Below, piece by piece: positions 1-64,000 of a stretch of 64,000 nucleotides of DNA (its first letter is position 1; every line of letters begins with the position of its first letter). The notes under the pieces are model-generated. The model had not been told where the DNA came from. It made no database searches and worked only from the letters and a program-made list of their open reading frames with translations. The DNA lies in the NCBI GenBank assembly GCA_023512255.1, contig JAILZY010000008.1:3508-67507 (forward strand). The letters run 5' to 3'. The translations under genes and the position numbers were made by a program. The stretch is from a bacterium. GTDB lineage: Bacteria > SZUA-182 > DTGQ01.

Positions 1-143
1 AAAGTCAAGGCGAATGAGACAGAAAAATTATACAAATTCATTGACATTGATATAGTAATAATATATCATTTTTCCTCAAACTGGGGAAATAAACTTTGTC
101 AGATGGTAAAGCAGGAGATAGGTACCAGCAGGAGAATGGGTAA

Positions 144-1028
144 ATGATTGTCAGCATGACTGGATATGGCTGCGGAACAGCGCAAGGGGATGGGGTAAGC
201 GTTGCTGTGGAGGGTCGATCTCTCAATCACAGATTCTTTGATATCAATATAAAGCTACCCCCTTCTCTTAGCAGCCTGGAAAAAAAGATCCGAGACATAG
301 TCTCATCTTCCTTTCATCGAGGAAAGATCGATCTGTATGTTTGCCTGAATAAACAGAGCGAGGGGGCACAGTTAAAGATAAACTATGAAAATGCCACCCG
401 CTATTATCAGGCGCTACTTGGATTGTGCAATCATCTTGAAATCAGAGAAGAGGTCAGCTTATCCTCAATGACTCCCTTTATTCGGGATATAATTGAGGTT
501 CAGGAAGCTGGCTTAAACGGGGAGCAGGATGTTTACTGGCCGCTTGTCGAGAAGGCCGTTCGGCAGGCGATCGCTTCGATTCAGCAGATGAGGGAAGCTG
601 AAGGGAAGCTCTTGTGCGCTGATATTCAGCAGCGGCTTAGCTATATAGAAGCTATTATCAATTCGATCGGAGAAAAGACTTCGCTATTAGTCGGGGAATA
701 TAAAAATCAGCTATCAGCTCGAATTGCTGAGCATTTTCCCCAGCTCCCTATAGATCCTGGGCGGCTAGAGCAGGAGATCGCGCTGATAGCTGAAAAGCTT
801 GATATCACCGAAGAGTTGACCAGGATCAAAAGCCATTTTAATCAGATGAAGGAGTTTTTGGTCTCTGATGGTCAGATAGGCCGGAAATTGGATTTTTTGC
901 TCCAGGAAATTTATCGGGAAGTTAACACCTTATCGTATAAATCCAATAATGCTGAAATTTCTCAAAAAGTAGTTGAAATCAAAGGTGAGCTTGAAAAAAT
1001 TCGAGAGCAGATCCAAAATATAGAATAA
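144..1028 (+). CDS. yicC: YicC-family stress-induced protein
   Basis: 294 aa. N-terminal MTGYG...[11 protein letters not shown] motif and overall layout are typical of the YicC family (YicC_N + DUF1732). It sits in the conserved position upstream of remA-gmk-rpoZ. Confidence 0.8.
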
Positions 1029-1078
1029 TTTCATTTGGTTTAGGATGCTCTCGGCAACTTGAGGTATGGAGGAATTCG

Positions 1079-1339
1079 TTGAGTAGCAACAATCAGTTAA
1101 TTAATGTCGGTTTTGGAAACATTGTTTTTGCCTCACGGATCGTGGCTATAGCAATTCCCAATTCAGCACCGATGAAACGATTCAAGGAAGATGCCAGAGA
1201 GAGCGGAAAACTGATCGATGTTACCCATGGTCGGCGGACGCGATCTATTATTATCACTGATAGCGGCCATATTATTCTTTCAGCTGTACAGCCTGAGACT
1301 ATTTCGCAGAGGATCGGCCTAGAGGCATCAAGCTTATAG
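1079..1339 (+). CDS. remA: RemA/DUF370-family regulatory protein
   Basis: 86 aa. [10 protein letters not shown]...[38 protein letters not shown] aligns almost residue-for-residue with B. subtilis RemA as recalled. Conserved yicC-remA-gmk synteny. Confidence 0.85.
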
Positions 1340-1354
1340 CTGCCTATTCACCTT

Positions 1355-1978
1355 ATGGAATTGCATCTTAAAGACTATGAATCGTCTGTTTTTGTAATCT
1401 CAGCTCCCTCAGGCGTAGGAAAGACGACGCTGCGCAATATTCTGCTCTCTCGTCTCCAAAATCTTTACTATTCGATTTCCTGCACTACCCGTCCGCCCAG
1501 GTCTGGTGAGGTGAATGGCCGGGATTACTTTTTTGTATCACCTGAGGTTTTTCAGAAAAAAATCGAGGACCATACCCTGCTTGAGTGGGCCATGGTGCAC
1601 CGAAATTTGTACGGAACGCCAAAGGAGCCTATTATTGCTGCCCTGCAGGATAAAAAAGATGTCCTTTTGGATATTGACGTTCAAGGTGCACGGACCCTAC
1701 AGCAGAGGATTAAGGGAGTAATCACGATTTTTCTCCTCCCTCCCTCCTGGCAGGTACTTGAAGAAAGGTTACGGAGTAGAAAAACAGAAACGGATGAGGA
1801 GATAGAAAATCGACTCAGGACTGCCCGTGAAGAAATCAAGAGCTGCTGGGAGTATGATTACCTGATCGTAAATAATGATTTGGAAGAAGTGGTAGAGAAG
1901 GTGAAGGCTATCATGGTAGCGGAGCATTGCAGACCCGCAAAGATGAGGTCTTTTGTCCAGAAACTTTTATGCCCATAG
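1355..1978 (+). CDS. gmk: guanylate kinase
   Basis: 207 aa. P-loop SAPSGVGKTTL and the ISCTTRPPR..E.NG.DYFFVS guanylate-kinase signature. Confidence 0.9.
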   Translation: MELHLKDYESSVFVISAPSGVGKTTLRNILLSRLQNLYYSISCTTRPPRSGEVNGRDYFFVSPEVFQKKIEDHTLLEWAMVHRNLYGTPKEPIIAALQDKKDVLLDIDVQGARTLQQRIKGVITIFLLPPSWQVLEERLRSRKTETDEEIENRLRTAREEIKSCWEYDYLIVNNDLEEVVEKVKAIMVAEHCRPAKMRSFVQKLLCP

Positions 1979-2051
1979 ATTAACACTAATTAGACGAAAC
2001 AGGTAAAAAGCGATTTATTTTAAAAATATATATATACAGGGAGGCAAGAGA

Positions 2052-2405
2052 ATGACAGAATATCCTCAGCAAGGATCCAAATCCCAGATGAACTCAAGGT
2101 TTCAACTGGTAATTGCTGCGGCTAAGAGAAGCAAGCAGATTTTGGCTGAAGCCAAGACAAGAGGCTTGAGCCCAAATCAGGTGGCGTTGGTGAGGTCTAA
2201 ATTTACTAAACCTGTTACCTTGGCTTTGGAGGAACTTAAGGCAGGAAAGGTTCGTTATGTCTGGAATAAAGATGAACCTGCTGAAGCAAGAGGTGGGGGT
2301 GATGGGGTATCGCTGCCGCCTTATCAGGAAAAAACAAGTCCAGTGGATGAAGCTATGGAACCCTTGCGGTCTGAGAAAATGGAAATAACCGAAAGCAAAT
2401 GTTAA
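2052..2405 (+). CDS. rpoZ: DNA-directed RNA polymerase subunit omega, with a C-terminal extension
   Basis: N-terminal NSRFQLVIAAAKRSKQI matches the RpoZ core (NRFDLVLVAARRARQ in E. coli). Located between gmk and coaBC as in many bacteria. Confidence 0.75.
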   Translation: MTEYPQQGSKSQMNSRFQLVIAAAKRSKQILAEAKTRGLSPNQVALVRSKFTKPVTLALEELKAGKVRYVWNKDEPAEARGGGDGVSLPPYQEKTSPVDEAMEPLRSEKMEITESKC

Positions 2406-3610
2406 CTCAAAAAGAGATCGTTCTTGGGGTGGCCGGAAGTATTGCGGCCTATAAAGCGGCCGAGATCCTGAGAGGGCTTTGCCGTCTAGGGGCTCGAGTA
2501 ACTGTGGTCATGACCAGGAATGCTACCAAATTCGTTTCTCCCCTTACCTTTCAAACCCTTTCAGGCCAAAAGACCGTTTGTGGTCTCTTTGACCCGGTGG
2601 AAGAATTCAAGCCAGAGCATATTGCTTTGGCCCAGAAGGCTGATTTATTGCTGGTGGCTCCAGCTACAGCCAATGTGATCGGGAAATTCGCTGCCGGAAT
2701 TGCTGATGATTCCCTAACCTCACTTTTTCTATCAGTGCGCTCACCCATTATGCTTGCTCCGGCCATGAATCCGGCCATGTATGCTAACCCCTTCGTTCAG
2801 AGGAATCTTCGGATCCTGGCCGATGAGGGAGTGGTGATCATCGAACCAGAGGTAGGCGAAGTGGCCTGCGGAGAGAGTGGAAAGGGGAGGCTGGCTCCGA
2901 TTGAAGATATCATCAACCAAGTGGTAGAAATACTTAGCGGTAAGAGCCCCCTTCGTCAACGGAAAGTAGTAGTTACGGCTGGTCCTACCAGAGAGTATCT
3001 TGATCCCGTCAGATACCTCAGCAATGGCTCTTCGGGGAAGATGGGCTTCGCTCTGGCCAAGGCTGCCTTCAGACGGGGGGCCAAGGTTACTCTGATCAGC
3101 GGCCCGACATCTCTCCCCCGTCCCTCTGTCGGGATCGAGTATATTCCAGTAGTAACTGCCAGCGAGATGATGCAGGCCCTTGATGAGCATTTCTCCTCCT
3201 CTTCGGTCGTCATCATGGCGGCTGCGGTTTGCGACTTCAAACCCGTCTGCAGAGCCAGTCAGAAGATTAAAAAAAGTAGCTCATCACTCACCTCTATTGA
3301 ACTAGAAACTACCCCAGACATCTTAAAGCATTTAGGCCGGATGAAAAAAGATCAAATTCTGGTTGGATTTGCCGCTGAAACTGAAAATGTCGAGGCTAAT
3401 GCTTTGGCCAAATTACAGGAAAAGAATTTAGATCTTATCTGCAGCAATGATCTTACTCAAAAGGGGGCGGGTTTTGAAGGTGATACCAATATTGTAACCA
3501 TCATTGATGCACACCGAAAGCTCCTTCATCTTCCCTTGATGAGTAAAGAGAAAGTAGCGGAAAAAATTCTTGATAAGATAGAGCAGCTACTTATAGAAAG
3601 ATTTGGTTAA
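2399..3610 (+). CDS. coaBC: bifunctional phosphopantothenoylcysteine decarboxylase / phosphopantothenate-cysteine ligase
   Basis: 403 aa. N-terminal flavoprotein motif KEIVLGVAGSIAAYKA and a C-terminal DFP/CoaB domain. The start overlaps the rpoZ stop. Confidence 0.9.
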   Translation: MLTQKEIVLGVAGSIAAYKAAEILRGLCRLGARVTVVMTRNATKFVSPLTFQTLSGQKTVCGLFDPVEEFKPEHIALAQKADLLLVAPATANVIGKFAAGIADDSLTSLFLSVRSPIMLAPAMNPAMYANPFVQRNLRILADEGVVIIEPEVGEVACGESGKGRLAPIEDIINQVVEILSGKSPLRQRKVVVTAGPTREYLDPVRYLSNGSSGKMGFALAKAAFRRGAKVTLISGPTSLPRPSVGIEYIPVVTASEMMQALDEHFSSSSVVIMAAAVCDFKPVCRASQKIKKSSSSLTSIELETTPDILKHLGRMKKDQILVGFAAETENVEANALAKLQEKNLDLICSNDLTQKGAGFEGDTNIVTIIDAHRKLLHLPLMSKEKVAEKILDKIEQLLIERFG

Positions 3611-3708
3611 GCCGTTAAATCTAATCTTTTCTCCTCTTTGAAGTGGCCCTCCTGTTTTCGATCAAATAGAACTGAAGCAGATGACCGTGGTTAGATACCA
3701 TAATTAAA

Positions 3709-4599
3709 TTAAACCTGAGTTCTTCGCCCAGTGATATAATTTTCTAGCATCTTGTTAACCCGCTCAAGCTCATTTGATTTTTCTTTGGTTTCCTTCAAAA
3801 GCTCTTCGATTCTTTGCTCGGCCAATTTCCTCTCAGTAATATCTTTGAAAACAAGGCCAATACCTATCGTCTCACCACGATCATTTTTAATGTGGGAGAA
3901 GGAGGCTAGGACAAATTTCTTTTCCTGATTCTTAGTAAGAATTTCAAATTCAAGGTCCCGTTTGGAGGTGTTGCTCTTTATCATCTCCTGAAACTTCTCC
4001 CCACCGCAGGAGTGGAACAGATCGCCAAGGTCGATGTTAGATAGCTCATCCCGCGAATAGCCAGTGATTTTTGAGGAGGCGGGATTTGCAGACAGAATCC
4101 GAGCTTCTGGGTCTAGTATAATGATCCCATCGAGTGAGGTTTCAAATAAATTTCGGTACCGCTCTTCGGACTCACGAAGTTGGCTCTCAAGCTTAGCCTT
4201 CTCCTGTTCAAAAAGCAACCGCTGTAAATTTTCCTTGATTACATAAGGAATCCGCTCAACATAGTTATCTTTCTTGATCACGTAATCAAAGGCTCCCTCC
4301 TTCATGATCTGGACAGCAATATCCTCACTTCCATGAGCAGTGATGACAATAACCGGCAAATCAGGCCGTATTTTCTTGAGGGAGCGCAGGACGCTCAACC
4401 CATCCATTTCCGGCAGGGAATAGTCAAGAAGAACGATATCAAACTCATTTTCGTTCTTAATCAGATCCAGGCATTCCTCACCAGAGGAAACATGGGTAAA
4501 GAAGTACTGTAAATTGCTTTTATCTAAAACACGCTTGATCAGCTTAGCCTGAATTAAATCATCTTCTACCAATAATAACCGGGGATTTTGAATTTGCAT
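3709..4599 (-). CDS. response regulator (receiver + PAS domain)
   Basis: Receiver motifs LLLVEDD...DIVLLDYSLPEMDG...K followed by a PAS-like region. Last gene of a three-gene two-component operon. Confidence 0.75.
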   Translation of the reverse strand: MQIQNPRLLLVEDDLIQAKLIKRVLDKSNLQYFFTHVSSGEECLDLIKNENEFDIVLLDYSLPEMDGLSVLRSLKKIRPDLPVIVITAHGSEDIAVQIMKEGAFDYVIKKDNYVERIPYVIKENLQRLLFEQEKAKLESQLRESEERYRNLFETSLDGIIILDPEARILSANPASSKITGYSRDELSNIDLGDLFHSCGGEKFQEMIKSNTSKRDLEFEILTKNQEKKFVLASFSHIKNDRGETIGIGLVFKDITERKLAEQRIEELLKETKEKSNELERVNKMLENYITGRRTQV

Positions 4600-4613
4600 A
4601 GCTTACTCTCCCT

Positions 4614-5054
4614 TCATCGGTAAAGTATCTCGTTAACCATCAGCCAATAGTGCTCGATAGAGCGGATCTTCTGATTAAATTCCTCATAATCTAATGGCTT
4701 GATAACATAGCTATTGGCATGATACTCATAGCATTTTTCCAGGTCGGCCCGATTGCTGGATGTGGTCAGGATAACTACAGGGATATGCTGCAGCTGCGGC
4801 GATTGCTTAATTCGGCGCAAGATTTCAAGCCCATTGATTTTTGGCAGATTGATATCCATAAGGATCAGATGAGGATAGACAAACTCTTCGCTCATCAATT
4901 CGCTCCTCTGATCCATATTCTGATTGAAAAGGTAATTAAACACTTCTTCTCCATCTCTGGCCACGATTAACTGATTATTAAATCCACTCTTTTTTAAAGC
5001 TCTTTCCACCAATTTAATATGAATTGGATCATCCTCAACCAATAGAATATTCAT
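4614..5054 (-). CDS. single-domain response regulator (receiver only)
   Basis: 146 aa. ILLVEDDPIH...LILMDINLPKINGLEILRRIK. Confidence 0.75.
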   Translation of the reverse strand: MNILLVEDDPIHIKLVERALKKSGFNNQLIVARDGEEVFNYLFNQNMDQRSELMSEEFVYPHLILMDINLPKINGLEILRRIKQSPQLQHIPVVILTTSSNRADLEKCYEYHANSYVIKPLDYEEFNQKIRSIEHYWLMVNEILYR

Positions 5055-5106
5055 GTGATTGTAGAATCCTATCCTTCAGGGCAATAATCTTATGATTGAT
5101 CAGCGA

Positions 5107-6201
5107 TTATCCTAACTTTTTTATAGGAATAGAAAAATAGAATGTCGAGCCCTGCCCCTTTTCAGATTCAACCCAGACCCGACCTTTGTGGCCTTCAATA
5201 ATCCTCTTAACAATGGTTAATCCGACTCCAGTGCTATTGGGATCTTTAACCTCGTTAAGGGTCTGAAAAATATCGAAAATCTTTTGGTGATATTTTCGCT
5301 CGATGCCGATTCCATTGTCTTGAACGAAGAAGACATGATAGTCGTCTTTGATCGTATGGCCAATGGCAATCCGTGGATGCTCGTTATGCTCACCCATGAA
5401 TTTGATAGCATTATTTAACAGATTGACCAGAGCGAGCACAATCATTTCCTTATCACAGAAAATAATCGGCATATCCTCGTCAATAATGAGCTGAATTCCT
5501 TTTTCTTTCAAAGGTAATTTAAGCTTATCAATCGCTTCCTGGATGATTTTTTTAGCAGGCACATCCTCTCTGCGATTTTGGCCCCTGCCGATGCGGGAAA
5601 GATCTAGCAGATCGCGCACGAGCAAGCCCAGCCGATTGACACTGTTTTTGATGTCCAGGAGGAATTCTCTCCCCTGCTCATCCAACCGATCAGAGTAATC
5701 CTCCAGCAGAGCCCCAGCCAGGCCTTGAAGCGAGACAAGGGGAGATTTAAGATCATGTGAGACGGTATAAACAAAGTTTTCCAATTCGGTATTTTTGAGC
5801 TTCAGCTCCATGTTTCTGACTCGTAACTCCTCTTCAAGATTCATCCTTTTGGTTACATTGCGGACCAGGCTGATAATTGAGCTGGTTTTCTGCTCCGCTT
5901 CTTTTGTCTTCGGATGAGCAGGTACTGAGGTTATTTCGAGCCAGTTGCCGTATTTGTCTTTTTTAACTTGTTGAAATGAGGATTTCCCCTTTTTAAAAAT
6001 CTGCTCAATTGGACAATTTCCCTCCTCGCAGGGACAGTCGCGGTCGAAAAAGATCTCAAAACAATGCTTGCCTACCTGATCTCCATAGATATCAAGGAGC
6101 GGCTGGTTAAGAAATTCTATTTCCCATCTCTCATTGTGGGCGATAACCCCATCTCCAATACTCAACAGTACGTTGCTTAAGTCATAGTTTTCTAAGTTCA
6201 T
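5107..6201 (-). CDS. sensor histidine kinase (PAS + HisKA + HATPase_c)
   Basis: H-box SHDLKSPL; C-terminal N/G1/G2 ATPase motifs (NLLNNAIKF, DNGIGI, GTGLGL). Confidence 0.8.
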   Translation of the reverse strand: MNLENYDLSNVLLSIGDGVIAHNERWEIEFLNQPLLDIYGDQVGKHCFEIFFDRDCPCEEGNCPIEQIFKKGKSSFQQVKKDKYGNWLEITSVPAHPKTKEAEQKTSSIISLVRNVTKRMNLEEELRVRNMELKLKNTELENFVYTVSHDLKSPLVSLQGLAGALLEDYSDRLDEQGREFLLDIKNSVNRLGLLVRDLLDLSRIGRGQNRREDVPAKKIIQEAIDKLKLPLKEKGIQLIIDEDMPIIFCDKEMIVLALVNLLNNAIKFMGEHNEHPRIAIGHTIKDDYHVFFVQDNGIGIERKYHQKIFDIFQTLNEVKDPNSTGVGLTIVKRIIEGHKGRVWVESEKGQGSTFYFSIPIKKLG

Positions 6202-6302
6202 GGCGTTTCCCAGGAAAGCTGCTTTGAGGCTTTTTTTGTTGTTTTTTCATAGGCTGGGATTGACTTTCTCTTAATAAATTTTGTAAGTCTTGTACTTATC
6301 AG

Positions 6303-6452
6303 TCGCTTCGCCATACATTCTGGGGCGGCCTTGCGCTGGTTCCGATAAGAAGCCCGTAGATTAACACTTCGCCATACATTCCGAGGGCGGCCTGCCGACA
6401 AGATATTTAGCGTGAAAAATCTGGACGCTTCGGCCTACATTCTGGGGCGGCC
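6303..6452. repeat. three degenerate 27-28 nt direct repeats (CGCTTCGCCATACATTCTGGGGCGGCC) separated by unique ~32-35 nt spacers; CRISPR-like geometry
   Basis: Seen directly. Copies begin at 6304, 6366 and 6426. Copies 2 and 3 carry 2-3 substitutions or an indel relative to copy 1. No cas genes in the window. Confidence 0.5.
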
Positions 6453-6626
6453 AAACAGAAGCTATCTTTGAAAGAGCTATCTTATCATCACGCTCTACTT
6501 CTTATTAAATAATATTATGCAAAGAAAGGGTAAAGTCAAATAAATAATTATAAATTTATCTTGTTATTGGCTTGATAAGCTTTTGGTGGTCTTCTCTAGG
6601 CTTCTCCCCGAGAAGAGTTACTTTCT

Positions 6627-7643
6627 TTAGCCACCAAATCGCCGTGGCTGAGTATAGCGATCAATAAAGAGAGCAACAACGTTCATGTGGAGAATAGCCG
6701 TGCACATTCCCTCGACCCTAGTTCCATAATTTCTCACGAAAAAGGTGAAAATGCCGATCCCGATACCATAGATGATTTTACCCCGTTTAGTCACCGGACT
6801 GGTAACCCAATCCGTAGCCATAAAAAAAGCTCCCAGAATTAGCCCCCCGGCCAGGATTTGAAAAATAGGATCCTTACCAAAACCAATCGATAGAAGGGCG
6901 GTGGTGATCAGGATACTGCCCGGAATATAGAGGTCGATATGCTTCTTGTAAAGGAGGTAGGCGGCGCCGAGCAGCAGAGCCAGGGATGATCCGCCGATAA
7001 CGCCTCCGATATTGCCAATCAGCAAACTCTCATATCCTGACAGAGTGCTGAAGACCGGCGAGCCTGCCCGAGCGATAGCCAAGGGAGTCGCGGCTGTAAT
7101 TCCATCTATCCTTTTCCTCGCCAGCAGATCAGTAACAATTACTCCGTTTTCGAAAAATTTAGTGGTCAAAAGCTGGGTAAAGGAATGAGATTTCCACCAC
7201 AGAGGTTTAATATATTCTTCCAACAGCGGATGCCAGACGGTAAAGACAAACAGAAAGGTTCGGGCAAACAGAGCAGGATTGAAGATATTTTTCCCCAATC
7301 CTCCAAAGAGCTCCTTGGCCACAGCAATAGCCACTATCCCGCCAAGGGCGGCCAGCCACCAGGGAGTGGTAGGTGGCAGAGAAAGGGCCAGCAGCAGCCC
7401 GGTAACCACAGCACTCCCATCGTTTAGGCTAAAAGGCCGGTCAAGAACGGCTCTGACAAAGAACTCGGTCAAAACAGTTGATAAGATGCAGACAGCAGTT
7501 ACAAATAAGGCATTAAAGCCAAAAAAATAGATGGCGACGAGCAAAGTAGGAACAAGAGCGATGATGACGTCGCGCATGGCTTCAGAAATACCTTCAGAAG
7601 TTTTTATATGCGGAGGGGGGCTGACTATTAATGATTCCTTCAT
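6627..7643 (-). CDS. rnfD: RnfD/NqrB-family membrane subunit with covalent FMN site
   Basis: Polytopic membrane protein with the FMN-attachment motif TAATPL. The start was moved to the ATG at 7643, immediately after the rnfC stop; the track ORF extends further upstream, overlapping rnfC. Confidence 0.8.
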   Translation of the reverse strand: MKESLIVSPPPHIKTSEGISEAMRDVIIALVPTLLVAIYFFGFNALFVTAVCILSTVLTEFFVRAVLDRPFSLNDGSAVVTGLLLALSLPPTTPWWLAALGGIVAIAVAKELFGGLGKNIFNPALFARTFLFVFTVWHPLLEEYIKPLWWKSHSFTQLLTTKFFENGVIVTDLLARKRIDGITAATPLAIARAGSPVFSTLSGYESLLIGNIGGVIGGSSLALLLGAAYLLYKKHIDLYIPGSILITTALLSIGFGKDPIFQILAGGLILGAFFMATDWVTSPVTKRGKIIYGIGIGIFTFFVRNYGTRVEGMCTAILHMNVVALFIDRYTQPRRFGG

Positions 7644-7648
7644 GGAAT

Positions 7649-8992
7649 TTAACCTCTCACCATTGGTTTTTTCTTTTGAGCCATAATTTGGGCCTTGGCT
7701 TTTCTGATAAACTGAATCATCGGTCTGCGGGAAGGGCAGACAAAGGCGCACGATCCACACTCCATGCAATCTAAAACTCCGCATTCGTCCGCCTCGCGGT
7801 AGCGTTCATTTTCTGAATAATACCCAATCAGGTTCGGTAACAGGAACATGGGGCAGATATCGGCACATTTTCCGCATTTCAGGCATGGCCAATATTTATT
7901 AGGATCAGGAACCATGTGCCGGGGAAAGACCACGATTCCAGAAGTTCCCTTGACAATAGGGATATCGAGGTTGGCGATGGCAAAACCAGTCATTGGTCCG
8001 CCGACCACTACTTTCCCAGGGGGGCCATCTTTCCATCCGCCGCAGAAAGAGATCAGGTGGCTGATTGGAGTTCCCAGTTTGGCCAGTATGTTTTGAGGAT
8101 TCTGAAGACCTGGCCCAGTTACAGTCAGCACCCTCTCAATTAGCGGCTTGCCGAACCTGATGGCCTCATAAATAGCCAAAATGGTTCCTACGTTTTGAAC
8201 CACGGCTCCGACCTCGCTGGGAAGTTTGCGCAAAGGGACCTCCCGATTCAACACGGCCTTGATAAGTTGCTTCTCGCACCCTTGTGGGTACTTAGTTTCC
8301 AAAGCAACTACTTGGATATTCTGAAAGCCAGATGCTTCGATGCACTTTTGAACGGCCTCAATAGCATTTGACTTGTTGATTTCTATGCCGATATAGGCAG
8401 TCTGGGCTTCGATGGTCCGCAAGACCAGACTGACCCCCTTGAGAAAATCCTCCGTTCGCTCAAGAAGGATACGATGGTCACAGGTAAGGAAAGATTCACA
8501 CTCGCAGCCATTGATAACCAGGCTGTCAATTCGTTTATCCTTCGGAGGGGAGAGTTTGATAAAGGTAGGAAAGGCAGCCCCTCCCATGCCCACAATGCCG
8601 GCCTCTTTAACCAGGGATTTGATCTTCTCAATCGGCTCAGCCTCAGGATTGGGTATCTCCTGTAAGGGTATCGATTCCTGATTTTTATCAGGAATGATGG
8701 TAATGCTCATCATCTCAGCGCCGGTGAAGTGGGGATGCGGAGCGATAGATTCAACGATACCAGAAACACTTGCATGAATTGGGGCAGAAATGAAAGCCTC
8801 GGCTTCGGCGATCTTCTCCCCAGCCTTAACTTTTTGGCCGACCTTTACCAGAGGCTTGCAGGGTGCACCAATATGCTGACTTAAGGGAAGAATAATTCGC
8901 TCGGGCAAAGGGGCTCTGACAATGGCTTTGTTTTCTGTTTCATGTTTGTGATGCGGAGGATGAATACCTCCTTGAAAGGATGACAGTCGCAT
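7649..8992 (-). CDS. rnfC: RnfC-family subunit (NADH-binding, two 4Fe-4S ferredoxin motifs)
   Basis: N-terminal GGIHPP...PL.QHIGAP..P.VKVGQKV; SLBB/NuoF-like GMGGAAFPT; two CxxCxxCxxxCP clusters. Confidence 0.85.
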   Translation of the reverse strand: MRLSSFQGGIHPPHHKHETENKAIVRAPLPERIILPLSQHIGAPCKPLVKVGQKVKAGEKIAEAEAFISAPIHASVSGIVESIAPHPHFTGAEMMSITIIPDKNQESIPLQEIPNPEAEPIEKIKSLVKEAGIVGMGGAAFPTFIKLSPPKDKRIDSLVINGCECESFLTCDHRILLERTEDFLKGVSLVLRTIEAQTAYIGIEINKSNAIEAVQKCIEASGFQNIQVVALETKYPQGCEKQLIKAVLNREVPLRKLPSEVGAVVQNVGTILAIYEAIRFGKPLIERVLTVTGPGLQNPQNILAKLGTPISHLISFCGGWKDGPPGKVVVGGPMTGFAIANLDIPIVKGTSGIVVFPRHMVPDPNKYWPCLKCGKCADICPMFLLPNLIGYYSENERYREADECGVLDCMECGSCAFVCPSRRPMIQFIRKAKAQIMAQKKKPMVRG

Positions 8993-9067
8993 ATTTTTCC
9001 CTAATTGGTTTATTGGTTTATTAATAATAAAGAAAAGGAAAAGGTATTATTGTTTTGTCAGCTTCAC

Positions 9068-9814
9068 TTAAGCTGATTCTTCAACAACCTGAGGTTCGAC
9101 ATTGAAAAGAATCAGCTTAAATAATGGCCATCCCTCCATACAGGCAATATAGGCATGAATTGTCGTGAAGATAACATAGAACCACATGATAGCCGCATGG
9201 ACTCCAGTAAAAAATTGTTCGGCCAACTCAACGGACCCAAAATATGTGGCTACACCTGCCAAGAGAAATTTAGGCCATAGGATCAAAAACCCGGTTATGC
9301 CCTGAACGATCAGCATGATCCAGAAAAGGTTATATGACAGTTTTTGCAATGAGGCATATTTAGCGATATGAGGATAGTGATCCTCAAGGAAAAGATAATA
9401 TTTCAAAACTGCCGGCGTGTTGAGAATGTCCTTTTTCCCAAAGGCAAAATCCTGATAGGTTTTTCCCTTCCCATAGAAGGCATACCAGAATCTAACCAGA
9501 AAATTAACCAGTATAACTACCATCAAGCAATAGTGATGGATTTTCATCTGCATATGCTGCGGCTTTAGCCAGTCAAACCGCAAACATAGACCGGTAAAGG
9601 TGAGCCCCACGATGCATACAAGATGGATCCAGTGCATGAGCCTGATTGGCGCCTCGATATATTCAGTCTCTGTTATTGGTTTAAAATTCCCCTTAAGAAA
9701 ACGGTTTTGAAAGCGACCACTAAGGATATTGCCCAAGAAGTGAAGAAGAATGACAAGCAGTGAGAAAATATAGAGAGGAACTGCCACCCGATCAATGATA
9801 GGATATGCCACCAT
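9068..9814 (-). CDS. di-heme b-type cytochrome membrane subunit (Ni/Fe-hydrogenase / formate dehydrogenase gamma type)
   Basis: About 5 TM helices. Conserved His in TM segments (LLHFLGN, RLMHWIHLV..GLTFTGL, KIHHY, HAAIMW...HAYIA), as in HyaC/FdnI-type cytochrome b. Immediately upstream of rnfC in the same orientation. Confidence 0.5.
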   Translation of the reverse strand: MVAYPIIDRVAVPLYIFSLLVILLHFLGNILSGRFQNRFLKGNFKPITETEYIEAPIRLMHWIHLVCIVGLTFTGLCLRFDWLKPQHMQMKIHHYCLMVVILVNFLVRFWYAFYGKGKTYQDFAFGKKDILNTPAVLKYYLFLEDHYPHIAKYASLQKLSYNLFWIMLIVQGITGFLILWPKFLLAGVATYFGSVELAEQFFTGVHAAIMWFYVIFTTIHAYIACMEGWPLFKLILFNVEPQVVEESA

Positions 9815-10325
9815 GCCTCTTATACCTCCGAAAGTTTATCGTTTTTTTGATTTTAAATTTTTACCCATTATCACAAAAAAATAAGGGTAAGGCACAAAAT
9901 CCGTAAGGGTCGCTCGAGGCTATTAGATTTCTAAGGGGTGATAAACCGGAAGATGCCTTTTCATCTATAGCATAGAGATATTTTTGCTGTCAAGGGTAAA
10001 AAGTCAGTCTAAATGAGGGGAGGAGAATAAAATCTCAAAAAGGCACAATAAAATCTCTAAGAGAGCGAAAAGTGCGGGGAGTGGGGGGAAAATGGTAAGA
10101 GTCGCTTGAGGTTAATTGAAAAATAGTTTTGAAAAGTCGGCCATCCTCTGTCTGTCTCCATTTCTTTTTTCCGAAGCATACTTGCCAAGATCTCGATAAA
10201 ATCAGAGGAAATATTTACTGTATTTTAACTGCTTTTTAACTTTATTTTATCTCATTTTTTACGCTTTTGCCTTTACCATTTGTCGCTGCTTTCAACTTTA
10301 TTCACAAGATTAGGAGGCTACCCCG

Positions 10326-11405
10326 ATGTCAGCTCAAGCAAACTCTCTCGCTAAAAACTTTTCGATAAGCTTTCCCATGAGCCGCTACGTACTGTTTTTT
10401 ATATTTTTGATTTTTTCTTTTTTAATTCTCTCTCCCCTGGCCGTATCCAATCTTCAGGCAGCCACTCCCCCACCTCAACCTCGAAGTGGACCAGGAGGAT
10501 CCGATTACCCACATGCCGCGATTATCAGCTCGGTTCATGGTCAAGGTAATTTAAAGTACTACCTTTTCGAACCAGATGAGCCAAAACCAGAATCTGCACC
10601 GCTGGTCATTTTCGCGCATGGATGGGGCGGAATAAACCCAACCGATTATGGCAGTTGGATTAACCACCTGGTCAGAAGAGGAAATATCGTTATCTATCCC
10701 GTCTATCAAACGTATACTGATATGTTTACGGGATTCTCAAAATATACTGCCAATTGCATGACAGCCATAAAGGATGCCCTCAGAGAGCTTAAGAGGCCAG
10801 GGCATGTGGCCGCGGACCTTGACAAGGTGGCCACGGTGGGGCACTCTCTCGGGGGGCTTCTGGCAGTCAATATCGCTGCCTCCTGGGCAGCAGAGCAGGA
10901 TGGGGCACCTGCCGTCAAAGCAATAATGTCGGTTGAGCCGGGAGGTGTGCCTGCTTTGCCGCTTGAGGATTTATCCCTGATTGCCGCCGACACACTCCTG
11001 CTTACCGTAGTAGGTGATCAGGACCAGATTGCAGGTAGTAGAGATGCCCGGAAAATTTTTTACCGTACCTCTCAAATTCCGCCTCAGAATAAGGATTTTA
11101 TTACCCTGGTTTCAGATCAATATGGAGAGCCTGCCTTGATTGCTGATCATTTTGCCCCAACCTGTGAATTACCAATAGGGAGCAGTTTTCTACCCAGCTT
11201 GAGCGAGGTGTTTGGCAGCTTAAAATATGCAACTAACGCTCTTGACTTTTATGGTACATGGAAATTATTCGATGCCCTAACCGAGGCTGCCTTTTATGGG
11301 AAAAACCGTGAGTATGCCCTTGGCAATACCCCCCAGCAGCGCTTTATGGGTGAGTGGAGCGACGGCAGGCCGGTACAAGAGCTTGTAGTTACCGATCAGC
11401 CGTAA
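10326..11405 (+). CDS. secreted alpha/beta-fold hydrolase (esterase/lipase-like)
   Basis: N-terminal signal peptide/TM segment; nucleophile elbow GHSLGG; HGWGG oxyanion-region motif. Confidence 0.65.
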   Translation: MSAQANSLAKNFSISFPMSRYVLFFIFLIFSFLILSPLAVSNLQAATPPPQPRSGPGGSDYPHAAIISSVHGQGNLKYYLFEPDEPKPESAPLVIFAHGWGGINPTDYGSWINHLVRRGNIVIYPVYQTYTDMFTGFSKYTANCMTAIKDALRELKRPGHVAADLDKVATVGHSLGGLLAVNIAASWAAEQDGAPAVKAIMSVEPGGVPALPLEDLSLIAADTLLLTVVGDQDQIAGSRDARKIFYRTSQIPPQNKDFITLVSDQYGEPALIADHFAPTCELPIGSSFLPSLSEVFGSLKYATNALDFYGTWKLFDALTEAAFYGKNREYALGNTPQQRFMGEWSDGRPVQELVVTDQP

Positions 11406-11459
11406 AGATGAAGATCCTACTCTAAGATAGCGCTTTTTTGTTTTGAAGTCGAAAATAAA

Positions 11460-11488
11460 CCCCGGCTGATGCAGACTATCAGCCGGGG
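11460..11488 (+). terminator. stem-loop (11-bp perfect stem CCCCGGCTGAT, 7-nt loop) about 55 bp after the hydrolase stop
   Basis: Seen directly. A T-rich tract follows on the minus strand only, so rho-independent function on the plus strand is uncertain. Confidence 0.35.
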
Positions 11489-12054
11489 TGAAAACCTAGG
11501 GCATGTCTTTGCTTCCCTTGCCGGATCCATTTTCATAACCTTGCCTTAATACTACAACGAGACTCCCAGAACATATTTCCTGCTTGAAGTAGGAATTTAT
11601 GAGGATAACGCGCGAATTTTCTCCATCGCGGGACAGATGAAATGGCTGGTATAAGGAACAATGTCTCGTTGTAATACTAAACCATAGTCTTTAAATACTA
11701 AAGCATAGTCTTAAAGCAATAGGTAATGTACCCAATCATCGTAAAGTCTCCTAAATACGAGATTGGTAATTTTAGGCAGGAACTATACTTTCACCCTTTT
11801 AGGCGCTCGATCAGCCTCTCACTACTCAATAGAGAAAACCGCGTAGTATGAGTGAGCTGTATGTAATTTGTTTAATTAAGTTACCAAGCAAATAGTCTCT
11901 CTATTAACCTAATCTCTCGTATTAACCTGTCTCGGATTTTGTGAGCTGCGCATTTTGCCTTGAAAACAATTAAAATCTATAATAGCATTATAAGTTGATT
12001 ATTTTTATCTTTGGCGGATATTTCATGATTTTCTGAACATGGAGTGAAAGCCCC

Positions 12055-13146
12055 ATGCCTTCTTCCAAAATACCAGCGGAATTTCAGCTTATCGAGCGCA
12101 TCCAGGCTATGCTTGCTTCGGCGGCAGCCGAGAAGGGGGTTATCCTTGGCATTGGAGATGACTGCGCAGTGCTTGAGGGGGCAGAGGGGAAATATTTGCT
12201 GGTTACGACTGACATGCTGATTGAGGATGTTCACTTCAGTCGGGCCTTTTCCTCTCTTCATGAAATCGGGCAAAAGGCCATGATCGTAAATATCAGTGAT
12301 ATCGCCGCTATGGGCGGTGAGCCAAGGTTTGCTTTTATCTCCTTGGCTTTCCCCTCCTCATTCTCCTTGGAGGAGTTTGATCAGCTCTGGGAGGGCATGA
12401 TCGAGGTAGCTCGGAGATATTCTCTCCTGGTCTTAGGGGGGGATACGAACGCTAGCTTTCCTCAGCTAAATGATCACGGGTTAGTAATCAACATTACTCT
12501 GATTGGAGAGGTCCAGCCTTCTGAGCTGATCAGCCGGCAGGGGGCAGGAGAAGGAGATTTAATCTTGCTGACTGGACAGATCGGAGATTCTGCCGCTGGG
12601 CTTGATCTTTTAACCATGAGTGGGCGCTTTTCTGCTCAAGCGGCTTCAGGCTCTAAGCCTGAAGATATCTGCTGCTATCAGCAGGCGGTCCACAGGCACC
12701 GGGTTCCGGTTGTTCGGCTCTCCGAATCAAGGATTATCAGTCGGCACCATCTGGCCACAGCCATGATTGATGTCAGTGATGGAGTAGCCACGGATTTGCG
12801 GCACTTGCTTTGTCCCCGGCTAGGTGGGCAAAGGGAGATGGGCGAATTAGGAGCTATTCTTTGGCCTGAGAAAATCCCTGTCTCTGAGGCTGCGGCCAAA
12901 GTCGCCCGAATGCTTGGCAAAGAGCCCTTAACTTATGCCCTGTGCGGTGGAGAGGATTATGAGCTTCTCTTTACTGCCGCCCCTGATCAAGCCTATAAGG
13001 CTAAAGAACTGATTGAGCGGCAGACTTTAACTTCGGTCAGCATCATTGGTGAAATTACCGAAAAAGTCAAAGGTATTCATCTTATTTATGGGCAGGGGCA
13101 GATCGCTCCTTTCTTGGCTGCGGGATTTGATCATTTTAAAAGGTAA
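12055..13146 (+). CDS. thiL: thiamine-monophosphate kinase (PurM/AIR-synthase-related fold)
   Basis: N-terminal EFQLIERI...GIGDDCAVLEGAEGKYLLVTTDMLIEDVHF is the ThiL signature. Longer than typical ThiL (363 aa). Confidence 0.65.
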   Translation: MPSSKIPAEFQLIERIQAMLASAAAEKGVILGIGDDCAVLEGAEGKYLLVTTDMLIEDVHFSRAFSSLHEIGQKAMIVNISDIAAMGGEPRFAFISLAFPSSFSLEEFDQLWEGMIEVARRYSLLVLGGDTNASFPQLNDHGLVINITLIGEVQPSELISRQGAGEGDLILLTGQIGDSAAGLDLLTMSGRFSAQAASGSKPEDICCYQQAVHRHRVPVVRLSESRIISRHHLATAMIDVSDGVATDLRHLLCPRLGGQREMGELGAILWPEKIPVSEAAAKVARMLGKEPLTYALCGGEDYELLFTAAPDQAYKAKELIERQTLTSVSIIGEITEKVKGIHLIYGQGQIAPFLAAGFDHFKR

Positions 13147-13305
13147 GGCTGTATTATGCTTTTGAATTTTCGTCCCTTCTGCGCAGGCGCAGAATCCACA
13201 AGTACAAAAAGTCTAAAATTATAAGCTCGTATTTTAAAAGTATAAGTTTTAAAAGTATAAGCTGGTATTAATTGTCAAAATAACGTTAAGGAGAAAAATA
13301 ACCAT

Positions 13306-14154
13306 ATGGAAGATCTCAAAAAGCAGCTTCAGCAGGCTTCAGATTTCATTCAGGGGCAAACCAGCCTGACTCCCAAGATTGGCATTATCCTGGGCACTGG
13401 CATGGGAGCGCTGATAGATCGGCTGGATGAGGCTGTGGCCATCCCCTATGCTCGGATTCCGGGCTTTCCCTGCGGTGGAGAGTCAACTGATCGGGAGCGG
13501 CTAGCCCTTGGTAGGCTTGCTCAAAAGCCTGTTCTCATCCTCTCTAAGCGCTTTCATTATTATGAGGGGTATACTTCTCAGCAGATCTCGTTTCCAATTC
13601 GGCTCATGAAGCAGCTCGGTGTTCAGATCATGATCGTTTGTAATGCTGCCGGTGGGCTCAACCCCCTCCTCAAGGCCGCAGATCTGATGGTTATTGTAGA
13701 CCACATCAACCTCCTTGGAACCAGCCCCCTGATCGGTCCGAATCCCGATTGGCTAGGGGTTCGGTTTCCTGACATGAAAGATGCCTATGACCCAAAGCTC
13801 GTCAGCCTGGCAGAGCAAGTAGCTCTCGAGGAGAGGATCCCTTTAAGAAAAGGCGTTTATGTCGCCGTACACGGACCAAATCTTGAAACTCCCGCCGAAA
13901 CCAGGTTTCTTCGGGCCATCGGGGCTGATGCAGTGGGCATGTCTACGGTCCCCGAGGTCATTGTCGGCGTTCATGCGGGTTTGCGTATTCTTGGCTTTTC
14001 GATTATTACTAACATCAATTTGCCCGATGCTTTCCAGTCAATCAGCTTTGAGGAGGTTGTGGCTGTAGCGGCCAGGACAGAAGCTACTCTGAGGTATCTG
14101 ATCGAGAAGATCGTCGCCCGGATTGAAATTTCCCCTTCAGACTCAGCAGATTGA
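13306..14154 (+). CDS. purine nucleoside phosphorylase family I/II (PunA-like); candidate methylthioinosine phosphorylase
   Basis: Strong similarity to mammalian/bacterial trimeric PNP over RFHYYEGY...NAAGGLNP...HINL...RFPDM.DAYD...GP..ETPAE.R.L...GADAVGMSTVPEVIVA.H.GLR..GFS.ITN. Confidence 0.8.
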   Translation: MEDLKKQLQQASDFIQGQTSLTPKIGIILGTGMGALIDRLDEAVAIPYARIPGFPCGGESTDRERLALGRLAQKPVLILSKRFHYYEGYTSQQISFPIRLMKQLGVQIMIVCNAAGGLNPLLKAADLMVIVDHINLLGTSPLIGPNPDWLGVRFPDMKDAYDPKLVSLAEQVALEERIPLRKGVYVAVHGPNLETPAETRFLRAIGADAVGMSTVPEVIVGVHAGLRILGFSIITNINLPDAFQSISFEEVVAVAARTEATLRYLIEKIVARIEISPSDSAD

Positions 14155-14286
14155 TGAACCTTATGCCATAACTTTCACAAAATGTGTGAGTTAACATTCT
14201 GGAAGAATATAAAGCTTTTCAGATGTTCGCTCTGGATTCAGGATGAATGATGAGCAGGCAGATGAGAGAAGAAAAATAAAGGAGAA

Positions 14287-15645
14287 ATGATCATGACAGC
14301 AATTGAACCATCAGGTCGGCAGCCAAAGCAGTCTGATGTCCTAATCATTGGCAGATGGCTTCTGTCTATGTCTGGCCAGCCTGATCCCATCGAATATGGC
14401 GCCGTGGCTATTCAGGCCGACCGAATCATTGAGACGGGCCGGGCCGATGAGCTTGAGAAAAAATATCAGGCTAGAGAAGTCTTTCATCTTCCTCACCATT
14501 TAATCATGCCGGGTTTGGTCAATGCCCATACTCATGCAGCCATGACCCTTTTTCGGGGGCTAGCGGACGATCTTCCCCTGATGGATTGGCTGCAAGGATA
14601 TATCTTCCCAGCAGAGAGGAAGCTTTCCGACAGCTTGGTTTATGCTGGCACTCAGCTTGCTTGCCTTGAGATGCTGCTTTCTGGGACAACAACCTTTTGC
14701 GATATGTATCTTTTCGAAAAATCAGCCGCCCAGGCTGCCCGGGACATGAATATGCGAGCCGTTGTGGGTGAGGTTCTATATGATTTCCCCTCGCCTAACT
14801 ATGGTCCGCTGGAGGCCGGTTTTCGGTATACTGAAGAGCTGATTCAGCAGTGGCAGGGGGATTCGCTCATTTATCCGGCTGTAGAGCCCCATTCTCCTTA
14901 CACCTGCTCGCCCGATCTTCTAAAGAAGAGTAAAGAGTTGGCTGAAAAATATAATGTTTCTTTTATTATTCACTTGGCCGAAACTAGGCAAGAAGTTCGG
15001 CTAATTCAGGAGCGGTATGGGAAAAATCCGATTCAACATCTGGCATCTCTTGGAGTGTTGGATCATCAGGTGCTGGCCGATCATTGCATCTGGCTCGAGG
15101 AGCAGGATATCGAATTGCTCAAAGAGCGCAAAGTTAGGGTAGCTCATATGCCGGAGAGCAACATGAAGCTAGCCTCAGGCGTAGCTCCCGTCCCTCGGCT
15201 GCTTGATCAGGGAATCACGGTAGGGCTTGGCACTGATGGCTGTGCCAGCAACAATAACCTGGACCTTTTTCAGGAAATGGATATGGCCGCTAAGCTCCAC
15301 AAGGTCTTTACCGCAGATCCAACGGTCATGGGGGCTAAAACGGTGCTGGAGATGGCCACCATAGGAGGAGCCAGGGCCTTTGGTCTGGAGGATGAGATCG
15401 GCAGCCTGGAGCCGGGGAAAAAGGCAGATATTATCGCCGTTGATCTAAATCAACCTCATCTGGTTCCTCTCTACAATATTTACTCTCAACTGGTTTATGC
15501 GGCACGAGGAGCTGACGTCGATAGTGTCTGGATCAATGGGGAGCTGCTGGTCAAAGAGCGGCGGCCTGTCAAGGCTGACCTTGAGAGGATTCTGGCCCAG
15601 GCCAGAGAGTTAAAAGAGCAGGTGCTCAGGTTTTTAAACCAATGA
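14287..15645 (+). CDS. mtaD: amidohydrolase, MtaD-like 5'-methylthioadenosine/S-adenosylhomocysteine deaminase (TRZ/ATZ family)
   Basis: PGLVNAHTHAAMTLFRGLADDLPLMDWL and the metal-binding HxH, His and Asp positions. Confidence 0.7.
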   Translation: MIMTAIEPSGRQPKQSDVLIIGRWLLSMSGQPDPIEYGAVAIQADRIIETGRADELEKKYQAREVFHLPHHLIMPGLVNAHTHAAMTLFRGLADDLPLMDWLQGYIFPAERKLSDSLVYAGTQLACLEMLLSGTTTFCDMYLFEKSAAQAARDMNMRAVVGEVLYDFPSPNYGPLEAGFRYTEELIQQWQGDSLIYPAVEPHSPYTCSPDLLKKSKELAEKYNVSFIIHLAETRQEVRLIQERYGKNPIQHLASLGVLDHQVLADHCIWLEEQDIELLKERKVRVAHMPESNMKLASGVAPVPRLLDQGITVGLGTDGCASNNNLDLFQEMDMAAKLHKVFTADPTVMGAKTVLEMATIGGARAFGLEDEIGSLEPGKKADIIAVDLNQPHLVPLYNIYSQLVYAARGADVDSVWINGELLVKERRPVKADLERILAQARELKEQVLRFLNQ

Positions 15646-15689
15646 ACTTTTTTTGAGGAGAGGCGAAGCAGAAATCTGAGGAAAAGACA

Positions 15690-17012
15690 ATGCAGAAAGC
15701 AGACCTATTGATTTGCGGTGGGATAATACTGACCCTCGATGAGCAGGATTCGGTTATTGATCCAGGAGATATTGCCATCAGGGGAGATACTATTTTGGAC
15801 ATCGGGCCAAATCTGTCGGATAAATATCAAGCCTCCACCCTTCTTGAGGCCAAAGGCCATCTGGTTATGCCAGGGCTCATCAATGCTCATACCCATGCGG
15901 CTATGACCCTATTTCGTGGGCTGGCTGATGATCTTGCCTTGATGGATTGGTTGAAAAATTATATCTTTCCGGCTGAAGCTCGGTTTATGAGCCCAGAGCA
16001 TGTCTATCTTGGAACCATGCTAGCCTGTCTTGAAATGATAAAATCTGGCACTACTACCCTGAGCGATGCCTATTTCTTCGAGCCAGAGGCTGCCCGGGCA
16101 GCTAATGATGCCGGTCTTCGGGCTGTGGTGGCTCAAGGTATCATTGATTTTCCCTCTCCTGACGCTCCTGATCCCAAGGAGAGCTTGAGGCTGGCCGAAG
16201 AGTTTATCTGCCAATGGAAGTGGTCTGATCGGATCAGCCCAGCTATCTTTTGTCACTCGGCCTATACTTGTAGCCCTCAGACGATTCAGAAGGCCAAGAG
16301 GATGGCTGAGCGACATGCTGTCCCCTTTGGCCTTCATCTTGCCGAAACCCAGCAGGAGGTCCAGGAGATTGTACATCGGTACGGGAAGCGGCCAGTGCAG
16401 CATCTGGCTGATCTTGGGGTCCTGGATGAGACAGTTATGGCTATTCATTGTGTATGGCTTGATCAGCGGGAGATCGACCTGCTTCAAGAATTGCAGGTTA
16501 AGGTAGTGCATGTGCCAGAGAGCAACATGAAGCTGGCCTCTGGCATCGCCTCCATTCCTCGGTTGCTTGAGCGGGGAATCACTGTGGGGCTTGGCACTGA
16601 TGGCTGTGCCAGTAATAATGACCTTGATATGTTCAGGGAAATGGATACTGCGGCCAAGCTACACAAGGTTTTCAGCCAGGATCCGACCGCTCTCAAGGCT
16701 AGGCAACTCGTTCGCATGGCCACAAGGGAAGGGGCGGCGGTTTTGGGTCAAGGCCACAGGATCGGCTCGCTGGAAGTTGGCAAAAAGGCAGACCTGATTA
16801 TCCTCGACCTCCAAAAACCCCACCTTCTGCCAGTATACAATTTTTATTCTCACCTGGTTTATACTTTCAGTGGCGCTGATGTCGATAGCGTGATCGTCAA
16901 TGGAGCCCTGCTTATGCGGAACCGAAAGGTTTTGCACTTAGAGGAAGAAAAGCTCATTGAGCGCATCGTTGATCTGTCCAGACAGATTCAGGGACAGATG
17001 CGGGGAAGATGA
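15690..17012 (+). CDS. second MtaD-like deaminase (tandem paralog)
   Basis: PGLINAHTHAAMTLFRGLADDLALMDWL; same length class and motif layout as the upstream gene. Confidence 0.7.
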   Translation: MQKADLLICGGIILTLDEQDSVIDPGDIAIRGDTILDIGPNLSDKYQASTLLEAKGHLVMPGLINAHTHAAMTLFRGLADDLALMDWLKNYIFPAEARFMSPEHVYLGTMLACLEMIKSGTTTLSDAYFFEPEAARAANDAGLRAVVAQGIIDFPSPDAPDPKESLRLAEEFICQWKWSDRISPAIFCHSAYTCSPQTIQKAKRMAERHAVPFGLHLAETQQEVQEIVHRYGKRPVQHLADLGVLDETVMAIHCVWLDQREIDLLQELQVKVVHVPESNMKLASGIASIPRLLERGITVGLGTDGCASNNDLDMFREMDTAAKLHKVFSQDPTALKARQLVRMATREGAAVLGQGHRIGSLEVGKKADLIILDLQKPHLLPVYNFYSHLVYTFSGADVDSVIVNGALLMRNRKVLHLEEEKLIERIVDLSRQIQGQMRGR

Positions 17013-17270
17013 GCCAATAGTGGCGATGGTAGGTTGGAGGCTTTTATTCACCCTCACTAACACTAAAGCCTTCCCATCAAGGGGTAGGATGGGTATGAGG
17101 TTTGCCAATAAAAAATAGGGAACATTTAAAAAAATGACCATTTTGATTTGACAGCCTGATTTCAGGCTAGTTATACTTAATAATAAAGACTTTACTTATT
17201 ATATATTCATATTTTTGCATATTTATACTACTTTCTGTATATTTATACTATCTCTTATTAAAATTCGCTC

Positions 17271-17738
17271 TCATATATCAGACACCAGAGTGAGTCCTTT
17301 GTGGTGAAAGAATAATGAGTAAAAAAGGTTCATGAGTGTGGCAATAAAATCTTTAACATTCTGCAATGTCGAGTTTAAGATAAACATAGATCGTTCAAAA
17401 GCAGTCAAATTGCGATGATTACGCTGGAATTGAAATACCTTAGCATAATCAGGCAGGTATTCTTGGGATACCCCTCTGAAAGGGAGTATAAAGAGCAGCC
17501 AAGACAACCAAAGGCTCTCGGCACGGTTCTCATGTACATCTCCTCGAACATACTCTTTTTGGCTATGGTTGACCGTCTCGTGCTTATAGCCCGCTTTTCC
17601 CAAAAAGCTATAGCAAGAGGCAGTATCACTGTAAATGGTACTACCCTTTTCCACCCGCTTCTCAAAGGCCGCTCTCAAAGTCTCCTCTTTTACATCTGGG
17701 AGAACCTCTACCACTACTTCGCCTTGACGATTGGCCAT
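17271..17738 (-). CDS. IS1595-family transposase, C-terminal DDE part
   Basis: ISXO2-like DDE region in a different frame from the N-terminal piece. Combined length about 326 aa, equal to an intact IS1595 transposase. Confidence 0.6.
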   Translation of the reverse strand: MANRQGEVVVEVLPDVKEETLRAAFEKRVEKGSTIYSDTASCYSFLGKAGYKHETVNHSQKEYVRGDVHENRAESLWLSWLLFILPFRGVSQEYLPDYAKVFQFQRNHRNLTAFERSMFILNSTLQNVKDFIATLMNLFYSLFFHHKGLTLVSDI

Positions 17739-17786
17739 GCCCTTAATTACAGGGGAATCCTTCTGGGCCGATCCTCTTCCAGGCCC

Positions 17787-18302
17787 CTATTTCTTTCCTC
17801 TCCTGCGAGCAGGCCGATTCACGGCGATAGGATCATTCGCAGGACGACCAGCCTTATGCCCCGATGTCTGATAAATTTCATCCACTTCAATGACTCCGGA
17901 CAACCGTCTGTCTTGCTCCAATTTAATCTCCCGATTCCTTATGATCCGTACAGCTCTCAAGGCTGTGAGATAATTGCAGGGAATCTCTCGGGCAATCTGC
18001 AATGTTGTTTTCCCCAACTCTACCAGGTACATTACCAAAAACCAGGCAGACAAAGGAAGCTTGCTCTTTTCGAAGATAGTACCAGTACGGTCATTGAATT
18101 CTTTCCCACAACTATAGCAATGGTACCTATGGCACGCACTCTCCCAGGGAACAGTCCAGGGACCTGTCACCCCGCTCTGTCCACAGTATGGGCAGCGGAT
18201 AATCCCATCGGACCATCGATGGTTGCGAAGGACTCTGTAGCAGGCTCCTTCATCCAGCAAACTCTGAAATGTGTCTTTTCGACCGCAACACATGGCTTTC
18301 AT
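17787..18302 (-). CDS. IS1595-family transposase, N-terminal zinc-ribbon part
   Basis: CPYCG...CYSCGKEF zinc-ribbon transposase motif. Ends at a TAG, followed by a frame change into the DDE part. Confidence 0.65.
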   Translation of the reverse strand: MKAMCCGRKDTFQSLLDEGACYRVLRNHRWSDGIIRCPYCGQSGVTGPWTVPWESACHRYHCYSCGKEFNDRTGTIFEKSKLPLSAWFLVMYLVELGKTTLQIAREIPCNYLTALRAVRIIRNREIKLEQDRRLSGVIEVDEIYQTSGHKAGRPANDPIAVNRPARRRGKK

Positions 18303-18427
18303 AATTTATCAACTCCCTTTTCTATTTTATCACAGCGATGGCGTCTAATAAATTGAGAGCGATTTTTATACGAATCGACCTGGTACCCTATTTGGCATAA
18401 AATTAGGAGTAAAACAATGCGGCTTCG

Positions 18428-19213
18428 CTATCTCTGGGGCTTTGTTGTCTGCTTTCGCAGCATGAGCAGCTCATCGTCCAACCCGTGGCGGAGAAGATCG
18501 AGTCTGGATGACGCAGCCACGAGGCTTTCGGCGTGGACCGGCTTGATCCGGAACGGGAAGAGGCTCGGGCTGTCGATCAGATCTTTCAGCGGAGCCGAAC
18601 AGCTGGCCCGGGCGTGGAGGGACGCTTCGGCCAGCCAGGCGATCAGTCGGGAATCCTCAACAGCCAGCGTTGTCCCGGCAGAGTAAATGCCCTTTGCGCC
18701 GCTCTCCTGAAGCACGCCCCAGTCGAGGTACGAACGCAGCACGCGGCGGGCTGCTCGGGAAACGGTCTCCCGCTCGCCGTATTGCTCGCGAACCCTGCGC
18801 TGGACATGAGCCGCGGCAGCGGAGCCCTGAAGCCTCAGAAGACGGCCGGTCTGAGTGGCTACACACGACCAGAACGGGTAGACGGCCATGACCATCCCCC
18901 AGTGGATGGCTAGGCGCAAGTTATGAGGACTGAGGACTGAGTACTGAGTAGAAAGAAAGGCAAGACCGTCGTTTCGCAACGGAATGAGATCCTCTGGTGT
19001 AGTTACCCAAATCTTGCGCATGATAGAGATAATTTTATTACGATTACATCCCTTCGCCTGGCCGCCTATGGAAACCTTGTCCTTTAGTAGCTCTTGCAAG
19101 GCATCATTGATCGCAGCCTTGTCATTCCCTGCCAAGACCAGGTTGGCTGTCTGCTCAAGCCATTCCAGACGCACCCGCTGACTGAATCCGATATGGTTTC
19201 TCCTGTATGTCAT
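18428..19213 (-). CDS. hypothetical protein; candidate BrxA-like terminal gene of the BREX-like cluster
   Basis: Last gene in the same orientation, downstream of pglZ, as expected for brxA in BREX type 3. I cannot verify the DUF1819 fold by eye. Contains an in-frame partial heptad repeat (LSTQYSVLSPHNL). Confidence 0.3.
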   Translation of the reverse strand: MTYRRNHIGFSQRVRLEWLEQTANLVLAGNDKAAINDALQELLKDKVSIGGQAKGCNRNKIISIMRKIWVTTPEDLIPLRNDGLAFLSTQYSVLSPHNLRLAIHWGMVMAVYPFWSCVATQTGRLLRLQGSAAAAHVQRRVREQYGERETVSRAARRVLRSYLDWGVLQESGAKGIYSAGTTLAVEDSRLIAWLAEASLHARASCSAPLKDLIDSPSLFPFRIKPVHAESLVAASSRLDLLRHGLDDELLMLRKQTTKPQR

Positions 19214-19228
19214 TCAGAATTCCTCTTA

Positions 19229-19337
19229 CGGGTTACGAGTTATGGGTTACGAGTTACGAGTCATTAAACTCACAACTCACAACTCACAACTCTCAACTCG
19301 TAACTCATCATTACCCAGTCCTCATCACTCATCACTT
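19229..19337. repeat. palindromic array of heptanucleotide units (GTGAGTT / ACGAGTT / GGGTTAC, then GTGATGA GTGATGA GGACTG) in the pglZ-brxA intergenic spacer
   Basis: Seen directly. About 14 heptad units; the two halves are approximate reverse complements. Confidence 0.7.
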
Positions 19338-21428
19338 CCCCACGCCTCGCATCTCGATATGTACCAGAGGGACGATGAGTTCCTCGACTGAAACGCCGCC
19401 ATGGCTCACGATGCGCTGCTTTTCCTGGACAAACGTCTGCCGAGCGGGGGCCAGCAGGGCGAGGTAGTCCTCCGGGAGACCAACGGTTCCCCATTCCATC
19501 GCGGCGGGAAAGCGTTCCTTCACCTTGGCGCGTAGGGCCGCGTCGGGATAGATGCGGACCCGTTCGCCGCGCAGGTCTGCCACAGCCCCTTCGGATGGAC
19601 GACCGCAGCCTTCCGCCTCGATGTTGCCATGATCAGAGGTCAAATAAACAAGGAAGCCCCGATCCAAGAGCAGATCGAGGAGTGTGTTCAGATACGGCTG
19701 CTTGGCCCACTGGCGCACCTGGTTGTGCATCCCGGCGGTGCCCATTTCCATCCCATGCATGATCCTGTCGACCTTGTCCACGACCAGCCCGACGACCCTT
19801 GCCTTGGTATGAGAAAGCGCTTCGGAAACGCTTTCCAGGCCGCCGTCGCCCAGACCCTTGAGGTAGACGACCTCGTTTGGTGCGAGGCCCTGATCTGCCC
19901 AGAACTGCGCCCAAAGTGCTGGTTCCTTGTCCGTGGTCTGGATGCTGTTCGGGAAAAAGATGGGAGCCTTGCCGGCAAAAGTTGCCTGGCGTGAGACTGA
20001 GGTAAGCGAAGGAATCCAGGCAAAGACCGCCTGCTCCCGGAATCGCAGTCCGGGCTGCTTTGCGGCAAGTGCTTCGCGGATCACCAGCCATTGGTCCAGG
20101 GCAAGGCCGTCGATCACCAACAAAGCGAGCTTTGTTGGTGATCGCAGTGATGAGTGATGAGGACCGGGTAGTGAGTTGGCCAAAAAGAGCGGGATATGAT
20201 GAACCATGGCCGGCGGATTTGGAGGCAACTGGATAAGTCCTGCATATCGCCTCTGTATCCAAGATAGAAATCGCTGATCGACCCTTCGTGTAAGTGCATC
20301 GATACGATCATTCTGTCTTTCACTCAGTCCCCAGTCCTCATTACTCATTACTTTCAATTCCGCCCATCCGCGGGCAAAGTGGAGCCAGTCCGTGTGCTTC
20401 GCGTCCTTGGCCGGGATGGATGCCTCTAGGCTGTCGATGAGCTTGGCCAGACGACGGGACCTGTCCTCTGTGGGAGCCGCTCTAACGCCGATGCCTACCC
20501 AGGTTTTGGACAGGGTTTCCGCATACTCGTGTGGGACTGGATGCAGCACACCCTCGACGAACAGGTTGTCGATGTAGACCCGGATGTCATGGTGGTCGAA
20601 GGGAAGTTCGACAGGTCCCTTGATGGATAGACCGTAGGGCTTCTCTTCCTCACGAACGACTGCCTGTGCCGTGCCCGGCACGGCAGACAGGCCTGCCTGT
20701 TCCGAGGCTTCGGCAGGCCTGCCGGACGCCCCTTTGGCTGCCTCACGGTCAAGAAAGATCGGCCAGCGCTCTTGGAGGAACGCGAAGAAGGCTTCCCTGT
20801 CCGCCACCAGTGTCTCAAGTGGCCATTCGTCGAAGATGTTAGTCTGGCGCAGAAGCTGGATGAACCGCTCGTCGAGGATAGCAGGGATGCGTTGTCCGCG
20901 GTAGTGACGGCGCAGGAGTACCCGCAGGAGGTCCGATGGCTGTTTGATCAGCTCGGGAGCGATTTCAAAGACGTGCCGGAGGACGAACTCCTTGGTGGCG
21001 TTGTCGCTAAGCTGGCCAGGTGCATGTCGGATCGAAGCCTGATACAAGGCATCGAGATCTCCTCTGTCCAGGGCGCTCACAACCGGGCAGCTTAGGTTCG
21101 GAAAGATTTCGCCGAGGTTGAAGGAGAGTTTGCGACCGGCCTGGAGTAGATCATAGGGTAACCCGCTGAGGTCGCTTGCTTGGGAGCGCAATACCACAAC
21201 GAGGTCCGTGTGCTCCCCGCGGTCCCAGCGGGAGCGAAACTTCGATTCATAGGCGTAGCGGAACGCGATACGGTCTTCGAACGGGATCAGCTCAAAGCCA
21301 CGCTCGCGGATGCCTTCGAGAATGCCTTCTTCGAGGAGCAGTCCGTCCGGATCGGCCACTAGGGTGAGTCGAGCGACCTTCGGAGTGAATTCCTTCAGGA
21401 TTTGATCGCGCCAGCTACTCATGGCCAC
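19332..21428 (-). CDS. pglZ: PglZ-domain protein (alkaline-phosphatase superfamily; BREX/Pgl core component)
   Basis: PglZ signature LALLVIDGLALDQW...SLTSVSR...TSDHGN, about 700 aa. Confidence 0.8.
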   Translation of the reverse strand: MAMSSWRDQILKEFTPKVARLTLVADPDGLLLEEGILEGIRERGFELIPFEDRIAFRYAYESKFRSRWDRGEHTDLVVVLRSQASDLSGLPYDLLQAGRKLSFNLGEIFPNLSCPVVSALDRGDLDALYQASIRHAPGQLSDNATKEFVLRHVFEIAPELIKQPSDLLRVLLRRHYRGQRIPAILDERFIQLLRQTNIFDEWPLETLVADREAFFAFLQERWPIFLDREAAKGASGRPAEASEQAGLSAVPGTAQAVVREEEKPYGLSIKGPVELPFDHHDIRVYIDNLFVEGVLHPVPHEYAETLSKTWVGIGVRAAPTEDRSRRLAKLIDSLEASIPAKDAKHTDWLHFARGWAELKVMSNEDWGLSERQNDRIDALTRRVDQRFLSWIQRRYAGLIQLPPNPPAMVHHIPLFLANSLPGPHHSSLRSPTKLALLVIDGLALDQWLVIREALAAKQPGLRFREQAVFAWIPSLTSVSRQATFAGKAPIFFPNSIQTTDKEPALWAQFWADQGLAPNEVVYLKGLGDGGLESVSEALSHTKARVVGLVVDKVDRIMHGMEMGTAGMHNQVRQWAKQPYLNTLLDLLLDRGFLVYLTSDHGNIEAEGCGRPSEGAVADLRGERVRIYPDAALRAKVKERFPAAMEWGTVGLPEDYLALLAPARQTFVQEKQRIVSHGGVSVEELIVPLVHIEMRGVGK

Positions 21429-24369
21429 CGCCCTCCACCCGAATCACAACCAGCGGCACCATGTCGGGATAGGTGTGAGCCTTCTGATCGAGCTGCTCAT
21501 GGAAGCTCCGCTCCTCTTGGGTCAGGAGGTTCAGGCGATAGTTGCGGACCTGGGGCAGGCCAATTCGCTCGATGGTTTTGCGGCGTGCGGCAAAGGCGTA
21601 GTCTGCCTTCTCACGCTCGCGTGCGATGCGGCCCCGATGCTCTTGCAGGAGCGCTTCGTAGATAGGTTTCCCGTGTTCCTCTGCGGCGCTTTGCAGCTTT
21701 GCTAAAGAGGCTTGGGAGACCTTGGCGTCAAGGACGGACCGGACCTTTATGTTTGCTGCGAGGAGCTGATCCCACACGTGTCTGGCCGTCGGCATATAGA
21801 CCATGCCGTTGTCGGCCAAAAAGAGAGGCATGATCCGCCTGCGGCGGGTCTCCGGTCCTGGGCCCAAGGTCACGGGGCCGTCCCACCGACTCGCGACCCG
21901 CGACCCGTTACTCACAATCGAGATTTGCCACAAGGACCAGATGCCCTGGACCTCCCCGGAGAGACCGGGGATTGATACGATAGGAACCGGCTGGCCCGGC
22001 GCAAAGCGGGGAAGTCGCATGGCCAGTTCGCGAATCCTAGGCTCTTCAAGGGTAAGATGCCGGGCGGTCGGAAGCCTCTCGGCTTCCTTGCCGGTGAAGA
22101 CTACATTCTCGTAGGTCTCACCGTCGGGCCAGGTGAGGTTCCAGCTCTGGCGTCTTTTCTCGGCCTGGCCGCCGTGCGCCTTCAGGTAGCTCACGGTCAT
22201 ACGCTCGATCCAATGGGGCAAGGGGTGAGTCAGCAGCCGCTGGGCTTCGCCAGGCTCCAGATCCTCGGTCGCGCCAAGTACCGATGCGGTCGTGCGCGCC
22301 TCGCGAGCCTGCTCCTGCAAGCGGGCAATCACGCTCTCCACGGATTCCTCCACCTTTTCGGGGTTGAGGATCGCCTCGACATACATCTCGTCGAACATGT
22401 GGCTCGCCTGGGCCGAGTCAAGGACGTCGCCGGTCTTGTCAATGCCGAACTCCTCGAAGATGACGGCGAGCTTCTGCTCCAGTACTTCAAGGACCCGATG
22501 CTCAACCGATCCTTCGAGGACCAAGTTAACCGCACGCACCGTATGAGCTTGGCCGATACGATCCACCCGACCAATCCGCTGTTCGAGTCGCATCGGGTTC
22601 CAGGGGATGTCGTAGTTGATCACCACGTGGCAGAACTGGAGGTTCAAACCCTCCCCGCCGGCGTCGGTGGAGATGAGAATCCGGACATCCTTGGCGAATG
22701 CCTCCTGGGCCCGCTTACGCTCTTCCATGTCCATAGAGCCATTCAGGCAGACGACTGAAAACCCGCGCTCTGTTAGGAACCAACGCAACATCTCTTGGGT
22801 GGGAACGAACTCGGTGAACACCAGTACCTTAAGCTCAGGGTCGCTCTCCTCGGCCTGGAGGCGGTAGAGCCAGTCTAGCAGTGCCTCGGCCTTGGCGTCT
22901 GGTCCGATCTGCTCGCAGCGAGCCGCGGCCTCCAAGAGCATCTTTACCTCGGCGCGCTCGTTCTTGAGCGCCTTGAGGCGGGTGCGAAGCAACACCTCGA
23001 TCTGCTCCTGGCCGTCCAAGTCAGCCCATTCCTCTTCGGAGTTGAGGGGGAACAGGGTCAGTTGTTCCTGAGGTGCGGCGAGCGCCTCGAGCCGCCTTTC
23101 AAGCGTAATGCGGATAGCTCTTGTGCTGGAGACCACAAGGCGCTGCATCAGGATCATCAGAAAGCCGATATAGCTGCGTTTCTCCCGCATGGCCTGGTTG
23201 TAGCCTTCGCGTACGTATTCTGTGACCGCCTCGTAGAGGAGCTGCTGATCGCGGTGCCGCTCTTTCCATGAGACCGGAGCAAGCTGTGTGCGCCGCGGCT
23301 TGAACAGCGGGTTTCCCTCTACGTCAATGGCGCGGCGCTTTTCGGTGCGGATGACATGCGGTTGGACTCGCTCGCGGGTGACGCTGCTCGTGTCCGGGAA
23401 TTCCTGGGTGTCGATAAGGGAAACGAGCCGATGAAAGGCGTCGGTCTTGCCCTGGTGCGGGGTCGCCGAAAGCAGCAGGAGATATGGCGCGGACTCGGCC
23501 AGCCCCTGGCCCAGTTTGAAGCGGGCCACCTGGTCGGTGCTGCCGCCCAGACGGTGCGCTTCGTCCACGATGACCAGGTCCCAGCCGGCGGAGATCAGGT
23601 CCTCGAACCGTTCGCGGGCCGCCGCGCCGCCGCTTCCCGCCGCAGGTTTGACGGAATCCATGGGAACCACAATCTGATCTAATATCCGAAAAGGATTCTG
23701 TGCGTCTCGGCGGAGTACTGAGGACTGAGTGCTGAGGACTAAGCGGTTTTCTTCATACTCAGTCCTTAGTCCTCGTGCCTCAGTCCTGTGGATTGCCGAG
23801 ATGCGCTTCAAGGTGCGGTAGTCTTCCGTAAGAACTTGATGGAACCGTTCATTGAAGTGCATTGCCATCTCGGCAATCCACTGCGTGACCAGCCCCTTTG
23901 GGGCGATGACCAGCGTCCGCTTGACCAGTCCGCGAAGCTTAAGTTCCCGCATAATGAGCCCAGCCTCGATGGTCTTGCCCAGGCCGACCTCGTCCGCCAG
24001 GAGATAGCGCACCCGGTCGCTGCTAATGGCGCGGGATAAAGCATGGATCTGGTGAGGAAGCGGAATGACGGAGGACTCAATGGGTGCGAGCAGGACGTCC
24101 TGTGTCAGTGCATCTGCTACCCGCGCGGCCGCAGCAATGTAGGCGATATGGTCCGCCGAACCGGTACCTGCACTATCCAGTGGTTTAAGTCTGGAAGCCG
24201 CCGGGATGCGGACCACCGAGTCGCTCCCGGGCAGCCAGACATGGCAGGTCGTCTCGCCCCAGAGCGTCTGGACTTCGATGACCTGACAAAGCTGCCCGTG
24301 GTCCGGGGAATACAACCACGAATGAACACGAATGGACTCAAATAAGTTCATAGGACAAGTCTCTCCCAT
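21415..24369 (-). CDS. SNF2-family superfamily-2 helicase (BrxHII-like)
   Basis: Motif I LADEVGLGKTIEAGL; DEAH box IVDEAHRL; C-terminal helicase domain; 984 aa. Confidence 0.8.
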   Translation of the reverse strand: MGETCPMNLFESIRVHSWLYSPDHGQLCQVIEVQTLWGETTCHVWLPGSDSVVRIPAASRLKPLDSAGTGSADHIAYIAAAARVADALTQDVLLAPIESSVIPLPHQIHALSRAISSDRVRYLLADEVGLGKTIEAGLIMRELKLRGLVKRTLVIAPKGLVTQWIAEMAMHFNERFHQVLTEDYRTLKRISAIHRTEARGLRTEYEENRLVLSTQSSVLRRDAQNPFRILDQIVVPMDSVKPAAGSGGAAARERFEDLISAGWDLVIVDEAHRLGGSTDQVARFKLGQGLAESAPYLLLLSATPHQGKTDAFHRLVSLIDTQEFPDTSSVTRERVQPHVIRTEKRRAIDVEGNPLFKPRRTQLAPVSWKERHRDQQLLYEAVTEYVREGYNQAMREKRSYIGFLMILMQRLVVSSTRAIRITLERRLEALAAPQEQLTLFPLNSEEEWADLDGQEQIEVLLRTRLKALKNERAEVKMLLEAAARCEQIGPDAKAEALLDWLYRLQAEESDPELKVLVFTEFVPTQEMLRWFLTERGFSVVCLNGSMDMEERKRAQEAFAKDVRILISTDAGGEGLNLQFCHVVINYDIPWNPMRLEQRIGRVDRIGQAHTVRAVNLVLEGSVEHRVLEVLEQKLAVIFEEFGIDKTGDVLDSAQASHMFDEMYVEAILNPEKVEESVESVIARLQEQAREARTTASVLGATEDLEPGEAQRLLTHPLPHWIERMTVSYLKAHGGQAEKRRQSWNLTWPDGETYENVVFTGKEAERLPTARHLTLEEPRIRELAMRLPRFAPGQPVPIVSIPGLSGEVQGIWSLWQISIVSNGSRVASRWDGPVTLGPGPETRRRRIMPLFLADNGMVYMPTARHVWDQLLAANIKVRSVLDAKVSQASLAKLQSAAEEHGKPIYEALLQEHRGRIAREREKADYAFAARRKTIERIGLPQVRNYRLNLLTQEERSFHEQLDQKAHTYPDMVPLVVIRVEGGGHE
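23714..23790. repeat. ~77 bp imperfect-palindrome repeat element built from GAGGACT-type heptads, in-frame inside the helicase gene
   Basis: The 3' 30 nt are identical (one mismatch) to the copy at 28617-28696. Translated in-frame as RTEARGLRTEYEENRLVLSTQSSVL. Confidence 0.7.
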
Positions 24370-24731
24370 TCGAGTTTTGGCTTTTTGAAATTGAGGATAA
24401 GGCCGACTTTGAGCTGGGTAATCTTCAGGTAGTTGAGCATCTGGCCACGTTCAACATCCGTAATACGGTCAATCGTCTTGGCGTCGACCACGATCTTATC
24501 AAAGGCAATCAAATCGGGAATGTAATCGCCCACCTTGACACCTTTGTAAATTACATCGAAGCGCGGCTGCTGCTTGTAAGGGATTCCTCTCAGGCCAAAT
24601 TCAACAACGAGTGCATTTTCATACGGCTTTTCCAGCAACCCATGCCCAAGCGTATTGAACACCTCCATGGCGCAGCCAACGATCTGGAATACCTCATCTT
24701 TGAACAGTAATTTGTGTTCCTTCGTGTCCAT
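24348..24731 (-). CDS. GxxExxY-family small protein (PD-(D/E)xK nuclease-like fold)
   Basis: 127 aa. VGCAMEVFNTLG matches the GxxExxY motif, with downstream D/E-x-K-type residues. Overlaps the helicase start by 22 nt. Confidence 0.65.
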   Translation of the reverse strand: MDTKEHKLLFKDEVFQIVGCAMEVFNTLGHGLLEKPYENALVVEFGLRGIPYKQQPRFDVIYKGVKVGDYIPDLIAFDKIVVDAKTIDRITDVERGQMLNYLKITQLKVGLILNFKKPKLEWERLVL

Positions 24732-24740
24732 TCGTGGTTC

Positions 24741-25667
24741 TCACTCCTCCCCCGCTCGAGTAACCGCCTGGTCGTACCACATGAGGAGCTTGGGGTCTTT
24801 CTGGAGGACGTTCTCAGGAATTTTGCGGGCCACAGCGATGATGGTGGCATAGTCGCGCTCCTGCCATGCCTTCTTGAATCCGGCCCGGACCGCCTCAAGG
24901 CGGAAGACCTTCAGTTTCCGCTGGCTGGAAGCCAGCGCCACACTGGAAGCCAGCGCCACATATTCTTGAAATTCCTTGAGCAGGGACCGCTCGCGCAGCT
25001 TCTCCAGGTCGATGGCCTTGTTCGGGTCAGGCACATACCAGCGGTCCTTGGCTTCGCGAAGCAGTCTCGGGTCCTGAGTCTCGAGTCCCGAGTCTTCTGA
25101 TCCGTCACCCGCGACCCGCGACTCGCGACTGATCAACTCCCGCCATGTAGCACTCTGCTTCATCCACGAGACGATTTGTTTTGGAATAGGCCCCTTGCCG
25201 TCATAGCGCAAGAAGTTCTGCTCCAGCAGCTCGGAAAGCTCCAGCAGCCTCTCGTGCTTATGCCAGCCGCTGATCTCCTTGAGGAATTGGGGGTGCAGTT
25301 CCTGGAAGGTCTGTGGCTTCCGTGTGAGCTGCTGTTTGAGCCACTCGATGGCTGAGGCCTCATCCGTGACAAAGAGCGGAAGCTGCACAAAGAGCGGAAG
25401 CTGCACAAAGAGCGGAAGCTGCAGCAACTTTCGGACAGCCATCCGCTTTTTGTCATACTCAGCCACCTGCTCGGGCAGGAAGTACATCCCGTCCCGTTCT
25501 GGGAAACGCTGGGCCAGCCCAGCGTAAAACTCCCCAGCGGATATCGGAACCATCACCCCACGCTGCACATGAAAGGCCACCATGCGGTCAAAGAGTAGGT
25601 AATTCTGGCGCTCGGCGATGATTTCCAAGGTGGAGCCTGCATCTTGCAGGCTATCTTCTTGCTGCAC
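24741..25667 (-). CDS. hypothetical protein, possibly the frameshifted C-terminal portion of the PglX-like methyltransferase
   Basis: Follows methyltransferase piece 2 after 10 nt in another frame. The three pieces sum to about 1255 aa (PglX-like size). Contains two in-frame 18-bp tandem repeat arrays. Confidence 0.35.
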   Translation of the reverse strand: MQQEDSLQDAGSTLEIIAERQNYLLFDRMVAFHVQRGVMVPISAGEFYAGLAQRFPERDGMYFLPEQVAEYDKKRMAVRKLLQLPLFVQLPLFVQLPLFVTDEASAIEWLKQQLTRKPQTFQELHPQFLKEISGWHKHERLLELSELLEQNFLRYDGKGPIPKQIVSWMKQSATWRELISRESRVAGDGSEDSGLETQDPRLLREAKDRWYVPDPNKAIDLEKLRERSLLKEFQEYVALASSVALASSQRKLKVFRLEAVRAGFKKAWQERDYATIIAVARKIPENVLQKDPKLLMWYDQAVTRAGEE

Positions 25668-25677
25668 CGGCTGACTT

Positions 25678-26910
25678 TTATTTTTGTTTAGCCTGCTGGA
25701 AGCAGGCTCTACTTTGCTTAGCCTGCTGGAAGCAGAACTCAGCCTGCTGGAAGCAGGCTCTCACAAATACCGGCAGTTGCTTCAGGTGAGTGCGGACAAA
25801 GTCCCAAACGCCTTGCTCCGTCCCCGCTTCGAGCTTGAAGCGTTCCTCTAGGCCACCGTTTGGCTTGTAGCAGGAGATGATGAGGTCCTGTTTGACCGCG
25901 GATGCTGAAGTTACCTGCTTGAAAGAACCTTGCTGCTTGTCCAGCGTGCGCACATCAGCAATGACAAAGCACGCGGCCTGCAGGGCCTCCTGGATCGCGT
26001 TCCAGACCGCGTTCTTGGAGTTGTGAAATTCCACCGTCATCCAGTGGCCCGGCTTGAGCACCCGGTAGTATTCTTTGAAACATTCGGTCATGAGCTTCTG
26101 GTATTCTGGCAGCCCTTTGCCCTGGGCGGTGTTTTCGATGGCCTCAGGCTTGTTGTTGGTAAAAACCTTAAGCCACGCCTCCCAGAGGAAATTCAGCTCA
26201 GAATACATCAGGTTGCCACCAAAGGGTGGGTCGGTGAAGATGTAGTCGATGGATTCGCCTGGTATTGGGAATACTGAAGAATCACAACAACCAATGGATG
26301 CCACCTTGATCTCGCCAAACCGTGGAGCTTCATGTTTTATGAGTCTCTGCAATTTACCGGTAAGAATGTAACCGGAAGACACTTCTACCTGTTGCGAACC
26401 GACGTATAACGTGCCACTAAGATACCGGTTTACTTGCGAAAAATGAGTAGGGACATACCGCGATATTTTCGCGAATCCCAGCGCCGCATACTGTATGAAA
26501 AACAAGCTCAATTTGTGCCGTGCCTTAAATGCCTTATCATACATCCCCCCCAGCACCCACAGATTCCGTCTGGTATAGAAATGGTGCACATGGGTGATGC
26601 CGTGGGAAACTTTAGGTTGCTCCGTGTTATAGCCCTCCGGCATACGATCCGTCGGAAACCAATATGGTATTTCCATCTGCTCAATTTTTTCGATAAGTGC
26701 TAGATCGAAGGCGTCGGGCGTCTTTTCGAATCGCTGCTTTCCCACGCTATAGTTGATGAGCACCGGCACTTGTTTGGCTTGCCTGATGGTCTGATTAATA
26801 GCCTTATCAAATTTGGTAACCCAAGCCCGTTCCATTAGGCGTTTGGTGAGCAGGGTGCCGCAGTGGGGGCAGGGAAATTTGTCATGGATTTTGCCCGCTT
26901 CCTTATTCAC
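25678..26910 (-). CDS. DNA methyltransferase fragment (amino-methyltransferase catalytic motif DPPF), piece 2; in-frame continuation of 26920..28533 across a TAG
   Basis: Catalytic motif IV IFTDPPFGGN. Begins with a CPHCG half zinc ribbon. Starts at GTG three codons after the TAG of the upstream piece, in the same frame. Confidence 0.7.
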   Translation of the reverse strand: MNKEAGKIHDKFPCPHCGTLLTKRLMERAWVTKFDKAINQTIRQAKQVPVLINYSVGKQRFEKTPDAFDLALIEKIEQMEIPYWFPTDRMPEGYNTEQPKVSHGITHVHHFYTRRNLWVLGGMYDKAFKARHKLSLFFIQYAALGFAKISRYVPTHFSQVNRYLSGTLYVGSQQVEVSSGYILTGKLQRLIKHEAPRFGEIKVASIGCCDSSVFPIPGESIDYIFTDPPFGGNLMYSELNFLWEAWLKVFTNNKPEAIENTAQGKGLPEYQKLMTECFKEYYRVLKPGHWMTVEFHNSKNAVWNAIQEALQAACFVIADVRTLDKQQGSFKQVTSASAVKQDLIISCYKPNGGLEERFKLEAGTEQGVWDFVRTHLKQLPVFVRACFQQAEFCFQQAKQSRACFQQAKQK

Positions 26911-26919
26911 GGCAGCCTC

Positions 26920-28533
26920 CTAGAAGACTACCTCTTGGGTGCAGTTTGGGCAGACAAAGACATCGGACCAGACGGTATAGTTGATTTTTCCCAGTGGAGC
27001 CGGCTTCCAGCCGGCTGAAACCAATTCTTTTGCTACATACCGCCATTCATAATCCAGCGGCCGCCTTACCAGGCCAGCTTTGACCGGGTTATGGTTTACA
27101 TAAGCCAGTGTGGCCATCAGTTCTTTGCTATCGCGGATGATTCGATCATAGCTTTCCGTCTGCCATACTGTAGTCCCAGTTTTTTGCTCCAATTTATTCA
27201 CTTCATTGGCTGAATAGCTTTTAACACTGTGAAGAATCTCAGATAGATCCCAGGGTGCGTCTTTTTGTTTTTCGAGAGGTTTGGCCACGATATGAACATG
27301 ATCTGGCATAACCACCGCAGTGAACACCTTCCAGCGCTTTTGATCCCAGAATAAAATCGCATCCAGAACAATTTTCCTGGCTGGTTCACTGAGAACGCGC
27401 AGGTCGTGTGTTCTGAATGTAACAAAATAAGTGGCCCCGGGAACCTGGATGTGGGGTAGGTTATCTTTTCTGAAGGTTGATTCGTTTGTCTGAAATGGAT
27501 TGCAGGGCTCGAAGTTTATTGCTGATATAAGCCTGCTGGAAGCAGGCTCTACATGCAGGGTCTCATACATCCAGCCGCATTCGGCTTCCACTTCCTTCAG
27601 GATGCGCCTGGCTTCACGCTCAAAGGCCACGACATCCACCGGGGTGTTGTAGTTATAGGCGATGAAGGTGGCAGCAGGCGACAGGTCATTCAAGACAGCC
27701 CGCCGCGCGCCAAGTTTCGAAAATGGTTTCCAGATGGTTTTGCCGCTCTCTTCGGTTTCCTTCTGATAGATCACCCCGTCCTTATCCACCCGGTAGCCCA
27801 GCGCCTCGACCGCTGCTTTATCCCCGCACATCTGCGCTGCTACGCCGGTCATCCCTGTCCCGCAGAAGCCGTCGAAAACGATATCCCCAGGCTCGGTGTA
27901 ATGCAGGATGTAGCGCATTACGGCCTTGTGCGGCACCTTAGTGTGGTAGGAGTGGGCATTGTAGATCGGATCGTTCTTGCCCTCGCTCACATCCGCGGCA
28001 AAGGGCTCGCGGTGATAGGGTTTATCCACAAAGGCACACGAAGCCCCACCAAGAGATTTCTCTTGTTCGTACATCTTCGTGTCCTTCGTGGATTCCCAAT
28101 ACCTTACCATGTCGGCGATGAAGGGATTGGGGCAGGCGGTGTAGTAGGGTGGGTCGGATAGTGCCAGGATGTCCTCGTCGCTGCCGTGCGGGAAGCCGAC
28201 CTCGTCCTTGTAAAGGCTGAGGAGGTCTCGGGGCACGGGTCGTGAGTCGCGGGTCGATGATGCAGCGTGGGCGATGCGTCCTGCCAGGTAGCGGATTTGC
28301 TCGTCATTGCCCAGCAGCCAATGCTCGAGGGATTTCAGCCGCTGGTAAGTATCTTCGAGACTCGTAAAGGGGACGGAAAGCTTTTCTCGCATCTCCTGCA
28401 AGCCTGCTCGCAAAATGCCGAGAAAAGCTTTCTGCCGCTCTTCGTCGTTCGGGAACGTTAGCCCCAAGCAGGTCACGGGTTTATGGTGTTTGATTTCTGG
28501 TTTCTCGTTGTCGAATAGGATGTCCATGTTCAT
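26920..28533 (-). CDS. DNA methyltransferase N-terminal module fused in-frame to an IS200/IS605-type Y1 HUH transposase domain, piece 1
   Basis: Methyltransferase motifs SDPPYY (aa 127-132) and FDGFCGTGMTG (aa 220-230). Y1 transposase domain at aa ~362-495 with HUH motif PDHVHIV and catalytic-Tyr motif VWQTESYDRIIRD. C-terminal CPNC half zinc ribbon, then TAG. Confidence 0.75.
   Translation of the reverse strand: MNMDILFDNEKPEIKHHKPVTCLGLTFPNDEERQKAFLGILRAGLQEMREKLSVPFTSLEDTYQRLKSLEHWLLGNDEQIRYLAGRIAHAASSTRDSRPVPRDLLSLYKDEVGFPHGSDEDILALSDPPYYTACPNPFIADMVRYWESTKDTKMYEQEKSLGGASCAFVDKPYHREPFAADVSEGKNDPIYNAHSYHTKVPHKAVMRYILHYTEPGDIVFDGFCGTGMTGVAAQMCGDKAAVEALGYRVDKDGVIYQKETEESGKTIWKPFSKLGARRAVLNDLSPAATFIAYNYNTPVDVVAFEREARRILKEVEAECGWMYETLHVEPASSRLISAINFEPCNPFQTNESTFRKDNLPHIQVPGATYFVTFRTHDLRVLSEPARKIVLDAILFWDQKRWKVFTAVVMPDHVHIVAKPLEKQKDAPWDLSEILHSVKSYSANEVNKLEQKTGTTVWQTESYDRIIRDSKELMATLAYVNHNPVKAGLVRRPLDYEWRYVAKELVSAGWKPAPLGKINYTVWSDVFVCPNCTQEVVF
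27049..27450 (-). other. embedded IS200/IS605-family Y1 (HUH) transposase-like domain within the methyltransferase ORF
   Basis: GATYFVTFRT...PDHVHIV...TVWQTESYDRIIRD...HNPVKAGLV carries all hallmark motifs of TnpA(IS200)/RAYT. Confidence 0.7.
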
Positions 28534-29072
28534 TCCGTCCCTGGCGTAACAATTAAAAAATCGTGAACTGGATATCGTCTGTATTCTGGGTGATCCGGCG
28601 TCGCATAGACCAAATAGAGTGATGAGGACTGAGTGATTAGTGCTGAGTCTTCGGACGTCTCTGACTCAGTCCTCAGTCCTCGTGCCTCAGTCCTGATTTT
28701 GCCGCTCCAAGCCGCGACCACCGTCTTGTTCCGCGAGAGCCTCTGCAGAAGCCGCAACGGGTCCTGCTTGAGAGAGACATCGAAGAGGACCTCGATGTTG
28801 TCCAGCAAAACCACATCGGCTGCGGATGCGCCCACGATATCTGCAAGGAGGCGGGGCAACTGCAAGGCCCGCTGGCGCTCGGTGAGGTCGAGCATTCGCC
28901 GGGAAAGCTCGAGGTTGACGTTGACCAGAGGAGCCGCCGTGCGCTCATGGACATCCTGGAGAGCGGCGGTCTTGCCCGCACCAGCCGGGGCCACCAACAT
29001 GACAAGCCGGTGGTACAGCTCGGCAGCCTGGCCAATTCTCTTTATGACTCTATCGGCGAGTGGCTCCGCCAT
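28530..29072 (-). CDS. P-loop NTPase, BrxF-like (BREX type 3)
   Basis: Walker A LVAPAGAGKTAAL. Small size and first position in the cluster fit BrxF. The likely start is MAEPLADR at 29072; the track ORF extends to 29132. The C-terminus carries an in-frame repeat-element insertion. Confidence 0.5.
   Translation of the reverse strand: MAEPLADRVIKRIGQAAELYHRLVMLVAPAGAGKTAALQDVHERTAAPLVNVNLELSRRMLDLTERQRALQLPRLLADIVGASAADVVLLDNIEVLFDVSLKQDPLRLLQRLSRNKTVVAAWSGKIRTEARGLRTESETSEDSALITQSSSLYLVYATPDHPEYRRYPVHDFLIVTPGTE
28617..28696. repeat. second copy of the same palindromic heptad element, in-frame near the C-terminus of the BrxF-like gene
   Basis: Shares GATGAGGACTGAGTG...ACTCAGTCCTCAGTCCTCGTGCCTCAGTCCTG with the copy at 23714-23790. 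Encodes IRTEARGLRTESETSEDSALITQSSSL. Confidence 0.7.
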
Positions 29073-29097
29073 TAGCGATCTCTCTTCCCGAACCAAG

Positions 29098-29241
29098 CTA
29101 ATTCGCCCGCGTTTTTTCAAGCCAATGGTCAATGGCTCCTTTCTGGAAACGCCAGTGTCGGCCGATTCTCTGGGAGAGGATCTTGGCTTCCCGAACGAGC
29201 TTGTAGAGTGTTGACTTCGGCATTTTCAGGTAGGCGGCCAA
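29098..29241 (-). CDS. small excisionase/AlpA-family HTH DNA-binding protein
   Basis: Found by manual translation; not in the ORF track because under 60 aa. LSIEELAAYLKMPKSTLYKLVREAKILSQRIGRHWRFQKGAIDHWLE matches the excisionase-family HTH consensus. The start codon is uncertain: TTG at 29241 or ATG at 29223. Confidence 0.5.
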   Translation of the reverse strand: MAAYLKMPKSTLYKLVREAKILSQRIGRHWRFQKGAIDHWLEKTRAN

Positions 29242-30031
29242 CTCTTCGATGCTCAGTACATCACCTGGTTTTTTTCATCCATCAAGCGCATCTTTCTGGT
29301 CTTAACAAGCTCATCTTTCTGGTCTTAAGGCAAAGTTCGACCCAGCATGCCTCATATCAAGCTCATAATTTAAAGTTATTGGTAGTTGATGTCAAGCGCT
29401 TTTGAAGCGCAGAGGGGCCTAAACCCAACATTTGTGACACCAAGGGCACTAAGAGTTTAACCCTCTTCACCAAGATGTTCCCCATCTTTAAATTTGAAGG
29501 ACGATTTACTACCTCCTCCCTTAAACTTTAATAAATTATGAGAACATGGTTAATATTTAGTTTAACACTTTTTTCCGATAAAGTCTATTTTTCAAGGCAG
29601 ACATAAAAAGGGGGAGGAGCCGGAAAGAGGAGGGCTAGGCTTTGTGGTCATTACCTTTTTTGTTCATTACTCTTCCGGCTCTCTCCCAAGGGGAAGTAGG
29701 GAAGCGCTCCGTGCAGGGGAAAAGTTATTTGGGCAAGGGACGATCCTTGTGATCGTCCCATTTCAAGCGCACCCTGCAGGGGAAAAAAGAGCTATCTTTG
29801 ATCCTCATTTAAGAGGATCTTTGAGATGAGCGAGCTAATGTTATCTTATCCGAAATTATCATCCCCTCGGAATCCCCTGATGGTCCCGCACTGTGTGGGT
29901 GGACTGTGGCTTACTGCTTCCGGTGTCTGCTCTTAGGCCTAATATTCCTCCCTACCTAGAGATCCCGAGGGGTAGCATCTGAAATAACTATCGCTGCTCA
30001 TTATTCGGATTCTAAAAAATCCTCAACCCGG

Positions 30032-30391
30032 TCAATTTCGCAACTTCCGGCACCTGATTCGACAGCCAGGCATGACCATTGTCGGATTAGGTAAATCTCC
30101 CGCCAGATAAGCCGAGATGACCTCCTCCACATTTCCAGCAATGAAAGATATTATCTTGATCCCATATGCAGTCAGTAAATTGGCCAGGGGTTTGGAAATA
30201 GCTCCACAGAGCAGCGTTTCCACCCCCATCTCGGATAATCTGGCTGCCCTTCTTACCGGGTCATGCTCATCCAACCTCTGGCTACTTTTGGCAACAATAG
30301 TTCCGTTTTCGATATCTAAAAGGAGAATCTGCCGGGAGACATCAAACACCGGCGAAATCCTCCCATTCCAAATTGCTAAGGCTGTTCTCAT
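30032..30391 (-). CDS. dinitrogenase FeMo-cofactor-binding domain protein (NifX/NifB-C-terminal-like)
   Basis: MRTALAIWNGRISPVFD...LLCGAIS...GIKII matches the Nitro_FeMo-Co family. The track ORF extends upstream to 30568, but the domain starts at the Met near 30391. Confidence 0.6.
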   Translation of the reverse strand: MRTALAIWNGRISPVFDVSRQILLLDIENGTIVAKSSQRLDEHDPVRRAARLSEMGVETLLCGAISKPLANLLTAYGIKIISFIAGNVEEVISAYLAGDLPNPTMVMPGCRIRCRKLRN

Positions 30392-30648
30392 AGGGAACAT
30401 TTTTCTCCGATTTGATGCTTTCTTAATATGAGTAATAAGCATCCGATATGCCATCTGAGGAAGAATAAAGGTACAAGGAGAGATAAAGCAGTCAAATAAA
30501 CGACTTGTCGTTTTGGCAGATGGCAGCCGCCACCTTATTGAGTAGCAGAAAAGCAACTTTATAGACAAAATGAAGTCGCTTTTTTGCTCCTATTCCTACT
30601 AATGGCTGGGCAACCGTCTCTTGTCTGTTTTTTTCAGTCTGTTCTTTT

Positions 30649-32127
30649 TCAGCCGCGATAGCGTCCGTCTCTTTCAGGCAGGCTGATGCCAAGGGACTTG
30701 ATCTTGCGAAACAGGGTACTTTTGTGGATGCCGAGCTCCCGGGCTGTGGCCAGGCGGTTAAAGTGGTTTCGCTGGAGCGCTTGGCGAATTGTCTGAGCCT
30801 CTACTGCCCTGATGGCGGTAGCTATTTCACCACTCCTAGGAGGCAGCAGATCGCGGGCGACAAATTCATCCGGCAGGTGGCAAGGCTCGATCAGGCCCTG
30901 GTTACAGAGAACAAAGGCATATTCGATAATATTTTCCAGCTCCCGGATATTGCCAGGATAGTCATAGGCCATGAGAAAGGCCATAACCTGTGAGCTGACG
31001 CCGGAGATGGATTTGCCTTGCGTGCGGTTGAACCGAGATATGAAATGATCAACCAGAAGGGGAATATCCTCCTTGCGTTTTCGCAGAGGCGGAAGCTCCA
31101 TTCTGACCACGTTGATCCGATAGTACAAATCCTGGCGAAACAGTCCCTTTTTAACCTGGACCTCGAGATTGCGGTTAGTGGCGGCGATTATTCGCACATT
31201 GGCCTTGATGGATATGGTGCCGCCAAGCGGTTCATAGACTCTTTCCTGTAAAACCCGCAGCAGCCGAACCTGTAAGGCTGGGCTCACTTCGGCAATTTCA
31301 TCAAGAAACATGGTCCCACCTTCGGCCAGGGCAAATCGGCCTGGCTTATCCCTATCCGCACCAGTGAAAGCACCTGCCTTATAGCCAAAGAGCTCTGATT
31401 CCAGTAAGGTATCAGGCAGAGCCCCACAGTTTATGGCTATAAAGGGTTTGATAGCCCGCGGGCTGAGGTTATGCAAGGTGCGGGCTAGCAATTCCTTGCC
31501 TGTTCCGGTCTCACCCTGGATAAGTACAGTGCTGTCACTGGCAGCCACCTGGGGCAAGACATCGAATATGCGGCGCATTGAGGCGCTTCGGCTCACCAGA
31601 TCGCCTGCCTGAAAGCGGCCCTCAAGCTCTTTGCGAAGCTCCTCAACCAGGCTCAAATCACGAAAGGTTTCTGCTCCACCGATAACCTGTCCCTTTTCAT
31701 TTCGCAAAAGAGCCGTAGATAAACTGATGGGAATGCGCCTTCCCCGAGCATCGACAATAAAGGCAGATCTATTGATGATCGGCGCTCCTGTCTCTAGGGT
31801 ACAGCGCAAAGCGCAATCCACCTCACACATGCTGGAGCGAAAGACCTCAGAACATAGCCTGCCAATGGCTTCCCGGCGGTCAATGCCCATGATTTCCTCT
31901 GCAGCCCGATTAAAGGAGGTGATTCGCCACTCTCTGTCTACGGTAAATACACCGTCTGAAATACTTTCTAGGATGATTTTCGTCGGGTTGGAAGCAGAAA
32001 ATGGCAATCTTGGTTCATTATTCTCGGCTGTCTTTTTCATAATCTTATGATATTTGATATTTTTTAAAAATCTACACTTTTGCAGAACTCTCCCCATGCC
32101 TTGAACTTCTTGAAAATTATCTTTCAT
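30649..32127 (-). CDS. sigma-54-dependent transcriptional activator (PAS + AAA+ + HTH)
   Basis: GETGTGKELLARTLH Walker A; GAFTGA loop; C-terminal Fis-type HTH. The true start may be the Met at about 32040. Confidence 0.85.
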   Translation of the reverse strand: MKDNFQEVQGMGRVLQKCRFLKNIKYHKIMKKTAENNEPRLPFSASNPTKIILESISDGVFTVDREWRITSFNRAAEEIMGIDRREAIGRLCSEVFRSSMCEVDCALRCTLETGAPIINRSAFIVDARGRRIPISLSTALLRNEKGQVIGGAETFRDLSLVEELRKELEGRFQAGDLVSRSASMRRIFDVLPQVAASDSTVLIQGETGTGKELLARTLHNLSPRAIKPFIAINCGALPDTLLESELFGYKAGAFTGADRDKPGRFALAEGGTMFLDEIAEVSPALQVRLLRVLQERVYEPLGGTISIKANVRIIAATNRNLEVQVKKGLFRQDLYYRINVVRMELPPLRKRKEDIPLLVDHFISRFNRTQGKSISGVSSQVMAFLMAYDYPGNIRELENIIEYAFVLCNQGLIEPCHLPDEFVARDLLPPRSGEIATAIRAVEAQTIRQALQRNHFNRLATARELGIHKSTLFRKIKSLGISLPERDGRYRG

Positions 32128-32292
32128 ACCAAACCCACTAAAATCAAGGGTTCAGAGAAAAAGTGCAAAAGTATAGTAAAAATCTTTACGCTTTTATTTA
32201 TTAGCTACCATTGAGAGACATAACCCTAATAAGAGCCTAAACCCCTTCATCTGATATAGGGTTTATGGTGTCTGATATATAAGAGCGAATCT

Positions 32293-33228
32293 TTAAGCCC
32301 TAAAGAGAAAGAAACGCCGGATCTGTTTCCACAGTTTTTTCCTCCTGATCTCCCCGATAGCCTCTCGGGCTGCCCCCTCTCCCTCACGGATACATTCTTT
32401 GGCCCGGGAAAAGTCAGCCCAATTAACCTCACCCACCTTAGGGCAAATCAGGACATCAGCCTCCTTAAGTTGATGATTCCGAAGATAAAACAGGGTAATA
32501 TCATAGGAGCGTATAATCACCTCAAGACCGCTTTTGAGCGGCTTTAGAGGAGCTAAGCGGCTCTTGCCTACATTGCAGGCGATAACCAAATCCGCTCCCA
32601 GCCGTCGTGCCGCCTGGATGGGCACAAGGCTGACGCAGCCTCCATCAACCAGGATCTTGCCGTCAATGCAGACTGGCGGCATAACCGACGGTATGGCACA
32701 AGAGGCAGCCACAGCCTCTCTAATCAGCCCACGGCTCAGGATGGCCTCAGTACCTGAGCCGATATCAGTGGCTATCAGGTAGAGCGGGATACGACTCTCA
32801 TGAAATTTAGAGTCGCCAAAAAGATAGCGGCTGTTCTCACGGACAATATCAGGAGAAATAAACGACAGCCGAGTCAATGACCGACTCAAGAAAATACCCT
32901 TTTCCAGAAAACCAGTAGGGATAAGTGGCAAGAGCCACCTTCTGGACCGATTGCTATTTTCTTTGGCCTTATCCTGATGAAAAGAATCTATACGCAGTTT
33001 TCTAAACGGTTCACTCTCAAGGTACTCCAGGACCCTCTTCTCCAGTCTTTCAGCCCTTGGATCAAGAGCATAAAGCCCGCCGATAATGGCACCGATGCTG
33101 GTGCCAACAATCAGATCAACTTTAATCTTCTCTTCTTCCAGCACCTTGAGGACCCCGATATGGGCTAAGCCGCGGGCTGCTCCCCCTCCCAGGGCTAGTG
33201 CAATTTTTATTGCCATCGGTAAGCTCAC
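32293..33228 (-). CDS. patatin-like phospholipase
   Basis: Oxyanion GGGAARG; nucleophile GTSIG; DGG catalytic Asp motif. Confidence 0.8.
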   Translation of the reverse strand: MSLPMAIKIALALGGGAARGLAHIGVLKVLEEEKIKVDLIVGTSIGAIIGGLYALDPRAERLEKRVLEYLESEPFRKLRIDSFHQDKAKENSNRSRRWLLPLIPTGFLEKGIFLSRSLTRLSFISPDIVRENSRYLFGDSKFHESRIPLYLIATDIGSGTEAILSRGLIREAVAASCAIPSVMPPVCIDGKILVDGGCVSLVPIQAARRLGADLVIACNVGKSRLAPLKPLKSGLEVIIRSYDITLFYLRNHQLKEADVLICPKVGEVNWADFSRAKECIREGEGAAREAIGEIRRKKLWKQIRRFFLFRA

Positions 33229-33253
33229 GGTTGCGCTAGTATTCTGCTTGCGC

Positions 33254-33589
33254 TCAAATCGCCCTCTTCAGCTTTTTTTCCCGGTCAATACGGATTACCT
33301 GCTCCCGGACCACTTCGGGCGGTGAGCAGGATAAAAAGATTTTTAAACCAACTATCAAGGCAATAAGGTCATCAAATCCCCCGATCACGGGCAGGAGAAA
33401 ATCTGGCACCAAATCAATCGGGCTGATGATATAGAGGAAAATTCCGATCAAAAATAATTTTAGGTAAACAGGAACGCGACTGTCTAGAAAAAGACGAAAG
33501 AAGAGCTTGAGAAAATCGGGCACATGCCACAGGAGTCGAAAAAAGTGTAAAGGGTTTAGTAACTTCAAACCAAAGGGGTTTTCTAACAT
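33254..33589 (-). CDS. DUF1232/YkvA-family membrane protein
   Basis: DLVPDFLLPVIGGFDDLIALIVGLK motif. Confidence 0.55.
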   Translation of the reverse strand: MLENPFGLKLLNPLHFFRLLWHVPDFLKLFFRLFLDSRVPVYLKLFLIGIFLYIISPIDLVPDFLLPVIGGFDDLIALIVGLKIFLSCSPPEVVREQVIRIDREKKLKRAI

Positions 33590-33622
33590 CTTTTTTCCCT
33601 TCTCCCCTAAATCCTGCGAATT

Positions 33623-34966
33623 TTAACTGCCCTCATCAAGCTGACTGCCAATATATTGCCGTATCTCTTCTCTCCCTTCAAGATGGGGATAACTTTTCAG
33701 ATAAAGATTCCACCAGTGAGCAGCCTGCTCCCTTTGTCCTAACTTTTCATAGACCATGGCTAGAGCTGCCTGACATTCAGGATAATCAGGGTTGATGGCC
33801 AGTGCCTGGTTAAACTCCCCTACTGCCTCTTCGATATTCCCCTTCTCGGCATAAAGAGTTCCCAGATAGTAATGCAGATCCGCATAGTGAGGTTGGGCAG
33901 CAATGGCCCGATGCAGCGTGTCGATGCTTTGATCCAGCGCCCCTGTTTTCAGATAGGTCAGGGCCAGGCCGATCATGGCTTGAATATAGCCTGGGTTAAT
34001 CTTGAGAGCTTGCAAAAAGCTTTCAATAGCTTGCTGATTAAGTCTCTTTTTGGCATAATACATCCCAAGCCGATAGTGAAGATCAGCATAGTTTGGATTA
34101 AGTTGCACGGCCTTTTCGTAAAACAGAATGGTTTTGTAGATAACATCTTCTCCCTCGGCAAGTTTAACCGCAGGGCCAAATGGCCGGGCTATATCAATCG
34201 GTGGTGTGGCAAAAGCTCTTGAAAATTCATCAATTAAATTTTGACAACCGGTTTTTGGATTATTCTGCTGCCCGCTTTGGCAGTGTTGCTCAATGAGAGC
34301 GATCTTTTCCCTAGCATCAAAATAGTGGGGATTGATATCGAGCGCCTGCTGGAATTCCTCTTTAGCTAGATCTAACTGCTGCCAGAGGCCATAGAGGCAG
34401 CCAAGGAGGTAGTGGTAATCAGCATAGCGGGGATTGATTTCTATGGCCTTGCGGTAGCATTCTGCCGCCTCACTAAGCCGGTGAAGTTTAACATAGGTAA
34501 ATCCTAAAAGCGCAAGTGCCGCTGTATAGCTTGGATTTAGCTTTAGTGCTTGGCTAAGTTCCTCTTTCGCTCGGTCAAATTGTTCAAGAAAGCATAAACA
34601 AAGACCAAGATGATAGCGGATATCAGGATAGTGGCCACTGATTTTGGCAGCCGCGGCAAAATACTCTGCTGCCTGCTTATATATTCCCAGATGCTCGTAA
34701 GCGAACCCTAGCTGCAGATATGATTCTTTGAGATAAAAGAGAGAAAGGTTATAAAAAACACCTGCCTTTTGAGGCTGGGAAACAATCTTGCAGAATCCCT
34801 CAATCGCCTGCTCGAAATTTCCCTGCCTATAGTGCTCAACAGCCTTTGAATAGGTACTGTTGTGGCCAAGAAATGGGAGCTTGCCGATAATCTGATTCAT
34901 AGAGCAAACTATAGAGTATCTCAGCCCAAAAGTCAAGGGGAGGGGATTTTGGTTGGAATAAACCAT
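33623..34966 (-). CDS. tetratricopeptide (TPR) repeat protein
   Basis: Repeated A..Y/ALELNP..A.A..L TPR units throughout. Confidence 0.8.
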   Translation of the reverse strand: MVYSNQNPLPLTFGLRYSIVCSMNQIIGKLPFLGHNSTYSKAVEHYRQGNFEQAIEGFCKIVSQPQKAGVFYNLSLFYLKESYLQLGFAYEHLGIYKQAAEYFAAAAKISGHYPDIRYHLGLCLCFLEQFDRAKEELSQALKLNPSYTAALALLGFTYVKLHRLSEAAECYRKAIEINPRYADYHYLLGCLYGLWQQLDLAKEEFQQALDINPHYFDAREKIALIEQHCQSGQQNNPKTGCQNLIDEFSRAFATPPIDIARPFGPAVKLAEGEDVIYKTILFYEKAVQLNPNYADLHYRLGMYYAKKRLNQQAIESFLQALKINPGYIQAMIGLALTYLKTGALDQSIDTLHRAIAAQPHYADLHYYLGTLYAEKGNIEEAVGEFNQALAINPDYPECQAALAMVYEKLGQREQAAHWWNLYLKSYPHLEGREEIRQYIGSQLDEGS

Positions 34967-35281
34967 TTTAGTTGGAAGGAACCCTTATTCAATAAGGGTT
35001 CCAAACTATCCTCCTAAAACTTTAATATTAAAATACTAAAGTTTTAGGAAAGGGGTTAGCTAGGGGAAAACCCTTTTTCAAAAGGGTTTTCCCCTATAAG
35101 AAAACCCCTCTTCTATTATTAAACTTCTATTATTAAAATCAATATGTCTATGGCTAATTTAACATTGTCAAGTTATTTTACTTGATTTTTCCTCCCTTCA
35201 ATATCATTATAATAGAGAGATAACCTTTTCTGCTTAATTAGCCTCATAGCTATAACAATAAGAAATTTATGGGAGGTCAAG

Positions 35282-36952
35282 ATGAAAGAAATTCTTCCCT
35301 CTCTTTTATCTTCATTGGTGGCAGCCTCAGATAATTTTCGTCCGGCCCTGGCCGGGACCATGAGACAGATCGGCCAGTATCTAGCTTTAAATAGGATTTA
35401 TGTTGTTGCGCTTCAGCCTCAGGAAGATTCTCTGGGTATTTTACATGAGTGGGTCGCCCCAGGTCTCTCATCCTCCAGGCATCATAAGTGGTGGCAGACA
35501 AATTCGACAAGTTCTCTACCTGAGTGGATGAGCCCTTTGAGAAAAAATCAGCATATTGTCTTTCCGTGGGGAAAGGGTGGGGCTGAGCAGGCAGCGGGAA
35601 TTTATCCTTTCGGGGATTTAGGAATTCAGGCTATTTTGATCATCCCTTTGTGGGCTTTTAATCGATTTTTTGGTTTTATCAGTTTTGAGGATTTAACCAG
35701 CCCACGCGACTGGCGGTCTGAGGACATCGAGTCTCTGCGACTTTTAGCTGGAATCATCGGTCAGATAAAATTCGCCCAGCAGACCGAAGAGGAGCTACGG
35801 AAGACCAAAAATCAACTGGAGGCGGTATTTAACTGCATTGCCGATCCGCTCAATATTCAGGACCGCTCACTTACTATCTTGATGTGTAATCCGGCCAGAG
35901 CATCGCTCTATAACCTTCAGGTACAGGATATAGTCGGCAGAAAATGCTACGAGGCTTTCCAAAATCGGACCGAACCCTGTCTCTCCTGTGCGATTATTGA
36001 TGTTTTTCAGACTGGAAAGCCTGCCTATCGTTTGCGGTATAGGGAAGGCAATGAGCAGCGGTCAGCCTCCTGGGCTGAGGTTTTTGCTTTCCCGATCCGC
36101 AATGCCGAGGGCGAGGTGATTCAGGCGGTTGAGTTTTCCAGAGACATTACCCAGCGTAAGCAGGCCGAGGATGAAATCAGGAAGCTTTATGCAGAACTTG
36201 AACGGAAGGTGGAAGAGCGAACCGGACAGCTGCAGAAGATTCAGGAGGAGATGGTTCATAAGGAGAAATTAGCTGTTATCGGGCAGCTAATCGGCAGTGT
36301 AGGGCATGAGTTTCGCAGTTCCCTGACCATTTTGTCGGGTATATTATATCTTCTCAAAAATCGGGGCGAGAATGAAGATATTGAAGAATTCATTGATACC
36401 CTGGAAGAGGAAATCCACAAAATGAGCCGGTTCGTCGAGGACCTTCTGGATTTCTCCCGCACCTCACCCCCTCATTTTCAGCAGGTCGATTTGGAGAAGA
36501 TATTGCAAAAGTTGCTGCAAAAGATCAATATCCCCTCTAATATTCAGGTTATTATCGACTATCCGCAAGAGCTCCCCAAGGCCTTTGTCGATCCAGACCA
36601 CGCTGAGCAAATTTTCCACAACATTATCTCTAACGCTATTCAGGCTATGCCTTCGGGTGGCAAGCTAACGATCCGGGGAAGTTGTGAAGGCTCAAAGCTT
36701 ATGCTCTCCTTTACCGATACCGGCGTAGGTATATCTCCGATCAATATCCGCAAAATCTTTACTCCCCTTTTCACTACTAAGGCCAAGGGGACCGGACTGG
36801 GGCTGGCAATTGTCAATATGTTGATCAAGAAAAACAAGGGGACAGTTGCGGTTGAAAGTGTACCGAATCAGGGGACTACCTTTACCCTGTCTTTCCAAAT
36901 CTCTCCCGCAGCAGTGGAGAAAGAGCCGACCTCAGGGGGCAGCCTGGCATAA
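35282..36952 (+). CDS. sensor histidine kinase (GAF + PAS + HisKA + HATPase_c)
   Basis: H-box GSVGHEFRSSL; G1/G2 boxes DTGVGI and GTGLGL. Confidence 0.85.
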   Translation: MKEILPSLLSSLVAASDNFRPALAGTMRQIGQYLALNRIYVVALQPQEDSLGILHEWVAPGLSSSRHHKWWQTNSTSSLPEWMSPLRKNQHIVFPWGKGGAEQAAGIYPFGDLGIQAILIIPLWAFNRFFGFISFEDLTSPRDWRSEDIESLRLLAGIIGQIKFAQQTEEELRKTKNQLEAVFNCIADPLNIQDRSLTILMCNPARASLYNLQVQDIVGRKCYEAFQNRTEPCLSCAIIDVFQTGKPAYRLRYREGNEQRSASWAEVFAFPIRNAEGEVIQAVEFSRDITQRKQAEDEIRKLYAELERKVEERTGQLQKIQEEMVHKEKLAVIGQLIGSVGHEFRSSLTILSGILYLLKNRGENEDIEEFIDTLEEEIHKMSRFVEDLLDFSRTSPPHFQQVDLEKILQKLLQKINIPSNIQVIIDYPQELPKAFVDPDHAEQIFHNIISNAIQAMPSGGKLTIRGSCEGSKLMLSFTDTGVGISPINIRKIFTPLFTTKAKGTGLGLAIVNMLIKKNKGTVAVESVPNQGTTFTLSFQISPAAVEKEPTSGGSLA

Positions 36953-37009
36953 GGATCAGGGGCAGCCTGGCGTAAGGATAATGAAAGATTTTTTAAGAAG
37001 GATAGCCCC

Positions 37010-38653
37010 TCAGGTCATCTCTCCTAGCCAGAGCTCAAGCTTTTGGGGTGATTTTTTAAGTTTTTTGTTTTCTGCCGGCTTCTTTTCAGGCTGGGTGGTG
37101 TTTTCCCTATCTCTGCTGCCGTCATCATCTTTGACCTCTTCCTGTGTTTTCCCCTGACTGTTAGTGTTCTGGTTATTGTCTGTCCCTTCTGGTAACTTTT
37201 TATTCGGCCGCGGCCCCCTGCCTTGATGATTTTGGCTATCTTGATGATTCTGAGGACTTGGGCTATGTTCTTTATCCGTAATAATAGACTGTCCGGCAGT
37301 AACCAGCCGTGGAGTGAGGAGGACAACCAGCTCCTTCCTCTGGTTTTGGGTCGAGGATTTGGAAAAGAAAAGAGCCCCTAGGATTGGGATTTTTCCCAGC
37401 AGAGGGAGCCGCTCTCGAGCCTTTATCTCTGAATTGCGGATCAGTCCGCCGATAAAAACAGTCTCTCCTGCCTTAACCATAATCGAGGTGGTAACTGAGG
37501 TAGTAGTCTTTTGCGGCAATCCGCTACTTAGAGACCCGTCGCTTACCTCAGGGTGGATATCCATCAGGATGTTGCCATCTTCAGTTATATGGGGAGTCAA
37601 CTGGAGTTGAATACCGATATCCAGAAATTCAACGCTTTGCAGGGTACTGGTTTGGGTCGAGGTGGTTAGATAGTAGCCCAATTTGCCACCGATGAGAATC
37701 TGGGCCGGCTTTCCATCAAGGACCATGATGCGCGGCTTGGCCAGGGTTTTTACATTACCTTTTTTTTCTAGGGCATTCAGTTTGAGATAGAAATGGGGCC
37801 GGCTGATGCCAAAGAAGAATTGCGGAGAAGAATCTCCAGGTCGAGGTGGAGGAGAAAGCCACGATCCGGGCGAGTTGATCCTGCCCTCGGTATTTTCCCC
37901 CTGAGAGAAGGTAGCGCCCCAGTCGATCCCATAGGCCAGATCATCACTGAGGTTAATTTCCAGGATTTGGGCTTCGATTAGAGCCTGTTTGGGAGGAATA
38001 TCTAGCGACTGGATCAGGCGCTGGGCAGCTTTAAGTTCTTTCTCGGTGCCGTCAACCAGGAGCATTCCTTCCTGGGGATAGGCGCTGATTCTGGCCTGCT
38101 CCAAAGACCATTGAATCACCTTGGATAATTCCTTAAGATCAGCATAATTGATCCGAAAAACTCTGACTGATTTGGAAGCCTCTCTCTCCCCCTGGGGCTC
38201 TTCCTTCTGCTTGCTATTATTTTGAACATCCTGCTGGCTGCTACGGCTAGCCTTCTCTTGAGCTGCTTGCCCACCACTTCCACCCTCAGGGCTGAGAATA
38301 TACACTGAGCCCTCCTTGGTCCAGGTCAGTCCCATAATCCTGGCAATAGCCGTCAGGGTATCCTCAAGGCTTGCCCGTTTAAGATTCAAGCTAATTCGGC
38401 CGCTAACCTCAGGAGTGCTAATGATGTTAACATTATGCTTTATGGCCAGGGCCTTGAGCAAGGTATTGATATCCATATCCCGGATGTAGAGGGAAGATGA
38501 CTCTCCTCCATCGTCCGTGCCTTTTCCCTGCGGGGTTAAAGGTAGGCCTTCTTCAGCCTTGCTTGATCTGGTTACTATCATTAGAAAAAGACCAATGGTA
38601 AGCAGAATAAGACCTATGGTTCGTTTATTCATATCTGGCGATCGTGGACTCAT
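37010..38653 (-). CDS. pilQ: type IV pilus secretin
   Basis: Signal peptide, N0/secretin domains, C-terminal secretin motif (VLLTPRLV). Last gene of the pilMNOPQ run. Confidence 0.8.
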   Translation of the reverse strand: MSPRSPDMNKRTIGLILLTIGLFLMIVTRSSKAEEGLPLTPQGKGTDDGGESSSLYIRDMDINTLLKALAIKHNVNIISTPEVSGRISLNLKRASLEDTLTAIARIMGLTWTKEGSVYILSPEGGSGGQAAQEKASRSSQQDVQNNSKQKEEPQGEREASKSVRVFRINYADLKELSKVIQWSLEQARISAYPQEGMLLVDGTEKELKAAQRLIQSLDIPPKQALIEAQILEINLSDDLAYGIDWGATFSQGENTEGRINSPGSWLSPPPRPGDSSPQFFFGISRPHFYLKLNALEKKGNVKTLAKPRIMVLDGKPAQILIGGKLGYYLTTSTQTSTLQSVEFLDIGIQLQLTPHITEDGNILMDIHPEVSDGSLSSGLPQKTTTSVTTSIMVKAGETVFIGGLIRNSEIKARERLPLLGKIPILGALFFSKSSTQNQRKELVVLLTPRLVTAGQSIITDKEHSPSPQNHQDSQNHQGRGPRPNKKLPEGTDNNQNTNSQGKTQEEVKDDDGSRDRENTTQPEKKPAENKKLKKSPQKLELWLGEMT

Positions 38654-39252
38654 TCTTCCTCCTGATCGAGGGTCAGGATAATGTCCCGGCCGTTTTTTGA
38701 AAGCACTACCTCCTTGTCCCTTACCTCACGTAGTTGATAGCCCATTATGCTTTGGCCTGGCATCATGGGCTGATCGTTAATTACGGCCATTGGGGTTCCT
38801 CCGGTTAGGGTAGCCTCCAGTTTAAGTCTGGGGGGCTGTGGCCAGCTCAGGGCAGGCTCTTCGCTGTTTCGCTGCTTATTATTCTTTAGCGGGCCATCAC
38901 TTCTGGTGGCCGTAGCTGCTGCGGACTGCTGTCTATAGCTACTTGAGGATTGAAATTTGAAAATATCACGCTCAACCCTATCTGGCCATTCCTGATTAGC
39001 TTTAAGTATTTGGTCCAAGGGTGGGATAGAAAGCTCCTCGCTGATGATTCGGCTGATCTCAGAAAGCGACGCCCTGGCCCCTTTTGGCCCATCGGAGAAG
39101 GTTGCAGATTGGGTTTGCCTGTCCTGCTGAAGCTGCGTTTTCCAGGAAGCGACAATTCCTTTGATTTTCCCGTTAAAGAGCAGGACCACGAGCAAGATGG
39201 CCGTCAGGATAGTTAGCTTGATCCTGTCTGATTTTGATATTTTTGTGTCCAT
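38650..39252 (-). CDS. PilP-like pilus assembly protein
   Basis: Assigned by position between pilO and pilQ; N-terminal TM/lipoprotein-like segment. No strong motif. Confidence 0.4.
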   Translation of the reverse strand: MDTKISKSDRIKLTILTAILLVVLLFNGKIKGIVASWKTQLQQDRQTQSATFSDGPKGARASLSEISRIISEELSIPPLDQILKANQEWPDRVERDIFKFQSSSSYRQQSAAATATRSDGPLKNNKQRNSEEPALSWPQPPRLKLEATLTGGTPMAVINDQPMMPGQSIMGYQLREVRDKEVVLSKNGRDIILTLDQEEE

Positions 39253-39396
39253 GAGCTGAGATTTCTCCTTGTCTTTTCTGCTTCTTAGCCTTTTATTTTT
39301 TTAGCCTTTCACTTTATCTTTTACTTACCCTATATCTTTATATTTCATCTTATCTCTATATCTATCTCATCTCATAATCTCATTTTTCACTTCTCT

Positions 39397-40113
39397 TTAC
39401 CTCCCCTCTTCTACCTCATTAGATGAGGGCAGGGTGAGAAGATCAAATCGAACCTCTTCCAGGTATTTCTCCCCCGCCACCGGGGGCCGAGTATCATGGG
39501 CGGCAGGCAGGGAGAGTTCGGTAGAGTCGGTTTGGCTTATTATGGGTGGGAGAGCCTCGGTCTGCTGTAGCTGGTCAGGTTGAATTTGTGGCCGCGACTT
39601 AGTTTCTGTAGGTTGAGTAGGTTGAGATGCATCGGGTTGGGCTTCGATTTTAAGGGAATTTGCCTTCAGGCCAGGAGTAGATTTTTCAAACTTGGCCAGG
39701 AAGCGATAGAATGAGGGAAAATCGCCGCTTAGCCTGATTAGGAGTGAATTTTGCTGGCTCTGGCCAGCTTCTGGTTTTCCTTCAGGCTGCACTAGAGCAA
39801 CGGCAAGGCCGGCTTCTTCAGCTAGTCGGCTTAAGGTTTGCATCAGGTCCCAGAGGTGATCAGAGCAAGAGAATCTGGCCTCAAGTAATTTAATTTCCTG
39901 ACTGAGGCTAGCTTTTATCTGATTTAGCTGGTTCAACTTCGATTCCATGATTTCTGTCGAGGGACCAGCGCTCAGTGAAATCTCTTTGATCTCAGAGCGT
40001 AACCCACCGAGTTTGGCATTTATCGGCCTCTGAAACAGGAAGACATAGCCGATAATTATGAGCGCTCCTGTGGCGGCAAAGATAATATCAATCTGGCGTT
40101 GATTCAGTTGCAT
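39397..40113 (-). CDS. pilO: PilO-like pilus assembly protein
   Basis: Single N-terminal TM segment, coiled coil, position after pilN. Confidence 0.5.
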   Translation of the reverse strand: MQLNQRQIDIIFAATGALIIIGYVFLFQRPINAKLGGLRSEIKEISLSAGPSTEIMESKLNQLNQIKASLSQEIKLLEARFSCSDHLWDLMQTLSRLAEEAGLAVALVQPEGKPEAGQSQQNSLLIRLSGDFPSFYRFLAKFEKSTPGLKANSLKIEAQPDASQPTQPTETKSRPQIQPDQLQQTEALPPIISQTDSTELSLPAAHDTRPPVAGEKYLEEVRFDLLTLPSSNEVEEGR

Positions 40114-40747
40114 GGTATGCGCCTTTTTGGTAAAAAACTTTTTCAGCCCCTGCTTGGTTTTGTCCTGCCTGCTGCTTATAGATTAAGGCTATCTCGAAGC
40201 TGATCGAAGGGCTCTCCTGCTCATGGCCATCCGATCTGATCAGCCTGATTTGCTGAAAGGATTGGTTTTGCTGAAGATTTAGGAGAAAGGTGCTAAGGTT
40301 CTGGTAAGATCGGCTTATGCCAGATAATTTAAGGCTATAGTAATCTTGAATCTCTTTTTGTGGTGTGCTGACCATTTCTCTTTCGATTTGGAGGCTAGAG
40401 AGTCTGGTATGCGGATCGAGAGCCTCGGCTAGATTGAACAGAACCGGCGCAAGGCACTGGTTTTGTGATCTGCCGAGCAGGACCTGTCGCTTTTGTAAGA
40501 GCTCTTTGACCTCTTGATAGGCCAGAAGCAGCCTGCTCTCTATCTGCTTGGTCTGGCGAGTGCGTCGGCGAAGCGTATCGGCCTGGCTCTCTAGCCTCTT
40601 TAGATAGCCATAAAAAGATGTTCCCAGAAGACAGAAGCAGATAATCTGGCAAAGAAGCAGGATCGACCACTTCCTAATCCTTTGCCGGATCATTCTTTGG
40701 GTGAGGATCTCAGTTGGAATTAGGTTAATTTCATGAAAGCCGGGCAT
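40088..40747 (-). CDS. pilN: PilN-like pilus assembly protein
   Basis: N-terminal INLIP motif, TM segment, coiled coil. Confidence 0.6.
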   Translation of the reverse strand: MPGFHEINLIPTEILTQRMIRQRIRKWSILLLCQIICFCLLGTSFYGYLKRLESQADTLRRRTRQTKQIESRLLLAYQEVKELLQKRQVLLGRSQNQCLAPVLFNLAEALDPHTRLSSLQIEREMVSTPQKEIQDYYSLKLSGISRSYQNLSTFLLNLQQNQSFQQIRLIRSDGHEQESPSISFEIALIYKQQAGQNQAGAEKVFYQKGAYHATESTPD

Positions 40748-41876
40748 GGGTCAAAAGGTCCTCGTGAAGGATGAGCGGCTGGCTGGGCACACCCTCCCTG
40801 ATGCCGCGCAGGGCAAGGCCCAGAGCGACATCGAAAAAGGTGTTAGAGTAAGTTGATTCTCCGATTGGTGCTATGCTAGGTAAGGCCATGACCTGAATTC
40901 CGGTCCTCTGGTGAATAAATCGGTCTAAGAAGCGGATTTTGGCTCCCTCACCGAGCAGGATTGCTCGGTCAATTACCCGCTGTTGGATGAGGGAAACACA
41001 ATATGAGAGGACTTTTTGGATTTCCTGGCAGAGTTCTTCCAGAATCGGACTGAGTACCTCATAGATCACCTGGCCAAGCTCACCTTCATCTAAAAAGGAG
41101 CCGGTGGCTCTCCCCCGGTCTAACCTAGTCGACTTTCCCGGATCTACTCCAATTGTGTGGAGAATTCGATCCACTTTTTCCCCAGTCAGTCCCAATATTT
41201 TTCCCATTCGTGCTCTGATAGCACCTGTCCCCCAGGCTATCTCCCGTACCACCAAAATCTGCTCATCTACCACTGTTAGGAACATGGTACAGTTTTCTTC
41301 TACAGATAAGATGAACTGATCCGGCAGGCGCTCTCCCTGCCGGGCCCATTTGACTGCTCGAAACAGCGCACAGTAGCGGGGTTCGATGACCGAAGGATCA
41401 AGCCCCACCTCTCTTAGCAGATCGAGGCAGCTTATTATATCCTCCCTTCTGCTGGCTATCAGCAGGGCGGCTTTTGCTGACCTTTGCTCACTGAGGGGAA
41501 GATTGAGGTAATCAATAACCCCCTTCTCAAGGGGAAAAGAAAGGTAGTTGTTGGCTTCCCGAAGAATAGCCTGATCCATATCCTCCCCTTCCTTGAGCGA
41601 GAATCGAATCGGGATAGTGGTAACCATATGATTCGGCAAGGCAGCGATAGTCTGCTTTCCTTTAAATTTCCCTTTGGCTAAAAGCTTTCTCAGCGCGCTG
41701 CTAAGCCCTGCCCCATCTTGGCCGCCAATTTTCTCAGCCGGTGGGGCAACTTCAGCCTGGGCAGCCTCCTGGATTGAGAGAGTCCCTTTTTGCCATTTTA
41801 GTTGCAGAAGTTTTATTCTGTCTGGGACAATGTCAAGGCCGATGGCTGAATAGGTAGCTCTTGCGCCTATCATCAA
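40731..41876 (-). CDS. pilM: type IV pilus assembly ATPase-like protein PilM (actin fold)
   Basis: SAIGLDIVPDRIKLLQL N-terminus and FtsA/actin-like fold motifs. Confidence 0.75.
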   Translation of the reverse strand: MMIGARATYSAIGLDIVPDRIKLLQLKWQKGTLSIQEAAQAEVAPPAEKIGGQDGAGLSSALRKLLAKGKFKGKQTIAALPNHMVTTIPIRFSLKEGEDMDQAILREANNYLSFPLEKGVIDYLNLPLSEQRSAKAALLIASRREDIISCLDLLREVGLDPSVIEPRYCALFRAVKWARQGERLPDQFILSVEENCTMFLTVVDEQILVVREIAWGTGAIRARMGKILGLTGEKVDRILHTIGVDPGKSTRLDRGRATGSFLDEGELGQVIYEVLSPILEELCQEIQKVLSYCVSLIQQRVIDRAILLGEGAKIRFLDRFIHQRTGIQVMALPSIAPIGESTYSNTFFDVALGLALRGIREGVPSQPLILHEDLLTHARLS

Positions 41877-42847
41877 GGCCTCCTTGAGTCTAGGTAGTAG
41901 ATGACTAATTTGGGCCGAAGGGTAGGGTTGTCCGAATAGCTGCTGCTGCGGAATTTATATTCATTATTTCCTGCCCGGATATCTGTCTCCAAGATAAGGC
42001 CATAGTTTTGGGCTGGATATTTCAGCCAGAAGCGAACCAGGTTTGTGGTTCGCCACCTTTGCCAGCCTAGAGTAGTAAAGATTTTGCTATCTTCATAGCT
42101 TGGATCGAAAGCACCGCCAGGGGCTGACCAGGCAAGGTGCAGATTTTTATTTCGTTCTTTCCAGGTTGTTGCAGAGGGCAGCCAATCTTGGATAATCCGG
42201 TGAATCCGATAGATATCAGGGATAAAACCTTCCTTTGGTATCTGATAAAGATACATTGAGAAAAAGCTTGACACGATCTTGGCATCAGGCGGGAGTGAGC
42301 ATTTGCTGAAGTTGAACCGAGCCAGGGTGCGACATCTTTTCCCCCCACCTTCCTCGCTGTCTAGGAGGAGCTCACTCTTGTCGTCAAAAACAGTATCCGG
42401 CTCCCCCTTTTTAATGTAGGTATCAGCCTCTTTAGTATCGCTGGTATAGGGCGGCTGGATCACCAGCCAATGAACGGTTCTGCGGGCGCTGGATTTGGCC
42501 CCGCCAACCACAGACTGGCTGTCGATCACTATTTTTCGCCCAAGCGTATCCTCGGAAAAAGAAACCGTGTAGGAGCCGTCCCCCAAGGGAAGATCAGCCA
42601 TTTGTACTCTCCAGTCCGGGTTATTCTCAAGCCGCCACAGCCCATGAGCAAGGCCAGCTTCGGCCAAATACCGAGCCTTCAATTTCTGGATTCGGTTGAA
42701 GGCCGCTTTTGTCTGAACGCCCCTAGTTTGGGCTAGAAAAAAGCAGATAAGCTCAAGGATAAGAACAGTGGTCATGACCATGACCAGAGCAAAGCCGGAT
42801 TGATTTTTTAATCTTGATTCACGGACAAAGAGGTTTTCTTTCCTCAC
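41873..42847 (-). CDS. PilX-like pilus assembly protein (PilX_N-type N-terminus)
   Basis: N-terminal SGFALVMVMTTVLILE hydrophobic segment typical of the PilX_N domain. Confidence 0.45.
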   Translation of the reverse strand: MRKENLFVRESRLKNQSGFALVMVMTTVLILELICFFLAQTRGVQTKAAFNRIQKLKARYLAEAGLAHGLWRLENNPDWRVQMADLPLGDGSYTVSFSEDTLGRKIVIDSQSVVGGAKSSARRTVHWLVIQPPYTSDTKEADTYIKKGEPDTVFDDKSELLLDSEEGGGKRCRTLARFNFSKCSLPPDAKIVSSFFSMYLYQIPKEGFIPDIYRIHRIIQDWLPSATTWKERNKNLHLAWSAPGGAFDPSYEDSKIFTTLGWQRWRTTNLVRFWLKYPAQNYGLILETDIRAGNNEYKFRSSSYSDNPTLRPKLVIYYLDSRRP

Positions 42848-43710
42848 CTGCCGATACCCTTGAGATAGATGCTGGCTCTCATAACGACCTCCTCCCCATC
42901 GGGAGTTAATACCCCGAGGACCAGGCTGAAACCAGAAGCGCCGCTGCCTGATTCCGCGCGGGTAACCTGAAAGGTGTTTACTCGCTCCAGGATAATCTCA
43001 GGCTGTCCGCCAGTATAATACCTTTCCGTTAAATTCCCGTTGGGATCAAGATAATAGACCCAATACTCAACCGGATCCTCATCAATCAGGCCATCCTCAT
43101 CATCATCTTTGAAATCACCTTCATCAATTAACCCATCGCCATCATCATCCTTACCAGCTATCCCTGGATAACCGTCATTGTTTATATCTGCGCGCCAATC
43201 CTCATCAATGAAGCCATCGCCGTCATTGTCCAATCCATCTATCCAATCCTCATCTACCCGCAGCCAACACATAAGCCAAAATCCATCCTCATCATCGTCC
43301 CTGGCAGTAGTCTCATCAATGCGGCCATCAGCATCATCGTCGATGCCCAAAATTCCCGCTGCGCCATCAGCAGTAATCTCCACCCCTGGATCCTCATCGA
43401 TTAGGTCATCTCCATCGGTGTCGATCATAGCTGAAAAGGCCAATACCTGCTGAGGCTGATTTGAGCCTACACTCTTTAGCGGCAGCAGGATGCGGTTTGA
43501 TGATCTTGCCCGACTCAAGATATGGTCCATCGCCCAGCAGACACTGTGCATGGCTTCACTTTGATGCCGGCTGTAATCCCATGATTCTAAGGCTGTGGCC
43601 AGAACCCTTGAAGTTACCCCGGCCAGAAGCGACATAATGCTCATGGCCACAAGCAGCTCAAGCAAGGTCAGACCGGCATTTTTTTCCCACCTGCGCACCT
43701 GGCGACACAT
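42844..43710 (-). CDS. prepilin-type minor pilin with Asp-rich calcium-binding-like repeats (PilW/PilY1-like)
   Basis: Prepilin N-terminal motif GLTLLELLVAMSI, followed by about 7 DxDxDGxIDED repeats. Confidence 0.6.
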   Translation of the reverse strand: MCRQVRRWEKNAGLTLLELLVAMSIMSLLAGVTSRVLATALESWDYSRHQSEAMHSVCWAMDHILSRARSSNRILLPLKSVGSNQPQQVLAFSAMIDTDGDDLIDEDPGVEITADGAAGILGIDDDADGRIDETTARDDDEDGFWLMCWLRVDEDWIDGLDNDGDGFIDEDWRADINNDGYPGIAGKDDDGDGLIDEGDFKDDDEDGLIDEDPVEYWVYYLDPNGNLTERYYTGGQPEIILERVNTFQVTRAESGSGASGFSLVLGVLTPDGEEVVMRASIYLKGIGR

Positions 43711-43720
43711 AATTAAAGCC

Positions 43721-44098
43721 TTAGAGCGCCCTAAATCTTAGGGTCTCAAGCTGGATATCTCCTGCCTTGAGCCGGATATACTTTAAGTCTGGCTCCCCAA
43801 TCGAGTCTCCATCTCCATCATAGAGGGAAACCGTTACCTGCCAGGGGATATTCACCCCCAAAATCTCAGTGCCGCTGGCATTGGCCATAAGATCAAACTC
43901 CTGGGCTAGGATCTCCTCCATCTTAGCCTGGGCAAGATAGCATTGGCTAGCGAGCCGCTGGCCATCAAAGCCGATATTCAGGCTCCCAGAAAGGCTCTGA
44001 GCTATTGGGATCATAGCCAGGGAGAGAATGGTCATGGCCAAAACCACCTCAAGGAGTGAAAACCCCTGCTGATGCTGATATAGATACTGGTTGTTCAT
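43721..44098 (-). CDS. prepilin-type minor pilin (PilV-like)
   Basis: GFSLLEVVLAMTILSL class III signal-peptide motif. Confidence 0.6.
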   Translation of the reverse strand: MNNQYLYQHQQGFSLLEVVLAMTILSLAMIPIAQSLSGSLNIGFDGQRLASQCYLAQAKMEEILAQEFDLMANASGTEILGVNIPWQVTVSLYDGDGDSIGEPDLKYIRLKAGDIQLETLRFRAL

Positions 44099-44199
44099 CT
44101 TATGAATATCATCATAATAAATATCAATAACATCAATAAGATCATAAGCATCAATAATGTTTATAAATAATGCCTAGCATAATTGTATATTGCCTGGGG

Positions 44200-44778
44200 C
44201 TATTCAACCCTTAGCCTGCCGATCCGACTAATGACAATAGTCTGAGCGGATGAGGCTCCGGCCAGGGTAATTCGGCCTTGCTGGTTTGGCTCTCCAAGGG
44301 AATTGAATTCTACCCACGAGTTTCCTCCGAAATTAGCCTCAGTCAGCTTGGCATCGTGAGATAACTCCTCCTGATCAATGGTGATCAGGTAGGGTTTTTG
44401 GGTTAAAGGATTCCTGAGCACATTATTGGGATCAATAATCGGCTGCCCTTGCGAATCATACCCTATGGCCCGGTAGCAGGTAACCTTCTGGCGTCCTTCG
44501 GTCAGATCACAAAAGAGGCCTAAGGTGGTATTTTGGTTGATAGCCTGCTGCTGGACCCAGGCCAAAGCCATGAAGATCTCACTGGCCTTTTTTTCTAATG
44601 CCATCTGAAACATGGCTCCTGAAAATTGTGGCCCTACCGCTGACAGCAAAATAGCCAGGATGAACAATACCCAAAGGAGCTCCAAGAGGGTAAAGCCGCA
44701 AGATCCGCAAGTCAGTGTAGGCGATCCACGATAAATCGTAACTTTTGCCAAAGCAGGAATCCACTTTCTTGTAAGCAT
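44200..44778 (-). CDS. GspH/FimT-family minor pilin
   Basis: GFTLLELLWVLFILAILL prepilin motif. Confidence 0.55.
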   Translation of the reverse strand: MLTRKWIPALAKVTIYRGSPTLTCGSCGFTLLELLWVLFILAILLSAVGPQFSGAMFQMALEKKASEIFMALAWVQQQAINQNTTLGLFCDLTEGRQKVTCYRAIGYDSQGQPIIDPNNVLRNPLTQKPYLITIDQEELSHDAKLTEANFGGNSWVEFNSLGEPNQQGRITLAGASSAQTIVISRIGRLRVE

Positions 44779-44821
44779 TACTTGTATGCATTAAATAAGG
44801 GTTACACCCTTACACCCACTC

Positions 44822-45337
44822 TCAATATTGGTCATAGTCGGGATGATTGGCAATGAACTCACCAGTCTTGGCTACATATTTCCAGCCGGCAGCATTTGGA
44901 TCTTCAGCCGCTGAAACCTTACCAATTTCTGAGATATTTTTATCAATCTCAACCTGATCTGCTTTGGCTTCGTTCTGAGGAATCGGATTTTTGGGAAATC
45001 CCTGCTTGAGATAAGGACCATATTTATGAGTTTCATCCTTGGTGTTGCTTATATTTCCGCTCTGATCCGTGTACTTTAGAAGAGCGGCTGTAAAATTATT
45101 GGGATCGGGATAGGTGCTGTTATGCTGGACATAGTAGAGCTCCAGGGCTCCCCGGATGCTGTTTAGATTTGATTTTAAGGCCGATACCTTGGCATCTTGG
45201 GATGAAGATGAAAATTGAGGGATGACCACCGCAGCTAAGATCCCAAGAATAATAACCACCATCAACAGCTCAATCAGGGTAAAGCCATTATCATTTAACC
45301 AAAATCTTTTCCCCAAGGGTTTGTGGTTTCTCATCAT
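44822..45337 (-). CDS. pilA: type IV major pilin
   Basis: GFTLIELLMVVIILGILAAVVIPQF, the canonical type IVa pilin N-terminus. Confidence 0.8.
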   Translation of the reverse strand: MMRNHKPLGKRFWLNDNGFTLIELLMVVIILGILAAVVIPQFSSSSQDAKVSALKSNLNSIRGALELYYVQHNSTYPDPNNFTAALLKYTDQSGNISNTKDETHKYGPYLKQGFPKNPIPQNEAKADQVEIDKNISEIGKVSAAEDPNAAGWKYVAKTGEFIANHPDYDQY

Positions 45338-45437
45338 AGTATCTTCTCCTTAAAAATTAATTTGACAGGTTTTATCGAATCATTTTTCTATGCCTTGACT
45401 TTTCTCTTAATCCAGCAAGCTAAATATCACCCCCTTG

Positions 45438-46580
45438 CTAATGGGCTCCGCTCGACAGGCGAAAGATCGGGATAATAATTGATAAAACAATGATGCCGAC
45501 CAAAACTCCCATAAAGATGATGATCACTGGCTCAAGGATGCCACAGAATGACTCCATCCCTTTCCGAAACTCCTGACTATAATGCTCTCCGAGGCGAATA
45601 ATAACCTGGTTCAGACTGCCGGTTTCCTCTCCAGTCTGGATCATTTCCTTGACGGCCGCAGGCAGAAATGACTGCTTTCGGAAAGGAGGAGAAAACCCCT
45701 TTCCTTTTTCTACACTTTCGATCAACTCCTGAATGAAGTTGCGGTATAGGGCATTTCGGACCAGGGACCTGGTGATCAAAAGTCCGTCAAGAAGCGGCAC
45801 TCCAGCGCTCATTAGAAATCCCAGGGTTGACAGAAAATGAGAGGTATAGAACTGGATCAGCATCCGGTTAACAATAGGGATATTCATTTGCTGTCGTTCA
45901 AAAAAGGCCACTGCCTTATGATTCTTTCCCAAGGCTCTGATCCCAAAAGCCAAGGCTGCTAGCCCCAGGAAGATGAGATACCAGTAATTTTTCAGCAAAT
46001 GACTCAATCCCATGAGCAGACGGGTACTCCAGGGCAAAAGAGCTTCCTTCCCCTCTAGGAATATGGCCAGTTTGGGAAAAACATAGGCAATGACAAAAAA
46101 GACGACTAAAATGGAGAAGGCCGTCAGAATTATGGGATAGGTCAGGGCCTTTCGGATCGCACTGATATACTCTTCTCGCTGTCGATAGTAGTCGGCTAGC
46201 TGTTTCATCATCTGCTTGAGCAGACCGCCGCTTTCTCCAGCCCTGATCATACTGATAAAGAGAGGGGAGAAGACCTTGGGATATTTCCCCAGCGCCTCAG
46301 AAAAGAGCTGGCCTGATTCGATCTGCTCCAGAACTTTTTCAATGATCTCTTTGAAGTAAGGATTTTGAATCTGAGGAACCATGACCCCGAGAGCACGATT
46401 TAAGGGATTGCCTGTCTCCAGCATGAGCGACATTTGAGAAGTAAACAGCATCAGTTCTTTCCCCTTTACCCGCCTGCTCCAGGAGAGCGAGGAAAACAGG
46501 TCTTTAGGTTTTTGTGAGCTTTTCTCTTTGATTTTCAGCTTTGGTTGACTGATGCTTACCGCCATAGAATCAATCCCCAA
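45438..46580 (-). CDS. pilC: type IV pilus platform protein PilC (GspF family)
   Basis: Two GspF repeats; three TM segments. Confidence 0.85.
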   Translation of the reverse strand: MGIDSMAVSISQPKLKIKEKSSQKPKDLFSSLSWSRRVKGKELMLFTSQMSLMLETGNPLNRALGVMVPQIQNPYFKEIIEKVLEQIESGQLFSEALGKYPKVFSPLFISMIRAGESGGLLKQMMKQLADYYRQREEYISAIRKALTYPIILTAFSILVVFFVIAYVFPKLAIFLEGKEALLPWSTRLLMGLSHLLKNYWYLIFLGLAALAFGIRALGKNHKAVAFFERQQMNIPIVNRMLIQFYTSHFLSTLGFLMSAGVPLLDGLLITRSLVRNALYRNFIQELIESVEKGKGFSPPFRKQSFLPAAVKEMIQTGEETGSLNQVIIRLGEHYSQEFRKGMESFCGILEPVIIIFMGVLVGIIVLSIIIPIFRLSSGAH

Positions 46581-48285
46581 TCAATACTGCCCGGTTGACC
46601 TCTTCAATCGTGCTGATTCCCTCTTTGACTTTCTTTAAGCCTTCATCCTTCAGCGTTCGCTCTCCCTTTTTGACCATCAACTCCCGAAACTGGTTAATTC
46701 CGGCATTCTCAAGGATGAGACGCTGATAATCAGCATCAATTTCAAGGAGCTCGTATATGCCTATCCGTCCCTTATAGCCTGAATCGTAGCAGGCAGGACA
46801 GCCTTCGCCTTTTGCCAATTGTAGATTCTTCTCTTCTTCCCAGCCGAGTGAGGCGAGAATATTCTTGTGGGGATAGTAGAGGGTTCGACATTCAGGACAG
46901 ACCTTGCGAATCAACCTTTGGGCTAAAACCGCAGTCAGGGATGAGGAGATAAGACAGGATTCAATACCCATATTTAACAGCCTGGTAATGGCTCCTGGGC
47001 TATCATTGGTGTGGAGAGTTGACAAGACCAGATGTCCGGTTAGCGAGGCCTGGATGGCGATTTCAGCCGTCTCCCGATCTCTGATTTCCCCAACCATGAT
47101 GATGTCTGGATCCTGCCGCAGGGTGTGCTTCAGGATGCGGGCAAAGGTTAGGTTAATGGCCTCATTGGTCTGGTTTTGGTTGATAATCTCCATATGATAT
47201 TCAACCGGATCTTCAATGGTAACGATATTTTTTTCCATGGTGTTGAGAAAGTTAAGCGCAGAATACAAGGTGGTGGTCTTGCCACTGCCTGTTGGTCCGG
47301 TAACCAGGATCAGGCCAAAGGTGTTTTTGAGTATTTTTTTGAATCGTCTGAGCTGATCGGGATCAAAACCAAGTTGATTGATATCCAGAATAGCTCTCTT
47401 GCGATCCAGAATTCGCAGGACCACCTTCTCCCCCAAAATACCCGGAAGTGAGGAGAAGCGAAGGTCGATCATCCTGCCTTCGGCCTTGATCTGAATACGG
47501 CCATCTTGCGGCTGTCTGCGTTCGGCAATATCCAGATTGGCCATGATCTTCAGCCGGGAGATGACGGCTGGAAAAAGATCAGCCCGTGGAGTCATTACCT
47601 GATATAGTACGCCGTCGATCCGGTAGCGTACCCGAAACTTGTTTCGGTCCGGCTCAAGGTGAATATCACTGGCTCCATCCTGAACTGCCTTGAGGATGAT
47701 CATGTTAACCAGGTTGATGATCGGGCTGTCCTCGGCCTGAGCCGAGATGCTCTGATAATCCTTGTCCAGGGGGTTTTCCACAAGCTGTAGGTCAGCCTCT
47801 TCAAGATCAGCCAGAAAGTCATCCACCTGAACATGCTCCCGCTCCTGATAATACTCATCGATCGCGGCCAGAATATCATCAGCTCGGCAAACTACCGGAT
47901 TGATTTGACAGCCGGTCATCTTGGCTAGGGTGTCAAAAACGAAAATGGCCTGCGGATCAGCCGTAGCCACAGTGAGTGTGTTTTTGACCTTGAACATAGG
48001 GATAACCTGGTAAAGTCTGGCCTTATCCTGCGGGATGATATTAACAATCTTGGTATCAATGAGCCCCTTGCGCAGCCAGACATGGGGTATGCCAAGCTGC
48101 TCGCTGAGGATCGTATCCAGTGCTTCTTCGGAAATGAGCTTCTTTTCAAGGAGTATCCGGCCAAGCCTCTTGCCGGTCTCTTTTTGGATCCTCAAGGCAT
48201 CATCCAGTTGATCTTTACTGATTAATCCGGCTTCAACCAGACATTCTCCAAGCTTTTTTCTTCGCAGCCCATTGATTGCCCTCAT
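46570..48285 (-). CDS. pilB: type IV pilus assembly ATPase PilB (GspE family)
   Basis: T2SSE N-terminal domain, Walker A GPTGSGKTTT, Asp/His boxes, tetracysteine motif. Confidence 0.9.
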   Translation of the reverse strand: MRAINGLRRKKLGECLVEAGLISKDQLDDALRIQKETGKRLGRILLEKKLISEEALDTILSEQLGIPHVWLRKGLIDTKIVNIIPQDKARLYQVIPMFKVKNTLTVATADPQAIFVFDTLAKMTGCQINPVVCRADDILAAIDEYYQEREHVQVDDFLADLEEADLQLVENPLDKDYQSISAQAEDSPIINLVNMIILKAVQDGASDIHLEPDRNKFRVRYRIDGVLYQVMTPRADLFPAVISRLKIMANLDIAERRQPQDGRIQIKAEGRMIDLRFSSLPGILGEKVVLRILDRKRAILDINQLGFDPDQLRRFKKILKNTFGLILVTGPTGSGKTTTLYSALNFLNTMEKNIVTIEDPVEYHMEIINQNQTNEAINLTFARILKHTLRQDPDIIMVGEIRDRETAEIAIQASLTGHLVLSTLHTNDSPGAITRLLNMGIESCLISSSLTAVLAQRLIRKVCPECRTLYYPHKNILASLGWEEEKNLQLAKGEGCPACYDSGYKGRIGIYELLEIDADYQRLILENAGINQFRELMVKKGERTLKDEGLKKVKEGISTIEEVNRAVLIGD

Positions 48286-48617
48286 AGGAAACTCCGGTAC
48301 GCCTTTTCCTGATCAGAGAAGATTTCAAAGGTATTACTCATCCTGGTAGCCAAAAGGATATCCATGACCAGTGGGCTAGCCTGAGCCAGTTTTAAGCTGC
48401 CGTTTACCTTGCGAAACTTCATGAGAGCATCCCATAAGAGCTCAAGCCCAGCACTATCAATAAGAGGAACCTCTTTTAAATCAATGAGTACCCGGATATC
48501 ACCGCTATTGAGGCACCGCTCCAGCCTCTCTCTCAGGAGGCCGGTGTGCTCCTCGACCAGAGGCCCGACTAGAGAGAGAATGGAAATCAGGCCCAACTTG
48601 GTTTCTTTAATTTTCAT
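48282..48617 (-). CDS. STAS-domain anti-sigma-factor antagonist
   Basis: 111 aa STAS fold with LIDSAGLELL. Confidence 0.65.
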   Translation of the reverse strand: MKIKETKLGLISILSLVGPLVEEHTGLLRERLERCLNSGDIRVLIDLKEVPLIDSAGLELLWDALMKFRKVNGSLKLAQASPLVMDILLATRMSNTFEIFSDQEKAYRSFL

Positions 48618-50233
48618 CCTACTCCCCCTCCTTCTGGTTGTCGCTCCAGTTTCAGCAACTCTTCCTTATGGGATTCGGCCACCTCCAAAAATACCCGGAC
48701 AATATCTGGATCGAGTTGTGTTCCTGCGACTCTTTTGATTTCAGCCACAGCTTCTTGATGAGAGCGGCCCTGCCGGTAGGCCCGATCACTGGTGATAGCA
48801 TCATAGGTATCACCAACAGCAATGATGCGGGCACTCAAAGGGATATCCTTCCCTTTTAGCCCCTGGGGGTAGCCGTGCCCATCATACCGCTCCTGGTGGA
48901 AGCGCACACCGTCCAAAGATGACTGAAATCCCTGAATAGGCTTGAGGATAACGTAGCCTCGTTCGGGATGTTTCTTAATCTCGGCATATTCTTCATCGGT
49001 CAGCTTGCCCGGTTTGGTCAGAATTTTTTCTGGAATGCCGATCTTGCCGATGTCGTGAAGAATAGAGGCCCAGTTGAGACTTTCTTTGACCGCGGGGGGC
49101 AGATTCATATGCTCGGCGATAAGCATCGAGATATGGTTGACCCGCTCGGAGTGCCCACGGGTGTACATATCCTTGGCCTCTATAGCCGAGACAAGACACT
49201 TGACTACGTTCACCAGAAACGTCTTCAGATTATGATAAAGCTCGGTATTGCTAAGCAGGATGGAAATAACTTCAGCCATGGATTGAAGAAGCCGCACGTC
49301 GCTGGCCGTAAACTTCTTCCCTCGCGGCTCATCATGCAGGAAGAAAGCCCCAAGGACTCCCTGGCGAAGGCTGTTCATATTTACCGGAACGGCTATTAGA
49401 CTCACCGCGGCAGGATAGGGGAAATGGGCCTTTAAGAGCCAGCAGCTGTTAATCTGGTCGCAGATAATAAAATCATCATTGGCCAGACTGCTCAGAAGAT
49501 CATTTCCTAAGCGCTCAAGGTGGCTTCTGGCGCCGCCATTATTTTCCCAGCTTTCAAAACATCCACTCATAGTCAAGATGTTTTTGCCGGGAAGGCTGAT
49601 AAAACTATGATCAACCTCAAGGGTATCGCTAATTTTATCAATAATTAACTGGATGCTCTCATCTGATTCCTGAACCCCCCTAAGCCACTGTCCCACATCA
49701 TAAAATAGGTTCAGCTCCTCATATCGGCTGGCCAGCTCTTCCGAAAGGCTCATGATCTCAAGCTGAGTGAGGCATTCTTTGGCGATCATGTCTGCCAGAT
49801 GCTGATAAATCTTCAAATCCAGATCCTTAGCTTGCTTATACTTGGCCAGCTTTAGGCTGTCTCCTCCTGCTCGTGAGCCTGCGCCCGCATCTTGCCGACG
49901 GCAGCCAAGCAGAACCCCTATCAAGGAGTCATCTTTCAGAATCGGCACTGCGGTCAGATGGTGGCTTTGATCAAGACTGATTTGCTGTATCCTCCCCTGG
50001 CTTAGTTCCCTCTGGAGAAGATCGCGATATTCTTGATCGCTAAGCATAGGGATCTGCGACTTAGGGCAGGATAAGACAACCTCTCCTTTAGAGTTTCGTA
50101 ACTCAAGATCTTGGTTTAAGAATTTTTGTCCGCGTTTTAGCAGGCTAAATAGGGGCGCAAAATCGAGTCGAGAAAATATTTCTTCGGATAATCGGAGCCT
50201 TTCCATAATGTGCTCAGCCGCAATATTGGTCAA
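48614..50233 (-). CDS. GAF-domain HD-GYP phosphodiesterase
   Basis: HD...HDIGKIGIPEKIL...G.L.DEEYAEIKKHP...GY signature. Confidence 0.8.
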   Translation of the reverse strand: MTNIAAEHIMERLRLSEEIFSRLDFAPLFSLLKRGQKFLNQDLELRNSKGEVVLSCPKSQIPMLSDQEYRDLLQRELSQGRIQQISLDQSHHLTAVPILKDDSLIGVLLGCRRQDAGAGSRAGGDSLKLAKYKQAKDLDLKIYQHLADMIAKECLTQLEIMSLSEELASRYEELNLFYDVGQWLRGVQESDESIQLIIDKISDTLEVDHSFISLPGKNILTMSGCFESWENNGGARSHLERLGNDLLSSLANDDFIICDQINSCWLLKAHFPYPAAVSLIAVPVNMNSLRQGVLGAFFLHDEPRGKKFTASDVRLLQSMAEVISILLSNTELYHNLKTFLVNVVKCLVSAIEAKDMYTRGHSERVNHISMLIAEHMNLPPAVKESLNWASILHDIGKIGIPEKILTKPGKLTDEEYAEIKKHPERGYVILKPIQGFQSSLDGVRFHQERYDGHGYPQGLKGKDIPLSARIIAVGDTYDAITSDRAYRQGRSHQEAVAEIKRVAGTQLDPDIVRVFLEVAESHKEELLKLERQPEGGGVG

Positions 50234-50588
50234 TGATTTTCAGCAGTTCCTTAGGGCTAAATGGTTTTTCGAGAAATACGGTCTTATCCAGCGATTGAGC
50301 CCAATCACGGTCAGCCTTGTCAACGCTTGAGGTAATGACAATAGTCAGAAACCCTTGCTCTTGTTTGAAGGGAATGGCTCGCAGGCAAAGCTCCTTGCCG
50401 CCCAATTTAGGCATATTGACATCGCTGATTACAACATCGGGTCTCATGGCCTCGATCTTCTGGAGAGCCTCAAGGCCATTAGAGGCAGTAATCACCTCAT
50501 AGCCTGCATTAGCAAGCTTCAGTTTTACTACCCGAATGACATAAGGCTCATCATCAACAATCAGCACTTTTTTCTTTTCCGCTCCCAT
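50214..50588 (-). CDS. response regulator receiver protein
   Basis: VLIVDDEPYV...DVVISDVNMPKLGG. Confidence 0.75.
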   Translation of the reverse strand: MGAEKKKVLIVDDEPYVIRVVKLKLANAGYEVITASNGLEALQKIEAMRPDVVISDVNMPKLGGKELCLRAIPFKQEQGFLTIVITSSVDKADRDWAQSLDKTVFLEKPFSPKELLKIIDQYCG

Positions 50589-50610
50589 CTCAAGCTCCTC
50601 TCTTCCCCTT

Positions 50611-52518
50611 TCAAATATAAACCTCTTCCTTGGGCAGGATGATGGTAAAAGAGCTGCCGCTTCCCCATTTACTCTCCACCTTGATGTCGCCTTTATGTAA
50701 TTGCACTATATTCATAGCCAAAGATAGGCCTAAGCCATTTCCCTGCTCTTTCTTGATTTCTTCTTTGCTTGACCGGAAGAACTTATCAAAGATATGGTTG
50801 AGCTCATCTTCAGGAATTCCGTAGCCTGAATCAGTAACCCTAATCAGAACGCTCTCCTCCTCAACGATTCCCTGCAAGGTAACTTTGCCCATGGCCGGAG
50901 TATACTTGATAGCATTGGTCAGGAGGTTTAAGATAGCTACCTCGATTAGGTCCTTATCCAAGAGCAGATTAGGCATTTTATCAGCCAGATCCATCGTAAA
51001 GTCGATCCCTTTATTCAAGGCTTGAGCCCGCACGGTCTGATAGCAATCCCGTAGCAGTTTATCCACCTTGATAAGCGTTCGGTTGATCTTCAGGCATCCC
51101 ATCTCGATCTTTGATATGTTGAGCAGGTTATTGATCAGCCGCGACAGACGGATAGCCTCCTCGTTGATACTATTGAAAAATTCCCGTTTGGTTTGCTCAT
51201 CATTTACCTCCCCCTCAAGGAGCATCTCACTATAAGATACCAAGGTATTGAGCGGAGTCTTGAGCTCATGGGCCACATGATTTACAAATTCATACTTTGA
51301 CAGCTCTGACTGCTTTTGCGAGGTGATATCGCTGATCATCCAGAGAAAGCCTAGCGGGCTATCCTCTCCATTTAGCAGATATGAGCAGGTGTGGTGAAAT
51401 ATGGCCAGATTGCTCCCTTCGTTTTTTTGGATTTCCACAGAATCATGGCCATAGATATTCCCCTTATCATAAAACCTGGTAAAAACCGGAACCAGGTCTG
51501 GCTCATGGTCATGGAGAAAATCTTTCCAGGGCTTGCCTAGGTAATCCTGGAGCTCCTCCCTCAAGAAGTGGCCAGCAAGCTTGTTAGCCAAAATGGTTCT
51601 GCCGGTAGTATCAATGACAATAATCCCTATATTCAGGTTATCGAGAATAGCCCTCAGCCTGATCTTTTCATAGAGCAGGACCTTGTTTGATATTTCTAGC
51701 TCAGCATTAATCTCCTCCTGCCTGCGGCTTCTCATGTTTTGGGTTGAGAGCACATGATTAAGCTGCTGGGCTATTTGCCCGATCTCGCCACGGAAAGAAA
51801 TCTCTATTTTCGGAAATTCCTCCTCTCCCGTGATTATCCGCTTCAGTTGGCAGTTTATTTGGTGCAGTGGAGAAAAAAGCCTCTTTAGCAGATAATAGAA
51901 GAGAAATACCAGCCCGAAAATCGAAAGAGCAATCCCGCCAAAAAGAAAGCCTATCTCCTGGTTAAAGTGTATATAATCAGATAAGGCCAGCCCGATTTTG
52001 ACCAGGCCAGCTCTCTTCCCCTCACGGTAAATCGGCTTTGAGAATTCGTAGATAACCTCGCCGTTTTGGTTTTCAAGGCGCTTTTGAGTCAGCAGGTGTT
52101 CAGCCTGCTGATTATTCTCTGCCTTGAATTTGCAGCCCTCTTCGGGCATCTGTCTGCCGAGACGAACAAGAGTCTCCCCTTCGGCATCTTCAGCCAGACA
52201 GTAAACTATTCCCTTCTCCCTGACCACATAGTCGAGCAGATTAAGGTTGCGCTTTTGGGTCTCCATTTGAAACTCATGTTGAATGAGATCAGCGATCAGG
52301 CTGCACAGGCTAAAGCCATCTTTGACCAAGCGCCTCTCTCCAGCTCTTTTTTCATAGGAATAGAATGAAAACAGGATCAGCAAGATCGCAATGGCCGCAA
52401 TACCAATGATCAGTAAGCCTAGCCGATTGAAGATATTCGAACTATCCCAAGTTTTCTTTTCCTCATCCTGAAACTTGCCGGAAATCTCCTGCTGTTGTTT
52501 TCTTTTTTGGATAATCAT
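50611..52518 (-). CDS. sensor histidine kinase (TM, HAMP, PAS, HisKA, HATPase_c)
   Basis: H-box VAHELKTPLNTL; GYGIP and GNGLGL ATPase boxes. Confidence 0.85.
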   Translation of the reverse strand: MIIQKRKQQQEISGKFQDEEKKTWDSSNIFNRLGLLIIGIAAIAILLILFSFYSYEKRAGERRLVKDGFSLCSLIADLIQHEFQMETQKRNLNLLDYVVREKGIVYCLAEDAEGETLVRLGRQMPEEGCKFKAENNQQAEHLLTQKRLENQNGEVIYEFSKPIYREGKRAGLVKIGLALSDYIHFNQEIGFLFGGIALSIFGLVFLFYYLLKRLFSPLHQINCQLKRIITGEEEFPKIEISFRGEIGQIAQQLNHVLSTQNMRSRRQEEINAELEISNKVLLYEKIRLRAILDNLNIGIIVIDTTGRTILANKLAGHFLREELQDYLGKPWKDFLHDHEPDLVPVFTRFYDKGNIYGHDSVEIQKNEGSNLAIFHHTCSYLLNGEDSPLGFLWMISDITSQKQSELSKYEFVNHVAHELKTPLNTLVSYSEMLLEGEVNDEQTKREFFNSINEEAIRLSRLINNLLNISKIEMGCLKINRTLIKVDKLLRDCYQTVRAQALNKGIDFTMDLADKMPNLLLDKDLIEVAILNLLTNAIKYTPAMGKVTLQGIVEEESVLIRVTDSGYGIPEDELNHIFDKFFRSSKEEIKKEQGNGLGLSLAMNIVQLHKGDIKVESKWGSGSSFTIILPKEEVYI

Positions 52519-52784
52519 TATAATTTACTATTAAATTTCCTATATAAATATAATAAATAAATAAAAATAAGCGGGGATAATTTATGCCCTGTGAGCCTGA
52601 AAAGTACAGGCTTACCAAAATTCCCTACTTGGTGGTATTTATTTAGCTATCATGTATTATTTAGCTATCATATTGTAATTAATAACTATTGATGCTGATC
52701 AGTAAGTAGAGCTGCCTTTTGTTTTTTTATCGGTGAAATAAATCCTGTCTATCGGGAAGGTCAGGGCTTGAACAGCAGAGGTCT

Positions 52785-53549
52785 CTACCTGATCATTATT
52801 CCCCTGATCCAGGCAGAGTAGGCTAGAGTGAAGAGGGCGCAGTTACCTAAGATATGGATGATGATCGGGGTCAGGAGATTCTCAGAGGATTCAAAGGCTA
52901 GGGTAAAGATTAGGCCGCCGATAAACTGAGTAGCTGGAATACCCCGGACATTGTGGAGCAGAGCAAACAGCAGAGAGACTCCCAAGATAGCCCACAGAGG
53001 AGAGAGCTTTCGGCGAAGAGAGTTATACAGACAGCCAACAAAGAAGGAATCCTCAACCATCGGAGCAAAGGTCCCCCCGACCAAAAGGAGCAGCCAAAAG
53101 GAGAAGGGATAAGGAGAGAAAATTAGGAGTTGGCCGAAATTGACCCGAAAGGCAAAGAAGGCGACAGCCCAGATGAGCATAACCGTCAGGCCAAAGACAA
53201 AGCTCCAGGTGAGCCCTGTGCGTATTCCACGCCGCCACTCTTTCGGTCTGATCCCAATGGCTGATATCCCGTATCCGGACCGAAAGGCAAAGAGCAGAAT
53301 GAGACCAAGGTCAATGAGCCTAAGTAGAGCCGTGAGCCAGAGTTCCTCATCCCAGAGTGCCTTACCATTGGCTGCCACCAGCAGAAGGCGAGAGAAGAGG
53401 CGGCTGCCCCCGATTTCGACCAAAACGATCAGAACAAGGAGGCACAAAGCAGAAGGGATAGACAGGGCTGGCCGCAGGCAGCCAGCTTTGCTTGAGCAGC
53501 CCGGCTCTTGGCAAAGCGGCTCTTGATCTGCCTTTTGGCTGATCATCAT
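52785..53549 (-). CDS. CPBP-family (CAAX) intramembrane metalloprotease
   Basis: Polytopic; EE..WR/FR and FALLHN motifs. Confidence 0.6.
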   Translation of the reverse strand: MMISQKADQEPLCQEPGCSSKAGCLRPALSIPSALCLLVLIVLVEIGGSRLFSRLLLVAANGKALWDEELWLTALLRLIDLGLILLFAFRSGYGISAIGIRPKEWRRGIRTGLTWSFVFGLTVMLIWAVAFFAFRVNFGQLLIFSPYPFSFWLLLLVGGTFAPMVEDSFFVGCLYNSLRRKLSPLWAILGVSLLFALLHNVRGIPATQFIGGLIFTLAFESSENLLTPIIIHILGNCALFTLAYSAWIRGIMIR

Positions 53550-55177
53550 TGCTGCCAGCCTTTTTCTTTGAGCGCACAGTAAACCTTCATCTTTAGATAC
53601 CAGGGCCGGTCAGTGCGCAGGATATCGAGCAGAAGATCTTTGGCTCGCTGGCCAGGATACTTACTAACAGACTCAGCAGCCGTGTAGACGACATTGATGT
53701 TTGAATCCTCAAGGAGTGAAAGCAGGAGGGAAAAAGCCCACTCTTCTTCTGAGCTTGCCAGTTTGTCAAGTAGTTTGGCCGCCAATCTCCGCACTACCGG
53801 ATTCTTGTCTCTGGCCAGGTTAGCGATATCCTCCTGGTGAGCACGGCAGCTTTGGGCATCGAGTGTGTCATTGAGCCGCTTGAGAGCGCCGATCCTATCA
53901 CCCGACTCTCGTGCTCTAGCTATTTGCCACAATCCAAAACGGGACTCAGGGAGCCTAGATTTTACCTTAAAGCGGGCATTGATCGCCAGGAACAGCGTCA
54001 GGATGATCCCCAGGGCAAGGACAGTTTCTTTCAGCCTCCCTAACTTGATCTCGGCCAGTAAAAGCGCTTGCCTGATTAACCATATACAGCCGACAAACAG
54101 GAAAAAAGCAGCGGCCAGAGGGAGAATGAAAAATAGGCCTATCCCGCACCCTGTTCGCAGCAGCAGATAGGTATCTGCAGCTAGGCTATACTTTTCGAGA
54201 TGTTTTGATGGCTCTTTTATAAATTCCTGCCAAGAGATACGGTAGATGGGATTGGCCTGGCGCATCCAGCTATTTTTCACGGGCTGCTCTTTGCTCCAGT
54301 AAAACAGAATTTCATCCTGGGCCTGGCTGTAGCTAAGTGCGGCCTGCAAACGGCCATTTAATTCACTTGGGACCGCAAACCAGTCCTGCGCTCTCAAGGC
54401 TGACTGTATGGCCAAGAGCCGCTCCCTGGGGAATCGTTCATGATCTATCGCTATAGCATTCTGGAGTCGGTAGCAGAGTGGTTGAACCAGGCGAGCCGGA
54501 TAAAGGGTATAGCGATAGTAGAAGTCATCAATTTGGCGCCCTACCCTGCTTGGTAGCAGAATTCGGTCTCGGATGTCAATAAAATCAAGTTGCCGAAAGG
54601 TTACCCAAAGGAGTATGGAAAAGATCACAAAGAGAAATCCATATCTGCCAACATCGGATAGCCTAATCCTAGCCTTGGCCAGCAGAGGAAAAGAGAGCGC
54701 GTAGATAGTCAGGGGAAAGAGGAGAAGAAAAATGAGGACCTTATTGTCCGTGCCTCTTCCCTGCCAGATCAAGATGGCAGACATAATAACGATAGGAAGG
54801 AGCCGTAGGTAGTGGTGCCATCTTTTTCGGTATAGAGAGAAAATCCACAGGATGAGCCCCCAGAAGAATCCGCAGCCAAGCCCGATTGACAGGGCAAAGA
54901 AAATACCACCAGCCAGATAGGTGGATTTGGCTGTCATCTCCTGATACAGAAAGCGGCCTGGGATAGCTAAATACCCAAGACGGGCGATCGACTCTTGCTC
55001 GGTCATGAGCTGATGATTGCTGGCCGCAACTAGCACTGTCCCCAGGAGCTGCCCTCCTAGGATGCCAAGCAGGGTAGAGAGAAGGAGAAAAAGAACTACT
55101 CTGGCCGCACTCTTGGGATTTTCTTTTTCTTCCCTGCACTCAGCCTTAGTTATTTCATTGCACTTAGCCTCGTCCAT
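53546..55177 (-). CDS. polytopic membrane protein with C-terminal HEAT repeats
   Basis: 10 or more TM helices followed by HEAT-like repeats (DKNPVVRRLAAKLL). Confidence 0.45.
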   Translation of the reverse strand: MDEAKCNEITKAECREEKENPKSAARVVLFLLLSTLLGILGGQLLGTVLVAASNHQLMTEQESIARLGYLAIPGRFLYQEMTAKSTYLAGGIFFALSIGLGCGFFWGLILWIFSLYRKRWHHYLRLLPIVIMSAILIWQGRGTDNKVLIFLLLFPLTIYALSFPLLAKARIRLSDVGRYGFLFVIFSILLWVTFRQLDFIDIRDRILLPSRVGRQIDDFYYRYTLYPARLVQPLCYRLQNAIAIDHERFPRERLLAIQSALRAQDWFAVPSELNGRLQAALSYSQAQDEILFYWSKEQPVKNSWMRQANPIYRISWQEFIKEPSKHLEKYSLAADTYLLLRTGCGIGLFFILPLAAAFFLFVGCIWLIRQALLLAEIKLGRLKETVLALGIILTLFLAINARFKVKSRLPESRFGLWQIARARESGDRIGALKRLNDTLDAQSCRAHQEDIANLARDKNPVVRRLAAKLLDKLASSEEEWAFSLLLSLLEDSNINVVYTAAESVSKYPGQRAKDLLLDILRTDRPWYLKMKVYCALKEKGWQQ

Positions 55178-55275
55178 AGAGAACCTTACCTTGTTGTTGG
55201 GAGACCCTTGCTGACTAAAGATGCCAGCCCAGAGATGCCCCCTACTTCATTTTTTTGTTCATATTTCTTCGCTTA

Positions 55276-56298
55276 TCACAGCCCATCCTTCCTCTTTAGG
55301 CCGAAATGCTCATAGGCCAAGACTGTAGCCACTCGACCTCGGGGAGTTTTCTGCAGATACCCCTCCTGGAGAAGGTATGGCTCATAGACATCCTCAATAG
55401 TGTCCTTTTCCTCATTGATTACCGCTGACAGGGTTTCAAGACCAACCGGTCCGCCGTCAAATTTTTCAATGATCGAAAGCAGGAGCAGTCGGTCCATTTT
55501 ATCAAACCCAGCCTTATCTATTTCGAGCATCTCAAGGGCCTGATCAGCAATTTCCCGACTGATCCGGCCATCGGCCTTGACCTGGGCAAAGTCTCGGACC
55601 CGCTTGAGGATCCGATTGGCAATTCGTGGGGTGCCCCGGGATCGTCTGGCGATTTCCATCGCTCCATCAGGATCGATCTGAATGTTTAAAATTCTTGCTG
55701 ACCGCAGGACAATAGCCTGTAGCTCTGCCGGAGAGTAAAACTCAAGGCGGCTGATAACTCCAAAGCGATCTCGCAAGGGGGAGGTAAGCAGTCCAGCTCG
55801 GGTAGTGGCCGCCACCAAGGTAAATCGGGGAAGGTCAATCTTGATTGATCGGGCGCTCGGTCCCTGGCCAATGATAATGTCCAGTTTGAAATCTTCCATA
55901 GCTGGATAGAGAATCTCTTCCACTGCGGCCGGAAGCCGGTGAATCTCATCAATGAACAGGACATCAAGATCTTTGAGATTGGTCAAAATCGCGGCTAGAT
56001 CTCCGGGCCGCTCGATCACTGGCCCAGATGTTGTCCGCAGGTTAGTGCCCATTTCGCGGGAGATGATGTAGGCAAGTGAGGTCTTGCCCATGCCGGGTGG
56101 CCCGTAGAAAAGACAATGGTCGAGGGCTTCAGAGCGCCTTTTGGCTGCCTGAATAAAGACCTGAAGGTTTCCCTTGACCCGCTCCTGCCCTAGATATTCC
56201 TGAAAGTTTTGAGGCCGAAGGCTGAGATCAAGAGATAGGTCCTCGCCGCGCAGCTCCGCGCTGATGATTCGTTTTTCAATCTCTTTGGTGTTTATCAT
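55276..56298 (-). CDS. ruvB: Holliday junction branch-migration ATPase RuvB
   Basis: LRPQ.F.EYLGQE; Walker [12 protein letters not shown]. Confidence 0.95.
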
Positions 56299-56321
56299 AA
56301 AAATTTATCCCATTTGGAGTA

Positions 56322-56984
56322 TTACCCAGCTAGTCTGTTGAGCGCCTTCTTGATTAGCTCTTCGATCGAAAGCTGCTCTCCAGCGCCAAAGATGACCTGA
56401 TTGACGGCCCGCTCGGCCTGTAGCCGGCTGTATCCCAGGCTGATCAGGGCCTCGACGGCATCGCTGGCTACCCTGTCGCTATCCGATAGCCACACCTCGG
56501 GCTGCTTAGCCTCTTCCCCTTCTGTGGTCTGCTTTTGGCCTGTCGATCCAGCAGCCGTTATGGAGTTAGCATCCTCTCTTTTTGGGAATACCTTGTCTTT
56601 TAACTCCAGAATAAGCCTTCGGGCAGTCTTATCACCGATACCAGGAACAGACCGCACTCTAGCTACATCTTGGGACAGGATGGCTAATCGCAGTTCTTCA
56701 GCAGAGATATGAGAGAGGATATTTCTGGCCAATCTAGGGCCGATCTTGCTCACCCCTAGCATCAGCTCAAAAAGCTCTTTTTCCTCAATCGAGCAGAAGC
56801 CGAATAACTGCCATGAGCTGTCACGGATCACAGTGGAAATAAACAATCTGACCTCTTTCCCCACCTCGGGCAGTTGGTAGAAGGTGGACAGGGGGATGAA
56901 CACCAGGTAGCCGACGCCGTGGATATCAATGACGATCTGCTCGCTGCTTTTGGTCTTGAGCTCTCCGTGCAGATAGGCGATCAT
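56322..56984 (-). CDS. ruvA: Holliday junction DNA-binding protein RuvA
   Basis: MIAYLHGEL...GVGY.V N-terminus; HhH motifs. Confidence 0.9.
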   Translation of the reverse strand: MIAYLHGELKTKSSEQIVIDIHGVGYLVFIPLSTFYQLPEVGKEVRLFISTVIRDSSWQLFGFCSIEEKELFELMLGVSKIGPRLARNILSHISAEELRLAILSQDVARVRSVPGIGDKTARRLILELKDKVFPKREDANSITAAGSTGQKQTTEGEEAKQPEVWLSDSDRVASDAVEALISLGYSRLQAERAVNQVIFGAGEQLSIEELIKKALNRLAG

Positions 56985-57535
56985 GGATCATAAGCCTTTT
57001 TTGATGGGTCTTTTGGTATCTTGCCCGCCTCGCCCTGGAGGGCAAGATTTGAAAGCAGCCGCCGCAGGCCCAATGAGTGGCAGTGACATACAGCGACGGC
57101 CAGAGCATCCGAGGCATCATTGTGAACTTTCAGCTCCTTGAGGTTGAGGAGGGTCTGAACCATCCGCCTGACCTGATCCTTGGTTGCCCTTCCATAGCCA
57201 ACAATAGCTTCCTTGACCTGCAAGGCAGTGTATTCATATATGGCCACTTGGCACCTTGTGGCTACATATATAGCTACTCCTCTCGCCTCACCCAGCTTCA
57301 GAGCCAGCCGTGGGCTGGTGGCTATAAAAATATCTTCGACCGCGGCTTCAGAAGGTTGATATTTTTCAATCAGCTCTTGTAGCGAATTGCCAATTTTTTT
57401 CAAACGCTCGGCAAAATTGGTTTTCGATGAAGTAGTGATAATACCAGCCTCACAGAGAGACAACTCTTGGCTTTGGCTGTCGATTACTGCATAGCCGGTA
57501 TGGGCAATACCCGGGTCAATGCCCATAATCCGCAT
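56981..57535 (-). CDS. ruvC: crossover junction endodeoxyribonuclease RuvC
   Basis: MRIMGIDPG..HTGYAV. Confidence 0.9.
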   Translation of the reverse strand: MRIMGIDPGIAHTGYAVIDSQSQELSLCEAGIITTSSKTNFAERLKKIGNSLQELIEKYQPSEAAVEDIFIATSPRLALKLGEARGVAIYVATRCQVAIYEYTALQVKEAIVGYGRATKDQVRRMVQTLLNLKELKVHNDASDALAVAVCHCHSLGLRRLLSNLALQGEAGKIPKDPSKKAYDP

Positions 57536-57600
57536 CTTTTGTCATTTCCTTGAAGCCCTAAGGGCTTTTTCAAGCTTCTCCCGCCTCATCTTGATGAGGC

Positions 57601-58350
57601 CTATTCGCCAAGCCGCTCCATGATCTCATTCGGGATGTCGAAGTTGGCAAAGACGTGCTGCACATCATCATGCTCTTCTAACTGTTCCATAAGCTTGATC
57701 ATCTGCTCGGCTGATTTGCCTTCTAGTCTAACCGTAGTTTTAGGAATCCGACTGACTTCAGCGCTCGCGATCTCAATCCCCTGCTTTTCGATCTCCTCCC
57801 GCACCGTGTGCAGATCTTCCGGCAGGGTGATGATTTCAAACACGTCGTCATTTCGCCTCATGTCTTCGGCTCCGGCATTCAAGGCGATTTCCATCAGCTT
57901 GTCTTCATCAGCCTTGTCCGCATCGACCACGATCAGGCCCTTTTTGTCAAACATCCAAGCCACACAGCCACTTTCGCCGAGGTTGCCGTTATGCTTTGAG
58001 AAAATATGGCGCATTTCCGCTACCGTACGGTTTTTGTTATCAGTCATGGTCTCAAGTATCATCGCCACTCCGCCTGGGCCATACCCCTCGTAGGTAACTT
58101 CCTCGTAAGTTACTCCGGGGAGCTCTCCGGTGCCTTTCTTAATGGCCCGGATAACGTTCTCCTGAGGCATATTCACGGCTTTGGCATTAGCAATGGCTGC
58201 CCGCAGCCGGGGATTGCCTGCCGGATCCCCGCCTCCCATTCTCGCGGCGACGGTAATTTCCTTGATGACCGCCGTAAATGCTTTGCCCTTTTTGGCATCA
58301 AGGGCAGCTTTTTTATGTTTGATTGAGCTCCATTTTGAATGTCCTGACAT
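57601..58350 (-). CDS. yebC: YebC/PmpR-family transcriptional regulator
   Basis: [17 protein letters not shown]-terminus. Confidence 0.9.
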
Positions 58351-58377
58351 CGATGATTTCTCCTCCTTAAGAAGTAG

Positions 58378-60474
58378 TTATCGCTCTTCAGTTTCTTTCT
58401 CTTTTTTGGCTTCAGCGACGATCTTATCTATAAGATGAGCGGGCACTTCATCATAGTGAGAAAACTCCATGGTAAAGCTCCCGCGGCCTCCGGTCATTGA
58501 AATAAGATCTGGGGCATATTTTAGCATTTCAGCCATAGGCACTTCCGCCCGAATGATTTGATAGCGTCCTTTGGTATCGATGCCCTGGATTCGTCCCCGC
58601 CGCGAATTAAGATCTCCCATGATATCACCCATCGACTCTTCTGGAACAACTACAGACACCTTCATGATCGGCTCAAGAAGCGTGGGCTTACATTCCATAA
58701 ATCCCTTCTTGAAGCCCATCGAGGCCGCAATCTTAAAAGCCATTTCCGAAGAGTCTACGGCGTGAAAGGAGCCGTCATAGAGAGTTACCTTGACGTCCGT
58801 AACCGGATAGCCGGCCAGTATCCCCTCTTCCATAGCTCCTAAAATTCCCTTTTCCACAGCTGGAATATACTGCTTGGGGATAACCCCTCCTACAATCTTA
58901 TCGACAAATTCAAACCCTCCGCCCTTGGGGAGAGGCTCGATTTCGAGCCAGGTATCGCCGTACTGGCCTCTTCCTCCTGACTGTCTCTTGTATTTACCCT
59001 GCACTTTAGTTGAGCCCTTGATGGTTTCCTTGTAGGGAATCTTGGGCGTTTTGAGGATGACCTCGGTCCCGAACTTTCTCTTCATTCGGTCAACGATCAC
59101 CTCGACATGGATCTGGCCCATACCGGAGATAATAAATTCCTTGGTCTGAGGATCGCGCGACACCTGCAAGGTCGGATCCTCTTCCTTCAGCCGCTGGAGC
59201 GCATTGCTGACCTTGTCCTCGTCTCCCTTGGCCTTGGGCTCAATGGCAAAAGAGATAATCGGGGAGGGAAAGACAAGGGGCGGAAAGATAATCGGGTCTT
59301 GCTCAGCGCTCAAGGTATCACCAGTAGAGGTTTCCTTCAGTTTAACGAAAGCGGCAATATCTCCTGCCTTGACTCGATCGTAGTTTTGGTGACTTTTCCC
59401 CATCAGAGCAAAGATCTGGCCGACCTTTTCCTTGCATTCTCTAGTCGTGTTATAGACGATCGAGTCTGAACTTAAAGATCCAGAAAAGACCCGAAAGAGC
59501 GTCAATTTACCTGAGTAGGGGTCTGCAATGGTTTTAAATACAAAAGCAGAAAAAGGCTCATCCTCTCTGGCCGTGCGCACAACCTCCTCTCCAGCCTTGT
59601 TCTTCCCAACCACTGGCGGCCGGTCAGCAGGAGAGGGAAGAAAGTCAACAATCATATCCATCAGAGGCTGAACCCCGATATTTTTAAGCGCTGAACCACA
59701 CAGAACCGGGCTGAATTTCATACTCTGAATCCCCTTGCGAAGGCCTGCTTGCAGCTCCTCACGACTTAGTTCCTCTCCCTCGAGGTATTTTTTCAAAAGG
59801 CTGTCATCTGCCTCAGCAATAGTTTCAATCATTTTTTGGCGAAACTCTTCTACCCGCTTCTCCTGATCCGCGGGGATAGCTACTTCCTGGTATTCACCGC
59901 TATCGTCCCCTTTATAAATGTACGCCTTCTGATTGAAAAGATCAATAATACCTGCAAAATTTTGCTCCGAGCCGATCGGAAGATGTAAAACCAAGGGATT
60001 CATCTCAAGGGCGCTGGGCAGGTCTTCTACCGTGCGGTAGAAGTCAGCTCGCTCACGGTCCAGCTTATTGATAAACACTAGGACAGGGATTTTCAATTCC
60101 CTGGCCTGCGACCAGAAATTTTCCGTCTGCACCTTTACTCCGGAAACAGCACTGATGACCAGGATGCCTCCGTCGATTACCCTCAGGGCTCCTTTGGCAT
60201 CGCCAATGAAGTTGATATCCCCAGGGATATCTATGATATTGATTTTATGTTTTTTCCACTCAGCGTAGGCCACGCTGGCATTAATGGTTAATTTCCTTGA
60301 GATTTCATCAGGCTCATAGTCCAGGTTGGATGATCCATCATCGACCTTGCCTAGTCTGTTCACCATCTTGGCATCAAAGAGCATAGCCTCGGCTAGCGAG
60401 GTTTTCCCCTCACCCCCATGAGACAGCAATCCTATGTTCCTTAACTTATCAATCTGGTATTCTTTAACACTCAT
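58378..60474 (-). CDS. elongation factor G family GTPase (EF-G paralog)
   Basis: GTPase G1-G4 motifs plus EF-G domains II-V. The G1 motif GLLSHGGEGKTS diverges from canonical EF-G. Confidence 0.75.
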   Translation of the reverse strand: MSVKEYQIDKLRNIGLLSHGGEGKTSLAEAMLFDAKMVNRLGKVDDGSSNLDYEPDEISRKLTINASVAYAEWKKHKINIIDIPGDINFIGDAKGALRVIDGGILVISAVSGVKVQTENFWSQARELKIPVLVFINKLDRERADFYRTVEDLPSALEMNPLVLHLPIGSEQNFAGIIDLFNQKAYIYKGDDSGEYQEVAIPADQEKRVEEFRQKMIETIAEADDSLLKKYLEGEELSREELQAGLRKGIQSMKFSPVLCGSALKNIGVQPLMDMIVDFLPSPADRPPVVGKNKAGEEVVRTAREDEPFSAFVFKTIADPYSGKLTLFRVFSGSLSSDSIVYNTTRECKEKVGQIFALMGKSHQNYDRVKAGDIAAFVKLKETSTGDTLSAEQDPIIFPPLVFPSPIISFAIEPKAKGDEDKVSNALQRLKEEDPTLQVSRDPQTKEFIISGMGQIHVEVIVDRMKRKFGTEVILKTPKIPYKETIKGSTKVQGKYKRQSGGRGQYGDTWLEIEPLPKGGGFEFVDKIVGGVIPKQYIPAVEKGILGAMEEGILAGYPVTDVKVTLYDGSFHAVDSSEMAFKIAASMGFKKGFMECKPTLLEPIMKVSVVVPEESMGDIMGDLNSRRGRIQGIDTKGRYQIIRAEVPMAEMLKYAPDLISMTGGRGSFTMEFSHYDEVPAHLIDKIVAEAKKEKETEER

Positions 60475-60653
60475 TGAAAAATCTCCTTAATCAAAGTGTG
60501 GATGCTCACCAACCTATGCTTTTTGGCTCATTTCCCCATAGGCCTGATTCCGCTAAGGTAACAGAAAAAAAACTTACTGTCAAGCAATGATACATTCGTT
60601 ATGACAAATACATACCAGAGTTATCCTCAAGTTTTCTCACTTGCCTAATCCTT

Positions 60654-61433
60654 TTAATTCTCCTTCCGTGAGAGCTCCTGCAATCTTTTTACCTCCAAGG
60701 GCGTAAGAAGCCGCCACTGTCCTGGCTGCAACCCTTCGAGACTCAAAAAAGCAAATCGGGTACGTTTTAATTTCAACACAGGATGGCCAAGAGCCTCAAA
60801 TATTCTCCTGACCTCTCTATTTTTCCCTTCATGGAGGACGACTGACAGCCAACTATTTTTTGAGGTAGTCTTAATTAGGGAGACAGAGTCAACCCTCAGG
60901 TGTTCCTGACCAAGATGGATACCCTCTTTTTTCAGCCGGCTGACAGCCTCTTTTTCCTCAATGATTCCCTTTACCTTGACCAGATAGCCCTTGGGAATCT
61001 CGTGGCTGGGATGAGTCAGGGCATGGGCCAATTCGCCATCATTTGTCAGGAGGATCAGCCCTTCGGTATTATAGTCCAGTCTGCCGACCGGAAAGACTCT
61101 CTGGGGCAAGGGTGGCAGGAGATTCATGATCGTAGGCCGACCTTCCTCATCATGGAGAGAGGTAATAAACCGCCGCGGTTTATAGAGTAGAATATAGACC
61201 TTGGCTATCTTCGCCGGGGGAGGAAGTCGCTTACCCTTGTAGGAGATAACATCCTTCTGAGGGTTTACTTTGGTCCCAAGCTCAGTTACCACTTTACCGT
61301 TGACCCGCACCTCACCCTCAAGAATCAGTCGCTCGCACTGCCGACGCGAGCCAAGACCAGCCTGAGCTAATACTTTCTGTAGCCTTACGGTATTGCTGAT
61401 GGGAGTCATCTTTTCTGTGCCAAGGAAGGCCAT
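60654..61433 (-). CDS. rluB: RsuA/RluB-family 23S rRNA pseudouridine synthase
   Basis: S4 domain RLQKVLAQAGLGSRR; catalytic GRLD. Confidence 0.8.
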   Translation of the reverse strand: MAFLGTEKMTPISNTVRLQKVLAQAGLGSRRQCERLILEGEVRVNGKVVTELGTKVNPQKDVISYKGKRLPPPAKIAKVYILLYKPRRFITSLHDEEGRPTIMNLLPPLPQRVFPVGRLDYNTEGLILLTNDGELAHALTHPSHEIPKGYLVKVKGIIEEKEAVSRLKKEGIHLGQEHLRVDSVSLIKTTSKNSWLSVVLHEGKNREVRRIFEALGHPVLKLKRTRFAFLSLEGLQPGQWRLLTPLEVKRLQELSRKEN

Positions 61434-61458
61434 CTCTATCCTGTGTGGGAATCTTGGC

Positions 61459-62022
61459 TCATTGCTCTTCTATAACTTGGTTGACTTCATGAAGCGGCGG
61501 CAGATCGGAAAGATCGCGCAGCCCAAAATGAGCCAGAAAATCTTCGGTGGTACAATAAAGAATAGGGCGGCCTGGGACGTTTTTCCTTCCCCCCATTTTG
61601 ATCAATCGCGCTTGCAGGAGACTTCGAATTACCCCACCACTTTCAACCCCACGGATAGCTTCAATCTCAACCTTAGTGATCGGCTGCTTGTAGGCGATGA
61701 TCGACAGGGTTTCAAGAGCTGGTTTTGAGATTTTTTTGCTTCTTGAGTGCGTGAGGAGTCTTTGAACATACTCCTCGTACTGCTTCTTGGTGCACATTTG
61801 GAACCCATTTGCAATTTCAATAACTTGAATTCCTCTCTGCTCCGCCTTATACTCCTCCATCAGCTCATACACGATGGTCCTGATCTCCCCTTCTTCCAGC
61901 TCCGGAATGACCTCTTCGATCTTTTTCACCGTCAGGGGCTTATCCTGGGTAAATAATAGGGATTCAATAATAGGTTTTGTTTTCTCTTTACTGATCATCG
62001 AATACTGCTCGATACTGCCCAA
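61459..62022 (-). CDS. scpB: segregation and condensation protein B
   Basis: Two winged-helix ScpB repeats. Confidence 0.85.
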   Translation of the reverse strand: MGSIEQYSMISKEKTKPIIESLLFTQDKPLTVKKIEEVIPELEEGEIRTIVYELMEEYKAEQRGIQVIEIANGFQMCTKKQYEEYVQRLLTHSRSKKISKPALETLSIIAYKQPITKVEIEAIRGVESGGVIRSLLQARLIKMGGRKNVPGRPILYCTTEDFLAHFGLRDLSDLPPLHEVNQVIEEQ

Positions 62023-62567
62023 TCTCCATAAAAAATTACAGAGTTATATTAACATAAAATACTAATTTGTTCAATAATCTCCCATTCCTGATGGATGTTT
62101 CACTACCGGACACTTTTTATTGTCATGCCAGCGAAAGTGATAATCCATAGTATAATTGCAGCAACCCTCTGGATTCACGCTCACGCGAGAATGACATGAA
62201 ATGCCTGCACTTAGGAAGGCATATACAAAACCGGAAGATAAAATGTGTCCGGTAGCAAGATAGATGTTTGCTATCTTTTGGGTGAGACTTCTCCATGCCG
62301 CTTTCTTCCTCATCCCCTTGATGAGGGAGGCTTTAGCGGAGGGTGAATAAAAGCCTCCCCCTTCCCATCGCCCCCTCCTTAAGAGGTGGGGAAGTGTAGG
62401 GACATCTGTGCATCCCTAAAATGGGAAAGGATTTAAGGAAATGGGAAAATAGAATTTTTGTCAGCCTCATGAGCAAAAGGGCTTAAATTATCAATAGCTT
62501 GATCAATAGATTGCGATTGCCGCGCAGAACCGGTTAGTCTCATAAGCAAGAAGTTAAAACTCTCTTT

Positions 62568-63863
62568 TCAGGCCGCTCTGCTTTTAGGTAAAGAGCGGCT
62601 TAGAGCCCGCTGGCCAATGTCTTTGCGGTAGTGCATTCCCTCAAAGCTGATTTTGGCTACCGCAGCATAGGCCCGCGAGATAGATTCGGCAATTGTCTCA
62701 CCCAGGGCGCTTACCCCAAGAACCCTTCCTCCGCTGGTCAGGAGCCTCCCCTCCTGCCGAGTGGTTCCCGCATGAAAGAGAACCACTCCATCTACCCTGG
62801 CCGCCTCTTCTAGCCCTATGATTTCTTTCCCGCTCTGATAGGAGTCAGGATAGCCTGCCGAGGCCAGGACTACACAGGTTGAGGCCTCCTGCCGCCAGTC
62901 TAGGCGCACCTCATGGAGTCTGGTTTGAAGCACCTTTTGAATCACCAATACCAAGTCAGTCTCAAGCCGCCTGATAATAGTCTGGGTTTCAGGATCGCCA
63001 AATCGGGCGTTAAATTCAAGGAGCATGGGTTCATTGTCCTGAATCATTAAGCCCGCATAGAGGACCCCGCGATAAGTGATCCCAAGCCGAGCCAGCCCCT
63101 CAATTGCCGGCGCCATGATCTTGGTCATGATTTTCTGCTGCATCTGCTCAGAAATGACCGGTGCCGGAGAGTAGGCCCCCATACCCCCAGTATTCGGCCC
63201 CCGATCGCCATCATAGACGGTCTTATGGTCTTGGGAAGAGGCCAGGGGAATAATTGATTGCCCATCAGTAAAGGCAAGAAAAGAAGCCTCTTCTCCAGAT
63301 AGGTACTCTTCGATGATAATCTGCTTCCCTGCCTGCCCAAAGACCTGCTTGACCATGATAAGTTCAATGGCTTTTAGAGCCTCCTCGGGCTGCTGACAAA
63401 TCACTACTCCTTTGCCAGCCGCAAGGCCATCGGCTTTGATTACCAAAGGCCGCCCAATGTGCCGTACATACTCTTTGGCTTTTTGGGGATCGGAAAATAC
63501 CTCATAGGAGGCCGTAGGAATATTATTTTCCTTCATCAGCCTCTTAGCAAAAACCTTACTTGATTCAATGGCCACTGCCTCACGGCATGGACCAAAGACA
63601 GCCAATCCCTGAGCTTCAAACTCATCAACAATTCCGAGGGAAAGAGGCAATTCCGGGCCGACAATAGTCAGATCAATTCCCTTTTCCCTGGCCAGCCTGC
63701 TCAGTCCAGCGATATCGGATACCTGAAGCGGGATACATTCGGCGATCTCCGCTATGCCTGCATTGCCCGGTGCGGCATAGATTGCTGACACTTCCCTGTT
63801 TTGATGAATTTTCCAGGCCAGGGCATGTTCCCTGCCTCCTCCTCCCACTATTAATATCTTCAT
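62568..63863 (-). CDS. purD: phosphoribosylamine-glycine ligase
   Basis: MKILIVGGGGREHALAWK N-terminus; ATP-grasp fold. Confidence 0.9.
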   Translation of the reverse strand: MKILIVGGGGREHALAWKIHQNREVSAIYAAPGNAGIAEIAECIPLQVSDIAGLSRLAREKGIDLTIVGPELPLSLGIVDEFEAQGLAVFGPCREAVAIESSKVFAKRLMKENNIPTASYEVFSDPQKAKEYVRHIGRPLVIKADGLAAGKGVVICQQPEEALKAIELIMVKQVFGQAGKQIIIEEYLSGEEASFLAFTDGQSIIPLASSQDHKTVYDGDRGPNTGGMGAYSPAPVISEQMQQKIMTKIMAPAIEGLARLGITYRGVLYAGLMIQDNEPMLLEFNARFGDPETQTIIRRLETDLVLVIQKVLQTRLHEVRLDWRQEASTCVVLASAGYPDSYQSGKEIIGLEEAARVDGVVLFHAGTTRQEGRLLTSGGRVLGVSALGETIAESISRAYAAVAKISFEGMHYRKDIGQRALSRSLPKSRAA

Positions 63864-64000
63864 AAGGCCCTCACAAATCTCCTTGTTTGTCTTTATTTTT
63901 GTCTTTACTACTGTGGCATTATTGTTGCTATTGTGCTTGTCTTTACTACTATGGATGCTATACTACTATGGATGCTATGGCATTATTGATGGATGCTATG

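What the first reader, a model, noticed from the sequence alone, without database searches (positions are those of the whole stretch)
26920..28533. Complete Y1 HUH (IS200/IS605-type) transposase domain embedded in-frame inside the defense-island DNA methyltransferase
The 537-aa ORF begins as an amino-methyltransferase, with DPPYY at aa 127-132 and the SAM-binding motif FDGFCGTGMTG at aa 220-230. It then continues, without any stop, through an intact ~135-aa Y1 transposase domain (nt ~27049-27450). That domain has all catalytic hallmarks: the HUH motif PDHVHIV and the Tyr motif VWQTESYDRIIRD. The ORF ends in a zinc ribbon. Inference: a ssDNA-nicking HUH nuclease module fused to the modification enzyme of a BREX-like system (a system class with no known nuclease) would be a new architecture and could supply a cleavage activity. 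The alternative is a domesticated or decaying IS200 insertion that happens to be in frame.
Basis: partly seen in the sequence, partly recalled or inferred. Interest (0 to 1): 0.85.

Follow-up and report, generated by a model that had tools for sequence, protein, structure and literature searches.

The report
Transposase cassette translated inside BREX methyltransferase
A small selfish-DNA unit (a RAYT tyrosine transposase with its two flanking hairpin repeats) sits in frame inside the BREX methyltransferase gene and is read as part of that protein; relatives live the same way inside other methyltransferases and essential housekeeping genes, and I found no paper describing this.

Summary
ORF 26920..28533(-) carries a complete Y1/HUH domain in frame inside the methyltransferase of a type 3 BREX operon.

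It is not a designed nuclease–methylase fusion. The 559-nt insert (26994-27552) is a REPtron: a RAYT-type Y1 domain bounded by two inverted REPs, each a GTRG head plus an 8-bp stem and 3-nt loop. It has no start or stop codon of its own. More REPs of this family lie in other loops of the same gene and nowhere else in the 64 kb.

About 20 PglXI homologues from several phyla carry a cassette at the same site. Five have intact 1150-1285-aa ORFs. Most orthologues lack it.

- The Y1 body is under purifying selection (dN/dS 0.07).
- The REPs are conserved at synonymous sites.
- The Y1 tree conflicts with the host tree.

Close RAYT relatives are embedded in frame in ValRS, LeuRS, AlaRS, ThrRS, PriA, RecG, DnaK, PurH, GcvP, RdgB, RarA and DUF1156 methylases.

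Best reading: a selfish or commensal element translated as a passenger domain of addictive or essential proteins. The window's own PglXI is broken by a TAG (Trp to stop) and a frameshift in a REP cluster.

The parts
26994..27552 (-). Whole in-frame REPtron cassette (559 nt): left REP, linker, Y1 domain, right REP. It replaces a short surface loop of PglXI between ...WMYETLH and GKINYTVW...
   Evidence: Inverted repeat I5. Junctions compared with uninterrupted orthologues.
27530..27552 (-). Left REP: GTAG head plus AGCCTGCT-TCC-AGCAGGCT (8-bp stem, 3-nt loop). Translated as VEPASSR.
   Evidence: Folds at -8.8 kcal/mol, z -3.3. Near-invariant at the nucleotide level in 10 loci.
27463..27528 (-). 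22-codon linker between the left REP and the Y1 core. It holds no in-frame ATG, GTG or TTG, so the Y1 has no start codon of its own.
   Evidence: Linker length differs among homologues but is always a multiple of 3.
27022..27462 (-). RAYT-type Y1/HUH core (NLPH...PDHVH...WQTESYDRIIRD...NPVKAGL). HUH motif at 27286-27306, Tyr motif at 27130-27168.
   Evidence: Pfam Y1_Tnp. PDB 4ER8 TnpArep E 1.5e-3. Model of homologue P0002: pLDDT 92-98, Foldseek top hit 4ER8 at E 6e-7. dN/dS 0.07 against L105.
26994..27016 (-). Right REP in inverted orientation: AGCCGGCT-GGA-AGCCGGCT plus CCAC (reverse complement GTGG-AGCCGGCT-TCC-AGCCGGCT). Translated as AGWKPAP.
   Evidence: Same-amino-acid codon identity 0.87 against 0.47 in adjacent host codons. 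Compensatory stem change in L108.
26920..26922 (-). In-frame TAG replacing a conserved Trp (TGG) inside the zinc ribbon. It splits PglXI piece 1 from piece 2.
   Evidence: Homologues read VVFWEAAVDK.
26920..28533 (-). PglXI piece 1: N-terminal alpha+beta element, SAM-binding motif I, the embedded REPtron, and the first CxxC of the zinc ribbon.
   Evidence: PADLOC PglXI E 6e-120.
25678..26910 (-). PglXI piece 2: second CxxC, TRD region and catalytic DPPF motif IV.
   Evidence: PADLOC PglXI E 4e-173.
24741..25667 (-). PglXI piece 3: C-terminal domains, in the +1 frame relative to piece 2.
   Evidence: PADLOC PglXI E 4e-128. Frame worked out.
25634..25759 (-). BIME-like REP cluster (three direct REPs plus one inverted) replacing a linker loop. 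It holds the TAA stop and frameshift between pieces 2 and 3.
   Evidence: Orthologue P0008 reads ...LPVFVSKNGQVEVIAVRQNF... across this point.
24914..24960 (-). REP variant (GTGG-CGCTGGCT-TCC-AGCCAGCG) with a partial duplication, in frame in piece 3 (VALASSVALASS).
18428..29132 (-). Host operon, BREX type 3: BrxF 28530..29132, PglXI, BrxHII-type helicase 21415..24369, PglZ 19332..21428, BrxA 18428..19213. No BrxC.
   Evidence: PADLOC: BrxF 5e-71, BrxH E 0 (1503 bits), PglZ 2e-299, BrxA 1e-99.

Best explanation
The Y1 segment is an intragenic, in-frame REPtron: a RAYT (REP-associated tyrosine transposase) with its two inverted REP hairpins. It lodges in a permissive loop of the BREX type 3 methyltransferase PglXI, at the junction between the SAM-binding half and the zinc-ribbon/TRD insert. 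Shown: it has lost its own start and stop codons, so it can only be made by read-through translation as an internal domain of PglXI. The REP DNA is translated as linker peptides (VEPASSRL and AGWKPAP), which a structure model of homologue P0002 predicts to be disordered. Selection keeps the frame open, keeps the Y1 protein intact, and keeps the hairpins intact at the DNA level. Inferred: the Y1 domain binds and cleaves single-stranded REP hairpins via the GTRG head, forming a Tyr-5'-phosphate intermediate as in TnpArep. It seeds further REPs preferentially in cis into other loops of its own gene. The cassette moves or is exchanged between PglXI alleles at the same site, by homing or by recombination through the conserved flanks. 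It persists because the host gene is addictive: a methylase of a restriction-like system cannot be lost or disrupted. The same logic would explain why sister RAYTs sit in frame in aminoacyl-tRNA synthetases, PriA, RecG, DnaK and PurH. It is therefore a passenger of BREX rather than its nuclease. In this window the host gene has additionally suffered a nonsense mutation and a REP-cluster frameshift.
For: REPtron anatomy. The ends are inverted 23-nt units, GTAG/GTGG plus a perfect 8-bp stem and 3-nt loop. This matches the published definition: rayt genes are always flanked by two inverted REPs with a GT(A/G)G head (PMC2817692). Group 3 REPs have an 8-bp palindrome and 3-nt loop (PMC8266576). The nearest structure is TnpArep 4ER8, by sequence and by fold of the P0002 model.

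No own start codon.

Recurrence. 19 of the top 120 homologues carry a Y1 at the identical junction H|VEPASSRL...AGWKPAPL|GK. Intact 1151-1285-aa fusion ORFs occur in L005, L088, L092, L101 and L105, all in BREX type 3 context.

Selection. Y1 dN/dS is 0.07 at dS 1.34. HUH and Tyr are conserved in 13 of 14 sequences. REP codon identity is 0.82-0.87 against 0.47-0.57 in flanking host codons, and L108 shows a compensatory stem change. At least eight different linker lengths all preserve the frame.

Mobility or exchange. The B-type Y1 clade has 100% bootstrap in the Y1 tree and 0% in the host N-terminal tree. Embedded Y1s at this site are not monophyletic.

Local REP seeding. All 9 REP matches in the 64 kb lie inside PglXI. 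All REPs in L001-L005 lie inside the gene. 14 of 26 exact 20-mer hits in metagenomes fall in PglXI homologues.

Not BREX-specific. Related RAYTs are in frame in ValRS, LeuRS, AlaRS, ThrRS, GcvP, PriA, RecG, DnaK, PurH, RarA, RdgB and DUF1156 methylases. 53 of the best 150 representative clusters are 350 aa or longer.
Against: No activity, transcript or protein data exist; translation as a fusion is inferred from open frames only. Relative to today's empty alleles, six loop residues (e.g. SDGKTR) are missing, so it is not a clean peel-and-paste insertion. Published work describes REPtrons as unable to self-propagate (PMC3733652), so mobility of the whole cassette is uncertain. The tree conflict could reflect recombination between alleles rather than transposition. 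My trees are NJ on short alignments with weak host-side resolution. Left-REP conservation is partly ascertainment-biased, because 8 loci were fetched with the exact left-REP 20-mer; the right REP and loci L001-L005 are unbiased. Long-term purifying selection on Y1 would also fit a host-beneficial role.
Confidence: 0.68

Rival explanations
1. Exapted functional fusion. The Y1/HUH domain has been recruited by PglXI. It would act as a ssDNA-binding or nicking module that contributes to BREX restriction or to loading the methylase on replicating phage DNA.
For: Strong purifying selection on Y1. Intact full-length fusion ORFs in five loci inside complete-looking BREX type 3 operons. Catalytic residues retained. 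A confidently folded, separate domain on flexible linkers in the P0002 model. RAYTs elsewhere are regarded as domesticated (PMC8266576 abstract).
Against: It is absent from most PglXI orthologues, including the nearest one, P0008 at 78% identity. A 2026 domain-level survey of BREX does not list it. Conserved transposon ends are not needed for a protein-only role. Its phylogeny is incongruent with the host's. The same cassette type sits in housekeeping enzymes with no defence role. One homologue (P0007) has Cys in place of the catalytic Tyr.
Confidence: 0.12
2. A REP/RAYT-driven on/off or specificity switch. Gain, loss or copy-number change of REPs, or excision of the cassette, within PglXI toggles the reading frame. 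That would give phase-variable BREX methylation.
For: REP clusters sit at recurrent loops. In three independent loci (window, L001, L003) they coincide with a stop or frameshift at the same inter-domain linker. Tandem partial REP duplications occur in the window. IS200/IS605-type Y1 enzymes excise precisely (established knowledge of the family).
Against: No pair of near-identical alleles differing only by REP number or cassette presence was found. The window's TAG is a plain point mutation unrelated to REPs. Frameshifts may simply be decay or assembly error.
Confidence: 0.08
3. Neutral relic. A single ancient insertion of an IS200-like gene happened to be in frame, is carried along passively, and is decaying.
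For: The window's PglXI is itself disrupted (TAG, frameshift) and BrxC is missing. Several homologues are truncated, frameshifted or hit by other IS elements.
Against: dN/dS is 0.07 with synonymous sites saturated. Multiple independent indels all keep the frame. Hairpins are conserved at synonymous positions with compensatory changes. At least two or three distinct RAYT lineages occupy the site. The ends are REP-type (inverted, GTRG head), not IS200/IS605-type.
Confidence: 0.05

Closest known systems
REPtron: RAYT/TnpArep gene flanked by inverted REPs (E. coli YafM, PDB 4ER8; S. maltophilia group 3)
   Same: Y1/HUH fold closest to 4ER8. Two flanking REPs in inverted orientation. REP built as a GT(A/G)G head plus palindrome, here an 8-bp stem and 3-nt loop as in group 3. 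Further REP copies and BIME-like clusters lie nearby.
   Different: Known REPtrons are free-standing, extragenic genes with their own start and stop, and their REPs are dispersed genome-wide between genes. Here the cassette has neither start nor stop, lies inside an ORF and is translated with it. In the window its REPs are confined to the host gene.
Intragenic REPs and Rickettsia palindromic elements (RPE) inserted in frame in protein genes (Di Nocera 2013; Ogata 2000, the latter from my own knowledge)
   Same: Short palindromic repeats inserted in frame in loops of known proteins, often replication, repair or tRNA-synthetase genes. This includes GTGG-headed REPs in Opitutus terrae.
   Different: Those reports concern solo REPs, dimers or clusters encoding about 10-80 aa. 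An entire transposase domain carried in frame between the REPs was not described there.
IS200/IS605 insertion sequences (IS608, ISDra2)
   Same: Y1 HUH transposase fold (Foldseek hits 2XM3, 2VJV, 2F4F). Hairpin ends preceded by a guide-like tetranucleotide.
   Different: IS200/IS605 ends are two different subterminal hairpins on the same strand, and the tnpA gene is independent. Here the ends are inverted copies of one REP type. No TnpB is present.
Inteins with homing endonucleases, and IStrons (an analogy of niche, not homology)
   Same: Selfish elements that live inside conserved, essential genes without destroying them. The host range is strikingly similar: aaRS, replication and repair helicases, DnaK-type proteins.
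   Different: Inteins splice at the protein level and IStrons at the RNA level. This cassette has no Hint motifs (the insert starts V-E-P and ends P-A-P-L|G) and no ribozyme (Rfam negative). It presumably stays in the mature protein.
BREX type 3 PglXI/BrxXI methyltransferase
   Same: The host protein matches PglXI over all three pieces. The operon has BrxF, BrxHII, PglZ and BrxA.
   Different: The canonical protein is about 930 aa with no Y1 domain. The window copy is interrupted and BrxC is absent.

Membership tests
RAYT / REPtron | Y1 HUH endonuclease domain with an HUH motif and a catalytic Tyr, closer to TnpArep than to IS200 TnpA | tested here: met
   Pfam Y1_Tnp 27.1 bits. PDB sequence hit only to 4ER8. 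Foldseek top hit 4ER8 at E 6e-7, ahead of ISDra2 and IS608. H93, H95 and Y143 conserved.
RAYT / REPtron | [quoted passage not shown] | tested here: met
   Arms 27523-27552 and 26994-27023 are 80% complementary. The same layout is seen in 12 homologous loci.
RAYT / REPtron | REP built as a GT(A/G)G head followed by a palindrome | tested here: met
   GTAG-AGCCTGCT-TCC-AGCAGGCT and GTGG-AGCCGGCT-TCC-AGCCGGCT. Definition taken from PMC2817692 and PMC8266576.
RAYT / REPtron | Cognate REPs present in many copies, typically extragenic and genome-wide | tested here: inconclusive
   9 matches in the window, all inside PglXI. The genome outside the 64 kb is not available. In metagenomes the exact 20-mer also occurs in a PKS, a membrane protein and intergenic DNA.
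RAYT / REPtron | Free-standing gene with its own start and stop codon | tested here: not met
   No in-frame ATG, GTG or TTG between the left REP and the Y1 core, and no stop before the right REP. The same holds in intact 1150-1285-aa fusion ORFs.
RAYT / REPtron | Cleaves and rejoins single-stranded REP DNA | not testable with these tools
   Needs the cleavage/strand-transfer assay of PMC8266576.
IS200/IS605 insertion sequence | Distinct left and right subterminal hairpins on the same strand; an autonomous tnpA (with or without tnpB); multicopy whole element | tested here: not met
   The ends are inverted copies of one REP type. There is no tnpB and no own start. There is one copy in the window.
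BREX type 3 | PglXI (PF01555-type methylase) with BrxF, BrxC, BrxHII, PglZ and BrxA in one operon | tested here: inconclusive
   PglXI, BrxF, BrxH, PglZ and BrxA all match strongly. BrxC is absent between BrxF and PglXI, and PglXI is interrupted.
Intein | Hint fold; N-terminal Cys/Ser; C-terminal His-Asn followed by Cys/Ser/Thr | tested here: not met
   The insert begins VEPASS and ends PAPL|G. Pfam finds only the MTase and Y1_Tnp.
Self-splicing intron / IStron | Group I or II ribozyme flanking or containing the transposase | tested here: not met
   An Rfam E-value scan of 24000-29500 gives no relevant hit.

The most novel reading that the evidence does not exclude
ORF-embedded REPtrons may be a distinct, widespread lifestyle of RAYT elements. 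The cassettes have shed their own start and stop, are translated as internal passenger domains of addictive or essential host proteins (BREX and DUF1156 methylases, aaRS, PriA, RecG, DnaK, PurH and others), use REP-encoded peptides as linkers, and home to or are exchanged at specific loops. This would be an intein-like ecological niche reached without any splicing, and a source of new HUH-domain fusions.
Probability: 0.45. Interest if true: 0.85.

Novelty: new variant of a known kind. Interest (0 to 1): 0.72.

Why it matters
RAYTs and REPs are textbook extragenic elements. How they persist and spread is still debated, and REPtrons are thought unable to self-propagate. A lineage that lives inside open reading frames and is translated with the host protein would add a third strategy for colonising essential genes harmlessly, alongside protein splicing (inteins) and RNA splicing (IStrons, introns). 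It would also give a natural set of HUH-tagged enzymes. It explains many 'unexpectedly long' Y1 proteins that earlier surveys discarded. For defence-system biology, it warns that a nuclease-like domain inside a BREX methylase need not be part of the defence mechanism. It also shows that BREX type 3 and related DUF1156 methylase genes are preferred harbours for such elements.

Tried and rejected
- **Source contig.** Exact-sequence look-ups of three window proteins found nothing, so the organism is unidentified.
- **Hairpin in other RAYT loci.** The specific hairpin (up to 3 mismatches) is absent from all 79 other RAYT loci fetched from genomes. It is therefore not a general feature of this RAYT clade. 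Those loci carry related but different REPs.
- **Intein or intron hypotheses.** Rejected: no Hint motifs and no Rfam hit.
- **IS200/IS605 membership.** Rejected on end architecture.
- **Literature.** Searches on RAYT + in-frame + methyltransferase, REPtron, IS200 + inserted in-frame, HUH + intein-like, and BREX PglXI found no description of embedded RAYTs.
- **Y1-only word-index search.** It missed the PglXI-embedded homologues. The exhaustive representative search recovered them.
- **Perfect-stem hairpin scan of other-host loci.** It was too strict, found ends in only some loci, and crashed on the last one.
- **Homologous insertion site in DUF1156 methylases.** This is only suggested: the BLASTP alignment runs about 15 residues into the host helix, and P0371 shows a different site.
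Full report

Yes. ORF 26920..28533(-) is 537 aa. Pfam finds N6_N4_Mtase at aa 188-239 (E 3e-10) and Y1_Tnp at aa 397-481 (27.1 bits against a 23-bit cut-off).

Three details need correcting.
- The catalytic motif IV is DPPF in the next ORF, 25678..26910. It aligns to Pfam profile positions 1-106. The N-terminal DPPYY is not motif IV.
- The methyltransferase continues through a third ORF, 24741..25667. PADLOC matches all three pieces to PglXI.
- The 537-aa ORF ends at a TAG that replaces a conserved Trp in the middle of a CxxC..CxxC zinc ribbon.

**2. The host system**

PADLOC assigns the operon on the minus strand as follows.

| Gene | Window coordinates | PADLOC result |
|---|---|---|
| BrxF | 28530..29132 | E 5e-71 |
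| PglXI | three pieces, 24741..28533 | E 6e-120, 4e-173, 4e-128 |
| BrxH helicase | 21415..24369 | 1503 bits |
| PglZ | 19332..21428 | E 2e-299 |
| BrxA | 18428..19213 | E 1e-99 |

This is BREX type 3, but without BrxC. The island is 55-63% GC against roughly 40-52% in the flanks.

**3. Anatomy of the insert**

The Y1 segment is bracketed by 30-nt inverted repeats at 27523-27552 and 26994-27023.
- Read on the coding strand, the left end is GTAG-AGCCTGCT-TCC-AGCAGGCT.
- The right end is AGCCGGCT-GGA-AGCCGGCT-CCAC, the reverse complement of GTGG-AGCCGGCT-TCC-AGCCGGCT.
- Each folds as an 8-bp stem with a 3-nt loop (-8.7 to -9.9 kcal/mol, z about -3).

This is the published REP architecture.
- The group 3 REP of S. 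maltophilia has an 8-bp perfect palindrome and a 3-nt loop (Corneloup 2021, PMC8266576).

The left-versus-right stem difference (T·A against G·C) is itself compensated.

The hairpin motif occurs 9 times in the 64 kb against 0.06 expected, and every copy lies inside PglXI.
- A BIME-like cluster of three direct REPs and one inverted REP sits at 25634-25759. It contains the TAA and frameshift between pieces 2 and 3.
- A variant with a partial duplication sits at 24914-24960.

Between the left REP and the first conserved Y1 motif there is no in-frame ATG, GTG or TTG. There is also no stop before the right REP. The Y1 can only be translated as part of PglXI.

The closest solved relative is TnpArep, PDB 4ER8.
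- By sequence: E 1.5e-3, the only PDB hit.
- By fold: in an AlphaFold model of homologue P0002, the Y1 block has pLDDT 92-98 and the REP-encoded linkers fall below 50. The top Foldseek hit is 4ER8 at E 6e-7, ahead of ISDra2, IS608 and IS200.
- Rfam finds no ribozyme.
- The junctions lack intein signatures.

**4. It recurs**

Of the 120 best homologues of the ORF, 19 carry a Y1 at the identical junction ...WMYETLH|VEPASSRL...AGWKPAPL|GKINYTVW.... They come from a Desulfobacteraceae MAG, 'Deltaproteobacteria TL4', Omnitrophica, Rubrobacteraceae and unbinned metagenomes. One more, P0030, carries a different RAYT at another site. JGI already auto-annotates one homologue as 'DNA modification methylase/REP element-mobilizing transposase RayT'.

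The other roughly 100 homologues lack the insert. Most are about 930 aa, for example P0069 from Treponema sp. J25, and read ...ETLH-SDGKTR-GKINYT... at the site. They include the nearest orthologue, P0008, at 78% identity.

With DNA in hand for 12 distinct loci:
- Five have uninterrupted fusion ORFs of 1151-1285 aa running to the conserved C-terminus: L005, L088, L092, L101 and L105.
- These loci sit in BREX type 3 neighbourhoods.

**5. Selection**

- Y1 body: window against L105 gives dN 0.094, dS 1.34 and a ratio of 0.07. This is similar to the host N-terminal half (0.03-0.09). All other pairs are saturated at synonymous sites.
- Catalytic residues: HUH and the catalytic Tyr are conserved in 13 of 14 aligned cassettes. 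P0007 has Cys in place of Tyr.
- Hairpins: despite that saturation, the REPs are nearly invariant at the nucleotide level. Among same-amino-acid codon pairs, identity is 0.82 (left REP) and 0.87 (right REP) against 0.57 and 0.47 in the adjacent host codons.
- Stem compensation: L108 carries a compensatory stem change, GCTGGCT..AGCCAGC.
- Caveat: 8 loci were fetched with the exact left-REP 20-mer. The right REP and loci L001-L005 are free of that bias.
- Frame: linker lengths differ among homologues (at least eight lengths) yet always preserve the frame. My inference is that several independent indels were filtered for frame.
- His codon: the codon before the left REP is CAT in all filled alleles but CAC in the empty allele I could read. 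L094 and L110 are the same sequence. This is consistent with a conserved T preceding GTRG, as in many published REPs.

**6. History**

- In an NJ tree of the Y1 body, the 'B-type' cassettes {L003, L101, L107} group with 100% bootstrap. That bipartition has 0% support in the tree of the host N-terminal half, where L101 is 85-88% identical to hosts carrying A-type cassettes.
- In a wider Y1 tree, the cassettes occupying this site are not monophyletic (0% bootstrap). The A-type clade has 90% support. The C-type cassettes (P0011, P0016) fall among free-standing RAYTs.

Cassettes have therefore been exchanged or acquired more than once at one site. I cannot separate homing from allelic recombination. 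The absence of six loop residues relative to empty alleles argues against a simple clean insertion.

**7. Where else is the hairpin?**

- The exact 20-mer GAGCCTGCTTCCAGCAGGCT occurs in 26 metagenome contigs. Fourteen are PglXI homologues. The rest include in-frame copies in a polyketide synthase and a membrane protein, plus intergenic sites.
- None of 79 other RAYT loci from genomes carries it.
- Solo REPs recur at the same PglXI loops in different lineages, for example after LINYT(V) in P0089, P0013, P0012, P0005 and L094.

**8. The wider phenomenon**

Screening the 80 genome loci of RAYT relatives for stop-free frames showed that about 20 are embedded in long ORFs. Pfam identifies the hosts:
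- ValRS, LeuRS, AlaRS and ThrRS
- GcvP, PriA, PurH, RarA/MgsA and Ham1/RdgB
- DUF1156 methylases

Most come from Planctomycetota and Verrucomicrobiota MAGs. Where I could detect the ends, they are again inverted hairpin repeats, GTGG-headed in two loci. L059 and L019 have GTGG-(G/A)-ACCGGCT-TCC-AGCCGGT. L052 has GTACC-GCAGCCG....

An exhaustive phmmer search of 1.84 billion representative proteins gave 9183 hits at E up to 1e-3. Among the best 150, 53 are 350 aa or longer and 30 are 600 aa or longer. Of the 19 long ones I annotated, 17 had identifiable hosts: ValRS (6), AlaRS (2), LeuRS, PriA, RecG (3), DnaK/HSP70 and PurH (3). The other two had no Pfam host match, but their sequences look like DUF1156-type methylases.

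The property therefore belongs to the element, not to BREX.

**9. Literature**

- In-frame solo REPs are known, from Rickettsia RPEs and from O. terrae, often in replication, repair and aaRS genes (Di Nocera 2013, PMC3733652).
- A 2026 domain-level survey of BREX never uses the words HUH, transposase, RayT or IS200, including where it describes the PglXI/BrxXI architecture.
- I found no paper describing a whole RAYT translated inside a host ORF. The library lacks most subscription journals.

**10. Verdict**

The best-supported explanation is an intragenic, in-frame REPtron maintained by selection as a passenger domain of an addictive gene. It is one example of a broader and apparently undescribed lifestyle of RAYT elements.

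The window's own copy sits in a PglXI gene broken by a nonsense codon and a REP-cluster frameshift, in an operon lacking BrxC. This particular BREX locus is probably not functional, unless those breaks are assembly errors.

Noticed in passing
window 24314-24739 (ORF 24348..24731, minus strand): A PDDEXK_3 / GxxExxY nuclease-family gene (Pfam E 4e-36) is wedged between PglXI and the helicase and overlaps the helicase start. It is bracketed by its own 30-nt inverted repeats (24314-24343 and 24710-24739, 87% complementary). It looks like another small mobile unit.
   Followed up: partly
window 28026-28090 (PglXI N-terminal region); also protein P0008: An in-frame palindromic insert (STKDTKMYEQEKSLGGASCAFV) is related to the inverted repeats flanking the PDDEXK_3 gene (I12). 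The nearest orthologue, P0008, has the same kind of insert in the very loop where the window has the Y1 cassette.
   Followed up: partly
window 28617-28697 (BrxF), 23710-23790 (helicase), 20146-20352 (PglZ): A third palindromic family (ACTCAGTCCTCAGTCC.../...GGACTGAGGACTGAG) is inserted in frame in three other BREX genes. It adds peptides such as RTEARGLRTE...LITQSSS. The PglZ copy has 145 nt between its arms. It is found nowhere else in the 64 kb.
   Followed up: partly
window 25369-25423: A perfect 18-nt tandem triplication (ACAAAGAGCGGAAGCTGCA ×3) lies inside PglXI piece 3. It encodes LQLPLFV three times.
   Followed up: no
window 28530-29300: BrxF is directly followed by PglXI (ATGA overlap). 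The BrxC/PglY ATPase expected between them in type 3 BREX is missing, and nothing BrxC-like lies upstream.
   Followed up: partly
L021:4879-8352 (Deltaproteobacteria MAG QMMV01000008.1), aa 229-295: A DUF1156 methylase carries a GIY-YIG nuclease domain in frame (Pfam E 4e-15) in addition to an in-frame RAYT. That is two different selfish-type nuclease domains inside one methylase ORF.
   Followed up: no
L038, L035, L027, L032, L034, L052, L019, L039, L022, L051, L056, L045, L059, L020, L067; proteins P0276, P0318, P0331, P0307: RAYT domains are embedded in frame in ValRS, LeuRS, AlaRS, ThrRS, GcvP, PriA, PurH, RarA, RdgB, DnaK and RecG, mostly in Planctomycetota and Verrucomicrobiota. Where the ends were read, they are flanked by REP-encoded peptides such as GGTGFQPV / HRLEAGAT.
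   Followed up: partly
L089:658 and L097:5904; L087:607 and 1774: The same 20-nt REP occurs in frame inside a polyketide synthase (…GKVEPASSRLCND…), and twice inside a large membrane protein (KPAGSRL).
   Followed up: no
protein P0030 (746 aa): A different RAYT lineage, nearest to the Prochlorothrix RAYT, is inserted in frame at another PglXI site (after AQWEKEKK). It is flanked by GQAFRPA / GRLESLP hairpin peptides.
   Followed up: partly
L004:8829-9864: In this homologue the PglXI::Y1 gene is additionally split by a DDE_3 (IS630-like) insertion sequence. The MTase resumes at 9981.
   Followed up: no

What the first reader, a model, noticed from the sequence alone, without database searches (positions are those of the whole stretch)
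28617..28696. Second copy of the palindromic heptad element at the BrxF-like C-terminus
Same element as at 23714-23790 (GATGAGGACTGAGTGATTAGTGCTGAGTC...GACTCAGTCCTCAGTCCTCGTGCCTCAGTCCTG). It is in-frame and lies at the boundary between the brxF-like gene and the methyltransferase gene. It may influence translational coupling, or it may be the insertion that altered the BrxF C-terminus.
Basis: seen in the sequence. Interest (0 to 1): 0.6.

Follow-up and report, generated by a model that had tools for sequence, protein, structure and literature searches.

The report
Translated heptad-repeat hairpin inside BrxF
An 80-base hairpin built from 7-base repeats sits in-frame inside the phage-defence gene brxF (and again inside the neighbouring helicase gene), adding a floppy surface loop; it is most likely a tolerated piece of repeat DNA shared by many BREX-3 cassettes, not a signal at the gene boundary.

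Summary
Window 28617-28696 is an imperfect hairpin of GGACTGA-type heptads, and its 32-nt arm recurs at 23757-23788 with one mismatch (0 expected by chance). Both copies lie in-frame in minus-strand genes of a type 3 BREX locus: BrxF aa 126-152 and the SNF2 helicase BrxHII aa 194-219. Only one of six frames is open.

It is not at the gene boundary. It ends 28 codons before the brxF stop. brxF abuts pglXI only because this degenerate locus has lost brxC.

Relative to canonical 158-aa BrxF it is a 23-codon block replacement. Eighteen of 85 brxF genes examined share it, including cultured Desulfoglaeba and Desulfosoma, and it is interleaved with empty alleles. AlphaFold models it as a disordered loop.

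The arms diverge equally at all codon positions (0.16, against 0.32 at 4-fold sites) and the loop faster (0.55). There is no covariation, and some orthologues have decayed hairpins. The same heptad hairpins occur, mostly between genes, in many phyla and in viral contigs, and in-frame in an ABC ATPase and an EF-G-like gene.

Best reading: a tolerated DNA-level repeat, analogous to Rickettsia palindromic elements. One natural one-heptad deletion frameshifts brxF, so a contingency-switch role is not excluded.

The parts
28617..28696 (-). Heptad hairpin, copy B, in-frame in brxF (codons 126-152). In mRNA sense: 5' arm 28694-28665 (AGGACTGAGGCACGAGGACTGAGGACTGAG), loop 28664-28650 (TCAGAGACGTCCGAA), 3' arm 28649-28617 (GACTCAGCACTAATCACTCAGTCCTCATCACTC).
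23714..23790 (-). Heptad hairpin, copy A, in-frame in the type-3 SNF2 helicase BrxHII (codons 194-219), between helicase motifs I/Ia and II, in a linker whose length varies across the family.
28530..29072 (-). brxF (180 aa, identical to P0001, 'BREX-3 system P-loop-containing protein BrxF'). The stop TGA at 28530-28532 overlaps the pglXI start.
28481..28574 (-). Junction left by loss of brxC. About 90 nt of AT-rich sequence without homology to L134, spanning the last ~14 brxF codons and the first ~17 pglXI codons.
21415..24369 (-). brxHII (984 aa; PADLOC PDLC02500, labelled BrxHI|BrxHII; SNF2-rel_dom plus Helicase_C).
20322..20353 (-). Single heptad arm in-frame in PglZ (aa 359-369, KVMSNEDWGLS), complementary to 18919-18942 and partner of 20146-20176.
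20146..20176 (-). Single heptad arm in-frame in PglZ (aa 418-428, NSLPGPHHSSL). It adds ~6 aa in a variable loop. It is 93% complementary to 19308-19336.
19226..19336 (.). Intergenic heptad hairpin of other unit types (TTACGAG / AACTCAC / CTCATCA) between pglZ and brxA.
18918..18955 (-). TGAGGAC x3.6 heptad run, in-frame in BrxA (aa 87-99, LSTQYSVLSPHNL).
25063..25130 (-). Heptad hairpin of the GAGTCCC/GCGACCC type, in-frame in the C-terminal pglXI fragment (aa 180-202).
21887..21907 (-). CGACCCG x3 heptad run, in-frame in BrxHII (aa 821-828).

Best explanation
The element belongs to a widely dispersed family of hairpin-forming tandem heptads, (GAGGACT)n - spacer - (AGTCCTC)n. It has come to lie inside brxF as a discrete block that replaced about 21 nt with about 90 nt (net +23 codons).

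It persists because the one stop-free frame of the element is in register with brxF, and because the site is a turn between two short beta-strands near the C-terminus. There the extra 23-26 residues form a disordered, hydrophilic surface loop. I infer that it has no dedicated role in BREX expression or in brxF-pglXI coupling.

It travels with the horizontally mobile BREX-3 cassette. Recombination shuffles it among brxF alleles as a presence/absence polymorphism. A sister copy occupies a variable linker of BrxHII in the same cassette lineage.

Its main biological consequence is mutational. The heptads can slip, giving a frameshift that meets pre-positioned TGA stops, and the hairpin centre changes fast.

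Shown: anatomy, frame, insertion status, sharing among alleles, lack of codon periodicity, lack of covariation, predicted disorder, and family distribution. Inferred: neutrality, single origin, and the way the element was copied in.
For: 1. Insert versus empty alleles share identical boundaries. The empty site reads GGC TCC ATC GAC GGA GAG | CAC ATG GTC. The filled site reads GGC GAA ATC [arm-loop-arm] TAT TTG GTC, in 18 of 85 brxF genes.
2. Filled and empty alleles are interleaved on a tree of the N-terminal 372 nt. Association with the insert vanishes within 6 nt on either side, so it is a discrete, recombining block.
3. Among 13 filled genes, the arms diverge 0.17/0.14/0.17 (5' arm) and 0.16/0.21/0.11 (3' arm) at codon positions 1/2/3. 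The flanking brxF sequence shows 0.076 at positions 1+2 and 0.32 at 4-fold sites. The peptide is therefore not under protein-level constraint, while the host gene is under purifying selection.
4. AlphaFold models the core confidently, while residues 129-155 have pLDDT below 50 and no secondary structure.
5. There is no evidence that pairing is selected. RNAalifold gives -8.1 kcal/mol, a covariation term of +0.27, and 2 of 22 pairs compensatory. Arm-swapped chimeras fold as well as native pairs (-32.0 vs -31.5 kcal/mol; 3685 of 5000 permutations at least as good). Several orthologues have decayed hairpins, with z from -0.2 to -1.6.
6. The family is dispersed. There are also 60 viral contigs. 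L051 (Binatia), an intergenic copy, has a 5' arm one base different from the window's.
7. The same frame (...RGLRTE...QSSVL...) is read through hairpins in unrelated genes: an ABC ATPase linker (L045, Gallionella) and an EF-G-like protein (L093, Thermoguttaceae).
8. There is no Rfam match and no terminator-like feature at the element.
9. Intact BREX-3 loci of cultured Desulfoglaeba alkanexedens and Desulfosoma caldarium carry the filled brxF allele.
Against: 1. Arms diverge at half the 4-fold-site rate (0.16 vs 0.32) and the loop faster than 4-fold sites (0.55). Plain neutrality does not predict this. It needs a younger coalescence of the insert, homogenisation of the heptads, or a hypermutable hairpin centre, none of which I could show.
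2. Period-7 runs are about 3-fold enriched inside BREX-3 cassettes relative to their flanks (22 of 29 vs 40% expected; 5 vs 0 in this window). Every BREX gene in the window carries one in-frame. That hints at something cassette-specific, although shared ancestry inflates the statistic.
3. There is no target-site duplication and no cognate transposase, so how the element was copied in is unknown.
4. L167 (a different 5'-arm heptad type) and L184 (an unrelated insert) at the same brxF site argue for more than one event there.
5. I could not count copies in the host genome, since only 64 kb was available.
Confidence: 0.6

Rival explanations
1. Contingency (phase-variation) switch. The tandem heptads are slippage-prone tracts. 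Gain or loss of one 7-nt unit shifts the frame, and the TGA present in both alternative frames of GGACTGA stops translation at once. This would switch BrxF (and BrxHII, PglZ, BrxA, PglXI) on and off to balance defence against its cost.
For: The unit length is not a multiple of 3. TGAs sit out of frame at 28689, 28675 and 28668. L157 is L127 (6 mismatches in ~566 nt) with exactly one heptad (CAGCACG) deleted from the 3' arm, which frameshifts brxF. The two come from sister samples, Ga0209200 and Ga0209201. Heptad runs are enriched in BREX-3 cassettes and present in every BREX gene of the window. From established knowledge, repeat-mediated phase variation is common in restriction-modification and Pgl/BREX systems.
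Against: Only 2-2.4 perfect units occur per arm and the units are imperfect. Arm lengths (30 and 33 nt) are constant across 13 alleles that differ by 0.32 at 4-fold sites, with no +/-7 or +/-21 variants other than L157. Hairpin geometry is not needed for slippage. The same elements are mostly intergenic elsewhere.
Confidence: 0.12
2. A cis-acting RNA (or DNA) structure that regulates the operon. The hairpin near the 3' end of brxF would stabilise the upstream transcript, pause ribosomes, or set the brxF:downstream expression ratio, including coupling to the next gene.
For: The window copies are much more stable than shuffles (z -2.95 to -5.75). Arms are more conserved than 4-fold sites and show no codon periodicity. 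Intergenic family members often sit just after stop codons.
Against: There is no covariation, and arm-swapped chimeras fold equally well. Hairpins have decayed in L128, L130, L135 and L137. Most brxF genes, and whole intact cassettes, lack the element. It lies inside translated sequence. It has no U-tract or terminator signal and no Rfam family. The brxF-pglXI overlap is a deletion artefact of this locus.
Confidence: 0.08
3. An adaptive protein feature. The insert provides a variable surface loop on the BrxF cap (and on BrxHII), and its tip diversifies under selection, for example to escape phage inhibitors or to change partner specificity.
For: The loop codons are the fastest-evolving part (0.55 per site, against 0.32 at 4-fold sites) and fall into about 5 sequence types. 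The site is surface-exposed. The carriers are defence proteins.
Against: Loop divergence is similar at all codon positions (0.52/0.49/0.65). The segment is predicted to be disordered. The same peptide appears in unrelated housekeeping-type proteins and the same DNA is mostly non-coding, so the sequence is dictated by DNA, not by protein function.
Confidence: 0.08
4. Local, recurrent origin rather than one insertion of a pre-existing copy. The heptad arrays arose in place, by slippage and template switching on a native seed, and did so repeatedly at the same permissive turns.
For: Empty alleles already contain seed-like motifs at the sites: GACGGAGAG in brxF, and a single GCGACCCG where BrxC alleles have tandem GCGACCC units. 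There is no target-site duplication, and the change is a block replacement. Different heptad types occupy the same sites: L167 and L184 in brxF, L131 (GTCCAAA/TTGGAC) in brxHII. In PglZ the arms replace variable-loop sequence with little length change.
Against: Seventeen brxF copies share the same boundaries and flanking substitutions (GAA ... TAT TTG), which independent events would not reproduce. The 30-nt arm is nearly identical to intergenic copies in unrelated phyla (L051, L112, L075) and to the brxHII copy, which points to copying from a template.
Confidence: 0.12

Closest known systems
Rickettsia palindromic elements (RPEs; Ogata et al. 2000, 2002, as summarised in PMC10969869)
   Same: A short palindromic repeat family found both between genes and inside protein-coding genes. 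Copies are inserted in-frame, translated with the host protein, and sit at positions compatible with the fold. They are regarded as selfish DNA.
   Different: RPEs are ~100-150 bp, are not built from 7-nt units, and are confined to Rickettsia. This element is ~80 nt with arms of tandem GGACTGA-type heptads, occurs across many phyla and in viral contigs, and here sits in a horizontally mobile defence cassette.
TAACTGA heptanucleotide repeats of Beggiatoaceae, Cyanobacteria and Bacteroidetes (PMC4679880), and the tandemly repeated heptanucleotides reported for the cyanobacterium Calothrix PCC 7601 (as cited in PMC4692102)
   Same: A 7-nt unit sharing the ACTGA core, with related variant units interleaved. 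The distribution across phyla is patchy and has no known vector. The forward orientation gives stops in all three frames. Occasional reverse-orientation copies lie inside ORFs in surface loops.
   Different: Those are overwhelmingly direct repeats located a few nucleotides upstream of start codons (one inverted pair among 170 sets). Here two inverted arrays form a hairpin, and whole hairpins are read through in-frame.
REP / REPIN elements mobilised by RAYT transposases (PMC3116915)
   Same: Two conserved inverted arms around a less conserved spacer, forming a hairpin. The repeats are dispersed and multi-copy within genomes.
   Different: REPINs are extragenic and have a cognate RAYT flanked by the same repeat. 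The only RAYT-like gene in this window is flanked by a different palindrome (GCCTGCTGGAAGCAGGC), and the arms here are tandem heptads.
Simple-sequence-repeat contingency loci in restriction-modification and other defence genes (phasevarions; my own knowledge, plus PMC4692102 on repeat-mediated phase variation)
   Same: Tandem repeats whose unit is not a multiple of three, inside defence genes. One natural one-unit deletion causes a frameshift (L157).
   Different: Contingency tracts are long, perfect and highly length-polymorphic between strains. These arms hold 2-4 imperfect units and keep the same length across divergent alleles.

Membership tests
BrxF (BREX type 3 P-loop protein), host gene of the element | Significant match to BrxF profiles, and a P-loop | tested here: met
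   PADLOC PDLC02496, E 5e-71. GAGKT is present. 100% identical to a protein that NCBI names BREX-3 BrxF.
BREX type 3 system (locus context) | Full gene set: brxF, brxC, pglXI, brxHII, pglZ, brxA | tested here: not met
   BrxF, BrxHII, PglZ and BrxA are present. brxC is absent, about 5.7 kb missing relative to L134. pglXI is split into three ORFs by a RAYT/REP insertion, an in-frame TAG and a REP cluster. This is a degenerate member.
Rickettsia palindromic elements (RPE) | Palindromic repeat able to form a hairpin | tested here: met
   MFE -31 to -45 kcal/mol, z -2.95 to -5.75.
Rickettsia palindromic elements (RPE) | Inserted in-frame in protein-coding genes, with the host ORF kept intact | tested here: met
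   Host genes are under purifying selection (0.076 at codon positions 1+2 vs 0.32 at 4-fold sites). Translation itself was not shown experimentally.
Rickettsia palindromic elements (RPE) | Insertion site on the protein surface, compatible with the fold | tested here: met
   AlphaFold: the insert is a loop with pLDDT below 50 between two strands, and the core is confident.
Rickettsia palindromic elements (RPE) | Size ~100-150 bp and membership of the Rickettsia RPE sequence families | tested here: not met
   The element is ~80 nt and heptad-based, and the host is an unclassified non-rickettsial MAG. I did not compare it directly with RPE consensus sequences.
TAACTGA-type heptanucleotide repeats | Tandem 7-nt units | tested here: met
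   TRF period 7 at 28665-28694, 23713-23740 and 18924-18948.
TAACTGA-type heptanucleotide repeats | Unit sequence TAACTGA | tested here: not met
   Units are GGACTGA, GTGCTGA, GTGATGA and GGCACGA. Only the ACTGA/CTGA core is shared.
TAACTGA-type heptanucleotide repeats | Direct repeats, mostly intergenic and just upstream of start codons | tested here: not met
   The arms are inverted, and both window copies are intragenic.
REPIN / REP-RAYT | Inverted doublet of a conserved repeat around a spacer | tested here: met
   Arms of 30 and 33 nt around a 15-nt spacer. Arms are conserved and the spacer is variable.
REPIN / REP-RAYT | Extragenic location | tested here: not met
   Inside brxF and brxHII. 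Family members elsewhere are mostly intergenic.
REPIN / REP-RAYT | Cognate RAYT gene flanked by the same repeat | tested here: not met
   The RAYT-like gene at ~27040-27470 is flanked by GCCTGCTTCCAGCAGGC / GCCGGCTGGAAGCCGGC, not by heptads.
REPIN / REP-RAYT | Tens to hundreds of copies in the host genome | not testable with these tools
   Only 64 kb of the host is available. It holds two full hairpins of this type plus fragments, all inside the BREX island. Other genomes contribute 3-6 hit loci each.
MITE | Target-site duplication flanking the element | tested here: not met
   Filled versus empty sites show a block replacement with no duplicated flank.
Repeat-based contingency locus | Repeat unit not a multiple of 3, inside an ORF | tested here: met
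   7-nt units in-frame in five BREX genes.
Repeat-based contingency locus | Unit-number polymorphism among close relatives | tested here: inconclusive
   One case, L157 = L127 minus 7 nt. The other filled alleles have constant arm lengths. No read-level data.
Repeat-based contingency locus | Long, perfect repeat tract | tested here: not met
   At most ~2.4 perfect units (GAGGACTGAGGACTGAG), and neighbouring units differ.
Any Rfam RNA family | Match at or near the gathering score | tested here: not met
   Only two hits, E 0.27-0.68 and far below gathering, both at the 19226-19304 hairpin. Nothing at the element.

The most novel reading that the evidence does not exclude
The heptad hairpins are not passive passengers but mutational devices carried by the cassette. 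In-frame tandem heptads with TGA waiting in both alternative frames would act as slip-strand on/off switches for each BREX-3 gene. The hairpin centre would act as a localised hypermutation spot that diversifies the tip of a surface loop on defence proteins. This would explain three things: why period-7 runs concentrate inside BREX-3 cassettes, why the loop evolves faster than 4-fold sites while the arms are kept, and why a natural one-heptad frameshift allele exists.
Probability: 0.12. Interest if true: 0.8.

Novelty: new variant of a known kind. Interest (0 to 1): 0.5.

Why it matters
In-frame, translated palindromic repeats are textbook only for Rickettsia. This case shows the same phenomenon with a different, heptad-based element family. 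That family spans many phyla and viral contigs, and it sits in several genes of a horizontally mobile anti-phage cassette as presence/absence alleles.

For people annotating or engineering BREX-3, it means the 176-199-aa BrxF class and the long-linker BrxHII class differ from the canonical forms by repeat DNA, not by a new domain.

For genome evolution, it offers a tractable system, with filled and empty alleles of the same genes in cultured Desulfoglaeba and Desulfosoma. It could be used to ask how such hairpins are copied, why their centres change so fast, and whether they make defence genes mutationally switchable.

Tried and rejected
1. **Translational coupling or boundary signal.** Rejected. 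The brxF-pglXI overlap results from loss of brxC, and relatives with the insert have a spacer and brxC downstream.

2. **Intrinsic terminator or known RNA family.** Nothing found at the element.

3. **Conserved RNA structure.** RNAalifold and a register-independent arm-swap test gave no covariation signal.

4. **'The TGA-to-CGA change in the in-frame heptad is an adaptation to translation.'** I first inferred this, then withdrew it. The same NNCGAG second heptad occurs in intergenic family members (L051, L112, L075, L014). It may still be why these copies could be tolerated.

5. **One clean insert-bearing clade.** Rejected. Filled and empty alleles interleave and linkage disappears within 6 nt.

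6. **Link to the RAYT-like transposase in pglXI.** Rejected. It is flanked by a different palindrome.

7. **Gene conversion between the two window copies.** Both share GCA-CGA where other brxF alleles have GGA/GGC/GAC-CGA, and L134's brxHII arm is identical to the window's brxF arm. This rests on a single nucleotide, so I leave it as a hint only.

8. **Literature searches** for the repeat sequence itself, for heptameric or STRR repeats, and for in-frame palindromes found no description of this element. The library is limited to open-access papers.

9. **A failed call.** One family search failed on a wrong frame. I read the RAYT motifs from the sequence instead.
Full report
**1. The observation**

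The two align at 80% mean column identity. The right-hand 32-nt arm occurs exactly twice in the window, with 0 and 1 mismatches, against no match in any of 100 dinucleotide-preserving shuffles (D10).

Tandem Repeats Finder reports period 7 in both arms. Both copies fold far better than shuffled controls:

| Copy | mRNA-sense RNA | Opposite strand |
|---|---|---|
| B (28617-28696) | -31.1 kcal/mol, z -2.95 | -35.4 kcal/mol, z -3.10 |
| A (23714-23790) | -34.2 kcal/mol, z -4.21 | -44.9 kcal/mol, z -5.75 |

**2. Context**

The genes are on the minus strand and form a type 3 BREX locus:

| Gene | Coordinates | Note |
|---|---|---|
| BrxF | 28530-29072 | 100% identical to a protein NCBI names BREX-3 BrxF |
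| PglXI | 26920-28533, 25678-26910, 24741-25667 | three ORFs |
| PD-(D/E)XK gene | 24348-24731 | small |
| BrxHII | 21415-24369 | SNF2 helicase; PADLOC labels the model BrxHI\|BrxHII |
| PglZ | 19332-21428 | |
| BrxA | 18428-19213 | |

The island has 55-61% G+C against 43-50% in the flanks. The flanks hold ordinary chromosomal genes such as EF-G, type IV pilus genes and histidine kinases. The host is an unclassified MAG lineage: its EF-G is only about 60% identical to any named taxon.

Canonical BREX-3 loci read HTH-brxF-brxC-pglXI-brxHII-pglZ-brxA (PMC12839542). This window lacks brxC. Against its closest relative, L134, homology stops near 28574 and resumes near 28481, with about 5.7 kb missing and about 90 nt of unrelated AT-rich sequence at the junction.

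The ATGA overlap of the brxF stop and the pglXI start is therefore secondary. pglXI is also interrupted by a RAYT-like gene bracketed by REP-like palindromes, an in-frame TAG, and a REP cluster. The locus is degenerate.

**3. Relation to reading frames**

Copy B is BrxF codons 126-152 (IRTEARGLRTESETSEDSALITQSSSL). Copy A is BrxHII codons 194-219 (HRTEARGLRTEYEENRLVLSTQSSVL). In each copy only one of six frames is free of stops.

The heptad GGACTGA puts TGA in the two other sense frames. The one heptad that would place TGA in frame reads CGA in both copies. I first took this as adaptation to translation. However, the same NNCGAG second heptad occurs in intergenic members of the family (L051, L112, L075, L014). 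It is better seen as a pre-existing variant that allowed these copies to be tolerated.

Sharing of the same frame by the two copies follows from there being only one open frame. It is not independent evidence of function.

**4. Is it an insertion?**

Yes. Close BrxF homologues fall into a 158-aa class and a 176-199-aa class. The alignment shows a 23-residue segment at one site. It is absent from the short class. In the long class its ends are conserved (RTEGRGLRTE, DSxLxTQSSSL) and its middle is variable.

Of 85 brxF genes recovered with DNA:
- 18 carry the heptad insert. These include cultured Desulfoglaeba alkanexedens and Desulfosoma caldarium, and MAGs of Syntrophobacteraceae and Dissulfuribacterales.
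- One (L184) carries an unrelated insert at the same site.
- The rest are empty.

At DNA level, the empty site GGC TCC ATC GAC GGA GAG | CAC ATG GTC is replaced by GGC GAA ATC [30-nt arm, ~15-nt loop, 33-nt arm] TAT TTG GTC. This is a block replacement without target-site duplication. The family C-terminus follows in-frame, in the window too.

**5. Population behaviour**

On a tree of the N-terminal 372 nt, filled and empty genes are interleaved. Association between polymorphisms and insert status is strong only in the codons abutting the insert and is about zero 6 nt away on either side. The insert therefore behaves as a discrete presence/absence allele, shuffled by recombination among cassettes that move between hosts.

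An analogous in-frame heptad hairpin in BrxC (GGGTCTC/GCGACCC type, +27 nt) is present in 4 loci and absent from 25. It assorts independently of the brxF insert.

**6. What is conserved, and at what level?**

Among 13 filled genes:

| Region | Divergence per site |
|---|---|
| brxF, codon positions 1+2 | 0.076 |
| brxF, 4-fold degenerate sites | 0.32 |
| 5' arm, codon positions 1/2/3 | 0.17 / 0.14 / 0.17 |
| 3' arm, codon positions 1/2/3 | 0.16 / 0.21 / 0.11 |
| Loop | 0.55 |

The host gene is under purifying selection. The arms show no codon periodicity, so the encoded peptide is not what is constrained.

AlphaFold agrees. The P-loop core is confident, while residues 129-155 have pLDDT below 50 and no secondary structure, looping out between two short strands. 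PMC12839542 describes a beta-sheet cap in BrxF, but I did not map the insert onto it.

Nor is base pairing demonstrably selected:
- RNAalifold gives a weak consensus (-8.1 kcal/mol, covariation term +0.27, 2 of 22 pairs compensatory).
- In a register-independent test, arm-swapped chimeras fold as well as native pairs (-32.0 vs -31.5 kcal/mol; 3685 of 5000 permutations at least as good).
- Four orthologues have decayed hairpins, with z between -0.2 and -1.6.

The slow arms and the fast loop remain unexplained. A younger coalescence of the insert, homogenisation among heptads, and a mutable hairpin centre are all possible.

**7. The second copy and other heptad stretches**

The BrxHII site lies between helicase motifs I/Ia and II, in a linker whose length varies across homologues.
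- The same RTEARGLRTE...SAL element is present in L134 and P0121.
- L131 has a hairpin of a different heptad type (GTCCAAA/TTGGAC) there.
- Cassettes with empty brxF have a short non-heptad linker.

In the window, every BREX gene carries at least one in-frame heptad stretch: BrxA aa 87-99, PglZ aa 359-369 and 418-428, BrxHII aa 194-219 and 821-828, the PglXI C-terminal fragment aa 180-202, and BrxF aa 126-152. A hairpin of other heptad types lies between pglZ and brxA. The PglZ arms sit in variable loops and are shared with the nearest homologue, P0361.

Period-7 runs number 5 in the 11-kb island and 0 in the other 53 kb. Pooled with 21 other loci, 22 of 29 runs lie inside cassettes, against 40% expected (nominal p about 1e-4). 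Homologous sites are not independent, and many cassettes have none.

**8. The wider family**

The hosts include Chloroflexia, Acidobacteriota, Cyanobacteria, Gallionellaceae, Desulfobacterota, Gemmatimonadota, Bacteroidia, Planctomycetota and others. Several genomes contribute 3-6 loci. There were also 60 viral contigs.

A random 17-mer would give some tens of chance hits in a collection this size. However, the hits are extended heptad arrays. About 40% of genome sites (57 of 138) and 30% of viral sites (21 of 71) have an inverted arm within 170 nt. Most are intergenic, often just after a stop codon.

Whole hairpins are read through in the same frame (...RGLRTE...QSSVL...) in genes confirmed by Pfam:
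- a two-domain ABC ATPase, in the inter-domain linker (L045, Gallionella);
- an EF-G family protein, between the G domain and domain II (L093, Thermoguttaceae).

No Rfam family and no terminator-like feature matches the element.

**9. Interpretation**

The best-supported reading (confidence 0.6) is a DNA-level repeat of a dispersed heptad-hairpin family. It is tolerated in brxF because its single open frame is in register and because the site is a surface turn. It is carried along and recombined with the BREX-3 cassette, without a dedicated role in expression or coupling.

Rivals:
- **Contingency switch (0.12).** Supported by one natural allele, L157, which equals L127 minus exactly one heptad and is frameshifted, and by the enrichment in cassettes. 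Weakened by the few, imperfect units and by constant arm lengths.
- **Regulatory RNA or DNA structure (0.08).** Weakened by the lack of covariation, the decayed orthologues, and the many intact cassettes that lack the element.
- **Adaptive variable loop (0.08).** Weakened by the lack of codon-position signal and by the same DNA being mostly non-coding elsewhere.
- **Recurrent local origin by slippage or template switching (0.12).** Supported by seed-like motifs in empty alleles and by different heptad types at the same sites. Weakened by the identical boundaries of 17 copies and by near-identical arms in unrelated genomes.

**10. Comparison with what is known**

In behaviour the element is closest to Rickettsia palindromic elements: in-frame, translated, and at fold-compatible sites (PMC10969869). 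It fails membership on size, sequence and host.

In sequence logic it is closest to the TAACTGA heptanucleotide repeats of Beggiatoaceae, Cyanobacteria and Bacteroidetes: a shared ACTGA core, stops in all forward frames, and a patchy cross-phylum spread (PMC4679880). Those, however, are direct repeats upstream of start codons.

Its geometry resembles REPINs (PMC3116915), but it is intragenic and has no cognate RAYT.

Heptameric repeats are known to be over-represented in bacteria and are little studied (PMC4692102). I found no description of this element in the searchable literature. I therefore rate it a new variant of a known kind, of moderate interest.

Noticed in passing
window 26999-27547: A small RAYT-like (IS200/Y1 transposase) gene sits in the same frame inside pglXI. 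It has the HUH motif DHVHIV, a ...YVNHNPVKAGLV tail and a Pfam Y1_Tnp hit. It is bracketed by inverted REP-like palindromes, GCCTGCTTCCAGCAGGC (27531-27547) and GCCGGCTGGAAGCCGGC (26999-27015). Its AT-rich composition differs from the island.
   Followed up: partly
window 25635-25758: A cluster of the same REP-like palindrome (GCCTGCTGGAAGCAGGC; three tandem copies at 25691-25758) splits pglXI between ORFs 25678-26910 and 24741-25667. The motif has 9 hits against 0.33 expected in the window, all inside pglXI.
   Followed up: partly
window 26920-26922: An in-frame TAG separates the first and second pglXI ORFs (TTC TAG GAG GCT GCC GTG). This could be a nonsense mutation, a sequencing error or recoding. 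Together with the missing brxC, it suggests the BREX-3 system here is inactive.
   Followed up: no
window 28481-28574: brxC (about 5.7 kb in relative L134) is missing. The junction holds about 90 nt of AT-rich sequence with no homology to L134, and it recodes the last ~14 BrxF and first ~17 PglXI codons.
   Followed up: yes
window 24314-24739: The PD-(D/E)XK (PDDEXK_3) gene between pglXI and brxHII is bracketed by 30-nt inverted repeats with a 10-nt internal period (24314-24343 / 24710-24739, 87% complementary). It looks like a small inserted cassette. Relatives have other small genes (23S rRNA IVS-type four-helix proteins) at comparable positions in L001.
   Followed up: no
window 25369-25423: A perfect 18-nt tandem repeat (ACAAAGAGCGGAAGCTGC, 3.1 copies, 100% identical) lies in-frame inside the C-terminal pglXI fragment.
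   Followed up: no
window 19226-19336: A long intergenic hairpin made of other heptad types (TTACGAG x5, AACTCAC x6, CTCATCA) lies between pglZ and brxA. Its distal arm (19308-19336) is 93% complementary to the PglZ arm at 20146-20174, 809 nt away.
   Followed up: partly
L127 vs L157 (brxF): Two nearly identical brxF genes from sister metagenomes differ by an exact one-heptad (CAGCACG) deletion in the 3' arm, which frameshifts L157. This is a natural slippage event.
   Followed up: yes
L001 13736-13798; also L005, L140, L134 (brxC): Another in-frame heptad hairpin (GGGTCTC / GCGACCC units, +27 nt) occupies one site in BrxC in 4 loci and is absent from 25. It assorts independently of the brxF insert. 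Empty alleles carry a single GCGACCCG unit at that site.
   Followed up: partly
P0030, P0037, P0045, P0046 (BrxF homologues): Some BrxF proteins have a second, 13-residue insert (LPVPQSEAARHAG-like) after about residue 87, absent from the window protein. I did not examine its DNA.
   Followed up: no
L174, L179 (brxF): In these loci the brxF reading frame diverges right after a short-looped version of the hairpin and continues to about 830 nt with unrelated sequence (...LINAAAVLQQL...). This suggests a rearrangement with a breakpoint at the element.
   Followed up: no
window 6304-6452: Three copies of a 27-nt repeat (CGCTTCGCCATACATTCTGGGGCGGCC; 78-100% identical) lie at an exact 61-nt spacing in an intergenic region. 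The layout resembles a tiny or degenerate CRISPR array with two ~34-nt spacers. No cas genes were looked for.
   Followed up: no
L219 (viral contig IMGVR_UViG_3300036859_000158): A GAGGACT hairpin with the NNCGAG second heptad lies in an open frame of 744 codons on a viral contig. The same contig has a second copy (L248). I did not identify the gene.
   Followed up: no
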